Positions 1 to 64,000 of a stretch of DNA of 64,000 nucleotides are shown here, piece by piece. The notes below the pieces were generated by a model, which was not told the DNA's origin, did no database searches, and saw nothing but the letters and a program-made list of their open reading frames with translations. Every line of letters starts with the position of its first letter. The stretch's first letter is position 1. Origin of the DNA: Tubulanus polymorphus (lineage: Eukaryota > Animalia > Nemertea); the NCBI RefSeq assembly GCF_964204645.1, contig NC_134034.1, forward strand, positions 8,692,962-8,756,961. Direction: 5' to 3'. Position numbers and translations under genes: made by a program.

Positions 1-887
1 AGATGATAGAATCAAGTAAGTATTCTATGATCCTATTTTCATATGAATTTACTGTTAATGTAAGTGTTCTTATTTCAATTAAGTGTTATCAATAAAAGCT
101 CTAATGTATTATAACGTGATTCTTTTTTCCATTTTCATCGGTCTTAAAATCAATCGTTTATAGTTAACTCATTCTCAGGGCCTGTTTATTTTATTAAAGA
201 ACTTCACAATTTTTTTTTGAAGGAGTATACTTTTTGGTTGGATAATCAAGGAATCAGGAAGACTTAAATACATGTAAGACTGAGTTTAAATTCCAAAAAG
301 CATTTTTCCAATGACGTTACAATGGATTTTCCCATGACGTGGCTATTGCGGACTGCCGTTTTATAGTAGTAAATTATATAATTGATTCTCTCACCGACAT
401 GAAATGAAGTCATTCACTATATTAAAACAATTTTGCCAACATATCAAGTATCAGTTTGTGCCATCAATAAATATATTAATGGCAATACATTTCATAAAGT
501 TCAAAAGTTCTGAAAAGTTAATTTGTTACACTAACAATGGTTGTGTCATGTACTAATAAAAATCTAAACAGTGAAACTCTCTTAAGTCAGGATGATCATG
601 ATGTAATCCAGATGAAGACTTACTAAATTTTAGTCCTATAGAAATTGGGACTAAAATATAGTAGATAACATAGATAACATGTGACTTATATGATGATGAC
701 TGAAGCGAGTTTAACTGTATATTATACATACAGATTAAATGATCACTTACTTTGTGTAAATTCAAAGCTGGATTCACACTACCACTAATTCGACCGGTTC
801 AGTTTGGATTGGACCAAATCCCTGAGTGTGCGTTCACATACACGTTGCTAAATTGGTTACAGATTGTAATGACTTGCAGTTTTATAT

Positions 888-954
888 TTGAATAATTGTG
901 ATGATTGCAGTTTATTATATTATATAATATACTGCAATCATCACAATTGTTCAA
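888..954. repeat. Inverted repeat / hairpin (24-bp arms)
   Basis: ttgaataattgtgatgattgcagt (888-911) vs actgcaatcatcacaattgttcaa (931-954): 23/24 complementary around an AT-only spacer. Confidence 0.85.
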
Positions 955-1182
955 TTCAATTGTTTTAAACTCATCACGCTTCGGTCCAGTCCAAGTTGGA
1001 CCGAGCCAAATTTAGACCAGTCTAAATAACTTCGGGTGATCACGCTTTAATGAACTTCAATACATTGCTTGATTAATATGCGAGATGCAAAATGCACTTT
1101 ATTTCATTTCTTTATACTTGCAAGTAGCAATACCTTTTTATTTAAATGTTTAATGTTTTCATTTTGATTTGATTAAGGAAAC

Positions 1183-1790
1183 ATGAAAGCAACTAACATG
1201 AGCAGTAGTGAAGATCTCCAAAATTCTGCCGCCCACTCGTACTCGAATACATCATCAGATGCAGAAAGTTTATCATCATTGTCATCAGATTCATCACATA
1301 TTCTACCTCTGGCAACATCAAGTCCTATCTATCCCACTGTTACATTGAATTCATTTAAAACACCCCTTCAATTTACCCCATTAGTTCAGAAAGTTCATCA
1401 AGAATCTCAAACAGACGTAGAAGAAGGAAAAGTTAATCTACACATATCCCTATTACAGAAACAACTAGAACAAAGAGATAGTCAGCTAGTTAAAATGGAA
1501 TTAGAAATTGAACGATTAAACAATACAATCGTTAAATTGAACCAACAATTGATGAAAAAAAAACAACATATTACTCGAAAAAGACAAGAAAATCGAAATT
1601 GTTCAGGCCGAAAACGAAAGTCTTAATAGCATTAAGTTGCACATGGATTCTGTTTTTGGCGCAACCAATATTATTCAGCTTCCTGATAGCTAAACCATCA
1701 ATGATCCAATCTTTAAAGGTCGATCTTATATCATCCGTGCACACGTCCACTTTCACTAAATTAGACGAACCAATCGTACCATCAATTTCA
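1183..1790 (+). pseudogene. N-terminal fragment of a RAG1/Transib/Chapaev-like transposase (relative of 39211-41720)
   Basis: Coiled coil followed, after a frameshift, by TSTFTKLDEPIVPSISA, which resembles TGTFTKLEMPTISSAYA in ORF 39211; cut off by Maverick sequence at ~1791. Confidence 0.45.
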
Positions 1791-2003
1791 GCCGACAATA
1801 AATATGCATTATAGTTAGATTTTAGAGCGACAGAGGATAACTCATTACATGGTTCTGGAAAGAAATTACAGAACACTAAAGATGGAATACAATTATTCAT
1901 GAAAAAGAAAAAAGGAGACAAAAATTTCAAAATGCACATTTATATTATATCTGATGCGCAATTAAATATTATATATTCTCAATTAGATAGTATTCAATAT
2001 TAG
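1791..2003 (+). pseudogene. C-terminus of Polinton/adintovirus major capsid protein
   Basis: Manual translation DNKYAL*LDFRATEDNSLHGSGKKLQNTKDGIQLFMKKK...MHIYIISDAQLNII; the LHGSG and DAQLNI motifs resemble invertebrate Polinton capsid C-termini; one internal stop. Confidence 0.7.
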
Positions 2004-2033
2004 AAATATTAAGTTAAAATTAACGATATATAA

Positions 2034-3162
2034 ATGGGTGGTAAAAAAACTCCAAATACTAAAGAACAATATTCAAGAAATTTATATTACAACCCTGAGA
2101 GTTCGGTTGCTTATTCTTCTACCAAAAATATATGGCGTCAAGTAAAACAAGATAAATTAGATAAGATAATCCCACAAAATTTAGTTAAATATAAAGATAT
2201 AAATGATTTTATGTTAGAACAGCCAACATATACAACGCATAAAAAAATTGTTAGAAAATATAAAACTCGTAAAACCATGGTAAGTTATGTAGATCAACAG
2301 TGGCAAGGAGATTTAATTGATATGAAAAATGTTAAGAAAGATAATGATGATTATTGGTGGATATTGAATATAATTGATATTTTTAGTCGTTATGTATGGA
2401 GCTTCCCACTTTATAGAAAAGATGCTGTACAAACATCAAATGTTTTAAGAAAATTTCTTTCGGATGATTAATTAAAACCAGAAAAAATACAATTTAATGA
2501 TGGAAAAGAATTTGATAATTCACTTGTTCATGAACTCTTAGATAATCATAATATTATATATTTTTCAACAAAATCGGATAAAAAAGCAGCAGTTGTTGAA
2601 CGATTTAATAGAACATTAAGAACAAGAATGTGCAAATATTTTACAGCAAATAATACTTTTAAATGGATTGATGTTTTACCAAAATTGATAGATGGTTATA
2701 ATAATTCATATCATTCTTCTATCGGGATGAAACCTATCGACGCTAGAAAATATGAAAATGCTGAAATTGTTTGGAATAATTTATATGGAGCATTTCTTGT
2801 AGATGGTTTTGGTGAACCTAAATTCAAAGTTGGTCAAAATGTTAGAATTTTTAAGTATAAAAAGATATTTGACAAAGGATACGATCGTAATTCTACTAGA
2901 GAAATATATAAAATAAAAAAAGGTAATAACAACAAAACCATATGTCTATAAATTAGAAGATTTAGATGGTGCAGAAGTTGATGGGTATTTTTATGAAGAA
3001 GAACTAAGTTTAACTACTGAAAATCTAGAACAAGAATATAAAATTGAAAAAGTATTAAAAACAAGAACTGTTAATAGAAAAAAATATTCTTTAGTAAAAT
3101 GGGTTGGATGGCCAGATAAATTTAATGAATGGATATTATCGAGGAAAATTAAAAATATATAA
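2034..3162 (+). pseudogene. Maverick retroviral-like (rve) integrase with C-terminal chromodomain, frameshifted
   Basis: WQGDLID, IDIFSRYVW, QFNDGKEF, VERFNRTLR, YNNSYHSSIGMKP, FKVGQNVRI, then YKIEKVLK...LVKWVGWPDKFNEWI; frameshifts near 2465 and 2920. Confidence 0.92.
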
Positions 3163-3798
3163 ATGAATAAGGAATTATTTATATTTGAGCCTCATAATAT
3201 GTTAATTTCTGGTGTAACAAATTGTGGAAAAACTTATTTTATATCAAATTTATTAGAACTTATTTATAAAAACTATTTTGATAATATAGTAATAGTATGT
3301 CCAACATATGAATTGAATCAAACTTATGACAGAAATATTACTAGAAATAATAAATTTATTATATTAGATCCTAAAACAGTTCAAGAAAATTTAGATAATT
3401 GTATTAAAATAGCAATTGATATATATAATAGCAATTGATATATATATATATATAAAGGATCTAATACATTATTCATTATAGATGATTGCGCAAATTTACA
3501 TGATTTAAAAGTTAGAGAAAGTGAGTTATGCTATTTAGCTTACTCTGGGAGACATTTTGGGATAACAACATGGGTTTTAAATCAAAAATATAATTCAATT
3601 GTTATAGATTTTAGAGAAAACATTAGATTTTTAGTTTTATTCTACAATAAAGATAGAAAATCGATGAAAAATGCACTTTAGGAAAATGATATTATCCCAC
3701 ATGATTTACATAATGAATATATGGATAAATTGAAAAATAACAAAAGATCAAAATTACTATTTCGATTACAACACCCATTTAAATATGAATTTATTTAA
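3163..3798 (+). pseudogene. A32/FtsK-like genome-packaging ATPase
   Basis: Walker A GVTNCGKT, Walker B FIIDDC, SGRH arginine finger, VLNQ, FRENI; disrupted by a short duplication with (TA)n expansion at ~3410-3455 and a stop near 3680. Confidence 0.88.
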
Positions 3799-3950
3799 AT
3801 TCAACTAGCTTGTTAATCAACAAGATCAAAATCAACAAGAAATAAATAAAAACAATAATATTTCAACTAGCTTGTTAATCTAGTATATTTTCAGTTACAT
3901 TCTAGTTAAATTCTAGTTGCAACAACACAATTAATTTTTTTGTTATATAA

Positions 3951-4484
3951 ATGGGAGGTGAAAAGAATATAAAATATAAAAATAGTGATGTTCCAATTGA
4001 AAAAACTTTAGATGATTTAGGAATAACAGAAACAAAATTAACTCAAGATGATCGTGCTTTAAATGATGTTACAACAAATAATAATTATGAATATTATCTT
4101 TATTGCAAACACCAATTAGAAATATTTATAGCATCTGGAAAATGTAAAACTTTTATTGGTAAAAATTTATCTTATAATGAATTAGATGCAATGAAACCAG
4201 ATCAAATTATTAAATCATTTAAGACTTACGAAACTGCGAGAATAGCTAGAATTAATGATGCGATATCAGAAAATGTAGTAATAGGTTATAGTAAATTATG
4301 TAAATGTATGCTGCCAATTGAAGATGAAAATAGATTATATTCCGATTTAGAAAATGATTATTTAGTTATGACTGAATTTAATAAATGGATTGGATATTCA
4401 TCACTTCAATTAGGTGGATTTATGACATTATTATCAACTGGAGTAATAACATTTTCAAATATTGAAAGTAAAATTTTTCTATAA
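3951..4484 (+). CDS. Maverick hypothetical protein (177 aa, hydrophobic C-terminus)
   Basis: Open ORF, TATAAATG start context, same composition and orientation as neighbouring Maverick genes. Confidence 0.65.
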   Translation: MGGEKNIKYKNSDVPIEKTLDDLGITETKLTQDDRALNDVTTNNNYEYYLYCKHQLEIFIASGKCKTFIGKNLSYNELDAMKPDQIIKSFKTYETARIARINDAISENVVIGYSKLCKCMLPIEDENRLYSDLENDYLVMTEFNKWIGYSSLQLGGFMTLLSTGVITFSNIESKIFL

Positions 4485-4487
4485 TAA

Positions 4488-4856
4488 ATGAGCGAGGTGG
4501 AGGAAGTGAAGCAATTAACTGTGAAGAAAAAACCGAGAACTCAGAAACAAATTGACTGGTCTCGGCAATTAGGAATAAGGTCACTAGAATATAAAAAAGC
4601 TATAAAAGAAAAAATAAATAATAAAGATGTTAATGAAAATGGTGAAAATATTGTTATTTCTACTACTTCTAATAATAGAATATTTGATAAATATTTATAT
4701 TTTACAACTGGATTTGTAATTGTATTCATTTTGATTGGGTGTAGTTGGTATAAGAAATCAAATAAAATTTATGATATTATTAATTCTGAAACTACTGCTA
4801 TTAAAAATGAAAATATTTCTAAAATTCCAAAATTCATAATAGAAAAAATGGATTGA
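4488..4856 (+). CDS. Maverick hypothetical membrane protein (122 aa; basic KKKPRTQKQ patch, one predicted TM helix)
   Basis: TAAATG start 3 nt after the previous stop; hydrophobic segment YLYFTTGFVIVFILIGCSWY. Confidence 0.6.
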   Translation: MSEVEEVKQLTVKKKPRTQKQIDWSRQLGIRSLEYKKAIKEKINNKDVNENGENIVISTTSNNRIFDKYLYFTTGFVIVFILIGCSWYKKSNKIYDIINSETTAIKNENISKIPKFIIEKMD

Positions 4857-5021
4857 TATTTTAGAAAAAAGCAAAAAAAAATTATTTTATTTTTAATTAA
4901 TTAAATATCTCATCACTTTTGTCTGTCGACGCGGAGCAATTGAATTGTCCAGATAACTCATTTCGGATTCTTGATATTCATTATTTCTATTTTTTTTATT
5001 GTTTTATTTTTTTTCTTTTAT

Positions 5022-5198
5022 TTAATCAACAATTTCTAAATCATGATGCCCGTCTTCATTTTTCCCATGATAGATTATTTTAAATCCTTCTAAATCTTTT
5101 AATTCCTCTGTACTCAATAACTTTTTTATTTCAAATTGTTTTTTTGCTGGTCTTATTCTGTTATTTATTGTTGCTAAGAATGCATTTCTATCTCCCAT
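5022..5198 (-). CDS. Small terminal Maverick ORF (58 aa, MGDRNAFL...)
   Basis: ATG overlaps the inner AGTAAT of the 70-bp terminal sequence; AT-rich and Lys-rich. Confidence 0.4.
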   Translation of the reverse strand: MGDRNAFLATINNRIRPAKKQFEIKKLLSTEELKDLEGFKIIYHGKNEDGHHDLEIVD

Positions 5199-5266
5199 TA
5201 CTTGTGGTGATGAGTGATGTGTCGACCTCTCGACCTCTGATCTGAAACCCCACTTTTCCAATTACT
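5197..5266 (-). repeat. Putative Maverick terminal inverted repeat (70 bp)
   Basis: Reverse complement matches 34991-35060 at 63/70 positions; both begin 5'-AGTAATTGGAAAA, consistent with the AG-starting termini of Mavericks. Confidence 0.75.
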
Positions 5267-5639
5267 GGCACCTTTTAACCCGAAACCCTTTCCTTGTGCA
5301 CTGTATACTTATAGTTACTCCCAGCGTTTGTGCACTGTTTACTCCCTACCCTTGAGCACATTCTACTTAAACTTAAACTACTTACCCTAACCTTGTGCAC
5401 ACTCAGTGGACATTGCGCACCTTTCAATCCTAACTCCCTAACCTTGTACTTAGAAATCTTCACTAACCCTAACAAGCTCTTTATTTCTACAGCGGCGCAA
5501 ACATGTTTGCCCCGTTTGCACGCGGCCAAAGACCCACATGCCACAGCATCTCAGAGTCGTTCACAAGCGGGGCCATGCTCGATCCAGGAACTGGAATAGC
5601 AGAACATCAGAAGACGTCGGCAAGAGTCAATACAAGACC

Positions 5640-7530
5640 CTTGCACCATACAACAAATGAAGATCGATAGTTGAATGTAAAAAATGCGGATTTTTCTTCA
5701 GACGGCTGTCAAGCCATACTAAATGTCTATCGAGAGATGACTTTAGGTGCTAGTGACTTTGCTGCTGGAATAGTAATCGAATTATTATGTCTTTCATTTT
5801 TTATGTTTAGAACAGAGCAGTGATTCGGACGTGAAAGATTCAAATTTGGAAGTGGAAAACACTAGTCGGAATACCAAAGATAGAGATGAAAAAAGCAATG
5901 AAGAAGAGAAGGGGGAGAAATGTACTATGTAGGAGAGTGAGATGAGGGAGGAAGGTAGTGAAGAGGAGGGAGAGGAGAAAAAGGAAGAAAATGTTAGGGA
6001 AGGAATTAAGAAAGATGATAATGCGAAAGGGTAAGTCCTACATATTTTACTCATGTGTTTGTTAGTGATGACCTATTTCTTACTTGTTTGATAGATTTTG
6101 ATGATGAATTCCTAAAATGGCTTCTCCCAATGGCTGAGGGGAAGATGTTAGTTGCTAGATTTTTGTAATGGGTTACCAAACCCTTAAAACGTAGTCGATT
6201 GGTTAGAAGCTGAAAAAGAGCGGTAAAACCCTGTGGTCACCGAAGGCCTATATACACACAAGAATCAATTAATCCAATTCATTCGAGATGCGAGTATGAA
6301 TGCATGGACCTCACTCTCATCGGTGGACGTTGTACACAACCTTAAACCCTTCCCTTGTGGACCACCTACTTGGAAAACTTCTCACCCTAGCCCTTCCCTT
6401 GTGCACTGTCTAGTAAGGAAACCAGCATACCCGATATAACAAGAACATATTGATGAAACTTGTCATTTCCAGCGTGGACACAAGAAATCTGGTATTCGTT
6501 GACGCACAGTTAAAGCCCGTCTAGCTACCTACAACCAAAAGCTAAGAAAGGAGTCGAAAGCCGGACAGCACAAAATTCATGACAAGCAGCAAAGTGGGCA
6601 TACATACATACATCGCATGCCATGACTAAGGATAATTTCTTCCTTTAACTTTAACCTTTTTGTAGAACTACTGCTTGACAGTGACGGTTATACCGCACGA
6701 GACTACAGCAAAATACAGCGCCGGTTTCATTCATCTTGACACGGTACCATTTGAATTTCTTCGATCTTTTGCCAATCGATACGCCAAAGAACAGGATAAG
6801 ATATTACCTCAACCGGTCAGTCATTGTATCAATCATTTTACGAAATGAAAGTCAGCAACTAATCTTTCATGATATGTTTTTCACACCGCTACAACAGTAC
6901 GTGAAGAAAACTATCAGCAAAAGTCAGGTGACCCCTACAATCATTCGCAAGTCTATTATGACTACTATGGTGGACAAGAGTCTGGAACTGCGGACCCAAA
7001 TATAATACATGCTGCACAGGGAAAAAACTGCGCAGAGGTTTCACAACCTGATGGATGGTCGTAAGGGTACTGTCGATGTGAGCAAGGCGGTTAAACGGAC
7101 ATTCGAGATAAGCATATTGGCTGTAATAGACACAATTTTGTTTCACCAAGCATAACCAGTCCTTTCTTTTTCTCAGCTCGAGACAGATGTGTTGAAGAAA
7201 GCAATAATCAAATCGGAGGCTGGAACCAGTGCCCCCTGAAAGACACGGGCATAGATGTTGAACCCACCGAAGATGTCGACTGATGTAAAACTGCTACAGG
7301 TATCGAACAAGATAATGTCAGTTCAGACAAAGAACAGAATGTGACCGCCTCTTTGAGTGCAACCGATGTATCAGTGGTAAGTTCACTTTTTATTTGTTTT
7401 CGCCAACCAAGAAAGTTCCAGGATCATTCTTATCTATTTTATTTTGCAGTGTGTTAGAAAGCGAACTAGATATACCACAGATGAGGTGAAGGCGATTCGG
7501 GCAACATTTAAGACATACTTACCCGCATGG
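5640..7530 (+). pseudogene. Crypton-like tyrosine recombinase relic (intron-containing)
   Basis: N-terminal CKKC..RLSSH zinc motif; box II-like TPTIIRKS..TT (6931) followed in frame by *YMLHREKTAQRFH (catalytic Y replaced by H at 7042); later exon KRTRYTTDEVKAIRATF; GT-AG introns. Confidence 0.6.
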
Positions 7531-10500
7531 AAAATTATGATAGTCGCAAAGAAAAACAAAGAAAGAATCGTAATTTTCATCACTTTTCGGTCAGCAAAGG
7601 AGGATTTCTAGCAAAAACAAGGACACATCTGAAAAATGAGGAATTATAACGATTTTGACCCTAAAAAGAAAATCACACATCCAGGATTCCTCATCGGAGT
7701 ACGTGTATATCAGGAATTACTATTGTTTTTTCTTCCTCTAGATCACAAGCATTAAAGAAATGACGATATTAAGAAAAGAAAACCAGATTACTGTTTCAGC
7801 AACCTGATAGCGGTACTTCGAATAGAAATGTAAGTAGTCCTGATGAGAATCAAGAATTGGTCGATTTTCTTATAAGCATTTTATTATATGCCGAGGATTT
7901 ACGATTACTAGCAAATGACGAACAAGAGCTGGAGATACGTTTATCCTGAAATGATCATTCGGAAAAACTAACGTTACAAACCCAATATGGATAGCAAACG
8001 CTGCACAACGAATACCAGTACTTACAAGCGCAATACTGATATTAATCACAGTATCTATACTTACAATTGAAATCATTAAACATCTTGTATACATTCAATC
8101 TCGGGCGTCTCATTTCAACGGCAATTACTTACATTGATTTTCATAGTGCACAACGTATTGTCGCCATGTTATTAAAATATTTCTGCTGGTTACTTGAATG
8201 ACCTTTGTGATGTGATTTTTGTTCAATCAACACCATTTGTATGTGATTTTTTTTCAATCAACACCATATGATTGGAGTCTAAATAAATGCAATTATTAAT
8301 AATCAAAGTCCATGTATTGATATAAAATCTATGAACGCAACTATTTGCAATTCTAAAGTTAAGTTATTAAGTTAAGTCGAGTAAGTTATTTCATACTTAG
8401 TATACTTCGTTTATAAGTCCATGGGCAAATATAGTAAATGGTTGAATTAGTTTCACGTACATTTATAATTTACTAGGATCATTTGCTCCTTAAATCTGCA
8501 CTTTTGGATTTTTACCTCACTTGAAAGGGACTATGTTTGTATATGTAACTGGGGTAGCTCTTTTGCGCTGTGTCAATTGGGTTGATACCCTGGGGAAAAC
8601 GCAATCAACAGGATGAAGAGATTACGTAGTTGTGGTCATGAGGTCAAAACTCTATGTCCAATGAAAAAATCCAGCAACATGCATTCAAATAAAATAACCT
8701 TATTCAATGAATGCAATATAAACACCTTTTTTGCTTTGTGACATTTAGTTCTTCCAATATTTTGGGGTCGCCTATTGCTAATGCTGCACACTAGAACACA
8801 CTATCATAAGGTTTTAGATTGCCATTGTTTTTGCACTCGGATGAGACCATTCTGAAACGACTTCATCACTCGTAGATTGATGTTCAACAAGCCCACCAAA
8901 GTTCCCTAGTAATGCTGGCAGTGAAGCAACCAGTTCTTATCATTACATCTCTACCAAAAAAGAAAGTAGATCCCACCCAGTGGTTCCTATACGCTTAACC
9001 CTTTGAGAAAACCTAGAGTGAATATCACAGTTGATTTAACCTTTTCAATACCACATAGTGTCACTGCTGCAGTACCGGAGGGAATTTAGGGGTTGATAGG
9101 GGTATATTTGAGGCTTCATAGAACAGTTTCCAAGGTATCTGACACAGAAAAATTATATAGAATGTTGTTGATAACTTTTGGGCCAACAAAGTAGACATAA
9201 ATAATTTGGATATAAGTGAACTTGAGGTCAAGGTCACATATTCCAAGATGGCCACCATGAAAAAGTTTCAGATAAACAGCCCTGTCTCCCAGCAAAATAC
9301 ACTGATCTATTCAATTTCAACTGAAATTGTATGCCATATATCCTTTCTTTATGTAGTAAAAATTTCAAAGCAATAGAATAACTAAAAAATTTATTTTCCA
9401 TTCATTTACCAACTTTTCCACCGCTAAGTCGGAAAGCCGGGTGCAAGGGGTTTCATTGGGGTATAATTTCAGGCCTCAGAAAATTGTTACCTATATATTT
9501 GACCCTGATATATTATATACCATGGAGTTGATAACCTTTGGGCATACAAATAAGACAAAATATTTGGATACATGTGACCTTGAGGATGGACAGTTTCTGG
9601 TTCTTCATTATTGTTATTCGTGTCTGTTGCCATGACAACAGTATCAACAGGGTCTAAAAAATTGTCACAGATTTCATTTTCATCATCAAAATCATTGCCG
9701 GCACTACACCTATTTTCTGACTAAGTCTCATCATCTGAGCTGCTGCTGTCATATTCGTTGTCACTCTCAATTTGTCCACTACCAAATTCCAAGTCACCAG
9801 CATCACTGTCAACATCATATACGATCTGCTGAACCGTTTTATCCAGCCAAATTGTTTTTTCCTGGCTTCTGCCATCTTGGGATTATGCAGATGGCAGCAC
9901 CGATTTTTAATTCCATTCCGGGTTTTAAAGTAGGCTATTCTGTATTTTTTATCTATCGCACATAATAATTTATCGGCTCTGTTTCACTTGTATTATATCT
10001 ATATCTTTCTGATTTGTAAAAACTCCTTGATGTCCACCTAAATAGCATCTCCATAAGGTGATGGGTGTAAAGTAATTTCAAATCGTTACCATATCATTTA
10101 GATTTCTTACACTCCCTTCGAGAAAGTCTATTCATGACGATTTAACGGGTCGGCTAATGGACTGCAGAGGAATCAGTCTACAGGAGAATTCTCTTGCCAA
10201 GTGCATGCAGAACCAGTTAATTACCTTGTTTCTATGCTTTGGTACATAAACTCACCATGAGTTAATAACTACAAAGATATCCCAACACATACAATGCAGT
10301 TTTGAAAATACAGAATCACAGTTTATCGTGTTGCTTTATATACTGACATATTGGAATGATGACGTAGAAGTTGATGTATGCCAGAGTCAGGCAGTGAACC
10401 AAGAATTGCAGTTATTAGAAGGAACAAATTTTCGAGGATTTCGCTTATTTCACAAGGCGTTCAATGAAGATATTTATGAGTTTAACACGTGTTATATATT

Positions 10501-12479
10501 TTATGAATGACGCAACTATATTGGTGACGCTGAGCTTAGGTTACTGCTCGCGGTCAGCAGACATGATAACGCAATCATGTTTACACGTCTGGAGTGGCTT
10601 GCGTTGGCAAAAAACCTGAGAACCATCGAAGATCTCAATTCGTTTTCGTGGACAGATACCCTAGACTGTGTAGAAACAAAGGACGTCGCCTAAAAGCACA
10701 CCTCAACGATTCTGTATTAAGATTAGCTATAAAAGTAAATAAACATGTGTTTTGAAAAAAACAGCATTGAGTCTGACAAATCGATGTTCTATTTCAGTGG
10801 AAGGCTTAAAAGAGACATGTTAATCCAGCGATCGGAATGGCATTAGCTTCGCTACTCAATATGCGACATCCGTGGATGTTCAAGTTTATGTAGCAATGCA
10901 TTCCCGCCCAAATGTGTAATAGGTAATAAAACATTAGTTGCAAACTTTGTTTCGTATTAACACTAAAATTAATAATCAAAATCATTTTCACAGCTTTTCA
11001 GAACCTTCAGTTACGTTGGTTAACGTATGGGCTACAACAAACCAGATTAGTGATGACGTATTACAAGAGACACACGTAACGAATTTGAATGAAATGAAAG
11101 TTGCACTAGAAGATTTTTCGCGTAACCGCAAGGCCCTCGCAAAGAATAGATAAGCGGTGCGTAGGCCCTCGCAAAGAATTGATAAAGGGTGAGTGCGAAT
11201 ATTTAGTGAACATTTTTCATACCATTTTCGAAGTTTTACCATAACAATTTCATATTGTATTTTTAGTTGACAAAATCTGACTGGCCACATCGGATGCGGA
11301 GTCGAGCACCGAATCGTCTCCCACAGTTCAGATGAAGAATCGCACTCACCGGCTCCATAAAAATCTGAAACCGATGCTGATGCCAAAAGGTTTTCATTTC
11401 GGAACATTTCGGAATTTATTTGCTTCACAACGCTACCTCTGTCATTCTATCCGCGCTACACCTACTTCAAATGAATTAGATCGATGCAACCCTGCTATTA
11501 GACTTATCAGTACAGACGATCGAGGAAATTCCCTGCACCGAGTCGCTAGTGAACTTGTCGATTTTGTATCGCCGGAAGATTTGAAGGGTCTAATATTCAC
11601 CTATTATCAAACACAAAGAAGAAGATTCTCTTTGTATATGTAAGGAAGGTAAATGTAAATCTCACTTCTACGCAAGATCCTCAATTATTGGTTTTCAATT
11701 CACACTTTTTCTTTTTGTCTCAGAATTAGGAGACGAGGAACCGACAGTCGACTGCGCAAATTGATTTTGCAAAACGTTCCATTTGACATGCATGGATCTT
11801 GACGGGATGATTAGTTGGAGATTGGGATTGTTCCGACGAATGTCACAGGAAACAATACTTATATTGCATCTGTTAGAAAGATCTTGGATCTCGGAGGTGA
11901 TAATGTACGACACTGTACGAGGGTAGCTGGATGCATTTGTGTTGGCATTTCAGCTGATGATATCTCAAATATTATATTTCGCTTTTTGTATTGCAAAAGG
12001 TTTCTTCTACAGCGAGTTTCAATGTATTTGCAGATGGATTCTGGTATTGTTAGGAAAGCTGCCTAAAGGTTTAAGTGAAAGAAAGTGAAAACTTTAAATT
12101 GAATTATTCGAGCGGCGTACTATTCACAGAACTGCAAGGAGAACTTGCCAGGTGAGACGCCACTCGTAAAAACGATGGCCCTGTCATCTGTCTATTTTGG
12201 AAGACAGATACGCTACGATTCTTAACACGCACATTCAGAAATCGGCCAAAAAGGCCCAGTGGCCGCTCACAGCGACAGCTATTTTGTCAGTTGACTCGGC
12301 TGATTTCTAAATTTGCCGTGATATGATATGAAATGATTTATTGATTGACTGGAGAAATACGCTAGTTCGTCTGCCTGCCTTCGAAGAATTCTGCCGAGTG
12401 ATCCTTGTTTATCAATCAATGGGACGCATAGATGATATCAGGTGATTGGTAAGCTCTCTCAGAGTTTGGTGCGGTATCG

Positions 12480-12810
12480 AACATTCGCTACAATCGCCAC
12501 TTTTCTATCCTCCGTTCAATTGTAGCGATGCATAATACATTATTACAATCGTCAACATTGGCGATTCTTCAAAGATGAAATGGCGATTCTAACAATTCTA
12601 TTATCTATTTAATTTTGACGTTACAATTGTAGCGATTGTAACAATTCTACGATTCTATGTGGCGATTCTAACAATTTAAGACCTGTTTACTTATGGACAT
12701 TACAATTGTAACGATTGTAACAATTTTACGATTCTAAGATTCTAACAATTCCATATCTATTTGAAATTCGATTGTAGCGGTTCTAATAACTCTAGGATTG
12801 TATAGACCGT
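12480..12810. repeat. Degenerate low-complexity tandem array
   Basis: Recurrent units acaattgtagcgattgtaacaattctacgattcta / gattctaacaatt. Confidence 0.6.
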
Positions 12811-13011
12811 AATACACCTTCAAACAGGCCTCTGCTTAGTTTTGATCTGACACTTCATTACAACATTTATTTTCAAACCTCTGACATCACAGTCCAATTT
12901 AGGTTTCTCCCCCCCAAAATAAACTCCTTAAACACTATATACTAACAGCTATAGGGATCACTTAGTTACCTTGTTGCTATATTTTGTATTGTTATAACTG
13001 TACAATAAATC

Positions 13012-13055
13012 AGTTTTTGAAAATGGCTCATAGATTTGAGTCGAAACGTTAAACT
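13012..13055 (+). ncRNA. Minimal type I hammerhead ribozyme motif (5' pseudo-LTR)
   Basis: agttt-TTGAAAAT-ggctc(atagattt)gagtc-GAAAC-gtt-aaact: stem I, U3/A8 core variant, stem II, minimal stem III. Confidence 0.65.
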
Positions 13056-13134
13056 ATCAGATAGTTTTTCTTTTTTATTGTGGGTTTTTGTCGACTAATT
13101 GATATTGGACAGCCACTTGTCTATGGAAACCAAC

Positions 13135-15400
13135 ATGACACCCACGAACATTGGATTTTTTCTACAATTTTTCTTCGTATTATATCCTGGACTTGTTCAT
13201 TTTTACCGAAAGATGGAACATGCTACAATTCAAGCTCACACATCTAAAGACGGAGTAAATTTCTTGAAGAATTGTGTGCAAGAAAAGGTCGTTGAATTGG
13301 ATAAGAAGTAGTCCTGATGATCCTTTGCTAGAAGCAGCTACCACTCAACTAAAACTATCCATTAAAGAAGCCAAAGATGAATGTGATTACTATTTCTACA
13401 AGTTACGTCGGGCTCGGAGGGATCTTAAAGGTAGAATACACAATGTTTTCATCTGGACATAACTCAGGTGTATTAGACTCAGTTCAAAAATTTCAAAGAA
13501 ACAAAAAGGCATCACATTTGGAAAATCTACTCGCGAACCTCATCAAGAAAAGTTATTGGACCAAATTTAGCAACTCCGAAAATGTGATTAACAGAACATC
13601 AAATACAAGTTTTAGGATTTGGATTGAACTTCTCCATGCCTCACACCAGAAAAGATTTCATTGACTTCATTTCTACTATGGACTATCTGCCTGATAAAAG
13701 CATTGAACGGAACTTCATCTTTATGAACATTGGTGATATATTCAACCATCTTTCTAATGATATTAATAATTATCCTCCCAGACGGTTTATAATAGCTAAT
13801 AGTGAATTAAAGAGATTAATATCCGTATTTCTAAAGCTGATAAAGGCGAAAAAATAGTCATACAAGATGTTGTTACATATAAACAGAAAATGGAAACTTT
13901 ACTCAGCGATTCCTCTATCTATAAAAGACTTGATAAAAATCCTTCAAACCATTTTCAATCTATCTACAATCGCCAGCTTAATAACATCATAGATTGATAT
14001 CCCGATGTAAAAGACAAACTTTCTTAATTCAATTCGAAATTACCATCACTCCCTAGCCTTATATTTGAGGTTTACCTAAGATTCGCAAAGAAGGGACCCC
14101 TCTGAGACCCATTGATTGTTTCTACACGGAACTCGCCGTCATATAAACTATCCAAATACCTTGCTAAACTATTATCACCAATACTCGGTTCGTATTCTGA
14201 ATCACATCTTAAACATAGTGCTGATCTTATGGACACACTTTTAAAGATTATAATCCTCAGGGCTGTAAATTCATTTCGTTTGATGCGAAATCTTTATTTA
14301 ATAATGTACCTATTGGACCCACTATGGATTTTCTAAAAACGGAAAAAACCTGATATTTCTAGCAGTTTAGATATGCCAGTTGATTGTATTTTTGAATTGA
14401 TTTAATTATGTGTCGGAAGTTCTTTCTTCCAATTTGATGAAACATTTTTCAAACAAATATATGGCATGAGTATGGGAAACCCACTTTCACCTATTTTATC
14501 CTGCCTTTTCCTTGAATGTTGAATCTGAACTGCTCCCACTCTATAATGGTATTTTACCACATTTTTGGTTTCGATAACATATTATCCCTTGTTGATGGCA
14601 ATTTTAACATAGATTCCTTCCTATATTATCTGAAATCCTTACATCCCAGTTTGAAATTCACATTTGAATTAGAAGTTGATGGAAAAATCCATTTTCTTGA
14701 TGTTCTTATCCACAATTGCCAAAACGTGTTAAGATTTTCCGTCTATCAGAAACCATCTCATGCTGAATCATATCTTCATTTCTTCTCATTTACTGAATTA
14801 AATATCAAACTTGGAGTAGTTTCAAATCTGTTATTGAGAGCCTATAAAACATGTTGTGATGAATTGTTGCAAGATGAAATTAAACATATATTTGAATCTT
14901 TGTCTAAATTAGCTTACCCTACACACTTTTTAAATCGTGCCCATGAGAAAGCTAGATTAAGATTTTTCAGTATTTCCAGAAATAATGAGGCTTCCTGTTC
15001 CCACAAGTTTTGGAAAATGCTTAGTTGTCCCTCCCATATATTTCTTCCCCTTGTCGGTTTAAAAACCGAGTGATATTGGAGTAGTTTTCAAATATAATAA
15101 TAAATTTATCAACAACTTAAGTTGCAATTAACCTAAAGATAATATTATTGACTGCAGGGTTTATAAAATACCTTGTGGTAAATGTGATAAATTCTATATA
15201 GGTGAAACCGGACGATCATTGAATATACGTAAAAAAAGAACACCAAAAAGACGTTGTAAATGCCAAACCACAGAGTGCTATCTTTTTCACACACATTTGA
15301 AACTGGCCATATTCTTACTTCTCCTCTAGCCAGTTGATATACCCTTGCTCTGATATATATAAACGTCGAATCCTTGAGTCAGCTATTATTCTAAAAAAAC
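13135..15400 (+). pseudogene. Penelope RT + GIY-YIG endonuclease, many stops and frameshifts
   Basis: GLPKIRKEGTPLRP, FKQIYGMSMGNPLSPIL, FTFELEVDGKIHFLDV, GVYKIPCGKCDKFYIGETGRSLNIRKKEH; the YVDD motif is damaged. Confidence 0.9.
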
Positions 15401-15528
15401 TCTGACTTCACAGTCAATTCAAATTTAGGTTTCTCCTCCCAAAATAAACTCCTTAGTCACTATATACTAACAGCTATAGGGATCACTTTGTTGCTATATT
15501 TTGTATTGTTATAACTGTACAATAAATC

Positions 15529-15572
15529 AGTTTGTGAAAATGGCTCATAGATTTGAGTTGAAACGTCAAACT
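15529..15572 (+). ncRNA. Minimal hammerhead ribozyme motif (3' pseudo-LTR), core mutated
   Basis: agttt-GTGAAAAT-ggctc..gagtt-GAAAC-GTC-aaact; GUC cleavage triplet present but G at core position 3. Confidence 0.55.
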
Positions 15573-17229
15573 ATCAGATAGTTTTTCTTTTTTATTGTGG
15601 GTTTTTGTCGACTACTTGATGAATTGTTTTACTACAAATGCCAATCGAAACGAAAGATATTATTTGAATAACAATGACCCCTATTTTGCATCAACCCGCC
15701 AATCAGTGTTAAGTCGAGAGTTTCTTGATCATCAACATCACCGTGTTTGGGTCATCTTTCCAAGCTATTTCGGAAGCATACACTTGTGAACACTCAGAGT
15801 TAAATGCTAACAGATTTAAAAATGCAAGAGCGAACTAATGGTCAAGTTGAATTACGGTCCTTAAACGGATTGCGTCTGGAGGAAGCCTAGTTAATGTATC
15901 ATATATTATTGGAAGAAGACACGCTCTTCCCGCAGAAGATCAAGTGTACAAACACATATGGAGGACATATCGACCTAGACTCTATATGCGCACAGGCATT
16001 AGCAGTTGGTTATATTATCAGAAACAGAAAATAAATAATTGCGGCTTTTCACAATAAGTCTTTCCTTTTTTATGTAGTTAATGATTGATATGAAATTATC
16101 AAGATTGCATATGCGAAAATTTCAATGACCCTAAATTTTAGTTAAATATACAAATCATTTCTAAAATGTATCATAAACCTACACGTTTTCGAGAAAAAGG
16201 TGGAAAAATGGCTTAAGCACGTGTGCGACGTTAAAGAATATCTCGAAGGTTACGTCACCTTTGATGGGAATGAACAGTTACGTTGACCAATTTGCGCAAA
16301 AGAAAATGAAATCTGTATTGACGTAAGTACAGGTATCAGGAGAGTAATATGCTGTCCTAATGACCCGGTTTACGGTGGTAAACACAAAAAGCCTTCTAGG
16401 TGCGGATATTACTTAATGTTTGAGCATTATACGTACATTTTTTTTAAACTTTTATAGTCAGACACAATTTCATAACAATGATAAAGCAAATTATATTAGT
16501 CAATTGAAAATCTGAATTAATTCCAACATTTAGTTGATACTGATTTTTCATGAATAAGCTCAATGATCATGTGAAATTTTCAGATACAGCAAATAACCCC
16601 AAATGTTTAACAATATCACTCCTATAGAAATTGAAACGAGACCACAATTCTCTGAATTAGTCTTCCGTAAGTCGAGTCCAGACTCACCCACCTATACCAG
16701 ATCAGGAAGAAAAATTATACCAACGCAGCTACTCGCTCTATAACTTTGAACATAATTATATATTTCAGGATACACGGAACCACGGCGTTGGTATGTATAT
16801 ATCGTAAAAAGGACATTGCATCCATGAAAAATCTCGAAGTCCATGACATAAAGTGCCTGAGCAGATCGCATGAAGGCTATGGATATAGATGTAAACTTTG
16901 CAATTATAAGAATGGACACCGAGATTTAAACACGCGCGAATGACATATCGAAGACATTCCGAGAACGTAATGTCGATTGTCGAAAAGTCAAACTCGTCGC
17001 AATAAAGGACGACGACGAGTTCGAGTTCGATCCTCCCGAAATACAATGCTTAAGCCGCTCGGAAACCCTGACCGTCCATCCAACCAAAAGAAAATCAGGG
17101 AAACAAAACAAAGACCCCTCCGGAAAAAGACCTAGAACACCGATAGCTAGTGAAAATGTGAACTTGCTTACAACTCCTTAATTTGATACTACGTTTTTAC
17201 GTCCCCCGCAATAGTCAGTAGGGAATGAC

Positions 17230-17645
17230 CTCTGAAGACACTGATCTTTGGTATCGAAACATGATGAGTGTATCCATACTATGAAATATCATTGTCTTGC
17301 TATGAATGGTTATTTAACAATTTTAGAATTGAGTTGACAGGGTTTAGAACTCCAAACTCACTAAGGCACATCTTCTCCCCAGGGGTAATCATAGTATGAA
17401 ATAGCATTGTCTTGTTATCAATGGTTCTTCTTGAATCGTTTTACAAGGTTTCATATGAATGATCTATAGTGACCTTGACCTTTTCCCCCAAAATCAATAG
17501 GGCACATCCAAGGGTAATCATACTATGTAATACCATAGTTCTGCTATAAATGGCTTCTCATGAATCGAGTTCATGAACATACCGTATGCGGACGGATGGA
17601 CAGACTGATGGACAGAAGCTAAACGCTGCGCAGGGGATGACTAGA
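17230..17645 (-). mobile_element. Non-autonomous Helentron-associated (HINE/DINE-like) element remnant
   Basis: Degenerate internal subrepeats, gtgaccttgacctt motif and terminal ggacggatggacagac microsatellite. Confidence 0.55.
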
Positions 17646-17679
17646 CAAACCATGTGACATAAAGTTATCTGGTGTAAAT

Positions 17680-17995
17680 TTAACTGAAATGACAAATGTG
17701 GTCGCTGTAGAAAACTAGACAAGGATGAACAGATTGACGGATGAAGTTGATGAAGATGATGTCAGGTGAATTACCATCTATGTGGGTGGATCCATGAATT
17801 GGGGATTACTGTTGGGGATTGAAGTTATCATGCAATAGACTTCTGAGGTGTGTACATTGCTCTAGAGATAAATTGAAATCACCAAGAGTGATAGTACTGG
17901 TTTTATTGAGTTCAAAGCTGGCTAGAGCATTCTGTATAGCATCAAAAAATTCATCAGTGCACCGGAAGGTCTGTAGATGTAGGTCTGTAATCCTA
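17680..17995 (-). pseudogene. AP-like (EEP) endonuclease C-terminal fragment, Helentron-type
   Basis: Manual - strand translation: IYRP...TITLGDFN...STHIDGNSPDIIF...FYSDH. Confidence 0.7.
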
Positions 17996-18009
17996 CATTG
18001 AGATCAATC

Positions 18010-19915
18010 CCGAATGATCCTGAAATTCTTTCCTCGAAACATTTTGAAATTTAACAGCAATATTCATAGTCCCCTAAAAATCCTAGAAATCAAAGTTCGC
18101 TTCTAGCCATTTATAATGCATCTCCGGCCCATCCATTAAACGATGTCTGTGAAAACTATGCTAAAATGCCACCAGTGGTCCTGCATCATATCAAAACGTT
18201 TGAAACCGAGCAAATGTCCTATGATTTCAAAAATTGTCATACATGTAATGAACGACCTTTTGAAATGAAAATGAATAAAAAAATTCCTAATCAGATGCAT
18301 AAGGTGTTCTAAAGATAAGGGTACTACCAAGTTAAATTCAAAATCAAACTATATGGACCCAGGTCCAGTTTCCATTGGAATTAACAGCGTTGACATTGAT
18401 TGAGCAGCAATTAATTCCTCGGTTAGCTCCAACAATGAATGTCAATCTGCTTTAAACAAGGTGGGAACTCATCAACTGCCCACTGTGTAACATGCCCACA
18501 AAATATCAATGAACCTGCTCAAATACTGCCAAAATGTCCGACTGAAATTAATACACTGAAGGTCAGAAAAATTGGCAAAGGTGGGACATCAAATGAATTT
18601 AATGGGCGACGTACCAGCATAGAGAAAGCTCTGAAATGGCTTAAATCCAACAATCCCGCATAGCATGACATAACTATCAGTCAAGATCGGTTACATCAAT
18701 TTTCAATAGATGGAGAGATTCAAATTGAAAAAGTTCGTGTTCAAAGACCCAAGTCCACATGTGAGCGGGGACCAGCATTTCAACAAATCGATCCAACTGA
18801 TGTTGATGATGGTGCTGAAACAGTGTCGGCAGTGCTGCTCCCTGATCCTTGAATGGACGTGAGATCAGAAGTTGAAAAAATCATTCACGAAATGGTTGGT
18901 GAAACTCATGGAGATGTTACAAAAAAACAAAGGCAGGAAAACAACAATTCCATGGCCAACCCATGATTCAATACCGATTTCCGAGTTCAAAACCCAATAC
19001 TTTTTTGTTTTGTCTTTTTCTTGTCTATTTCTGTTGTCTACAGGTGACTTTGTAATCAACAGACCCTGCACTTCAGCATCTCTTTCGGATTGGGCGGAAC
19101 ATTTCATCGGGTACAGTGAAGGCCGATATGCTCGACACCAGTTCTTTAAATTTGTAGTACACAATATAATAGGTCAAAAACATACACTAGACTGCAGCAA
19201 CTTTGTAATTAAGGAATCCCTTGGTGACCAACATCTGTCTATTGAAGATCTCGAAAAGAAATTGGAAGAAGGAGATCAATCTTTTGCAAAGAAAATACTG
19301 TAGTTTTTATCTTTGCTTTGTGGTACAGCTCAATAGCTCAAAGTAAAGAGCTGCGTTCACTTATTCAATACCAAGCTAACGTCGGCAAAAGACAACCATG
19401 CTTTTTTAGAACGAGAAGTTGTGCAGAGCAACACTGTAAGCCACTAAGAAAATTACTTACAGAATATATCAGCCCAACAACAGGAATGCAAGTGGATCCA
19501 AAAAATCGAAACACAATATTCATAGCCCTTCAAGAGCACTCGCATATTGTTGGCCACTAATTTGATTTGCGTACTACCAGCTACGGGAAGTTGGTGCAGA
19601 GCAACACTATAAGCCACTAAGAAAATTACTTACAGAATATATCAGCCCAACAACAGGATTGCAAGTGGATCCAAAAAATCGAAACACATTATTCATCGCC
19701 CTTCAAGAGCACTCACATATTGTTGGCCACTAATTTGATTTGCGTACTACCAGCTACCGGATGATCAAGTAGCACAAGTATTGTCCCTTTGGGCTAAAGA
19801 GAAATTCTCCATGATAGCCCAACATCCGGCAGGATAAGACTGTCGTGGACTCCCACGAAAATATCTATGGCCTGCAGCAGAAGGAACCTGTCAAGCCCCA
19901 CCGAAGGAGTCTTAT
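18010..19915 (+). pseudogene. Helitron/Helentron RepHel N-terminal region (Zn finger, DUF6570, Helitron_like_N); HUH and helicase parts absent
   Basis: CHTCNER..CIRCSKDK..NYMDPGPV, LTLIEQQLI, ALKWLKSNNPA, WPT..PISEF, GRYARHQFFKFVVHN, PCFFRTRSCAEQH. Confidence 0.85.
19415..19757 (+). repeat. Tandem duplication of ~170 bp
   Basis: 19415-19584 repeated at 19587-19757 with few substitutions. Confidence 0.9.
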
Positions 19916-20139
19916 CCACTTATTAAACTCTTGACTGACATTGCCACCGATCAAGAATGCTTTTATAGGATCGTCTTTTACCCTGCAATAAGATCAACAT
20001 CCACAGAGTTTTGGAGACAGTCAGTCTTGTGTCTGAGGATTGTATCAAAGTAAGTGAATTGTTTTCCAAATTCTTATTTTTTGTATAAACTAAATAAAAA
20101 GCTAAAACAATACTTAATTTTGCAAAAAAAAGTTTTATT

Positions 20140-23045
20140 TTCAGAATTCTGAGTGGTCGTTTCAAATATAGTTGCGCATCAAGCAGTTTGCATGAAGATT
20201 GGTAATGATAACCCATCCAATCTAACAGACAGAAAGGCTAAAGCTAGTCGGCAGAACTAAGTAATCAACCACTAAACCCGAAACGTCCAAGGAAATTTTG
20301 CAAACAATGCATCGAAAAATTAAAACAAATTGAACCACACCTATTTGAGCCTGCTGTCTCCGAAGCAGAAACCGATACGTGTAGCAAGGAATCGTGGACA
20401 AAGGAATCATGGACGCAAACAAATGAACGAGTGGTGATCGTCAACCAAGACTCAATTCCTGACCTCTCCAAATTGCCCAAACTCCGAATTGCTCCCCGAA
20501 TTCTCCGAATTGCTCGTCAATTTAGGAATAGCACTGGGGACCGTTTTAAACAGACTCTACGAAGCACTAACTCTCTCTGAATGCCGCAGTATTGACTCAA
20601 TATGTAATCTATCCGCTGATAATTATCTAAGTCATGTCAGTCCGGTTTTAGTTGAATTTCTGTCATTGGCGTGTATGTCAAGTAAGAATCACGAGAAAAG
20701 GCTGTACTGCTTGTAATGTAAAACGGTTGAATCGATCTTAGATTTATCAAACCCGCGATATCTGTTACCAATACATTTGAGGGAAAGTATACTATCATTC
20801 AACTTTGGAGCTGGAGGCCTTACCTTAGAAGTTCCCTCGACTGGTCCATACACAGCCTACCAATCAGTGAAGAACTGGTTATCCTCACTTGCCATTGAAA
20901 AGAGATTGAACTTACATAGTGATGGTCTCTGTGTTTTTGACAAAAACCAAGTTCTTCAAAGACGGTGGAAGGTTGAATTGAATTGCAAGATGGTTTGCCA
21001 TGTCGTTTCAATCGTGGCTTTATTTCAAGTCGATTCAAGGGGCGACGTACAGTTTAGGTCCCACTTAAAACCTGGGTCATAGATTCTACGAACACTAGAC
21101 GACGAAGCAAAGAAATTGATCAAATATCCAGATAATAACCCTGAAGTTAAAAAACCCACTACGAATATCTGTTTCCTTACTGGTCGCATACTTTAGCTCA
21201 GGTGTGTGCAGATCAGGAGCTACTTGATCGGGGTTTATTCAATGATAAAGTGGCGGAAATGATCAAGGAAAATCGTTTTCCCAAATTGTAAGATGAACCT
21301 CAAAGCTGCAAAATTGAATGATCAATTCTGATTGATTCTGATGATCATAGTACAACTTGCACCACTCAACCAGATAGAGTATCAAAGAGACCTAAAAATT
21401 CTTCGCCTAGGAGTGAGGCGGAATTCAGACGGTAGTTATGTGGTAACTAAACAAGATGAATCAACCGAATCAGAATCCGTTTCAAATAATTCGCACACTG
21501 TTTCCGATCCAATTTTCGTAAATCCTCGCAGCTATGAAGCAGTAATGGTTGGTCTTCAAAAAATAGACGAGAAATGTGTTATTGAAACTTGCGGCAAAGA
21601 TTCAGAAGAAACAAGACGAAAGTGGGTAACAATATACTGCGACGGTCTATCATTTAATTTAGCGATGCGAATCTTACTGAGCACATACTGCTGTTGTTTG
21701 TGCATAGCCAAAGGTTTCTCTGGTCGCGAAAAAATGTTTGCACACCTTAGAGACAGTTATGGTGATGTTATTAGGGACGGAATTTTAACTTCAATGTACG
21801 AACATTTTAACTTCAATGGAGTTAATAGTTGGGCAAATTTGCAGCCCGGTCCTGCTCACATAGAAATGAATATGGTTAAAGCAGTTTTTGAGCTTTGCTG
21901 GAAGATTTTCATGAAAGATCTCGCTCAATTGATGATCTTCAAAAGTGAAAAAGCCCTCCAATGTACCAAGAAATGTAGTGATCATCATAACACTTGTTCA
22001 CTACATTTATACTGATCGCGTACAAATCTCTGACATACCAGTTGGCGGTGCCGTTTGTACGGAAAGAACTTTCTAAACAAGCTCTGTGGTAAACGCTAAA
22101 CATTTTGGGGAGTTTCTACGAAAATCTGTAAAAAGCGAGACATATGCGTTGGTTGCGGACGTATGTTATGAATCAATGAATTCAATTCTTATGTATAGAC
22201 ATGGAAAGGACAACAACATAGAAAGTACAACAGAAGTATGGTGCTCTCAGGAATTGGAAAATTTGCGAAAGTGTGGTGCGGCAGGTATCATCCACTTTAC
22301 AGGGAATTAAAATTGACATTTCAACTTATGCTTGCTAGGATGCCTTCGAAGGTCAGGAATCACACCATGGAATCGTGGTCGTTAAATAAATCTGGGAAAA
22401 AAGGAACAAATCAAGGTCCAGATTATGTGCTTGAAGAAATCAATAAAACTGTACAGCACTGGATACCGAATATTCCAAAGCAGCGAGACTGGCAACAGGC
22501 ATGCCGTTAATATGATGACATGCCTCGTTTTCGGACGGTCGTTTTAAATCAGATGGGTTGTCGCGACCCAAACAACAGAGGTCTTCACAAGAGAAGAGAG
22601 TATAGTGCTGAAGTAGATGAATTCCGTTGTAAGATCTCACCAAGAGGAACCCAAAAAAATGAAGTCACTAAGTGGTGCTCTATTGGATACCGAATTAGTA
22701 AACTTCTGCAGTTAGTCGAGAGAAAAACGTGCAAAATATTTTGACGTTTTTGAAAAATACGAAGAACAGAGAAGCTTCGAAAGATCTACAGTTCCATTTA
22801 AAGAACCCCCTGTATTCGTCACGAACGAAGAAAAGAATAATTCATTATCAAACAAAACTGTAGCAGAATTGAAACAAATGACTGTTAGTAGAATCAATAC
22901 GATTATTGACCCTGTAACGAAGGACGCTGCATTGGATAGATGGAAACATCAATACGAAAAGAAAAGGGTTCAAAAGTATGATCTTGTAGAAAGCAGGAAG
23001 ACTTGGAAACTGAGGAATCTTCATATGATGAAACGAGTGACAATG
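20140..23045 (+). pseudogene. Decayed large DDE-type transposase-like gene (DUF6589-like)
   Basis: Colinear motifs VFDKNQ, PIFVNPRSYEAV, RKWVTIYCDGL, PGPAHIEMN, DYVLEEINK spread over ORFs 20489-22744. Confidence 0.6.
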
Positions 23046-23131
23046 TGATGATGGCGAGAATTAACCAAACCGCATTCATCAGTCTATTTATAACAAGTTA
23101 TGATGTACACTAAAGCAAAATTAAAGCGCAT

Positions 23132-23401
23132 TTATTCACATTTGCAACAAAAATAATCTTTGGTCCAAATATATTCTTCGGTAAAATTTGCACATGTGTA
23201 ATCTATCCATGTATCGCAATCTTTCCCGGAGCAGCCGATCCAGAGCACAGGATCATCGTCTTTGTATTTTAAGTGGCACACAGGGCAGTAATAATTATCG
23301 TCGTCTAGCTTCTGTTGTTTTCTTTTTCTCATACTAGTTGTAGGGACTGCCAAGGAAGTTGAAGCCCGTGGCGATAGAGCGATTGGCGTTGCAGGAGCCA
23401 G
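23132..23401 (-). CDS. Terminal exon encoding a PHD finger
   Basis: CPVC..WIGCSGKDC.TWIDYTC..YFCCKC (His ligand replaced by Asp); in-frame acceptor ttttacacag immediately upstream of 23401. Confidence 0.7.
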   Translation of the reverse strand: MAPATPIALSPRASTSLAVPTTSMRKRKQQKLDDDNYYCPVCHLKYKDDDPVLWIGCSGKDCDTWIDYTCANFTEEYIWTKDYFCCKCE

Positions 23402-26338
23402 CTGTGTAAAAGTACTACTGTAGTTTAGATCTCCCGGTAAACCAAAACATTATCATGGTAAGGTATTTGTTAGTATTATGCTGTTGTGATAGTGATAATG
23501 ATATTTTAAGGAAAAAAAATAAATGTCTTTAGTTTTTATATGCCTATTTGCCCTTCAGGTAGTTTATTAAACAGATGTACAAATTCTTAATGCATTTTTT
23601 AAATTTAAAATTTGGAAATTTTGTGGGAAGTCACACTTGGAAATTTTTTTGCAGGATCACCAGTCAAAGCGGAAAATCTACCGTCAAAAAGAAAGAAAGA
23701 ACTCTTTGATCCAAGACCATCAAAATACAGGAACCTACTAAGATAACGTCATAAATACAGTGATCAATTACTGCAGTACTTCAAACAAAGATTTAGCCAT
23801 CCGTTACCTGTTTCCAAAAGCTGATCTCAAAACTGCTTTCGTTTGAGTGTGGTTATTCTACTGTTAAATTGATGAGTCTGTCATGTATTATCATGCATAT
23901 AAGATTATAGAGACAACTCAATGACAGAATAAAAGCTTTTATAAATTTTAGATTATTGACGATTTGTTGCAAGTCCTTTCTTGGTTGAATTCTCATCAAT
24001 TATTCGCAAGTTTGCTGAATCTATGTGGTTACAACGTTGTATTTATCATTGTTATAACAAGGATTCAATGGTGATTCGACATCTGATCTTTAACAGAGTT
24101 TTCACATTGTGATGCGTTGTAGAAACAATTTTCAAACACAACCTTTAATCTACCAGATGTCGACGTCGACAAACAACATGTTATCGACATGGAAATGAAG
24201 TGTTTGCTGGGTACGATTTAAAAAATCTTTGAAAGAAATTCCATGTGAAATTTTGAATAAATACGGCTGCTGGAATAAAAAAAAACTATCTGAAAATGTT
24301 AAGCCAGCAAGTGCTGCCACCCTAGCAATTTGGCGATTTTAATGTACGATTTAACGATCCCAGAAGCCGGTTACAGGCCCAAAGATAGTTAATGATTGTC
24401 TTCATATTATTCCCCTAAATTCTTAACACACTGGAATACTTTTATATGGAATTGGAGTTAATATCCGAACAAAATCTATCAGTGTTTTTCTCGGTGAAAA
24501 TTGCAAACAGTCGTTTTGCTATATACGTAAATCTACGTACAGTACGTAAATTTACGTAGCTACGTAAATCTACGTATTTTAATCGACTTGGTGGAGGAAA
24601 CGTGCGCTTTCACAAGGCAATCACCAGCATCATGGTCAATCAGAACAAAATTGTCGCCCATTTTCAGATTACCGTTAACCAAAGAACGATATAATGTAGT
24701 GTATCGAGTGTGATGGACATGTCAACTGAAACGAGTCCGAATGGACGTAGGTCTATTGTAGCCGGCCCCTTCACAATTGAAATTGATATCAACGCCGGTT
24801 TACTTTCACAATCAGCGTTTGACGACATCGGCAACTAGATGGCGCTAGCGCACGGTACGCGAATTTCAGAACCGATTTTTGCGGTTCTAGATCGACGCGC
24901 GCGCTAACCAGAAACAGAATATATATTTTATGCCTTACGCAGGGTTAACGCGGCCGGATGGCGAACTATTCTGTCGCTCATTGTTGGTAATGTTTCTGTG
25001 AAGATACAGAAACCCCTACAATGTGTGGATAATTGATGATTATAATGGTTGTATAATTTTAAAGATATGTATGTGTATTGGTGTCTATAGCTCATTAGTG
25101 GGCTTTTTTTGCGATAATGTGGTGTTTTCATGCCTCCATCATTTTTCTAGTTGAAATAGATTTGCTTGAACAAAGCTAAGCGGGATGTCGATTCCCGGCC
25201 GCGCCGTCGGCACAACCCTGGATATCGTCATAATCGATCCCGATAAGATTGACAAGATTTTGACTGTTTAAGACGGGAACCTTACGGCGGCATTGGAGGA
25301 GCGCCGCAACCAGGCCCTTCTCGCAATCCGGGGAACTCGCCACAACCCCAATCTCGAGGATCATCGTAGGCGGAGAATGAGCGGGAGGATATGACGCAAC
25401 CGGGACCCTCTCGCAATCCGTCGTTCGCGTTGCGGTCGCCCAACAAGCAACAGCGACATTCGTCGGAATTTACCGTACAAAACGCACGCTTTCACGAATT
25501 GAGTACTAGAACAACCACCATTTTTGATGACGTATTTAAGATTCTATTCTTTCATACAGCAATTTCGCCAGAAATTCAAAGCGACTCGTACTCATTACGA
25601 AATAACGATTGACGACCGAGAAACAAATGACGAATCCGTCGACGCACTGTATGATTCATTGCACATTCTAAAAAGTTCTCGACGGTATCGGTAACCGTCT
25701 CGACGTAAACCCTCGTGATTGTATACGAATATCAACACCACCCGTCATTGGCCAACAATATAAATCTATCTTTCATGCCGTATGAACGATAAACGTTCTA
25801 CTGGGGGCCATTGAACAGGTGATGCAAAGTCACGAGTTTTTGCTGTTTTCGTCGATTACCATAGATTGCATCATCGTTAGATAGATCCGTGGCAGAGCAC
25901 TCGAAAAAAATGATCGACGGTTTTAAAATAAATCGGTTTTAAAATAAAGCAAAGGACGTAAGACATCCGTATTAGAGATCGCGAACGACGATAATATATG
26001 TTTAGCCAGAACATTCGTCGTCGCAGCTGTGTCAAGTCACCGCATTGAGTCTCCGTTGCGACCGATGTGGAATATTTTCTATAGCGATGACTGTTAAAAC
26101 CGACACTTGGTCGTCAACGCTAAAAGCGTCAGTCAATGTGCCAGACTCAGATGCGGTACATTGTCTGCACGAAGATCGGCGATCGCAGGAAATTTTACAC
26201 GCGCCACTGCAGTGAAAAATAATGTAAATCGTGCAAAAATAACAAGTCGATTTCGCACGATTGTTATATCAAAACTGGCGCGACCGATCGAACGACTAAT
26301 AAGAAATCAGCGGAACGTTATGATGGTGAGGTCGATCA

Positions 26339-26496
26339 TGATAATCACCTTAATTTTCAGTAAGGCCTCTTACACGCATTGTAAAAGACTAATTCCTAAA
26401 CACACAATCCACGCACACGCGCAACCGAGCTCGGTATCCCTTCGCTGTCCCGTCAATTTTTCTAACCCCAAAAAGCCCAAGTCCACATATCTAACA
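26339..26496 (-). repeat. copia 3' LTR
   Basis: 157/158 identical to 31301-31458; adjacent polypurine tract on the - strand. Confidence 0.97.
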
Positions 26497-26510
26497 ATCT
26501 CATCTATCTT

Positions 26511-26651
26511 TCTTTTTAACGGAGCAGAACGCTTTTCCACTGAAGAATTACAAGTCGTAACTTTCTAACGGAGTAGAACACTTTTCTACTGAAGAATTAC
26601 AAGTCGTAACTTTCTAACGGAGTAGAACACTTTTCTACTGAAGAATTACAA
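26511..26651. repeat. 49-bp tandem repeat (~2.9 copies) in the copia 3' UTR
   Basis: ctttctaacggagtagaacacttttctactgaagaattacaagtcgtaa repeated. Confidence 0.9.
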
Positions 26652-26697
26652 AAATTGATAAGTCATGGTTTATCTATTTACATGGCATCAACAATGT

Positions 26698-29600
26698 TTA
26701 TAGCGTCCACTGAATAGTTCCAGACTCCAAAGCCTGCAACAGACCCGCAGCTGACGCACCTTTTTTTGAAAGGCAATCAGCTAGTTGTTTATTCGAGTCG
26801 ATCCAACGCAGCTCTTTCAGCGCACCATTTTCAATAACTTCTTTTATATCAGCTATATCGATTCTGAGACGTTTCTCAGTGACTGCTTTGTTGGAAACGA
26901 CTGCTTCACACAGCGATTTACTATCAGTGAGGCATATCACATCAACTAAACCAAACTCCTTTCTGCCAAACATAAGCTCAGTGTACATCAAGCATAAAGG
27001 TAAGGCGGCATCAACCGCATCCGCTAAAGCTAACGTCTCACCCGCAAGGGTACTTCGCACAACCCTACGGACCTTCTTTGAGCTCCAACATATTGGTGAC
27101 ATATTTGCATCCTCACCAACGAAACAAATAAAACAGCCACCTTGAGTACCGCCATCAGATAAATTCCCTAATGATGCATCACAATAAACCAACATTCTAG
27201 GATTCTTCAGATACTGAAATTGTATACTGACATTTTCAGCTTTAGCCCTTTTAATCACTTTATTCAACGCCAAAATATCTCCAACTTTTCCTTTCTTTAT
27301 TGAGGATGCAAGCTGGCAGACATCGAATATTAAATCTGGTCTTGTTTGACGGCCAAGCCACAGAAGCTGACCTACTTTTTTTCCTCATCGCTGTCTTCTC
27401 ATTTTCAGTAAGACAATCACTTCGGTTTTGTGCCCGGACACTACTAATTTTTACGAATTCTAAATTTTGCTTATAGAAATCCTGATCGAGAGTCGTGACA
27501 TCTTGCGATATGTTTAGATGCATACCAACATATCTGAAAGCCTGTACATCTTCCCTTCCAACGATAAATTTCTCTCGAATCTTGCAGATAACAGTTTTTT
27601 TTCAAATTATTCATCACCTCCCCATAGAAAATCATCAACATGACATAATAGTATGCCAGTAAGTAGACCATTCTCTTCAAGCCAGTAGAAAACAGCTGGG
27701 TCATATTGACATATCCTTGCTCCCATACCAGACAAGGTGGATTTTACCTTCTTGTACCAACACAGAGAAGCATCACTGAGACCATAAACGCATTTTTTTT
27801 AACTGCCATAAATAACCATTTTCACAGGCTTCTTTAGGGGGTACCAAAAAGACTTGTCTGTCAAAGTTGTCTCCTTGGAGAAAAGCACTTTTAATGTCCA
27901 TTGACTTGGGCAGCCTTTTTTTTAGCAAGGATAGTTAGCACTATTTTCTGCGACTCACTGGAACATGTAGGTGAATCTCTTTCAGCAGACAGTTTTTTTT
28001 TTCTTCGAACCCTCTCGCTACCAGTCTAGCTTTAGGTACCAGAACACCCTCTTTTCTTTTTCTTTCATATTACAGATCCATCTGGTAGATACGGCACGCT
28101 GACCATTATCATTGACTCTTTTGTACACTCCATGGTCTTTCCAGCTTTTTAGCTCTGCTTCTTTAGCTTGGTCAAAAATCCCATATTGCGCTACTAATAC
28201 ATCGGCATCGTCAATCGTTGGTTCGAGAACTTGAAGATTATCTAACTGATTTATATCCACTGAACTCTGATATCTCTCGCCATCTGAATTTACTGTTGCA
28301 ATATTGTACCAGTCTTTATATTGTGCAGTTTTCTTTCCAGCTCTGCCTATGATGGTCCCTACCTGTGTGTTTCCATTTACTTCAAATTTAATCTGCTGAC
28401 CCTTTTTTAAGGTTGGCTTCTCATTATCAACCACTCCCTGATTCAAAGCGTCATCGGAACTGTTCACATTTCCGACCGTGTTGGGCAAAGTCTGGTTCTC
28501 AGATAACATATTATCAACAACTATTTCTTCAAGTCGCGCCGCAGTCCCAGTAGATGCGCTGTCAACTTTCTCGTTATCACTGGAATCCTGTTCGTTGTTG
28601 ATTTTCTCGTCATCACTGTCATTATTTGACTGTACAACTGCCGGTTCGGTTTCATTTCTTACGGCAAACTTATCTTGTTGTTGATAACGTTTGTCATCAT
28701 AAGGTTGATGATTAATCTCAGATACAGCTTTTTTAACCGACATGTGTGCACTCTGTTGAGCTGACCACCATGTCGAATAAATACCACAACTCCGTCCTGG
28801 CCAATAACTCGAGCAAGTCCCTTCCATGTTGACTGGTCGGGCCTTTTATAGAACACCTTGTCACCACTTCTATAAATTTCATAATTGTGAGTTCGAACCT
28901 GTTTTCGAAGGGCCCTTCTTATCTTCTCAGAACATTCAGCCTGAGTAAATGCCTGTCTTGCAGCAAACAGAGTCATAATGTGTTTTGCAATACCATTAGC
29001 TGTGGTACTTCCTTCTAATGCAGGCAGTTTGTCACATAAGACTGATGGTAAGTTGATTACAGACGAAAACTAGTTGATGTGCACTATACCCATGAATAGT
29101 ACTTAGTGTATTCTTCGCCATTAGAGTCCAAGCTAAAGCTGTCTCCCAGTCACAATCTCTATCGTCCTTGATTTTTGTAACAATTTCAGTTAGTGTCCTA
29201 TTGTGCCTTTCACAAATTCCGTTACTCCACGGACTATACGCTGCCGTAGTCAATATTTCGATGCCAAACTGTCCTCCCATTTCAATCATTTCTTCATTCA
29301 TAAACTCACCACCATTGTCACTGAACAATCTTTTTGGTGGGCCGAAAACGCTAATCCAGTGCTTAATGAATTCATCTATAACATCATGCGCTCTTTTAGA
29401 CTTTAAAATAGCACCCGCACTGTATTGCGTGTAGAGATCAATGATATGAAGATACCATAATGATTCTCCTAACTGATGTAGATCTACTGCAACTGTCTCA
29501 TTCCAATCTGAGGCCATGGGTAGCGAGACAGTTGGACGACTTAATGTTCTCTTGTACTTTTCACATAAATGACACTGAGTAACGACTCGTTCTAGAGCTT

Positions 29601-30968
29601 GACGAGTTTCTGCATCACTGATTCCTGCTTCCTCTAGAAGATTTTTCAACTTTTCTAAAGAAGCATGTCCAAATTGACGATGGAGTTTTAACATAGCCCT
29701 CTCTTTACTCTTCACATCGTCAGCAGTCTGAAGGATCAATACTGCTTCACTACAAAAATCATCGTTATAATATCTATCACTACAGATATTAACACAGTAA
29801 TGTCCCATAGAAGTTTGCTCCAATTTGATATTCCTCCCGAACATACGGACTTCATCATTACCTACATTTATTATGGCATCTGCTTTTTTTAATGACGCTT
29901 TGCTAAGGAGCAGAGGAAGATCTACATCGTCTGTAGATAATCGGCACGTATGACCATCAAAGTTTGCAGGGATGATATCATTTTCAGACGAAATACTTTC
30001 CTACCGTCACCAAAACGGAAAAACCTGTTAGAAGATGTGACGACAATCTTATCCCATTCGGAAGGTGATAATGAGTCAACATAATCATGGAGCCACTTCT
30101 TACCGCACACAGTTCTAGTACATCCAGTATCAATAACAGCGGCACCCAGAGCCTCTGTCATGAAAATTGTGTTGTCTTGTCTTCGCGAAAAGGACAACCT
30201 CATCAGAAACCTCTTCGTGTTGCATAGCATGCACTTCATCTGCCTTATGCGGACAGTTCTTAGCCCAGTGAAAAGTACTGCCACAAACAGCACATCTAGT
30301 TCTCCGTCCAGATCTATCTCCAGATCTATGTTGAGCACCACGATTTTCCTGATTTGCATACAATGTATCATGTTCTTCACCTTTGACCTTCACATCAGTA
30401 CCATAACGTCGAAATTCATCATAATTGTCATCAGTAGACTGTTTGACTTTTGCCTCTCCAAATATCCGCTTGAGAGCAGATTTCATACTTGCTAATCTGA
30501 GGGTAGGTGAAGCTGTGAGAGCAAGCTGCTTCTCTTTTTGTTGTAATCCAGCTCCATCCAAGATTTTAAATGCCAACACAGCTTCCGGTAACTGCATGTT
30601 GCGTTTAACACACCGGTTGTTGAGCCTTTCAAATTCGATTATATAATCATTAATTGACATACCTTCAGTCCGTTTAAATTTCTCAAAAGCTGTGTATATT
30701 GAGTATGCACTATCCGTGTCATCAGTCTTAAAAACCGTATCCAATTTTGTAAGCAAAGATTTCATTGCATCGTCAGCATTCAACGATGCCGTTGACAGCT
30801 CAAGAGCAGCAGCCCTCGCTTGTCCTTGCAATGTCAACGTCACTGCTAAAGCCTGCTTTTGACATCTAAATCCGTAACTAGAGTCCATATCTCAATCTCA
30901 TCTTTCCACGATTGGTAATCCGTCGCTTTATCCAACAGCGGCGGATTTTTGTAGGCAACGGACGCCAT
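26698..30968 (-). pseudogene. copia Gag-Pol polyprotein, broken by frameshifts
   Basis: MASVAYKNPPLL start; CAVCGSTFHWAKNC knuckle; DTGCTRTVCG protease; KLHRQFGH and SDNGGEF integrase; RT; TDSKSL and ADCLSK RNase H. Confidence 0.95.
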
Positions 30969-31287
30969 TTTGAAATGTACCAGCGATTTTTTTTTTTTTT
31001 TTTTTTTTTAACACAATGCGGCGCCACCGGACGGTAAAAATGACGGCCACATGCAACGAATTTTATTTAAACGAACGAACCGATGCAAACCTCAGCTACT
31101 CACACAAAACACAGCAACGATCTTTCTTTCGTCTCCTTTTTTTTTAAACAAAACGATGAATAAAGCCCTTATTCCACTTTCGCACATTGAAACAAACTCC
31201 GACGACGAATTGCCATCCACAGCGGATCGTCTCGATGTCAACAGCCACAGTAGCTCACCGCACTACCAATCAAATTTAGTTGTTTCG

Positions 31288-31298
31288 CTCTGCTACTA
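31288..31298 (-). promoter_or_regulatory. Primer-binding site, initiator tRNA-Met
   Basis: TAGTAGCAGAG vs expected TGGTAGCAGAG, 2 nt inside the 5' LTR. Confidence 0.8.
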
Positions 31299-31300
31299 TT

Positions 31301-31458
31301 TGATAATCACCTTAATTTTCAGTAAGGCCTCTTACACGCATTGTAAAAGACTAATTCCTAAACACACAATCCACGCTCACGCGCAACCGAGCTCGGTATC
31401 CCTTCGCTGTCCCGTCAATTTTTCTAACCCCAAAAAGCCCAAGTCCACATATCTAACA
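31301..31458 (-). repeat. copia 5' LTR
   Basis: Pairs with 26339-26496. Confidence 0.97.
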
Positions 31459-32459
31459 GATCACGCGGGTTTTGCTAAAAAGAGAATGACTTACGCGACA
31501 GTTTTGAAAAAGAAAACGATTGTTTTTTATTTTAAAACGGACTTCTCGTCGTCCGAACACAAAGTCAGTTATTGTGTAGCATATCACTTTTGCTATCAAT
31601 GTAAAAACGATCGCACCGATGTAAGCAAGTGCAAGAAATTCGGCGGGAGAAATATATTCCGTTGCCGAAAGCTAGACGAATTCTGTCAAAGGCTGTTTAC
31701 GTACATCCATCGCTGGGCATAGCGGGGCTAGTATTTGCTCATAACTTCAAAGCGTTCGATGGTATTTTCGTCTTAGAATACTTAATCTTGATTAATACTT
31801 AATCAACAATGGTATTATCCCTTCGATCATACAGGTCGGTGGTAAGATTCTATCGAGGAAAGTCGAGCATACAGAAATGACAGTCTTGGATTCGCTTAGT
31901 TTCTTGCCGATGAAATGAGCGAAATTATCGAAGACGCTCGGCTCCGAAGAATAAAAGAAGGGCTACTTCCCTTACGTTTTTTTAGACCCATAAACATGGA
32001 CTACGACTGGCCGTTACCAGACGCTTGTTTTTATAACCCGGTCGGTATGGACGCAAAAAAGCGATATTTTACATAGGTCCGTCGTCGAGTTTCAAGAACT
32101 GTTTTTTCGATTACTCACGTCGACTCCTACGAAAACTGTGCGACGAAGCGTTACGGTCTCATCCCCATCGGCGGATACCGGCGAGGGGATAAGACGTCTA
32201 AGATGGCCGCCCGATGGCTGAAATTCGTCGCAGAAATGGAGAACATGCGATTGAACCACGCCTTGATCGGCGGCGAAGTACGAAGCGGTCCGTACAGATT
32301 AGACGGCTTCGACCATCTGACGAAAACCGGTCTACGAACTCAACGGTTGTGCGTCCGGTGTTAAAACGAAAGTGTCGCGTCGAGTCGTGTCACCCGAGAC
32401 GATGGAGAAGAGTTCCTGATGTATGATAACGCGAGCACACAACATACATCAAGAATCGT

Positions 32460-32765
32460 GATTTTTGCAACAGACGTGTTTCAAAAAAACTCAGTGAGCT
32501 GATACATGGTTCATGGACGGGAATTTCCAAATGGAACTTTTGTTCGAACAGTTGTGTAATCCATGTCCCTCTTGCTGATTCTGCTATTTCTCCAGTTTAT
32601 GCGTTCCTTCAAAGGAAAACTCAGGAAACTTATGAAGAATTTCGCACCGTATTATGTGAAAAGTGCGATGCAAAGGGACTTTTTCTCTTGCCGAAAACTG
32701 TTGTGATAGATTTTGAGTTAACAGTTCTCGATGCGACAAAATCTGTGTTTGGATTTTCGGTCCAC
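32460..32765 (+). pseudogene. MULE/Mutator transposase fragment
   Basis: TWFMDGNF, PVYAFLQRKTQETYEE, PKTVVIDFELTVLDATKSVF. Confidence 0.75.
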
Positions 32766-32939
32766 TCGGTTGCTCGGTCGTTAGGTTAAGTCATATTTAG
32801 GTTTTTTTGGCAGGTAATGAGGATTTTAGCTCAAATTTACAACCGTTTTAGTAAGAATGTTTGTCACTAAGAGGCATCTCGATTATGTGTACGTGATATC
32901 AACGCGGTTGATATAAGCTTTGTTTCGGGATCGAATAGG

Positions 32940-33200
32940 ATTATAGTTAATCGTTAAACACTGTTACGAGCATTAGTCGATACAGGTGGTGCATCAATTT
33001 CATGTATTGCTAGGTCGACGTTCGAAAGATGTATCAAAAATCCTGTCATAGTCATTCGGATAGATGAGTATGTATAGCGCATTCAGGCCACATACAGATT
33101 TTATTGTAGGATTGGATTTTTTGGAGGAAAACAATGTAAAAATTGATCCCGCATCAGGCGCTATTGAATTTAAAGATATTTCGATTACGTTAAAAATTAT
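32940..33200 (+). pseudogene. Gypsy-type aspartic protease fragment
   Basis: RALVDTG..SISCI and DFIVGLDFLEENNVKID. Confidence 0.6.
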
Positions 33201-34990
33201 TATAAATAAATAAAGAGCTACACAGAAATAAAGCTAAAACTGTTAACAAGCTAGTTATCTCGCAGTGAAAGGTTATGCAAAATTGGAGACGGTAAGATCT
33301 TTGCTACTATCAATTGCTACTAATGAACAAGTTCAAAAAGACTATGTGCTTGGATGTGCATACTATGTAACTGATGATGATCGTTTTGATTTCGCGCATG
33401 ACAGTACTGGTGCAAACATTTTCTCCATTGATGCTGAAACACCAAGTGATAATGATGTAAAAAATAAAAATAGAAGATAATCTACGCAAAAAATATATTC
33501 CAGCAAACTCAAGATCGACTCCTGAACAAAAGGAGAGATTCATGTCCAACGAGGATAAAAGTTCCATTTCGGGGGAGTCGAGCAGACTGTCTAAAGTCAA
33601 ATGTAATTCAGATCACGCATATAGAAACTCTCCCCGTCCTCATAAAGTGAAGCTTCGAGCCTCATAAAGTGAAGCTTCGAGCTTAATGAGCCAACCACAA
33701 AAAGAAGGGAAGGAATCACATGCCATGAAATCCATCAGCTCTAAGCCACTTGGATGTGCTGGGAGAAAATGTGCAAAATTTCAATGAATTTTTCCCCCAT
33801 TCTACTACTCGATGCTTAACCTCGTTTCATGACATCACAGAGCCCTTCACAAGGGCATCACTTGGAAATCCCGGGCTTTCTCGGTGACATTATCGAGAAG
33901 TGTTTTCTACCATTTACTTGTGACTTAAAGGGAAAACCGATAACCATGTATATCATCATCAAAGTTTAACATGCTACAAAGTGCACCATGATTTCATCTT
34001 TATCAGCTGTTCAATATTGCAAATCCAAGAACAAGTCAAAGAATAAAAGTCAACAAGTCAAAGAATACGTCATATAACCGATAGGATACCTACGGATAAT
34101 CAACAGTGTCTCCATACAAACCGTTAATATATTTACGGTGGTCCAATGTCCTTAGCTCGTTGAAATATGTACGGTCTTATACATGCCTATATAATGTGTA
34201 CATTCAACGAACCGTTCAGTACTTACAGGTAGCGATCCAGCTGTGGCAAGTGTATCGCGTACGGTACTGGTGTATTTTCGGGATTCGAATCGATTTGTTA
34301 GACACGGACATGCATTCATGGATGTAATTGTATAGCGCCATATTTGATAAAAGGTTGACCTAATTACAGTTTATTCAATTCTAATCCTGGTTCTAGACGC
34401 TTCACCGATATCTTTCATGGATTTTAGAATGGAACAACAAAAAGTTAACGACGGCAGTAAGTTTCTTTTCTTTTCCTTGAATGATGTACCTTATAATGAC
34501 GACACCATAAGGGCGTCCTAGGGGTGGGGGATGTTGGTATTTCTGATTATCAATTTACCTCATACGAATTTTGTTTTAAGTTAAAACCACAGGAATAAGG
34601 GCTGTAAGTTTTGTTATAATTGTATTTTTACGGAAAGGAGAAAGAGAGAGACACCGGACAGGATAAGTCGGGCGCAATGCATAAGGCTACTCGCCCAAAC
34701 TTCGATAGATAGTCGACCTCATTCATATCTCGTGATGAAGAAAACCGGACAGTGGATGTTAATCCAAAATAGGAATGGTATCGGATTCCAAAGAAAACGC
34801 TCTACGCGAGAATGAATTAATCTCTTGAAGTTCCGAAAAAAGATGAAATTTCCTTGTAAGACGAGCTACGCTAGAGAAAATATCAACAATGAACTCGACA
34901 CCGATTCCTAAGTAGAATGAATGCTACCACTTAAGAAAATGAATTGATGCGAGACAGGATGGGGAAGCGACGCTGTTTACGGACGTTGAG

Positions 34991-35690
34991 AGTAATTGGA
35001 AAATGAGGGTTTCAGATCAGAGGACGAGAGGATGGCACATCACTCATCACCACAAGTAATTTTTCCCCCTGATTAATGGGGGAGAGTGAAAACCAAACAG
35101 AAAAAATTATGTTAATGAAAAACAATATTATTGTCCATATTGTAAAAAATACATTGATAAATCTAATTAATCTCGACATGAAAAACTGAAAATCATTTTA
35201 AAAAATGTTATAGATTTTGAAACACCAGAAATTCAAATGAAAGAAAAGAACGATTAAATGATATGAAAAATGACGAAATAAAATGTGAAGTTTGTAATGA
35301 ATTTATAGAAAAAAATGAATTATAAAATACATCTCGAATCACAAAAACACCAACAAAATTTGAATAAAAATATTTTAGGAACAGAATATTTTTATGATAA
35401 ACCTCAACAAGTAAAAAACTAAATCTATTTCAAATAAACCTTTTATGGAAAAGGTTAGAAATTAAATCGATTTACTAGAAATAAAAGATACAATTGAAAT
35501 TTTAGAAACATTAGGTAGTAAAATTGGTGCTGCAGCTATTATATTTAGATTTTTTAAAGGTTCAACAATAGAAGATTATAGCAAATATATTGAAATAATT
35601 GAAAAATTAATGGACTTTGCTAAAGATGTTGAATATCCAAAAATTAGTATTTCTGGAAAAGTAAGTTTTATAAAATCAGAAGAAACCAGA
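34991..35690 (+). mobile_element. Second AT-rich Maverick end: 70-bp terminus plus decayed zinc-finger ORF (possibly pPolB N-terminus)
   Basis: Terminus homologous to 5197-5266; YYCPYCKK..SRHEK and KCEVCNE..HLESQKH motifs; very AT-rich. Confidence 0.65.
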
Positions 35691-35724
35691 GGCCCATGGG
35701 CCTTGAAGCATTGGTAGATTATAC

Positions 35725-38700
35725 TGTGGTATTAAGTGGTTATAATGTTTTACATCTGCCGGCAAATCTTCTATGACGATGTCGATTGGGAGGACCACCG
35801 ACTTAAAGGTCTATTTTTCTAGTACGATTTTATTCCTGAAAATGAATTTATTTTCTGCCGAACGATTTAGCCTAGGCTATTTGTACTGTTAAACCTCGTT
35901 AATGCGATTGTTAGAGGTACGAATAGCTCATAGAGAGCCTCATCAAGAGTTACGTGTAACAACGAAATCTAGGACTTTAGTAGATACAACGAGCGACACG
36001 TCGATTCTTTTTAGAGATTAGATTTCATGCAATTAAATGAGTATTTAGGAGAATATATTGGTCAAAAACATGTAAGTTTAACCAGTTAATTTGTATTCTA
36101 TTATGATAATGAATTATTTAAATAGGAACTTAATCTAAGATCTGTGTTCAAATTTATCTAAGATCAGAGTTTAAATTCTATATGTTATTAATTTCAGATC
36201 AGCATTTCATGTTCGTTATGTCTCGATATTAAAATCCAATATAAATCCTAAAGAAAGGTCTTCTTCGCATCAATGGAGCCAACTACACTGATATGTTTTC
36301 GAACAGAAGAAGACTGCTGTATGTAAACGGATTGGACCTTGGACCACGAACCCATTAGAAAATAAACGTTGAAGAACTGTGAGTAAAGTTTATTACTTTA
36401 CACACCATCAACTAGAACACCCAGTTACATAATTTCGGGTGCACTACTTGAGGCCTCCAAAGGGTGATATAGATTTAATCATGAGCAACACTGAAAACTC
36501 AGTGAGCAGTCAAGATGCTGACAGAGAAATTGAAACCGATGAAAACGAAGATTCAGCATTAATCGTGAGCCCTTCAACTAGTGATGGGAGGCCGACCAGA
36601 CGAGTAGCAACAAGTAAATTAGACAAAGAAAAAGATATAAAGCAGTTGAAACACAGTCAGTCCGCGTTAACCGGGCGCATAACCGCAAGGAAAAACTTGC
36701 TTCAAAGATTAATGGAAACATGTATTGATACAAAAAGAGTCGAACACGAATTGAATAAGTACGATGAACTGGTTGAGAAATTTCTAGTGTCACACAAACT
36801 ACCAACTCGAAGCTAAGCTAACCATAAAACAACGTGAAACTGACCAGGAATATTGTGACTCTAGAACTGATGGTTATGAGCAGTTTCGAGCAGAGGTCAC
36901 AGGTTGGATTGAGTCGATGGCTGAAATGGAACTACCACAGAGAAGTGAACTTCATCCAGACGCAGTCCCATTTCTACCAAAACGAATAACTTCAATGCCT
37001 ACCAATACGTCTACACCCAGAGCTGAGACCACCACAGACAGAGTAGCAGACATAGAAAGGGAGACTTCACCACCGGAGTCATCGCCACCAGAAATGACAA
37101 GGGTTGAAGGTATATCTGACCTACCATCAGCAGTGACACCACAAGTTGAGTCATTAACTAGAGAGACCACCCCAGCTGAGGCGGTGCCAAGAAATGGCAG
37201 AACCGATTACCACGACGTAGCTGTTGACGTCAGCAGATCATCCCACGCTACAACCATGACACAGGCTACTGAACGGGCACTTTCGGCCATTGCAGACACC
37301 CAACGAGACTTGACAAATCAGATGCGTCTTCCGAAATCTGAACCCGAGAAATTTAACGGTGATGAAATAGGGTTTCGAGAATTCCTGATTGATTTTGAAG
37401 AATACGTAGCGAAATGGACGGACACCGACAGAGAGAGGTTGACACAGTTAAGGGCCTTATCAACTGGTACTCCACATGAACTCGTACGTGGCTGTGTTCA
37501 CCAAATGAAGGTTACTATGAGGCAATGAGACTGTTGGAAGCAAGATATGGTGCTCCATATGACACAAGTCGAGCATACGTAAAAAAGTTGAAAGCCTGGC
37601 CTAGACTATCTATGAAAGCGCCAGTCGAGATGGACAGATATGCTATTCTTCTAAGAGATAGCTTCAACGCACTTAAGGGGCTAGGGCGGTTAACAGAGCT
37701 AGAACACCCAACAACAATGAACCAGATTGTCGACAAGTTACCAGATTGCCTACAATATAAATGGATCAGACGGGATACGGATATCTTCAGTAAGACTCGA
37801 TATCCAGCAAGATACGAAGACCTGGTAACATTTGTTGAGATTGAGGCCAAAGTGGTCTCAAATCCATGATATGGTTCTAGACCAACCCAAGAAGATGAAG
37901 CTAAATCAACATGGAAGAATAAGCGACCAAATCTAAGACCCATATATAATGTAGCGTCCAATGAACGAAATGAATACTGCCATCACTGCAAGGGAGATCA
38001 CTTGCTCCAGGAGTGTTGGAAACTGAAGCGATTGACAAGAACTGATCGAAATGAAATTTTGAAGAAATTAGGCCGATGTTACAAGTGCCTAGAACGAGGG
38101 CACATGATTAGAGATTGTCCGCTAATGAAGAAACAAGAAAACAGCAAAAGTAGAACCAACGAAGCATGGCCTACAAGCGGCACGCGATGCACCTGAACCT
38201 GTTAACTCAAGAAGAGTTGGGTCTCAAGGGACTATAGCTATGGCTGTATTACCATTGAGACTTCGTTGTCTTGAAAATGGAGTCGAAATTACTTCGAACG
38301 CGTTCTTTGATACTGGGGCCAGGGCCAGCTTTATCACTGATGCTTTGGCCAAGAAGATGGGGCTGAGAGGACAAGCCACGACATTAGATCTGTCTACCAT
38401 GTTACAGACAAGCAGTAAAATTGAAGCGAGAAAGATCCGAAACTTGGAAGTACGAGGCCTAGCAGGAGGGAATTGGGTCAAACTCCACGAGCTCTACACC
38501 CATCGCACCGTATCTATTAACAGGAAGGAAATTCCAACCGTAAAGGATGTCTCGAAGTATCATCAGTTGAGAAACGTCGATTTGAAATTTGTAGACACTC
38601 CAGTCGGATTACTTTTAGGCGCGAATGTACCGGAAGTAATACGACCAATTGAGATAATTCCCACAGAACGAGAAGGACCGTATGCTATGCGAACAGCAAT

Positions 38701-38790
38701 TGGCTGGACACTACTTGGGCCAGTCCAGAGGGGTCAGTCGGCATACAGATCCACCTCAGTCAATAAAATTTCCATAGATGATCTAAACAA
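35725..38790 (+). mobile_element. 3'-truncated BEL/Pao LTR retrotransposon (probable 5' LTR ~35725-36429)
   Basis: LTR-like region with AATAAA ending in ...ttaca, followed by gag and protease; LTR start uncertain. Confidence 0.8.
36481..38790 (+). pseudogene. BEL/Pao Gag and protease
   Basis: LPKSEPEKFNGD, LLEARYG, IVDKLP..LQYKW, CHHCKGDH..C and CYKCLERGHMIRDC knuckles, FDTGARASFI, LLLGAN, PYAMRTAIGW. Confidence 0.9.
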
Positions 38791-38866
38791 TTTGAATTAC
38801 ATTTCCCTCTAACCATTTGCCTCATAGGGACAAAAAAATACTGGATCCAAAACTGAAGAAAATCCT

Positions 38867-39052
38867 ATCGACATCTCGGCGCTATCCACGGAAAATGAAT
38901 TCGACAGCTCAGTGCTATCCGCGGAAAATGAAATCGACAGCTCGGCGCTATCCGCAGCAAATGAATTCGACAGCTCGGTGATATCTGGAGCAAAGGAATT
39001 CGACAGCTCGCTGATATCTGCAGCAAATGAATTCGACAGCTCAGCGCTATTT
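38867..39052 (+). repeat. 33-bp tandem repeat (~5.6 copies), in-frame 11-aa unit FDSSALSAANE
   Basis: ttcgacagctcggcgctatccgcagcaaatgaa units. Confidence 0.92.
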
Positions 39053-39210
39053 CAATCTGAAGCTGACCACCTGAAAGTTCATTTTTCAATTTTTCATTTT
39101 TAAATGAACAAGATGCAACAGATCAATTTTCTAGTTCATTTACAGTCACCCATAATATTCAGGATTGTACTGATACTTGTACATATAAAAAAGAGGTATC
39201 CAAACTAAAA

Positions 39211-41720
39211 TTGAAAATAAATGAATTGTCTGAAGAAATCACAAAGAAGTACACGGAAATCAAAGAGCTCAGAGATCAACTAAGTCAATTTTATTCAGCA
39301 GATATACTTAAAATCAAATCCGGTACACTAAATACAGATATATTTCAAGCATCACCACTTGTAACCACTAATTCACGTTTGTCAACCGGTACGTTTACAA
39401 AATTAGAAATGCCAACTATTAGTTCAGCGTATGCATCGAAAAAAACATTGGATCAAAGGGCAAAAAAGATTAAACTGATTTTAGAAAAGATATCTTCAAC
39501 TACTCCATCACACCGTGAAATCGCTATGACTTTATCAAGTTTCATAAAGAAATATCCCGACATCATAAAAATGGCCTTCGATGAAGTAGGTATGGCATTC
39601 TTCAAAACATAGATCCATCCCAAGCAATTGAATTAAAACTTCGGCTACGACTCCCTATGAATACATTTCTTGACCTGAAAAGAATTTTAGAATACTACAG
39701 TATACCAATCTTTCCCGCGTCAGCAAAAATCAGGCAAGAATTGCTAAAACGACAATCATTGTTCACGTCATGCGTTAAAGCTGGAGAGGAATTGCTAGAA
39801 GTTAACAGCCGAACCCATGAAAAAAAATGTGCCCATATGTGTCTGTTACTTCTGTGAAAACACAAATCGAGCGTTCTGTCGAGAGATTAAGTGAAGCACA
39901 ACAGTTAGATCAATCAACTCGTTTTCACAGCGAAATATGAGTCAAAGTTGGGGTAGACAAAGGCGGCGGAAGCACTAAAATGGTACTCGCAGTAATAAAC
40001 AGGCCATCTCCAAATAGCCCAGATTCCTCCGAATTAGTCAGCTTCTTCGAAGGGGTCGACTCAAACGAAAATATGAAACAGATTTTTTGTCATTTTCGGA
40101 CCGAGATTGACTCTATCGAAAGCATCACTCTGTATAATGAAGAAATTATCATCGGGATATTTTACATGGGGGACCTCCACTTTTTGTGCCGGATGATGGG
40201 TCACCAAGGCAGTGCATCTACGTATCCTTGCCTTTGGTGTGAGGTAAAACTTGATGACCTCCGAAACTAGGGGTCCAGGGACACCATGCCCACTTGGGAA
40301 GTGGTTCCAAATGCTCAACAATCTAACAATTTCAATATTCAACGCCCCCTGGTGACCATATACAAAAACCAATGAACTTGAAACTCACCACAATCATAGA
40401 ACATGTCAGCAGCTACGATTTTGAAATTGATTGTGATAACAAAATATGCCTCCTTTCCAATATAATATGGAAATACTAAGTTATTCTACTATTTAACGCC
40501 CCCTGGTGACCATATTCAAAACCCAATGACCTCGAAACTTACCACAATCATAGAACATGTCATGAACTACAACTTTGCAATTGATCATGGTAACAAAATA
40601 TGCCTTGGTACCAATATAATAAGGAAATATTAAGTTATTCTACTATTCAACGCCCCCTGGTGACCATATAGAATAACTTAAAACTCGCAACAATCATAGA
40701 TGATGTCATGAGCTACAACTTTCCAATTGATTGTGGTTACAAAATATGCATAGGTACGAATATAATATAGAAATGCTAAAATATTGCATTATTCAATGCC
40801 CCCTGGTGGCCATATACAAAATCCAATGACCTTGAAACTCACCACAATCATAGAACGCGTTTTGAGCTACAACTTTCTAAATGAGTGTGGTAACAAAATA
40901 CGCTTAGGTATCAATATAATGTGGAAAAACTTTTTCCCACTTACGAATGAGTACTGGTGACACCAAGATGGCCGCAATTGCGTCATAATTGGCTGATGAA
41001 AAATACCCGTCTCAGGTATAAAACATCCCTTTCCAAAGAACACCCATCACAAATTGCAATGAGAAATGGTAAACCAGTAGGAAGCTACAGGACTCAGAAT
41101 TCGGGCCAAAATTAACATTTTTGGGCACTAAAAAGGTCACAGGATGGCCATCTTGAGTCCGATCGACCCAATTTTTGTTATGCTGATGGGCCCTGGGGGG
41201 ATTCATATAAATCCGAAAGATACAGGTAATTGATCAAAGCGTCTTCAAAATTTCCCTCAAAAAGTTCAAAAATGTGTAAAAAGTGCTGATTTTGGCGAAC
41301 AACAATGGCTGCCAGTCGGCCATCTTGAATCTGACAGGACCAGTTTTTGGGCTGAAGATGTGTCTAGTGTAGATACATGTGTAACTAAAATATCAAGACA
41401 TTACCTTGAAGCGTCTTCAAAACTTCCCAAAATAACTGGATTCCGTCTATGGACGGACGAAAAGTGAACGCAATAGCCCGCTGGGACTAGATCAATCTTA
41501 CCCCTAAAGATCTATAGCAACATACATACAAAATGCTAAAAAGGCTGAAAATTTCCCTCATTCTATCGGGGCTGACACAGGTAATATTCAGAGCGATATG
41601 CTTCTTGAGCCTCTTGATTTAGGCCACCTAGTTCCTCCTGGTCTACATATTTCCCTTGGTTTAGGACTTATGTTCTGCTGTCGCGAAATCGATGAAAGCT
41701 CTCTCGAAGAACGTAATCCT
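39211..41720 (+). pseudogene. RAG1/Transib/Chapaev-superfamily transposase core, interrupted by a HINE and 3'-truncated
   Basis: VKVGVDKGGGSTK (D at 39956), FYMGDLHFL (D at 40172), GHQGSASTYPCLWC, and after the insertion PPGLHISLGLG (H at 41646); upstream helical segments resemble RAG1 NBD/DDBD. Confidence 0.75.
40320..41489 (-). mobile_element. HINE/DINE-like non-autonomous element with four ~150-bp subrepeats
   Basis: Subrepeats start at 40337, 40491, 40645, 40791; 41080-41489 is the reverse complement of 62435-62742; ggac microsatellite and partial terminal hairpin. Confidence 0.8.
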
Positions 41721-43545
41721 GTAAATTGCGGCGCACCAATCAGTATCATTTGAAGTATTGAAAATCCACAGCCTCATTTATAGACGGACGACGCCATTTG
41801 ATAAACGCGTATATTTGGATTCTAGAAAGTGTCTTTTTGACCGAATCTGACTTACTGACAAAGTCAGAAAAAAATGACATCAGAGTACGTCTGGTTTGAA
41901 GTTCGGAAATCGGAAGTAGAATTACGTCACACGAAAATCCGGCAGCGAAGTAACTAAAATCCGGCAACTTTTGGTTCGGGTGATTTCAGAATGTATTTTT
42001 TCGTGAAATTTCTACCAAGATTGGATCGTTGAATCGTTTGACAATGAACCGCGTTGATCGAACGAGTTCAAAATAGCTGAAATTCCCTTAGCAACCGGAG
42101 CAAATTCATAATAACAAACGCGCCCGGTCCAGCATCACGCACGGGTTTGAATCTTGGAGAATAACGCTCTAGCGCGCACGTACAGCAGTTTGTACAATTG
42201 TTATTATTTAAATGTATTGTATTGTATTGAATATTTTGAGGGGGCAGCATGTTTTATGAAAATCTATTTACTGTTGTTTAATTTAAGATGTTTACTGTAT
42301 AAAGATATTGTGTATTGATATGTTGTATAGATGGGGGGTGGGATCACTTACTTAAATTCGTATTTTCAACCGGTTAAATATCCGTTGATTTCGGCCATGC
42401 TGGTAGTGTCCGTAGCACGCGAGTGGCGGCGCTATCAGCTGGTGTTGGTTTGCTGTCATGCTAGTTGTTGGGCTAGCAGGGATGCTACGCCGAGCTGCCC
42501 GTTGTCATGCTGGGATCAACCGATCATTATTTAACGATATTAACTGTTTGTCAGTCGTGTTGACTCCCGATAATCGTGATCGACGGCCTGCTCTGCTGAC
42601 ATATTTATTATGATCTTAGTCCCTTAGTTATACGCGTTAGTAAAAGACGTATCGTCGTACCTCAGTCGTACGTTTGTCTGTTTTTGAAAACAGGATATTT
42701 AGATGGTTTAACACTACGCTACTATAAAGAAACGAATTAGATTTTGAATAGAGCGATATTTTATTAGGAATAATGTAGATTTGTAAATATATAAATATTG
42801 TGTACTCTAATTTATAGAGTATTCTCAATCGTTAATAATAATTTCATACAGTTTTAGACTAATCTATTGGTGATTGTCAGAATCTTAACAAGGACTGAGG
42901 AACAATTCTTTTCGTATCAGGCCGTTTTAAGATAGATTTATATTTATCGGTGGTAAAATGCCACCGTGGAGACGAATAGCAGAGGACTATTTAGTAGGGA
43001 CTTAGAGCCTACAGCCCATGAGGAGGGAGAATCGATGGTAGAATATTGGACTGCCATTAGTATGAAGTGAGGGGTACGAGATTATTCTAAAGACCGGTCG
43101 AATGTAGGGTAGATCCAGGTATAATTCGGGGTGGCCAACCCAATTATATGCTGTGGGCCTTACGGGCATGTAAGAGACATGTTGCAGAGGATAAGCGTAT
43201 ACAGGAAAATAGATTATTCGTGCTCGGTGTGCACGACCTGTATACACTAGATTAGAATTTTCATATCGTGGCTATTTTTATATATTTATCTCTCTCGGTT
43301 TCCCATGAGGATCATCCCTTGCGGCGAGATATTAGTTATTTCCTTTTTGATTTCACACCCAGAAATCATTCAACGTGAGCGAACTCCGTAGCGGGCTTAG
43401 AAGATAAGATTTTTACCTGTTTAGACATCCTGACAAATTAGATGGTTGCCGATTATATCAACGAATTTATGAGACGAGCAGAAGAACGACCGCCATATTT
43501 AAAGAGAGAAGGCAGCACCTCCTTGCCCCCGTTTTCTGCTACAAT

Positions 43546-43563
43546 TGGTGTCAGATGTCGGAT
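43546..43563 (+). promoter_or_regulatory. Primer-binding site, tRNA-Leu-like
   Basis: TGGTGTCAGATGTCGGAT, 2 nt after the LTR end. Confidence 0.75.
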
Positions 43564-43702
43564 GATTCATTTTTTGAGATTCCAGATTGAGAGATATTTT
43601 TTTGTATATATAGTCTCGCAAGATAACTGATACATATTTTAGTAGATTCTGACAAGTTCCCTTCAGATAGAGTCGATAAGTTTAGTATAAGTTTAATATA
43701 TA

Positions 43703-46700
43703 GTGGTACGTGTAGTGGTACAAACGTTCTCTGGCGAGAGTCACGATGGAACATGGTCTCGAAGTAGTGGTTTGGCGGATGTAGGTAGAACAAGTTCTCC
43801 CGGTTCCCGCAATGTAGAACCAAATGTGATCTGTAAGATAAAACCAGAAAATTATTCAGGTGACGGATCATGGCAAGATTATAGATTACAATTTGAAACA
43901 GTATCAAGAATCAACCACTGGTCAAACGAGGTTAAAGCCGATTTCCTGTTTGCTTCATTACGAGGCGCGGCTAGACAATTAGTTTGTACCAAGTTGGTTG
44001 ATACGGAAAGATTAGAGTATCAAGAAATCTGTAAGATTTTAGATGCAAGACTTGGTTCAGGGGATTTTGCTGAAGTCCATCTGGCCGAACCGCGCAATCG
44101 AAAACGTAAGAGACATGAAAGTTTAAAAGAATTGGGACAAGCAGTAACAATACTGTGTGCTCAAGCATATCCTGAGACAAGCTAGCCAGAACCCATTTCA
44201 TTGAAGCATTGTCTGATGGTGAGATGAGAATGAGATTATGGCAATCAGATGTAAAGAGTTTTGATGAATTGATCTCGTACGCGTTGCGTTTAGAAAGTAT
44301 ATATATAATGGAATCATCATATGATAGGTTTCCAAGAGAAACGTATGTAAGACAAGCGATAGTTTCAGACGAAGTTTCTGAGCTTAAGTAAGAAATGGCA
44401 AGTTTAAGAGAAGATGTGCGACGTATGTGCAATAGTCGTAGAGATAATTATAAATCTCAGTCGACACCATATAGAGCAAGTAATAACGTAGTTCGTTATA
44501 ACTGCCAACAAAAGTGTCATATAGCAAGACAATGTACACAGCAGCCTTTAAACTGTCCCGCGCCGTTCAAAAGGGAGTAGGTTCGGCTAGAGTAAATAAA
44601 GCAAGTCTCCCAAAGAATTTAGAGATTCAAGATAGACAAAATAATGATGATTCTAAAGTATACGTACTGTCCAAAAATGATAAATCACAATCAGCGATTT
44701 ATTTGTCAGCAGTAGTACACGGAGTGTCTGTGAAGTATCTGGTAGATACCGGTGCTCATAACACAATCATCAGTAATCGTTTGTATACTGAAATTATAAA
44801 GAATCACAAGATAAAATTAGAATAATCAAATATACAACTCTATGCAGCTGATCATAGTAGTATTGGAGTGAGAGGTACAGCGGTCATTCCCTTAGGTCTA
44901 TTTGGTAAAAATGTACCTTGGGAAGTGATAGTGACTGAGATTAAAGAAGACGCTATTCTAGGAATGGATTTTCTGACAGCATATGATTGTCATATTCATT
45001 TAAAACAGCGGACAGTGACTTGTCAAGGTCATCAAATTCAGGAGGAGTCAATAGCTCCTATTCATGAGAACACAATATTAATTAGATCAACAGAAAGAAG
45101 ATAAAGGTCCCACCTTTATCTGAGATAACTGCGTCGGGCTATATCGACGAGAAAGATAAAGGGTACTTAGGCAAATGGGCGATGTTAGAATCGAACCACA
45201 ATTGGAAGTTAGGGCCCGAAATGTGTGTAGCACGTAGTGTAGTGGATACAGAGAAATCACAAATATTGGTTAGAATCGTAAATTTAGGCGATCAGCCGCG
45301 AGTATTGTATAAAAATACCTCTATGGCTAAGATTTCAAGAGTGAGAGTTATATGGTCACAGGAAGAGACAAGTGTCAAATCAGATCAAGTTAATCAAGTA
45401 GAGAGTAAAGAATCTCTAGAATAGGCCTATCTAGAAGACTTAATCAAGCGTAGTTGTGAGGGTTTGAGCCCAGAACAATCTAGAAAAGTGCGAAATTCAA
45501 TTGTGAAATACACAGATGTATTTGCGAAACCGGATACATATTTAGGGGAAGCGAAAGGAGTTTACCATACTATAGATACTGGTTCAACGCCACCTATCAA
45601 ACAGCGATTTCGGCGATTACCATTAGCGAAACAAGTAGAATTAGATAAACTTTTGAAAGATATGATGGATTCCAAAGTGATCCAGAATAGCCAATCACCA
45701 TGGAGTGGTCCAATAGTATTGGTGACTAAGAAAGATGGTAACCTTAGATTTTGCTTAGACTATCGGGCTTTAAACGAGTGTACAGTGACAGACTCCTATC
45801 CATTACCTCGAATTGATGATACGATAAGGTCGTTATCAGGAGCCAAGTATTTCTGTGGAGCCGATCTTCAGGCAGGTTACTGGCAAGTTCCATTATCGCC
45901 TAAAGACAAAGAAAAGACTGCATTTGTAGTCCCGCAAGGTTTATATCAATTTAGAAAAATGCATATGGGTCTAAAGAACAGTGGCCCTACGTTTGAGAGA
46001 CTCATGGAAAGAGTTCTAGAAGGCTTATTGAACGACATAGTCCTAGTTTATCTAGATGATGTCATTATATTTGGCAAAGATTTTGAATTGACTTTGACGA
46101 ATTTAGAAAAAGTTTTTGAGCGCCTATGAGCAGCAGGGTTGAAACTCAAGCCGAAGAAATCTCATTTCTTCAAAAGTAGTATTGAATTTTTAGGGCATAG
46201 CAATACGGAGATAGGAACAGTTTTTTCCCAAATTCAGGATGGAAAAGAAAGGGTGATAGCATATGCAAGTCGCACGTTAGCCAAGCCTGAAAGAAATTAT
46301 TGTGTAACGAGACGAGAATTGTTGGCTGTAGTACCATTCATTAAGCATTTTAAATACTATTTGATGGACAAGCGTTTCACTTTGAGAACAGACCATGCCT
46401 CTTTAAAATGGTTAATGTCATTTAAAGAACCAGAGGGACAGATAGCAAGGTGGATATCCGTATTAAGTACTTACGATTTTGAGATCATCCATAGGCTAGG
46501 CAAGAATCATGGTAATGCCGATGCATTATCCAGACAAGAGTGCACACAATGCGATCGTATCACAAGAAAGAATGAGGGCGACTGTAATGAAACGAGAAAG
46601 AGTAGAGTAAACAACTTAGTATCAGAAAAAGATATAACTGAAACTCAATATACGTATAGTCAATTTGCTCCAGAGGGTCATTGGCTACCTACGAATATAT

Positions 46701-48072
46701 CACAGGCTCAGCGTAACGATCCTGAGTTCAAGTGGATATTTCTGTGTATTGAAAACAATGGTAAACCAGAATAGTCCGATGTGAGCGAATTAGGCAAGGA
46801 CGCAAAATTCTATTGGGCTAGGTGGCAACAGTTTAAGATTATAGAGGATGTTTTATACATCTGTAAACAGAGAGAAGGATTCAGTGAATCCGTTTTACTA
46901 TTATTACCGAAAGATTACAGGGAAGAAGTTTTACACAGTTTACATAATTCTATAACTGTTGCACATCTAGGGGTTCGTAAAACTTTAACAAGAGTGCACG
47001 GCCGTTTTTATTGGCATCACATCCGGCAAGATGTAAGAACGCACTGCTTGTGTTGTTTTGTATGTGGTGCTTGAAAGACACCGACAGTGAAACCAAAAGC
47101 TAGCTTACAGTTATACAGAGTGAGTCTTCCAATGGAAAGAATAGCCATGGATATTTTGGGTCCATTGCCTACTTCACGCAACTTAATGACCTATATATTA
47201 GTAGTTTGTTATCATTTCACGAAGTGGGTAGAAGCTTATGCTTTACCAGATCAGAGTGCAGAAACCGTAGCGTGTAAATTAGTAGAATTTATATTGAGGT
47301 TTGGGAAGAATAATTCATACAGATCGAGGTGCTAACTTTCAATCTAGATTGATGAAAGAATTATGTGCATTATTAGAAATAAAGAATACTAGAACGTGCG
47401 CGTATCATCCACAGTCTGATGAATTGGTCGAACGATTTAATAGAACTTTATTGAATTGTTTGGCAATGACAATCCATGATGATCAAGAAGATTGGGATGA
47501 GTGCCTACCTTACGTAACTATGGCGTACAGAGCCACGAAATATGACGCCACGGGCTATTCTCCTAATCACTTGATGCTTGGAAGAGAGGTAGATTTACCA
47601 ATCGATGTGATTGCCTTCTCAAGTAGAGAAATCTTATACCGCGTATAGCATTTCTTTGAGTAAATGTCTTGAACAGGCATTCAAAGAAGTACGTTTTCAT
47701 ACCGTACGTACAAGAAATAAGAAGAATTACGATATTAGAACGAAGGATAGTAAATATCTGAGCAATGATTTAGTGTGGTTATTTAATCCAACGGTTCCGC
47801 AAGATTGATCCAAGAAATTAGCAAATAGGTGGTTAGGACTCTGTATAGTTAAGGGAGAAGTAAACGATGTAGTATACAAAATACAATTGCCGGATGAAGG
47901 TGTAGAAAAGACAGTACATTATAACAGATTAAAGCCATATATGGCGACTATAGATAGAGAGAATAACAAAGAATATACAGTTCAAGATGAAGAGTATGAG
48001 ATTTCAAGTGACCAGACAACAAGAGGGGGGCGGGTAGTCCGAAAGGCACGCCGCTGGAAAACCGAAATGTGA
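43703..48072 (+). pseudogene. gypsy gag-pol (many stops; RT-RNase H connection deleted)
   Basis: KPENYSGDGSWQDY gag, CCHC remnant, LVDTGA, RFCLDYRALN..YPLPRID..YLDD, TDHASLKWL, HLGVRKT, HTDRGANF, ERFNRTL. Confidence 0.95.
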
Positions 48073-48096
48073 TTTTATATTTTTAGCTTAAAGAAA

Positions 48097-48786
48097 ATGG
48101 CTCCTACTTTCGAGAAATTATGGAAATGCTCGTACTGCATGCGCTCGTTATCGGAAGGTACGAACAAGCGAAGGCATCTAAGAAACTGTAGAAATAAATC
48201 ATCTAGGAAGGAAAATACATGTACACCCGAAAACAGAGTATTCCAGTGCACGCTGTGTGAATTCAATTCACACAGTGTGAGCCTGCTAAAAGAGCACGTC
48301 GAAAAAAAAATCCAAAAGAATGCAGTCAAAGGACATTCAGGCAGATTTATACGCACAGTAGAACCTACGGAACGATACGATCGCGAATTATTACCATCAA
48401 TTCCTCGTTCAATCATACAAAAAGTACCAACAGACACTAAAATAACTCAACTGGAACCCATTATAGAAGTACCAGAAATCTCAATCGACGAACTTTTAGA
48501 GATAACCGGAAACTGGCAGGAAGAAACATCAGTACTAACACCAAGTGTGAGTCCTTTTAATAGCCCACAGAAGACCATTAGAAAAGAAAATTTCCAACCA
48601 AAAACTTCAAATCAAGACGCAAGACCATGGACGATTCCATTAATACCGGTAGATGTTACGTCCGACCCGAGAAGGAAGATGGTTGAACATCGGCATGTTA
48701 GAGAGATGTTTGGGGGGGAATTCGTATTAGTTTATCCGGTTGGAAGCAAGGTAGAATGTGAATTTTTTAATATTTTGAAGTTTTAA
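48097..48786 (+). CDS. Extra gypsy ORF3 with two N-terminal zinc-finger motifs (229 aa)
   Basis: Open ORF between the pol stop and the PPT; CSYC..RRHLRNC and FQCTLC..LKEH. Confidence 0.7.
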   Translation: MAPTFEKLWKCSYCMRSLSEGTNKRRHLRNCRNKSSRKENTCTPENRVFQCTLCEFNSHSVSLLKEHVEKKIQKNAVKGHSGRFIRTVEPTERYDRELLPSIPRSIIQKVPTDTKITQLEPIIEVPEISIDELLEITGNWQEETSVLTPSVSPFNSPQKTIRKENFQPKTSNQDARPWTIPLIPVDVTSDPRRKMVEHRHVREMFGGEFVLVYPVGSKVECEFFNILKF

Positions 48787-50359
48787 TCAAATTGTCATAC
48801 AATGTAATTATTTTCTGGACGAGGACGTCCAGAGCTGGAGGGGGGGGGGGGTAGTGTAGCGTTTGTACAATTGTTATTATTAAAATGTATTGTATTGTAT
48901 TGAATTGAATATTTTGAGGGGGCATGATATATGTAAATCTATTTACTGTTGTTTAATTTAAGATGTTTACTGTATTCAGATATTGTGCATTGATATGTTG
49001 TATAGATGGGGGGTGGGATCACTTACTTAGATCCAGGTATAATTCGGGGTGGCCAACCCGATTAGGCCTATATGCTGTGGGCCTTACGGGCATGTAAGAG
49101 ACATGTTGCAGAGGATAAGCGTATACCAGAAAAAAGGTTATTCGTGCTCGGTGTCCACAATCTGTATACACTAAATTAGAATTTTCATATCGTGGCTAAT
49201 TTTATCTCTCTCGGTTGCCGATTATATCAATGAATTTATGAGACGAGCAGAAGAACGACCGCCATATTTGAAGAGAGAGGGCAGCACCGCCTTGCCCCCG
49301 TTTTCCGCTACACAGTCAACCCCAGCCGCAGTCACTGAAATATCTAATTATCTTATCAAATTAAATGACTCTATAACAGCGATGAGAGTCGCGTTAGACC
49401 GAGTCGTACGATTTCCTAAAAATTTCACGGCAGCGTGACGGATCGCCGATCGGTCTCGCTCGAGCAGCAGCAACAACATCACGGTCGGCAACAACTTAGT
49501 CTCCGCCCCTTCTTTCACCAAATAAGGAATTCGGTACTGCTAGCCACTTCACCCAGTCCTGAGAATGGCCGGTTCGCAGAGCTCCATATACTGCCTATAC
49601 TAAAGAACTCGCGTGAACCACCCACCCAGTCACGTAGTCGTTATTTAACGTCAAAATTGCCGACTAGCGCTCAGTCGGCACTTTAACCACTCAGTACTCG
49701 GCAACTACTCATCCGATTTCAATAAACAAACTACCTACACTGACCTTATGTTGTTATCTTTTCATTGTTTACACTCCAAAGAATATATTTGAATTTCAAG
49801 TGGCTGGAAATTGCCTCAAGAAATATTTTAGTACCACTTTTGTTTTACTAAAAAACGGTTCCTCGCGAGACTCACCCGCATGAAAAAATCAATATCTTAG
49901 CAACACAACAATAGATACCGCTTTGCGCAACTCGTGGATATTTGACAAGTCATGAAAAATCGTTTCATACACAAAATATGATGACAAAATGACTAAATAA
50001 ACACAACAGTAAGAGCAAGAAAGATCAGAGGTTTGCAATGTTTATTTTTTGAAATCGTAGTGATGATATAATTAGAGTTGAATTAAAAAGAATTTAAAGT
50101 CACCGCGTATATGGCTTCCGCGACTTAGTGTCAGGGGTCGCGTTAGCGATATACCACTGACACTAAGGTTCTCAGTGAACTAGCCACGTGCACTGCTTAT
50201 TTACTTGAGCCATAGATTCCCGGTACTCGACATTACCGGAGGATTAGAAACAAATAAATATTTTTCGTAAGAGAAATCAATTTTTGTATTGTGGCGAAAA
50301 TTGTCTATATCTGGGGTGGGTTTGACCTCAAAATGTCGGTCTTTGGTGAAATTATATTA

Positions 50360-50859
50360 CTGTCTGTCACACATGCTCTTCGTGCAACGTTTTGGTCCGT
50401 AATTTCGTTAATAATCGGTTGATCTGTAAATTTTATGCATCAATATGTTCAGTAAGGAATTTGCATTCAGAAATAAATCATGAACTGGCAGAAATTTGTT
50501 TGTGTTTTCTTCTATCAGCGATAGTTTACCTAGCATACGCTCGCGTAATGCTAAAAAACGGCTTTTATGGCCCGTCACGTGGCGCCACCTACTGTATTTT
50601 GATATGCAAATGAGCAGGTGATGACGTCACTGTAACGTTTCCGAGCGTCCGCGAAGCGGATTTTTCAGCATTACGCGAGCGTATGCTGAGTAAACTATCG
50701 CTCATAAATGAAAACAAAAACAACTTAAGTGAAAATTGTTGTTTATTTCTGAATGCAAATTCCTCACTGCACAAATTGATGCATAATAAAGGTAGATAAA
50801 CCGATTATTAACGAAATTACGGACCAAAACGTCGCACGGAGAGTAGGTGTGACAGACAG
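50360..50859. mobile_element. MITE with ~200-bp terminal inverted arms and TA flanks (Tc1/mariner-like)
   Basis: ta|ctgtctgtcacac ... gtgtgacagacag|ta; arms complementary over ~200 bp. Confidence 0.88.
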
Positions 50860-51784
50860 TAGGCCTGTGGCGAAAATGGACCCTGTTTCTCTTTAACACC
50901 TCTAGGCTCTGGTTCATTTTTGTTTCAGCACCTCATCCTTTCCTCCGATATCTCCGGGTGGGGCGATTTTATTTGTATATATTTATATGTATCTGTTTTC
51001 TATGGTTTAAATTTGTAGTATTAAAATTTGGACACTGTAAAGTTTTTCGGGCGTCTCGTTACGGTCTATTCGCGTTCGGGTTGGGGTTTGCGATCGGTTT
51101 CTGTCGGGAAATAGCACGATCACATTTTTGTTATTCGGCTCTTATCGCAAATTCGCGCTATAACATTCGAGTTACTTGCCTGTAGTCTATTCTTTTGATA
51201 TCGTTTTTCAATTCAGACTCGCCGTTTGGTAATGTCATAATCCTATTTTCATCATATTTACGTAGTTTGATTTGTTTTCTTCGGCTCCTCGCTCGGCGAG
51301 TTGAGTTTTGTCGCACCGCTAGACGGCTCACTATTCTTGCGCGCGTACATCAAACTCGGGTTTGATATTCGAATTTCGTTTTTATCCTCTTTAATGTATT
51401 CTTTTGGTATTTTTAGCGCGTGTATTGACTATATTGAATTTCTGGGAGCATTAATCTTCCTGTTTTCTATTTTATTCGCGTTCTATTTAGTGCGCGCTCT
51501 TGGCCTACTTCGCGCGTAGTGATATCACTACTGGCCAATGAGCGCACTCGGATTCCTATAAAAGGCGGGTCGTTCGAGCGTGTCGGACATTCCTGTCGGA
51601 CATTCCGATCTTTGGTATGGTCACGCGTCACACGCAGAATTCTGACTTTGCTATCGAGAACACAAAGTATATTCAAGATGTAAGAGATTGATCCTTCCTA
51701 TCTCGCCTTCGGGTTGGATATGATCATCTTGCCCAACCCGAAGAGAACAAATTAATTATTCGCGTTAACTTACGTACGATCGTC

Positions 51785-51885
51785 TGGCCGAGTTTGATTT
51801 TCGGCTGAGTTTGATTTTTGGCTGAGTTTGATTTTCGGCCGAGTTTGATTTTTCGGCCGAGTTTGACTTTTCGGCCGAGTTTGAT
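51785..51885. repeat. 17-18 bp minisatellite (~6 copies)
   Basis: tttcggccgagtttgat units. Confidence 0.9.
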
Positions 51886-53437
51886 GCCGCCGTTTATGGC
51901 TATCTTCTAGTTAAACTTTTCGGCCGACTGAGAGCGTCACCGATCAAGATATTTCGTCGAGCAAGCTTGTGTACATATTCGTTATCTACCCGCCGGGTGC
52001 TTCGATTTTTTAGATTATTTACTTGCCGACTTTATTCGCTCTCGGTCGGGCGATTTAAATGTAAATAAATGTATATATATAACATAATCCGAGCGATGAT
52101 TTGAGATCGTCATTAGCACCTTTCGAGTCTCGTACTGTACGCCCGAATGAGACATGCATTTTTGACGCGACCACGACGCGAGACTTTTTCGAGACGCGCC
52201 GCGAACTAAGAGAATTTAAAGATATACTGTTAATTTTATTGACTTAGTGACATTAAATTTGAGAGTCCACGGACGATTTATATAAGTCTTATATCTTCGT
52301 CTTTTCTGAACGAGGAGAGGAGTTCTGCCGCTATTTTTCACCTCAGTGCCAGTCTATTATTATTCGTCTTTATGAGAGGACCAGTTCGATCAGGGACGTG
52401 TCAGCAGTAGTTAGATGGAGACCATCAATCGAGGATCCGAACCCTCAGTCCTTTATTGACTGATGGCCTTCATCCGGGGGTAGTCATGACAGGGTGTCAT
52501 ACGTAGAGAACGGTAGATGTTGGAGAGAACTAGGTTCGAACCCGAGCGAAATCCTGGCCAGGTAGTCGCCTACTTGGATGCTGAGCCCTGATCATGGAAT
52601 GAGAAGGATGAATATTTATTTGACGATAATTTAGATAAGAATTTATATCCTTTCCCTGAGGAGGAATTACTTCCCCCAATGTTTTCGTATAACCCGATTA
52701 TATTGTTCCAGGGCGAACCCTAGTAGCGAACGCCTATTTTACTTATCCAACCCTATAAAGAAACACTCTACCCAGGAGAGAAACGCTACAAAAATGGTGG
52801 CAGCGGTGGGATCGTATTTGAATTGATTTGATCAATAAGTTGATAGACCTGCACAGAAGAAACTCAACGAGAATTTTAGCACAGTATTCTTTTATCTTTA
52901 TTATTTTGGCACTGAGTGGAACGTACACTCTAAAAACAGGGAACATATTTCGAACTTAATGAACATGCTTACACTAAAAGAACGTGTTCACATCTTGTGA
53001 ATGTGTTCTGAGCGCTTCCATATACCAACTCAGAACGCCTGTGGGAAACCCATGAATGAGCCGTGTTCTCAAAATGTCCGATCAGTTACAGAACATCGCT
53101 TGAACATTTTTCAAAAGTCACGTGATTGTAGGACGCCATTGTGCAGTCGGGAGAACTTTTGCTTTCGTCAGCGAGAATATTTTGGTTAGGGCGGTAAGTT
53201 TTGTCTCTCTGTCATCTTCTCCTCTTGCCTTACGTTTGGGCCTATGCTGTGACTTATTTTTTCGCCGGCACGGCAGTAAATGATCATCGAATCGAGTGAG
53301 AATGACAGGGACTCGACGCTAAGAAATTCCCCCCGGCGGCCTACTAGCGTTCAGTTATAGTATAATACTACTATAGGCTATAGGCTGGAGTCTAGAGGGC
53401 CCTAGACTTAAAGAGACAAAGATAATGTTTTTTCTTA

Positions 53438-53858
53438 GGCCTATGGAATTAAGGTATCAGTTTACCGTCACCGCCCACGTAGATGGCCGGGTCCCGCATG
53501 GAAATTGTCATTATTTTTCATCTTTTATGTTCTAATATCCAGAAAATGAACATAATGCACCAAACACATAAAAGTCATTGATAAAAAGTTTTTTAAAGCA
53601 ATATTTAATATGTAGATTGGCTTTAGAAGTTTGGATTGCGATGTTTATATCTTGAAATTTAGAGATTATTATTGGAATATGAATGCCTTGTCATCTATTT
53701 TATTTTGACAGCTGAGCTACCACTAGCGCCATCTATCAAACATAAATTGAAGCTGTCATTTTTAAAATTCTAGGTAATTAAAGATGTTATAGGCCCTATT
53801 AAGTATCAACTTTTGACTTATGGGGTGACGGTAAACTGATACCTTACTTCTATAGGCC
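53438..53858. mobile_element. MITE with ~35-bp TIRs and TTA TSD (PIF/Harbinger-like)
   Basis: tta|ggcctatggaattaaggtatcagtttaccgtcacc ... ggtgacggtaaactgataccttacttctataggcc|tta. Confidence 0.82.
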
Positions 53859-54755
53859 TTACATTGATTTTTGGGAATATTTTTCTTAAACTTATGAACA
53901 CATAGTCATAGGCCTACCACCTCCTCAGTCTTTTTAATACAACCACAGTTACACTGTGCAGTCTAAAAAACCCATCTATTTTCCTAGGCCTAGGCCTAAA
54001 CCGAAACAATTTGAGTTTAACAAACTGATTTAAACAAATGCGCCTACCTACATGAAATGGCAAGTTGGGTAATGTTGAAACATGAACTGTTGGTAATGGT
54101 AAATATCAAAATCGGATTCGAACCTAAAGGATATAATATCTAAGAAATGGCATACGCTGCTCTGAACCATCGTGGCCAGCTGAGAACCCTTGTGAAATGT
54201 AATTGAATCATATTTTGAACCAACCCTAACCCCATTTCTTCACGTTTACAGTATAATAGGTCTATAGCAGATTGAATAAAGTATTCAACATTGCCTAAAT
54301 TGCCATGAAATGAGCTTTGCAGTTGTTTGTTTTAAGATTTGAAAGTGGTTTTTAGGATACTTGTATGCTCAAAATCCATTCGTTTAGACGGTGGACTCCA
54401 AATTTCTTGTATCAAGCATGCTCAAAGTGAGAATTCAGTGTCAAAATTTAATAATCATCATTGATATTTCAGGTCTTAGGGCTTTGCTCTTATGTTTAAA
54501 AACAATAAACTTCTGCGTAGTTACCAATGGGTGCAGAAATTCACTTCAGACGCTCAAACGATTTTATAAAAGCCTTAGAGTTTTGTGCATATTTATCTCT
54601 TGATGTAACTGACTATTTGTGTCCTAATAGCCATAATGTGATACGTGTGTGGTCATATACAGATCTATGTGTTTTGATAAACTTTATTACACACTTGAGA
54701 TGTGAATATCAGATTAGAAACAAAGCCTAAAGTGGTAAGTTTAACATTCCATAAA

Positions 54756-57212
54756 ATGCTGTGGCATTGTAGCATCTGCAATTACTTTAACAGGGATCCT
54801 TATAAATTCCAAAAACATTTGTTGGCGAAACACAAAAATGCTCCAAATTTTAGAATAAACTGTCAATTCTGTGGGGCCACATATGCTAATTTTTCATCCT
54901 ATCGTACTCATGTAAGCAGGCACCATAGAGTAGAACAAGATAATGTGAATGAACTGGAACCTGTTAATGATGCTGGTATGCACAATGAAGATGAGGGGAT
55001 GGAAATAGACAATTATAATGCTGACGTTGAGCAGGATGCTAATTTCAAAAAGCGTATTGGGCAGTTTTTGCTCAGTTTACGTGAAGGTGCTCAATTGAGC
55101 CATCAAGCTACCCTAAGGGTTATTGAAAATGTGGAAGATTTATTGCAGGATATGAATTTCATTATAAAAGAAAACCTTTTTAATCAACTTCCTAATTTGA
55201 CTGATGAGGAAAAAGATATTGTCAGTGGATGTTTTGCTGATAGAGAAAACATTTTTGAAGGTTTAAGATCGATTCATAACCAGGATAAATACTTTTCTGA
55301 GGTTTTCGATATAGTAAAACCAATTGGAATTGTTTTAGGTTATCAATTAAGAAAAATTAAATTCAAAGGGAAGTTTCGGTATAAGAGAGTACCTGCAATA
55401 GGATATTATATACCATTACTCGAGACCCTTACAAATTTACTCAATCAGTCAGATGTAAAGCAATGTGTAGATTCTGGTCCGTATGATAGTGCAAATGAAT
55501 ATTTACATGATATGTGTGATGGAAAATTTGTGAAAAATCATCCTGTTTTTATTGCAAATCGAAAGACATTGTCTTTTCTTGCATACGATGATGACATAGA
55601 AATTGTTAATCCCATTGGGACTCACACTAAAAAGCACAAAATCGTTCTTTTTTATCTAATGCTGTGCAATATTCCCCCAAAGATGCGTTCCAAATTACCA
55701 AATATAATGTTAATTGCAGTGGCAAAGAGGAAAGACATAAACAAATTTGACAAAACTTTTAAGAAACTTCTAGCCAATTTTGTGCATGATATAAATGTAT
55801 TATATAATGGGCACACATTACCTCTAAAAACTGGACCATACCGAACTAATGGGGCTTTAATTTGCTTTTCAGCAGACACTCCAGCCTCAAATGAGATAGG
55901 AGGTTTTAAAGAGGGTGTGGGTGGTGCCAAAAAGCCTTGTAGAATATGTGAAATCAAAAGTGAAAATCTAAATACTTGTTTCCATGCTGATGATTCAGAA
56001 AAAAGAGATGAAGAAGAACACCTAGCAAGGTGTGATTATCTTGAGGAACTTGATGGGCAGGAAAGGAAAGCAATGAGTATAGAGTATGGTATAAACTATA
56101 GATCTACTCTTTTAGATGTTAAAGGGTTCAGAGTCACGGAATGCTTGGTAATGGATGTGATGCATGTGCTATTAGAGGGTGTTTGCCCAATGGAAACGAA
56201 ATTGCTTCTTTCAAGGCTTATAGATGATAACCTTATTTCCCTAAGTGCATTAAACAGTGCTATTGAAAACTTTGAATATAGCTTTTTAGATCAAAAAGAC
56301 AAGCCTCAAGCAATTGACAAGAAGCTCCTTAAGAATCAAACTAGTGGAAAGCTTGGTCAAAGTGCACAGGAAATGAAAATTCTTATGTTTATTTTACCTT
56401 TTATTATTGACATACCTAGTCACAATGAGTACTGGAAAAATTGGCTGCGGTTACAGAAGATTACAATTCTTTGTTTATCTCCAGTAATATCGGAGGATAC
56501 CATGACATTTTTGGAGATTCTTGTTACTCAGCATAATCAAAGATTTCGAGACTTATACCCAGCTATTAACATTACTCCTAAAATGCACTATTTGCTGCAT
56601 TTGCCATCACAAATGGCTATGTTTGGCCCCTTACGAAACCATTGGTGTATGCGGTTCGAGGCTAAACATGCCTACTTCAAGCAACTTCGATGGAAAAACT
56701 TCAAAAATATCCCCAAATCAATGGCTGTCAAACATCAGCGGTGGCTCACTTACAGCTTTAGTAGCAATTTTCTCAAATCACACGATACTGTCTGCTTGGG
56801 TTCTATGTTAGATATCAATGTACATAATCATGTAGATATTATGAGAACATACCTTATGGCAAAGGATCCAGATTTCACAATAAATAGGGCCATGGTGAGC
56901 CCAAGGGTTCTAGCAAATGGACATTGTTACATGCCAAATGAAATTCTCCTGCTTGGCTTTGAAGAAGAATTACCGTGTTTTGTCAGAATCGTCCATGTGT
57001 TAGTTTACAAAGATACCAAGTATCTTTGTGTTTGTAAGATGGATATTCAACATTACAGTCTATCTCGCAATGCATACGAAGTTCGTCCTGGCGAACATAT
57101 ACTTATGTTATGCGCAGATGAGCTGAAATTCCCTTGGCCACTACCCAAGGTTATCATTGATGAATCATGCTATGTGTTGCTGTGTTATTCGCCGCTTGTT
57201 AATTTAGCATGA
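54756..57212 (+). CDS. Intact EnSpm/CMC-family transposase with two N-terminal C2H2 fingers (818 aa from first ATG)
   Basis: YDDDIEIVNPIG, NIPPKMRS, ADTPASNEIGGFKE..CRIC, DVMHVLLEG, TPKMHYLLH, GPLRNHWCMRFEAKH; uninterrupted ORF. Confidence 0.92.
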   Translation: MLWHCSICNYFNRDPYKFQKHLLAKHKNAPNFRINCQFCGATYANFSSYRTHVSRHHRVEQDNVNELEPVNDAGMHNEDEGMEIDNYNADVEQDANFKKRIGQFLLSLREGAQLSHQATLRVIENVEDLLQDMNFIIKENLFNQLPNLTDEEKDIVSGCFADRENIFEGLRSIHNQDKYFSEVFDIVKPIGIVLGYQLRKIKFKGKFRYKRVPAIGYYIPLLETLTNLLNQSDVKQCVDSGPYDSANEYLHDMCDGKFVKNHPVFIANRKTLSFLAYDDDIEIVNPIGTHTKKHKIVLFYLMLCNIPPKMRSKLPNIMLIAVAKRKDINKFDKTFKKLLANFVHDINVLYNGHTLPLKTGPYRTNGALICFSADTPASNEIGGFKEGVGGAKKPCRICEIKSENLNTCFHADDSEKRDEEEHLARCDYLEELDGQERKAMSIEYGINYRSTLLDVKGFRVTECLVMDVMHVLLEGVCPMETKLLLSRLIDDNLISLSALNSAIENFEYSFLDQKDKPQAIDKKLLKNQTSGKLGQSAQEMKILMFILPFIIDIPSHNEYWKNWLRLQKITILCLSPVISEDTMTFLEILVTQHNQRFRDLYPAINITPKMHYLLHLPSQMAMFGPLRNHWCMRFEAKHAYFKQLRWKNFKNIPKSMAVKHQRWLTYSFSSNFLKSHDTVCLGSMLDINVHNHVDIMRTYLMAKDPDFTINRAMVSPRVLANGHCYMPNEILLLGFEEELPCFVRIVHVLVYKDTKYLCVCKMDIQHYSLSRNAYEVRPGEHILMLCADELKFPWPLPKVIIDESCYVLLCYSPLVNLA

Positions 57213-57224
57213 AAAGGTGTAGTA

Positions 57225-57423
57225 TATGGTGGCTGATTAAAAAAATTTTTTAAGATGACACTTGGTCCCCACCAATTTTTTCTAATTCTACATTTTTCGT
57301 TTTAACACCACGTTAAAACCAGTTTTCATCGTTAAAACGAAAAATGTAGAATTAGAAAAAAATTGGTGGTGAGCTAGTTTCATTTTTATTTTATTTTTCA
57401 TGTGGCCCGAATCAGCCACCATA
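57225..57423. mobile_element. Palindromic MITE (~200 bp) flanked by GTAGTA direct repeats
   Basis: tatggtggctgatt / aatcagccaccata termini plus internal ~38-bp inverted arms. Confidence 0.75.
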
Positions 57424-57460
57424 GTAGTAGGATCAAGCACTGGTTAATTTGAAATTTTAA

Positions 57461-57681
57461 CCCATTAGCACTCAAGCCACCCGAATCCGTCCTGACACTT
57501 TTTTCGTCTGCTACACAAAAACGTTTATAGTGGTATATATTACTACAAAATAACACGAACTTGAAATACATGAAAATAAACTGGGAATGAGCTATTCTGT
57601 ATCGTAATAAATTTGGATTTTCCCTTGAATTTTCTGTGGAGTAATAGACACTACATAGTGAAATTCCTGAGTGCTAATGGG
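57461..57681. mobile_element. piggyBac-type MITE
   Basis: ttaa|cccattagcactca ... tgagtgctaatggg|ttga. Confidence 0.75.
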
Positions 57682-57968
57682 TTGAATGGATATATTTTTG
57701 GCCGATTGCAATGGCTGGACAAATATTCTAATACTAATACATGAAAACATTTTTACTCAGATTGATGGGATCAGTGGAATTAACTGAATTTAGCAGCATA
57801 TTTAGCTACATAATTGAACAGTTTGTGTCAGTGATATATGTGATCATATTACCTGATTAGGACTTGATCATATTACTTGTATGTATAATGAAAACCATAA
57901 ACAACAATGAATTTTGCAGTTACATCAAGGTTAATGTTGCACATAATTATCTTTCACCCCAGCTTATA

Positions 57969-60900
57969 ATGGAGAATAGATTAGTAAAATGTATCGAGCA
58001 AGCCACTAAAAGAAAGGTCTGGATCTTCTGTACAACCTTCAATGATCTGCGCAAGAAAGGTATGAGCTTATTTTTAGGTATTTTCCTTGGTTGGATCCTC
58101 TGTGGATTTATTGCATCTCTAGTTAGCCATTCAATATTAATTTCTTTACTTCATAAAATGCAGCAGTATGATAAGAAACTGTTTGACCTGATAATTTCGA
58201 CTCAAAATTGCCTACAATGATTATTTTACAGCAAATCATTCATCATTATTGAAAACTCAACTAAAAAATGTCATTTTAATTTTTACAGCTATGACTAAGT
58301 TTGGATATCTGCACTTGCCGATGGTTGTCACCAGTGATGGAGCAGAGATATTAGATGAGGAGGTGTTCAGCGCCTTGAAAGTTGACGCATATTATATTTG
58401 CAATGAAGATCCAATCACAATGGCAGGTGGGCCTACATTGTTCTTTATAATTGACAGGCATCTTTTTTATTCCTATCAATCATCGTAAGAAATTTTAAGT
58501 TTAGATTTGTACCCTTTTCTATAGGCCAATACGTAGTTATATTTTTGGAAACAAATATATTGGTTAGTTGCCATACTTATTATTGTATATGATTTTTAAC
58601 CAATATTGGAATTGGTGATATGAGTAATCTTACCAAAATGTCTATTGAAAATTGTTGATAAGAAAAGGTTGGATACCCATGCAAGTTAGCATACCTGATA
58701 TACACCAAACCACCACTTTGTAAGGTAGGGTACAAAATAAAACTTCCTGGTCCTGAAAAATTTTGTATTTCTGCCACTATATCTAGGTTCATCTTGTTCA
58801 TTCAACAAACTAAACATCACCAGCAAAATTGACTCGTTTTTGGATGACTCGTCATCACAAAGTTTGGATGAAGCATCGTCATCGGATACAGCTTCGCTTC
58901 ATGATGATTCCTCTGATACTGGAGAATCTAATTTTCAGGTAATATATATAATGCTCGTTTGAAAATGTGATTTACTGAACTTTTAAACTCCCTTGAAAAG
59001 AAGCTGTTTTGTTTTGACCACTCCTAGCTTCTCTATACAGAAGGTATGACACAATTGTATAGGTACCAAACTTCGACCCTCCCTAGCTATGCTGATTGTA
59101 AGTATGTAATCATATGTATGATGCTTAGTGTTATTCCCTTAGTTATTCAGTAAATGAGATAATTTTTGAAAAGTGTCCTTTTTGCAAATGTTGTTACATC
59201 TTATAGAACCGCCCTTTTTCGGTTATATCTGCCCCCTTCCCCAAATTAAAATGCTAGTACGGCCCTGATGTCGGCTGTTCGAATATCACGGATACCGGAT
59301 ACCGGACACCGGACACCTAAATACCGGATACCGGATACTCGAGATTGCGGAGTATATAGCGCATCGGGTCTAACGGTCAGCGGTAAACGGCAGTTCGTGT
59401 GAGATCAAGTAGAAGAATAAAAGGCCTAGATTATTTTCATAATACATCGGTATATGCTTTTCAAGTAAAGTAGCATACAAATGTTACCGGTATAGACAAT
59501 TCAATACAGATTTATTGCTTCCGAGTAATAACTCGATTACATACGACAGACCCGGTAACAAACAGTGGACAGAAAATATTTTTTATAATTCTGCCAATTT
59601 GAACGGATTACCGAATAGACCGTTACCGTTTTGGGCAGAGCTTCTGTACAATACAAAATATCTTTATCATTCAGTTTCACGAAGAAGGCCATTTTAATTA
59701 AGTAAAGCGTTATTGACGATCTATATTTTCATGATCTTTAGAATCAAATTTAACATCAGGGTAAATAGTCACTTAGAGAAATGGTAGGTACCTGTATTCG
59801 ACGAACTGATTTTTGAAGGTTATACCAAAACAATTGGTGTCCAGGGGTGTTGATTTTCGACGATCGCCATGGACTCAATTTCATTTTTAGGGACATTGTG
59901 ATTGAGAATGAAATGTAGACATATCGTCCAATAAATAGAATATACCGAATATTCTACTCCATAAAATAAGAAAACGAATTTTAATTCTTTGTTTGTAAAT
60001 ACTTGTTTTTCATTGGTGTTCATCCTAAATCAACAAATACAAACTGTAGAGATCTTTAAAACAAATTTTATTAGAAGAAACGTTACAAATGCCAGACTCG
60101 CTTATGGCTTTCTAACTTGAGATATAGGGCCTTGCAGTACTCAGCCCTATTAACGAAAGGATTTTACAGAAAACCAAAAAGGGCCACCAATACATATCCA
60201 TCACCAGTGAAGTAAGATAAAAAATGAATATAACGTTTAACTTCACCTAACCAAAGAACAACAGTATTCAGAAAGAAATATGTATAATATTGAGATCGAT
60301 GATGACACTAAAAACGTGAAAGCAGGCTGTAATCAGGCTGACAAATAAGTTGGTTAGCCTCTGTAACAATTTGACAAATAAATTGTATGTCGCGGCAGTA
60401 CTACTTACAACAGCACGGAAACGACTCCTTAGACCCGATGCGCTATATACTCTGCAATCTCGAGTATCCGGTATCCGGTATTTAGGTGTCCGGTATCCGG
60501 TATCCGTGATATTCGAACAGCCCCTGATGTCATTATGTCAATGTACCAGTAAATAAATGTAAAATTTCTATAAGGACTAATGAACAAAGTATATGAGCTA
60601 ACCTCCACCCTCTATCATTTTTTATTCTTAAAAAATATGAGAAAATCTGGATTTCATTTTCATTTTAATTCACCCACTCCCTGATAATTAGAAACAAGGT
60701 AGTTTTTGTGCTGAGGCGTCCTTATGCTTATTTTATTTTTCGTTTTTCAGATTCCTATAATTAGTAATACGTTATCTGAAAGTTTATTAAAGTCACGCAG
60801 TTCTGCCATAGCTGTTTGGGATAATGTAGTAGCAGAAGTTGCCTACGGTGTTTTAGCTCAGATAGACATACGGAGGAAATCTGAATATGATCTGATTTGC

Positions 60901-63900
60901 AAAGAGATTGTTGAGAAATATCCAAATCTGAAGAGAGATGATGTGAAACAGGGTGAAAATAAAAGACAGAAGGCAGAAAAACCATGGGTATAAAACTTAC
61001 AATAAGTTCATCTGTTCACATACAATAAGTTCATCTGTTTGGCATTTTTTGATAATGCTAATACATAACTGGGATATTCACAATAGAAAACCCAAGTGAA
61101 ATTTTACCAGCGTAACCTATGTAATTGCACCATTAGTAATTGAGCCAAATTTCACTCTCTAAATATTTTGTTCATATAATGATGAAAAGAATGGCCTCAA
61201 TGGAAAACTTGGTGAATTAGATAAAATAATTACAGGCTTTTGAATTAAGCACTTTGTATATTTTCATTAAGCAGTTATTCGCTTATTTATATTTTAGAAT
61301 TTCAATTTGCATTTCTAGGCCGCTTTTAAAAAAAGTCTATCACAGAAAATCCGACATATCAGATATGATTGCAAAACACCGAATGCTGTGAAGGATTCTT
61401 CCTTTGTAGTTACAGGTAGGTGCATCTCTCAATCAATCTCCTAGGAATATCTTGTTTTCTAATACACCGATTTCTTGAAGTTTTCAGAAAATAATCTAAT
61501 AGCTTGATATCTTGAGTCAAAATATATTGTTTGATAGAAAAAGATTTGTGAGAACGAATTACAAATTGTAAAAGTATTGTTACATTCCCAAATCAATCTT
61601 TCTAATCGTTTCTCTTTGCTTTTAAGCTGAAATAGTTTACCTAATTTTGCTTTATCTTGCACAACAGTTGAACCACAAGACCGTTCTGATGAAAATTGTG
61701 TTCAAGCAGGTACTAGTAATGCTACATCAACGTCACAAAATCATTCAGTAGAGCATACAAATGACAAGGGAAACAGCAAAGACCCAACAATCTCTTCGGA
61801 CAATGTCGTGTATTCAGATTCTACCAAAAATGCTGACGTTAAAGACGGTAATTTACCTGGCTCTAGAAATACAATTGTAATTGCTTAAACATGTTTGATA
61901 TTTGGTGCTCGTCTATGGCAAATTCTGCCCACTCAGTAAAAAAGTGCCAAAGTCATTGGTATTTCGCCCACTTGGTCTTCGCCAAATTGGAAAGTTGTCT
62001 CTCATAGTGTCATGAGTGTATTACCACATTTCGATCGAACTTTGGCTTTTCCTGTAATAAAGATACTTGTAGATTCTGTGACTTGAAGAACATGCTTATA
62101 TGGTCAATCATGAAATATAATGCATTTACAAGCCTGCTTCATATGTATTTTAGTTGCATTTTCCATGAAACTCCTTGAAAAACTTGGTGAAAGTATGCCG
62201 TTAGATCGACCACGAATAAACAAATTGATGGAGAAGACATTTGAGGCGAGAAGAAAAGAAATCATGAAATCTGGTGACATAGACGCTGTAATTGGAAAAT
62301 ACAAATTTTTCAACTTCATGCAATATGTAAGTCATCAAGAAACCTAATCTCTAACCAATCATCTTCATCTTATGCTCATGATTCCAACCCTGATTCCACA
62401 ATTGTAGTATCCCTTTTAGCCCACTTGGGACTTTAGTCCCAGCGGGCTATTGCGTTCACTTTTCGTCCGTCGTCCGTCCATAGACGGAATCCAGTTATTT
62501 TGAGAAGTTTTGAAGACGCTTGAATGGATTTTCTTGATCTTTAGGTTATACATGTATCTACCCTAGATACATCTTTGAAAACGCTTTAAACAATTATCTT
62601 GATCTTTCACATATGTTTGTTTCCCCCTATGATGCATCAGTATGAGAAAAATTGGGTCAATCGGACCCAAGATGGCCGTCGTGTGATCTTTTTTGTGCCC
62701 AAAAGGTCATTTTTGCCCTCAATTCCAAGACCTGTAGCTTCCAAATAGTTAGTCTTGATATTTAATAAATAGTGTCACTGTTGTAGTATTCATCTCACGT
62801 GGAATTGGTGTTACCCAGGTTTTCGCCACCAGGGGAGTTGAATTTTGAATTATATACAATTTGCCTATTTCACGCTTGTTCCACAGTTAAGGTTAAATCT
62901 TTCTTGGCCCTCTAAAATCAGCTAAAAATAACTTTCAAATACGCAGCAAATACGTACACACGGTTGGCCATTAAAAAAAAACTTTGAAACAAATACTATT
63001 TCCCAAGTGGGCACTGTGACCCTGGACACCTGGTTAAGCATTCGTCTATTAGTTTGATATCCTGTAAATTTTTGCCTTCAGATTATGCATGACTTCAAAA
63101 TGCTAAATTTAACAGAAAGAGAATGCTTTCATAAGCGTTTCTTAGAGATGACTACGCAGTGCTCCTTGATGTTTAACATCGAACAGCAATTAACGGTAAA
63201 TTATATTAGATTTTGTTTATTAGCTCCAATATGGCCTGAAAGCTTAAGGGGTGAAATAAATCCTTTCCCTTCCTTAAGTTTTAATGGCAGAGTTAGTAAA
63301 AATTTTCTTTAAGTTTTTATTAAATTAATTTCATTTCATTTAAGATATCGATAATGGTTATATCGAATAAAGCGGCAGAGCTTCCAACCTTTACTGACTA
63401 CCACTAATCACTGAAAACATCTTGAGTGACCAAAAACTTATGTTCTCAGTATCTGATTTGATATTTTTTCAGAACATCGAAACCATCAGTCTGATACAGC
63501 GAATAGAAGATCAGCTTGGTTATGGTAGTACTAGTTCTTCTATTTACAGTCAGATAAAGGTTAGCTATCCATATATCTGAATGCATGTAAGAATAACTGG
63601 AGAATCCAGTGAAAATAGCAAATTCAGTTAAATACATGCCATTGGAAAGACATTTAAGATTTTACCCAATTCAAATGAGATACATTGAAAGGCTTTTTCA
63701 CTGTGCAACTGAGCATATATTCATACAATTCATGCATTCAAGCATTATCCGTTCTCCAATTTCTACGAAGCCGAATTTTGAAAAAGGGCCTCATTATGTT
63801 GAGCGGGAAGTGTATTTTGACAAATATAACCCACAGATTGCATTATTTATGAAAAAGCGACAGGCTGGCCATAGTGCCCCATGGGGCTCTTGTTTCTATG

Positions 63901-64000
63901 TTCTCCCAGATCAAATGATACATGTCATCACTTTGTAATCCAGACTTTTAACCTTTCATTCCTAGGCTGCTGATGTAAAGAATCCTTTGAAGTTCCCAAG
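57969..64000 (+). CDS. Multi-exon partner gene of the EnSpm element: N-terminal CIDE-N/KHA-like domain plus SAMD3-like helical region; 3' end outside window
   Basis: Predicted exons 57969-58059, 58289-58426, 58787-58938, 60751-60987, 61319-61415, 61668-61847, 62154-62326, 63082-63195; all GT-AG with matching phases and no stop; motifs IVEKYPNL..W, KKSLSQKIR, MEKTFEARRKEI. Confidence 0.82.
59273..60522. mobile_element. Non-autonomous TIR element with ~100-bp TIRs and 9-bp TSD (Mutator-like)
   Basis: cctgatgtc|ggctgttcgaatatcacggataccgg ... ccggtatccgtgatattcgaacagcc|cctgatgtc; lies in an intron. Confidence 0.9.
62414..62742 (+). mobile_element. HINE copy (same family as 40320-41489), intronic
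   Basis: ttttag start, hairpin gcccacttgggact-tt-agtcccagcgggc, gtcc microsatellite, homology to 41080-41489. Confidence 0.82.

Follow-up and report, generated by a model that had tools for sequence, protein, structure and literature searches.

We describe a ten-exon gene that accompanies the transposase gene of a transposon in the nemertean Tubulanus polymorphus, identified in a 64,000-nucleotide stretch of contig NC_134034.1 (hereafter the window, meaning the whole of the DNA analysed). Sequence comparison confirms that this partner of the transposase is a real gene, and splicing shows a predicted 520-aa product made up of a CIDE-N domain at its N-terminus, with coding sequence interrupted by a phase-1 intron, then an acidic Ser/Asp linker and a SAMD3-like core of about 400 residues. 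CIDE-N, a domain for self-assembly, has previously been described in nucleases of cell death and in proteins of lipid droplets. On balance, and with modest confidence, we favor a model where the gene is the accessory gene of a recently active two-gene CACTA/EnSpm-Plavaka-type transposon, with a TnpA-like role and self-assembly as the proposed mechanism.

The partner gene and its predicted product

The initial annotation placed the gene at 57969-63195 and joined eight exons through GT-AG sites. Re-derivation of exons 1-8 from the sequence returned the identical join, with junction phases 1,1,0,0,1,1,0, and splicing 57969-58059 to 58289-58426 reproduced the peptide reported for exons 1 and 2. 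The gene end at 63195 was premature, since two further exons follow. The complete open reading frame spans 10 exons, all separated by GT-AG introns, and has 520 codons with a single terminal stop, which falls 259 bases beyond the window end (window-equivalent 64259). All exons lie on the forward strand. Exon 1 (57969-58059) provides the start codon and the N-terminal half of CIDE-N, ends in phase 1, and can be aligned to exon 1 in other transposon families and in a sea-urchin gene (Lytechinus pictus; see below). Exon 2 (58289-58426; phase 1) holds the C-terminal half with the acidic motif SDGAEILDEEVF, and exon 3 (58787-58938) encodes the acidic Ser/Asp-rich linker, of low-complexity composition; at the matching place a sister family of the element (family 2) has an open frame of similar composition. 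The SAMD3-like core begins in exon 4 (60751-60987; ..ICKEIVEKYPNLKR..KPW), whose ending, ..PW followed by GT, is common to family 2, Lytechinus and L039. Exon 5 (61319-61415) carries the motif KSLSQKIRHIRY, has a counterpart in family 2, and is 70% identical to the Lytechinus gene over 17 residues (E 1e-4). Exon 6 (61668-61847), a polar low-complexity linker, is the least conserved exon among copies (94.6-97.3% identity), and exon 7 (62154-62326), with the motif LDRPRINKLMEKTFEARRKEI.., has thirteen genome matches, all adjoining transposase copies. Exon 8 (63082-63195), the last of the earlier model, is followed by exon 9 (63473-63559), absent from that model, and by exon 10 (63966-64259, equivalent to L023:2928-3221; window part 63966-64000), which was read from L023 beyond the window end. 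The latter contains the most conserved SAMD3-like block, ..FGFYYVFDINYP.., and matches the last exon of the Lytechinus gene at 31% identity (E 6e-8). Intron 3 hosts a nested non-autonomous element of 1,259 bp (59263-60521, no strand assigned), with long inverted ends and a 9-10-bp target duplication; the other three copies lack it, one DNA contig jumps precisely from 59262 to 60522, and it is not part of the partner gene.

The N-terminus is supported as a divergent CIDE-N domain, the most divergent of the set compared. With exons scored apart rather than joined, exon 2 of the window gene reaches 12.5 bits (E 0.16) against Pfam CIDE-N (PF02017; curated cut-off 23.5 bits), and exon 1 alone matches nothing. 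Exon 2 alone scores higher in relatives, with 22.6 bits in family 2, 26.9 in the C5 family, above the cut-off, and 34 in Lytechinus, while exon 1 of two relatives matches positions 4-28 of the CIDE-N profile. A profile made of four transposon exon-2 peptides, free of host sequence, found CIDE-N chains as its top nine PDB matches, aligned to the C-terminal half, with DREP2 (4d2k; E 1.5e-5), DREP3, CIDE-B, CIDE-A, DREP4 and ICAD at the top; exon 2 of the window gene by itself found nothing in PDB. Language-model look-alikes of exon 2 place the CIDE-N and DFF-beta Atlas clusters nearest, followed by other ubiquitin-like ones, with all scores below 0.9 and hence as leads only. The basic KRK stretch of exon 1 and the acidic DGAEILDEE stretch of exon 2 occur at aligned places, and an intron interrupts the domain in all copies and relatives. 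A CIDE-N-like N-terminus had been anticipated from the window sequence, together with a kinship to KHA that did not hold: exons 1 and 2 of both families gave no match to Pfam KHA (PF11834) at E <= 10, and KHA was seen only as a minor share of one remote ubiquitin-like look-alike cluster. The partner appears to share with DFF40/CAD, DFF45/ICAD, CIDE-A/B/C and Drosophila DREP1-4 a homologous N-terminal region of ~76 residues, with a basic N-half and an acidic DG.E..DEE C-half. Unlike these proteins, it is very divergent and transposon-borne, and has a SAMD3-like core in place of a nuclease, DFF-C or CIDE-C part.

Sequence comparison places the remainder of the protein in the SAMD3-like family, a kinship at which the initial annotation had hinted. 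In hhalign comparisons with 48 SAMD3-like members, exon 4 (E 8e-4, columns 189-216), exon 7 (E 4e-4, columns 304-341) and exon 10 (E 2.3e-7, probability 93.5%, columns 445-513) match the family blocks (..IV..YP.SF.D.., ..TY..QR..IN.., ..F..YYVFN..YP..) in colinear order; the hallmark DSYGC.NW block was not seen in the transposon partner-gene family. The family is large, with matches to 1,282 representative clusters at E <= 1e-3, and lacks a Pfam model. Its members appear in databases as "sterile alpha motif domain-containing protein 3(-like)", and the named ones examined carry ordinary gene names. Vertebrate SAMD3 and the SAMD3-like/zgc:113210 proteins resemble the partner in a homologous core with three colinear exons, but are annotated as ordinary genes and begin with SAM-like, BTB, zinc-finger or long helical parts instead of CIDE-N. 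Among the 48 members, SAM-like modules were found at the N-terminus in 7 and BTB in 1; member P0074 has C2H2 fingers there, and one more shows a weak zinc-finger match. Some fish members open with long, coiled-coil-like helical stretches, as judged by reading the sequences. Despite confident models, the best PDB matches of the core reached Z 5.0 and Z 4.3, with Foldseek E of 0.45 or worse; neither a DNA-binding nor a catalytic fold can be recognised in the core as modelled.

The transposon and the persistence of the gene pair

The element carrying the partner gene measures 12.8 kb, from 52926 to window-equivalent 65746, with termini CACTC..GAGTG. The left terminal inverted repeat, CACTCTAAAAACAGGGAACATATTT (52926-52950, forward strand), forms a sharp homology boundary common to four copies and matches the reverse complement of the right end at 22 of 25 bases; the right repeat, which ends at L023:4708, falls beyond the window. 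The four genomic copies are 96-99% identical, have their TIR-to-TIR boundaries in common, and all contain the partner gene. Both genes are intact in the window copy, and the partner-gene frame is also intact in the C3 copy. Flanking dinucleotides are TA/TA in the window copy and AA/AA in the C3 copy, that is, two independent insertions, and CA/CT at a third site common to two C12 copies with the same flanks. A 2-bp target duplication is likely, judged on these few insertions, and the matching flanks agree with reports of 2-bp duplications in animal CACTA elements (PMC1636069) and in Plavaka (PMC12730594). The left subterminal region (52926-53325, no strand assigned) is populated by GAAC-core repeats (GGAACAT, TGAACAT, AGAACG/TGTTC, CAGAAC...), and the right terminal 400 bp, outside the window, contain 10 AGAACA; by k-mer count on both strands, 11 of the 24 AGAACA of the element fall within the two terminal 400-bp stretches, where the motif is enriched. 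The ends display the terminal features of the CMC group (CAC..GTG ends and subterminal repeats, with the 2-3-bp duplication as a likely one). We regard the element as a young, recently active, cut-and-paste transposon.

The transposase frame (54702-57212, forward strand) has 836 codons from a GTG, with a likely ATG some 18 codons in. Its N-terminus bears C2H2 fingers; these could recognise the subterminal repeats unaided and to that extent count against a helper role for the partner. Candidate catalytic residues are D297, D392 and E653, accompanied by C413-x2-C416 and H629-x3-H633; all are invariant or near-invariant among 29 homologues and compose a CMC-type DDE pattern with C(2)C and H(3)H. 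The homologues are 33-40% identical, with Pfam matches to Plavaka in 10 and to Transposase_21 in 3 of the 29; the only Pfam match of the query itself is DUF4218 (E 0.04). The CACTA-type assignment first made for the element is hence upheld by catalytic pattern, relatives and ends, as CACTA/EnSpm-Plavaka-like.

The linkage of the two genes, also proposed at the outset, extends well beyond the window copy. Each listed match of the searched exons adjoins a transposase match in the same orientation, both in family 1 (4 of 4 copies) and in family 2 (at least 7 identical copies). The transposases of the two families share 46% identity. In the family 2 homologue of the partner gene only the exons are conserved, and the same phase-1 intron separates exons 1 and 2. 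Beyond the family of the window element, three transposon families of the T. polymorphus genome have a CIDE-N gene in the corresponding position, with relics on C5 and C2 located by a CIDE-N scan and by reading the loci; the paired transposase lineages within this genome are only 25-46% identical. The architecture recurs in another invertebrate, the sea urchin L. pictus, where, downstream of a 38%-identical transposase, NCBI annotates a 498-aa gene that has a Pfam CIDE-N match and is colinear with the partner gene. In Labeo rohita a SAMD3-like gene model has a frameshifted transposase immediately upstream; in the pairing as it occurs in teleosts, another N-terminal module, or none, is predicted. 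Related transposases in metagenome contigs and Nematostella show no CIDE-N exon downstream, so CIDE-N is not universal among related transposons. Repetition of the whole gene with the element in four genomic copies, exon-only conservation with a common intron in family 2, and colinear sea-urchin exons annotated as a single product all argue that the partner gene is more than chance.

Proposed role and alternative explanations

We propose that the partner protein plays for this element the role that TnpA has for maize En/Spm. Through CIDE-N it would self-associate head to tail, and the SAMD3-like core would be concentrated on the element, either at the subterminal AGAACA repeats or at the transposase; the protein might then help to bring both ends together and contribute to assembling or regulating the transposition complex. 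From sequence, we infer self-assembly, DNA or transposase binding, and a role in transposition, and as a whole this mechanism is offered tentatively, at somewhat less than even confidence. Self-association is suggested because SAM-like, BTB or C2H2 modules replace CIDE-N within the same protein family; SAM and BTB both mediate self-association. The element also offers subterminal repeats for an accessory protein to read. Conceivably, though we lean slightly against it, the partner stands for a CACTA/Plavaka-like lineage widespread in animals whose accessory gene is one and the same as the vertebrate SAMD3 family, the core being combined with interchangeable CIDE-N, SAM or BTB modules; SAMD3 and the fish SAMD3-like sets would then be domesticated or still-mobile helpers, and CIDE-N a transposon assembly module.

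Like the present element, maize En/Spm is a two-protein transposon (TnpD transposase and TnpA) with CAC.. termini, short target duplications and subterminal repeats, its accessory protein being encoded by sequence that follows the transposase unit or overlaps it (PMC1636069). They differ in the duplication (a likely 2 bp in Tubulanus versus 3) and in the accessory protein, here CIDE-N plus a SAMD3-like core. Partner exons scanned one by one against Pfam revealed no TnpA or plant transposon accessory family, and the resemblance to plant TnpA would lie in position and presumed role only. SmTRC1 of Schistosoma mansoni is likewise an animal CACTA-type element with 2-bp target duplications and extra, non-transposase products (PMC1636069). 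Those extra proteins, however, were reported to resemble nothing in other animal elements; unlike in the Tubulanus element, its termini start with CCC, and no CIDE-N or SAMD3-like part was reported. Fungal Plavaka/EnSpm elements with TET/JBP dioxygenase genes have a related transposase lineage, 2-3 bp duplications and a constant second gene (PMC12730594). That second gene encodes an enzyme of known activity, whereas the Tubulanus partner looks non-enzymatic and has an assembly domain.

Passenger genes do occur in DNA transposons of this broad group, and the fungal TET/JBP genes (PMC12730594) also lend weight to another explanation, namely that the partner is a picked-up host SAMD3-like/CIDE-N gene that has no role in transposition or acts on the host, for instance against silencing. 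The size of the SAMD3-like family, the ordinary names of its examined members and a core whose fold does not point to DNA binding agree with such a passenger, as would the 7 non-synonymous versus 2 synonymous codon changes between copies A and B. Yet neutral divergence is expected between inserted copies and is uninformative on selection in the active lineage. Moreover, the pairing persists across transposases as distant as 25-46% identity, in sea urchin and in teleosts, and such long retention is most easily explained if the element needs the gene; we therefore judge a passenger unlikely.

Less probable still, and in our view distinctly so, is that CIDE-N contacts host CIDE-N proteins (DFF40/DFF45-like or CIDE-like) and recruits or blocks a nuclease, or damps a cell-death response, rather than mediating self-assembly. 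CIDE-N domains do pair with other CIDE-N domains, as in DFF40/DFF45. Besides, at least one more CIDE-N gene, better conserved at 46 bits, is present in the genome; its CIDE-N intron coincides in position and phase with that of the transposon genes, which fits a domain taken from a host gene. However, relatives with SAM-like, BTB or other modules in that position argue for generic self-association rather than a DFF-specific contact, and a six-frame genome scan, itself not decisive, found no DFF40 nuclease domain. Finally, the view that the gene is a fortuitous series of open frames with GT/AG sites, or the remnant of a decayed one, is close to refuted: RNA support is absent from the runs examined (candidate run X4, the only guessed RNA, lacks coverage of the exons, and the other three behave as genomic DNA), but the 520-codon frame is intact over 10 exons in two copies, exons and intron positions are selectively conserved in family 2 and Lytechinus, and three exons match the SAMD3-like profile colinearly.

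Two-gene DNA transposons are already known, but very little has been reported on the accessory proteins of CACTA-type elements in animals; in full-text literature searches, no paper was found linking CIDE-N or SAMD3 to a transposon. If true, the accessory role preferred here would place CIDE-N in a new biological setting, apart from cell death and lipid droplets, and provide a first functional lead for the human gene SAMD3, whose core lacks a Pfam model and a matching solved fold. It would also offer a simple reason for raised CIDE-N counts in some genomes, such as that of Hydra, where the increase was listed, unexplained, beside transposase domains (PMC7642931). With both genes intact in the window copy and at least 7 identical copies in the sister family, the system should suit a transposition assay.

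The transposon and its two genes

Here we characterised the partner gene of a 12.8-kb transposon (family 1) of Tubulanus polymorphus. Our findings show that this is a two-gene transposon whose second product consists of a CIDE-N domain, an acidic linker and a SAMD3-like core, an arrangement kept across distant transposase lineages and phyla. Searched against the genome, exons 2, 7 and 10 of the partner gene each gave four near-identical matches, on contigs C10 (on which the window spans 8692962-8756961), C3 and C12 (twice on the last), and when 20 kb around each were aligned the four copies proved to share sharp boundaries, at 52926 and 65746 when counted in window coordinates, the latter beyond the window end. 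The element ends (CACTCTAAAAAC...GTTTTTAGAGTG) match as an inverted repeat at 22 of 25 bases, and AGAACA is abundant in the terminal 400 bp at either end, which together hold 11 of its 24 occurrences in the element. The flanking dinucleotides are TA/TA in the window copy, AA/AA in the C3 copy and CA/CT in the C12 copies, which have both flanks in common and thus represent one insertion; 2-base target duplications have been described for animal CACTA elements (DeMarco et al., PMC1636069) and for Plavaka (Kojima, PMC12730594). Identity among the copies is 96-99.4%. The transposase ORF (54702-57212) is unbroken in the window copy and carries stops or a shortened frame in the others, and the partner ORF is unbroken in the window and C3 copies.

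The transposase itself has only weak Pfam matches (DUF4218, at E 0.04, and C2H2 fingers). Relatives in the databases share 33-40% identity with it across 95% of its length, and one NCBI protein, from T. polymorphus, is 99% identical. Among 29 aligned homologues, Pfam Plavaka is found in 10 and Transposase_21 in three, and the invariant or near-invariant residues of the homologues, a candidate DDE triad (D297, D392, E653), C(2)C (C413/C416) and H(3)H (H629/H633), follow the pattern given for the CACTA/EnSpm-Mirage-Chapaev-Transib group (PMC12730594). Because of these Pfam matches and this residue pattern the "CACTA-type" label of the initial annotation stands, and the evidence supports a CACTA/EnSpm-Plavaka transposase. 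A "KDZ/CACTA-like" label was also considered; its KDZ part was dropped, the evidence favouring CACTA/EnSpm-Plavaka, and Plavaka is without similarity to KDZ (PMC12730594).

For the partner gene eight exons had been proposed, and when 57700-64000 was read again and the model rebuilt from sequence these were recovered exactly to the base (57969-58059, 58289-58426, 58787-58938, 60751-60987, 61319-61415, 61668-61847, 62154-62326 and 63082-63195), with AG acceptors and GT donors at all eight and phases 1,1,0,0,1,1,0. The end of the gene at 63195 did not hold: exon 9 (63473-63559) and exon 10, which starts at 63966 and reaches its stop 259 bases past the window end (L023:2928-3221, in the DNA that follows), lie beyond it. 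As translated by script, the whole gene of ten exons is a 520-codon ORF with one stop, at its end. Intron 3 of the window copy holds, at 59263-60521, a non-autonomous element with inverted ends of ~100 bp (GGCTGTTCGAATATCACGGATACCGG...) and a 9-10-bp target duplication (CCCTGATGTC). These 1,259 bp, included in the 12.8 kb, are private to the window copy and absent from a same-species DNA contig; the insert looks like a Mutator-type MITE that arrived after the window copy had landed. Three sequencing runs contain the partner-gene introns and the MITE-free allele and are thus DNA, and in the sole possible RNA run no contig lies over the partner-gene exons. Stretches of introns 7 and 9 (62414-62870 and 63700-63899) show a contig depth 100-1000x that of their neighbours and therefore contain very high-copy dispersed repeats. 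Upstream of the element, an ORF run at 44868-48072 with protease, reverse-transcriptase and integrase-like motifs is, by reading of its translations, a putative LTR retrotransposon, and is followed at 48097-48786 by a 229-aa zinc-finger ORF.

Domains of the accessory protein

From sequence comparison we conclude that the N-terminal domain is in all likelihood a real CIDE-N, strongly diverged in family 1. With the exons of the spliced proteins scored singly (Pfam cut-off 23.5 bits), exon 2 alone reaches 12.5 bits in family 1 (E 0.16), 22.6 in family 2, 15.6 and 26.9 in the decayed C2 and C5 families, 34 in a sea-urchin gene of Lytechinus and 46.3 in a non-transposon gene of T. polymorphus (L029). 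Exon 1 gives no CIDE-N match in family 1, family 2 or the non-transposon gene, is frameshifted in the C5 family, and scores 16.7 bits in the C2 family and 14 bits in Lytechinus (positions 4-28 in both). When the four transposon exon-2 peptides alone were made into a profile, its nine top-ranking PDB matches were all CIDE-N structures (DREP2, DREP3, CIDE-B, CIDE-A, DREP4, ICAD, CIDE-3 twice and DFF45; best E 1.5e-5), all aligned to the expected half of the domain. Neither the exon-1 profile nor family-1 exon 2 by itself matched anything in the PDB. The closest named ESM-Atlas clusters to the latter are "CIDE-N domain-containing" and "DFF subunit beta", then other ubiquitin-like modules, with scores <= 0.85 that serve as leads only, and a complex prediction that treated the peptides of exons 1 and 2 as separate chains scored 0.02, which speaks neither for nor against the domain. 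The intron that splits the domain sits at one alignment column and in one phase in the four transposon families, the sea-urchin gene and the non-transposon CIDE-N gene. Thus, the CIDE-N-like start proposed initially is borne out by the exon-2 profile and by homologues scoring up to 34 bits, and the relation to KHA proposed with it, for which there was no Pfam KHA match, is not supported.

No exon after exon 2 has a Pfam match. In the C5 relative a 230-aa exon is preserved in one piece; a word search with it returned one match only, and a profile of this exon plus one Logan protein retrieved 1,282 of 1.84 billion representative clusters at E <= 1e-3. Their members are named in the sources "sterile alpha motif domain-containing protein 3(-like)" or "zgc:113210", and come from many teleosts, coelacanth, Haliotis, Pycnogonum, Antedon and the nemertean Lineus. 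Partner-gene exons 4, 7 and 10 match the SAMD3-like alignment colinearly (E 8e-4, 4e-4 and 2.3e-7, exon 10 with a probability of 93.5%). AlphaFold models the core of a fish member very confidently, with a pLDDT of 91.7 for the whole and of 95.5 (pTM 0.91) for the last 291 residues; searches of the fish core models against the PDB (Foldseek, VIA-align) gave no convincing relative, and SH2-like and small helical DNA-binding-like folds were set aside, their matches being weak and below any useful level. Pfam assigns no domain over the core in any of 48 long members.

What precedes the core varies: the N-terminus is SAM-like in seven of the 48 and BTB in one, and other SAMD3-like members begin, as read from sequence, with zinc fingers or long helical stretches. 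CIDE-N and SAM domains form head-to-tail polymers, and BTB domains form dimers. The N-terminal position may then be a slot for self-association modules, in which case the partner protein would act as an oligomer. By analogy with TnpA of En/Spm, an accessory oligomer could hold the repeat-rich ends together or serve as a scaffold for the transposase, and we tentatively favour such a TnpA-like role as the likeliest account of the protein.

The gene pair within and beyond T. polymorphus

Among the matches listed for the exons searched, every one lies ~1 kb downstream of a transposase match and in the same orientation. A second family has a transposase 46% identical to that of the window in an element of 9,745 bp, with at least seven copies (one, L021+L027, at G000:C1:7885232-7894976, plus six or more further places); the two copies aligned are 100% identical, and the family looks currently or very recently active. 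It holds a homologous CIDE-N/SAMD3-like gene whose alignment with family 1 is limited to the exons (35-65% amino-acid identity), and whose first intron is also in phase 1, after ..DK-G; one of its introns contains a 171-bp tandem array. Scanning the whole genome in six frames for Pfam CIDE-N gave 12 matches at E <= 1. Seven are family-2 copies, two (C5:9284030 and C2:18677102) each have a decayed transposase of this type next to them, two (C3:15396272 and C4:17386301) are identical to one another and sit in a duplicated 12-kb segment that lacks such a transposase, and one is a weak match on C1. In this genome, therefore, a CIDE-N gene follows the transposase in four diverged transposon families. 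The linkage claimed by the initial annotation recurs, in the same order and orientation, in other copies and other transposon families.

The pair is also found in Lytechinus pictus, where a transposase homologue 38% identical is followed 900 bp on by a spliced, NCBI-annotated gene. Its product of 498 aa has a recorded CIDE-N match; an intron interrupts this domain in the same position as in the partner gene, and the exons of the Lytechinus gene match partner-gene exons 2, 4, 5, 7 and 10 in order, exon 1 also aligning. Exon profiles revealed no CIDE-N exon downstream of the other transposase homologues in metagenome contigs L039-L044 or Nematostella (L042). In fish, two SAMD3-like gene models (P0011, P0113) have at their start the C-terminal tail of such a transposase, and in Labeo rohita (L045 8551-12791) a SAMD3-like gene has a frameshifted transposase immediately upstream; thus teleosts, too, have the transposase-then-SAMD3-like order, with no CIDE-N recognised. 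The fish N-termini are matched in BLASTP by the C5-family transposase tail, and gave nothing significant with the window transposase. Searched by shape against the ESM Atlas, the core model retrieved SAMD3-like clusters and a mostly arthropod cluster (224 members of ~509 aa, TM 0.60 to the core) with Pfam CIDE-N in 21% of members, which points to the same architecture in arthropods too, seemingly widespread and unnamed there.

With the pair recurring in this way, a passenger or host-modulating gene that takes no part in the transposition complex is a doubtful reading. Contact with host CIDE-N proteins, and through it a role directed at the host, seems quite improbable. A six-frame Pfam scan of the genome for host DFF40 gave no match, but neither did its controls, so that it carries no weight here.

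Judged on sequence, the initial interpretation is right on identity and linkage. Full-text literature searches yielded nothing linking CIDE-N, the CIDE domain or SAMD3 to transposons or transposases; a Hydra genome paper reports CIDE-N as over-represented, in a list beside transposase domains and without explanation (PMC7642931). The architecture of the accessory protein is previously undescribed, within a known kind of two-gene CACTA-type transposon, and the partner gene offers a clue to where the SAMD3 family came from. Of the CIDE-N genes in this genome, the non-transposon one (46 bits) is the best conserved, at G000:C3:15393800-15396434 (L029) and G000:C4:17386301-17386453; its segment lies on two chromosomes, with 99% identity between the duplicates and an integrase-like ORF nearby.
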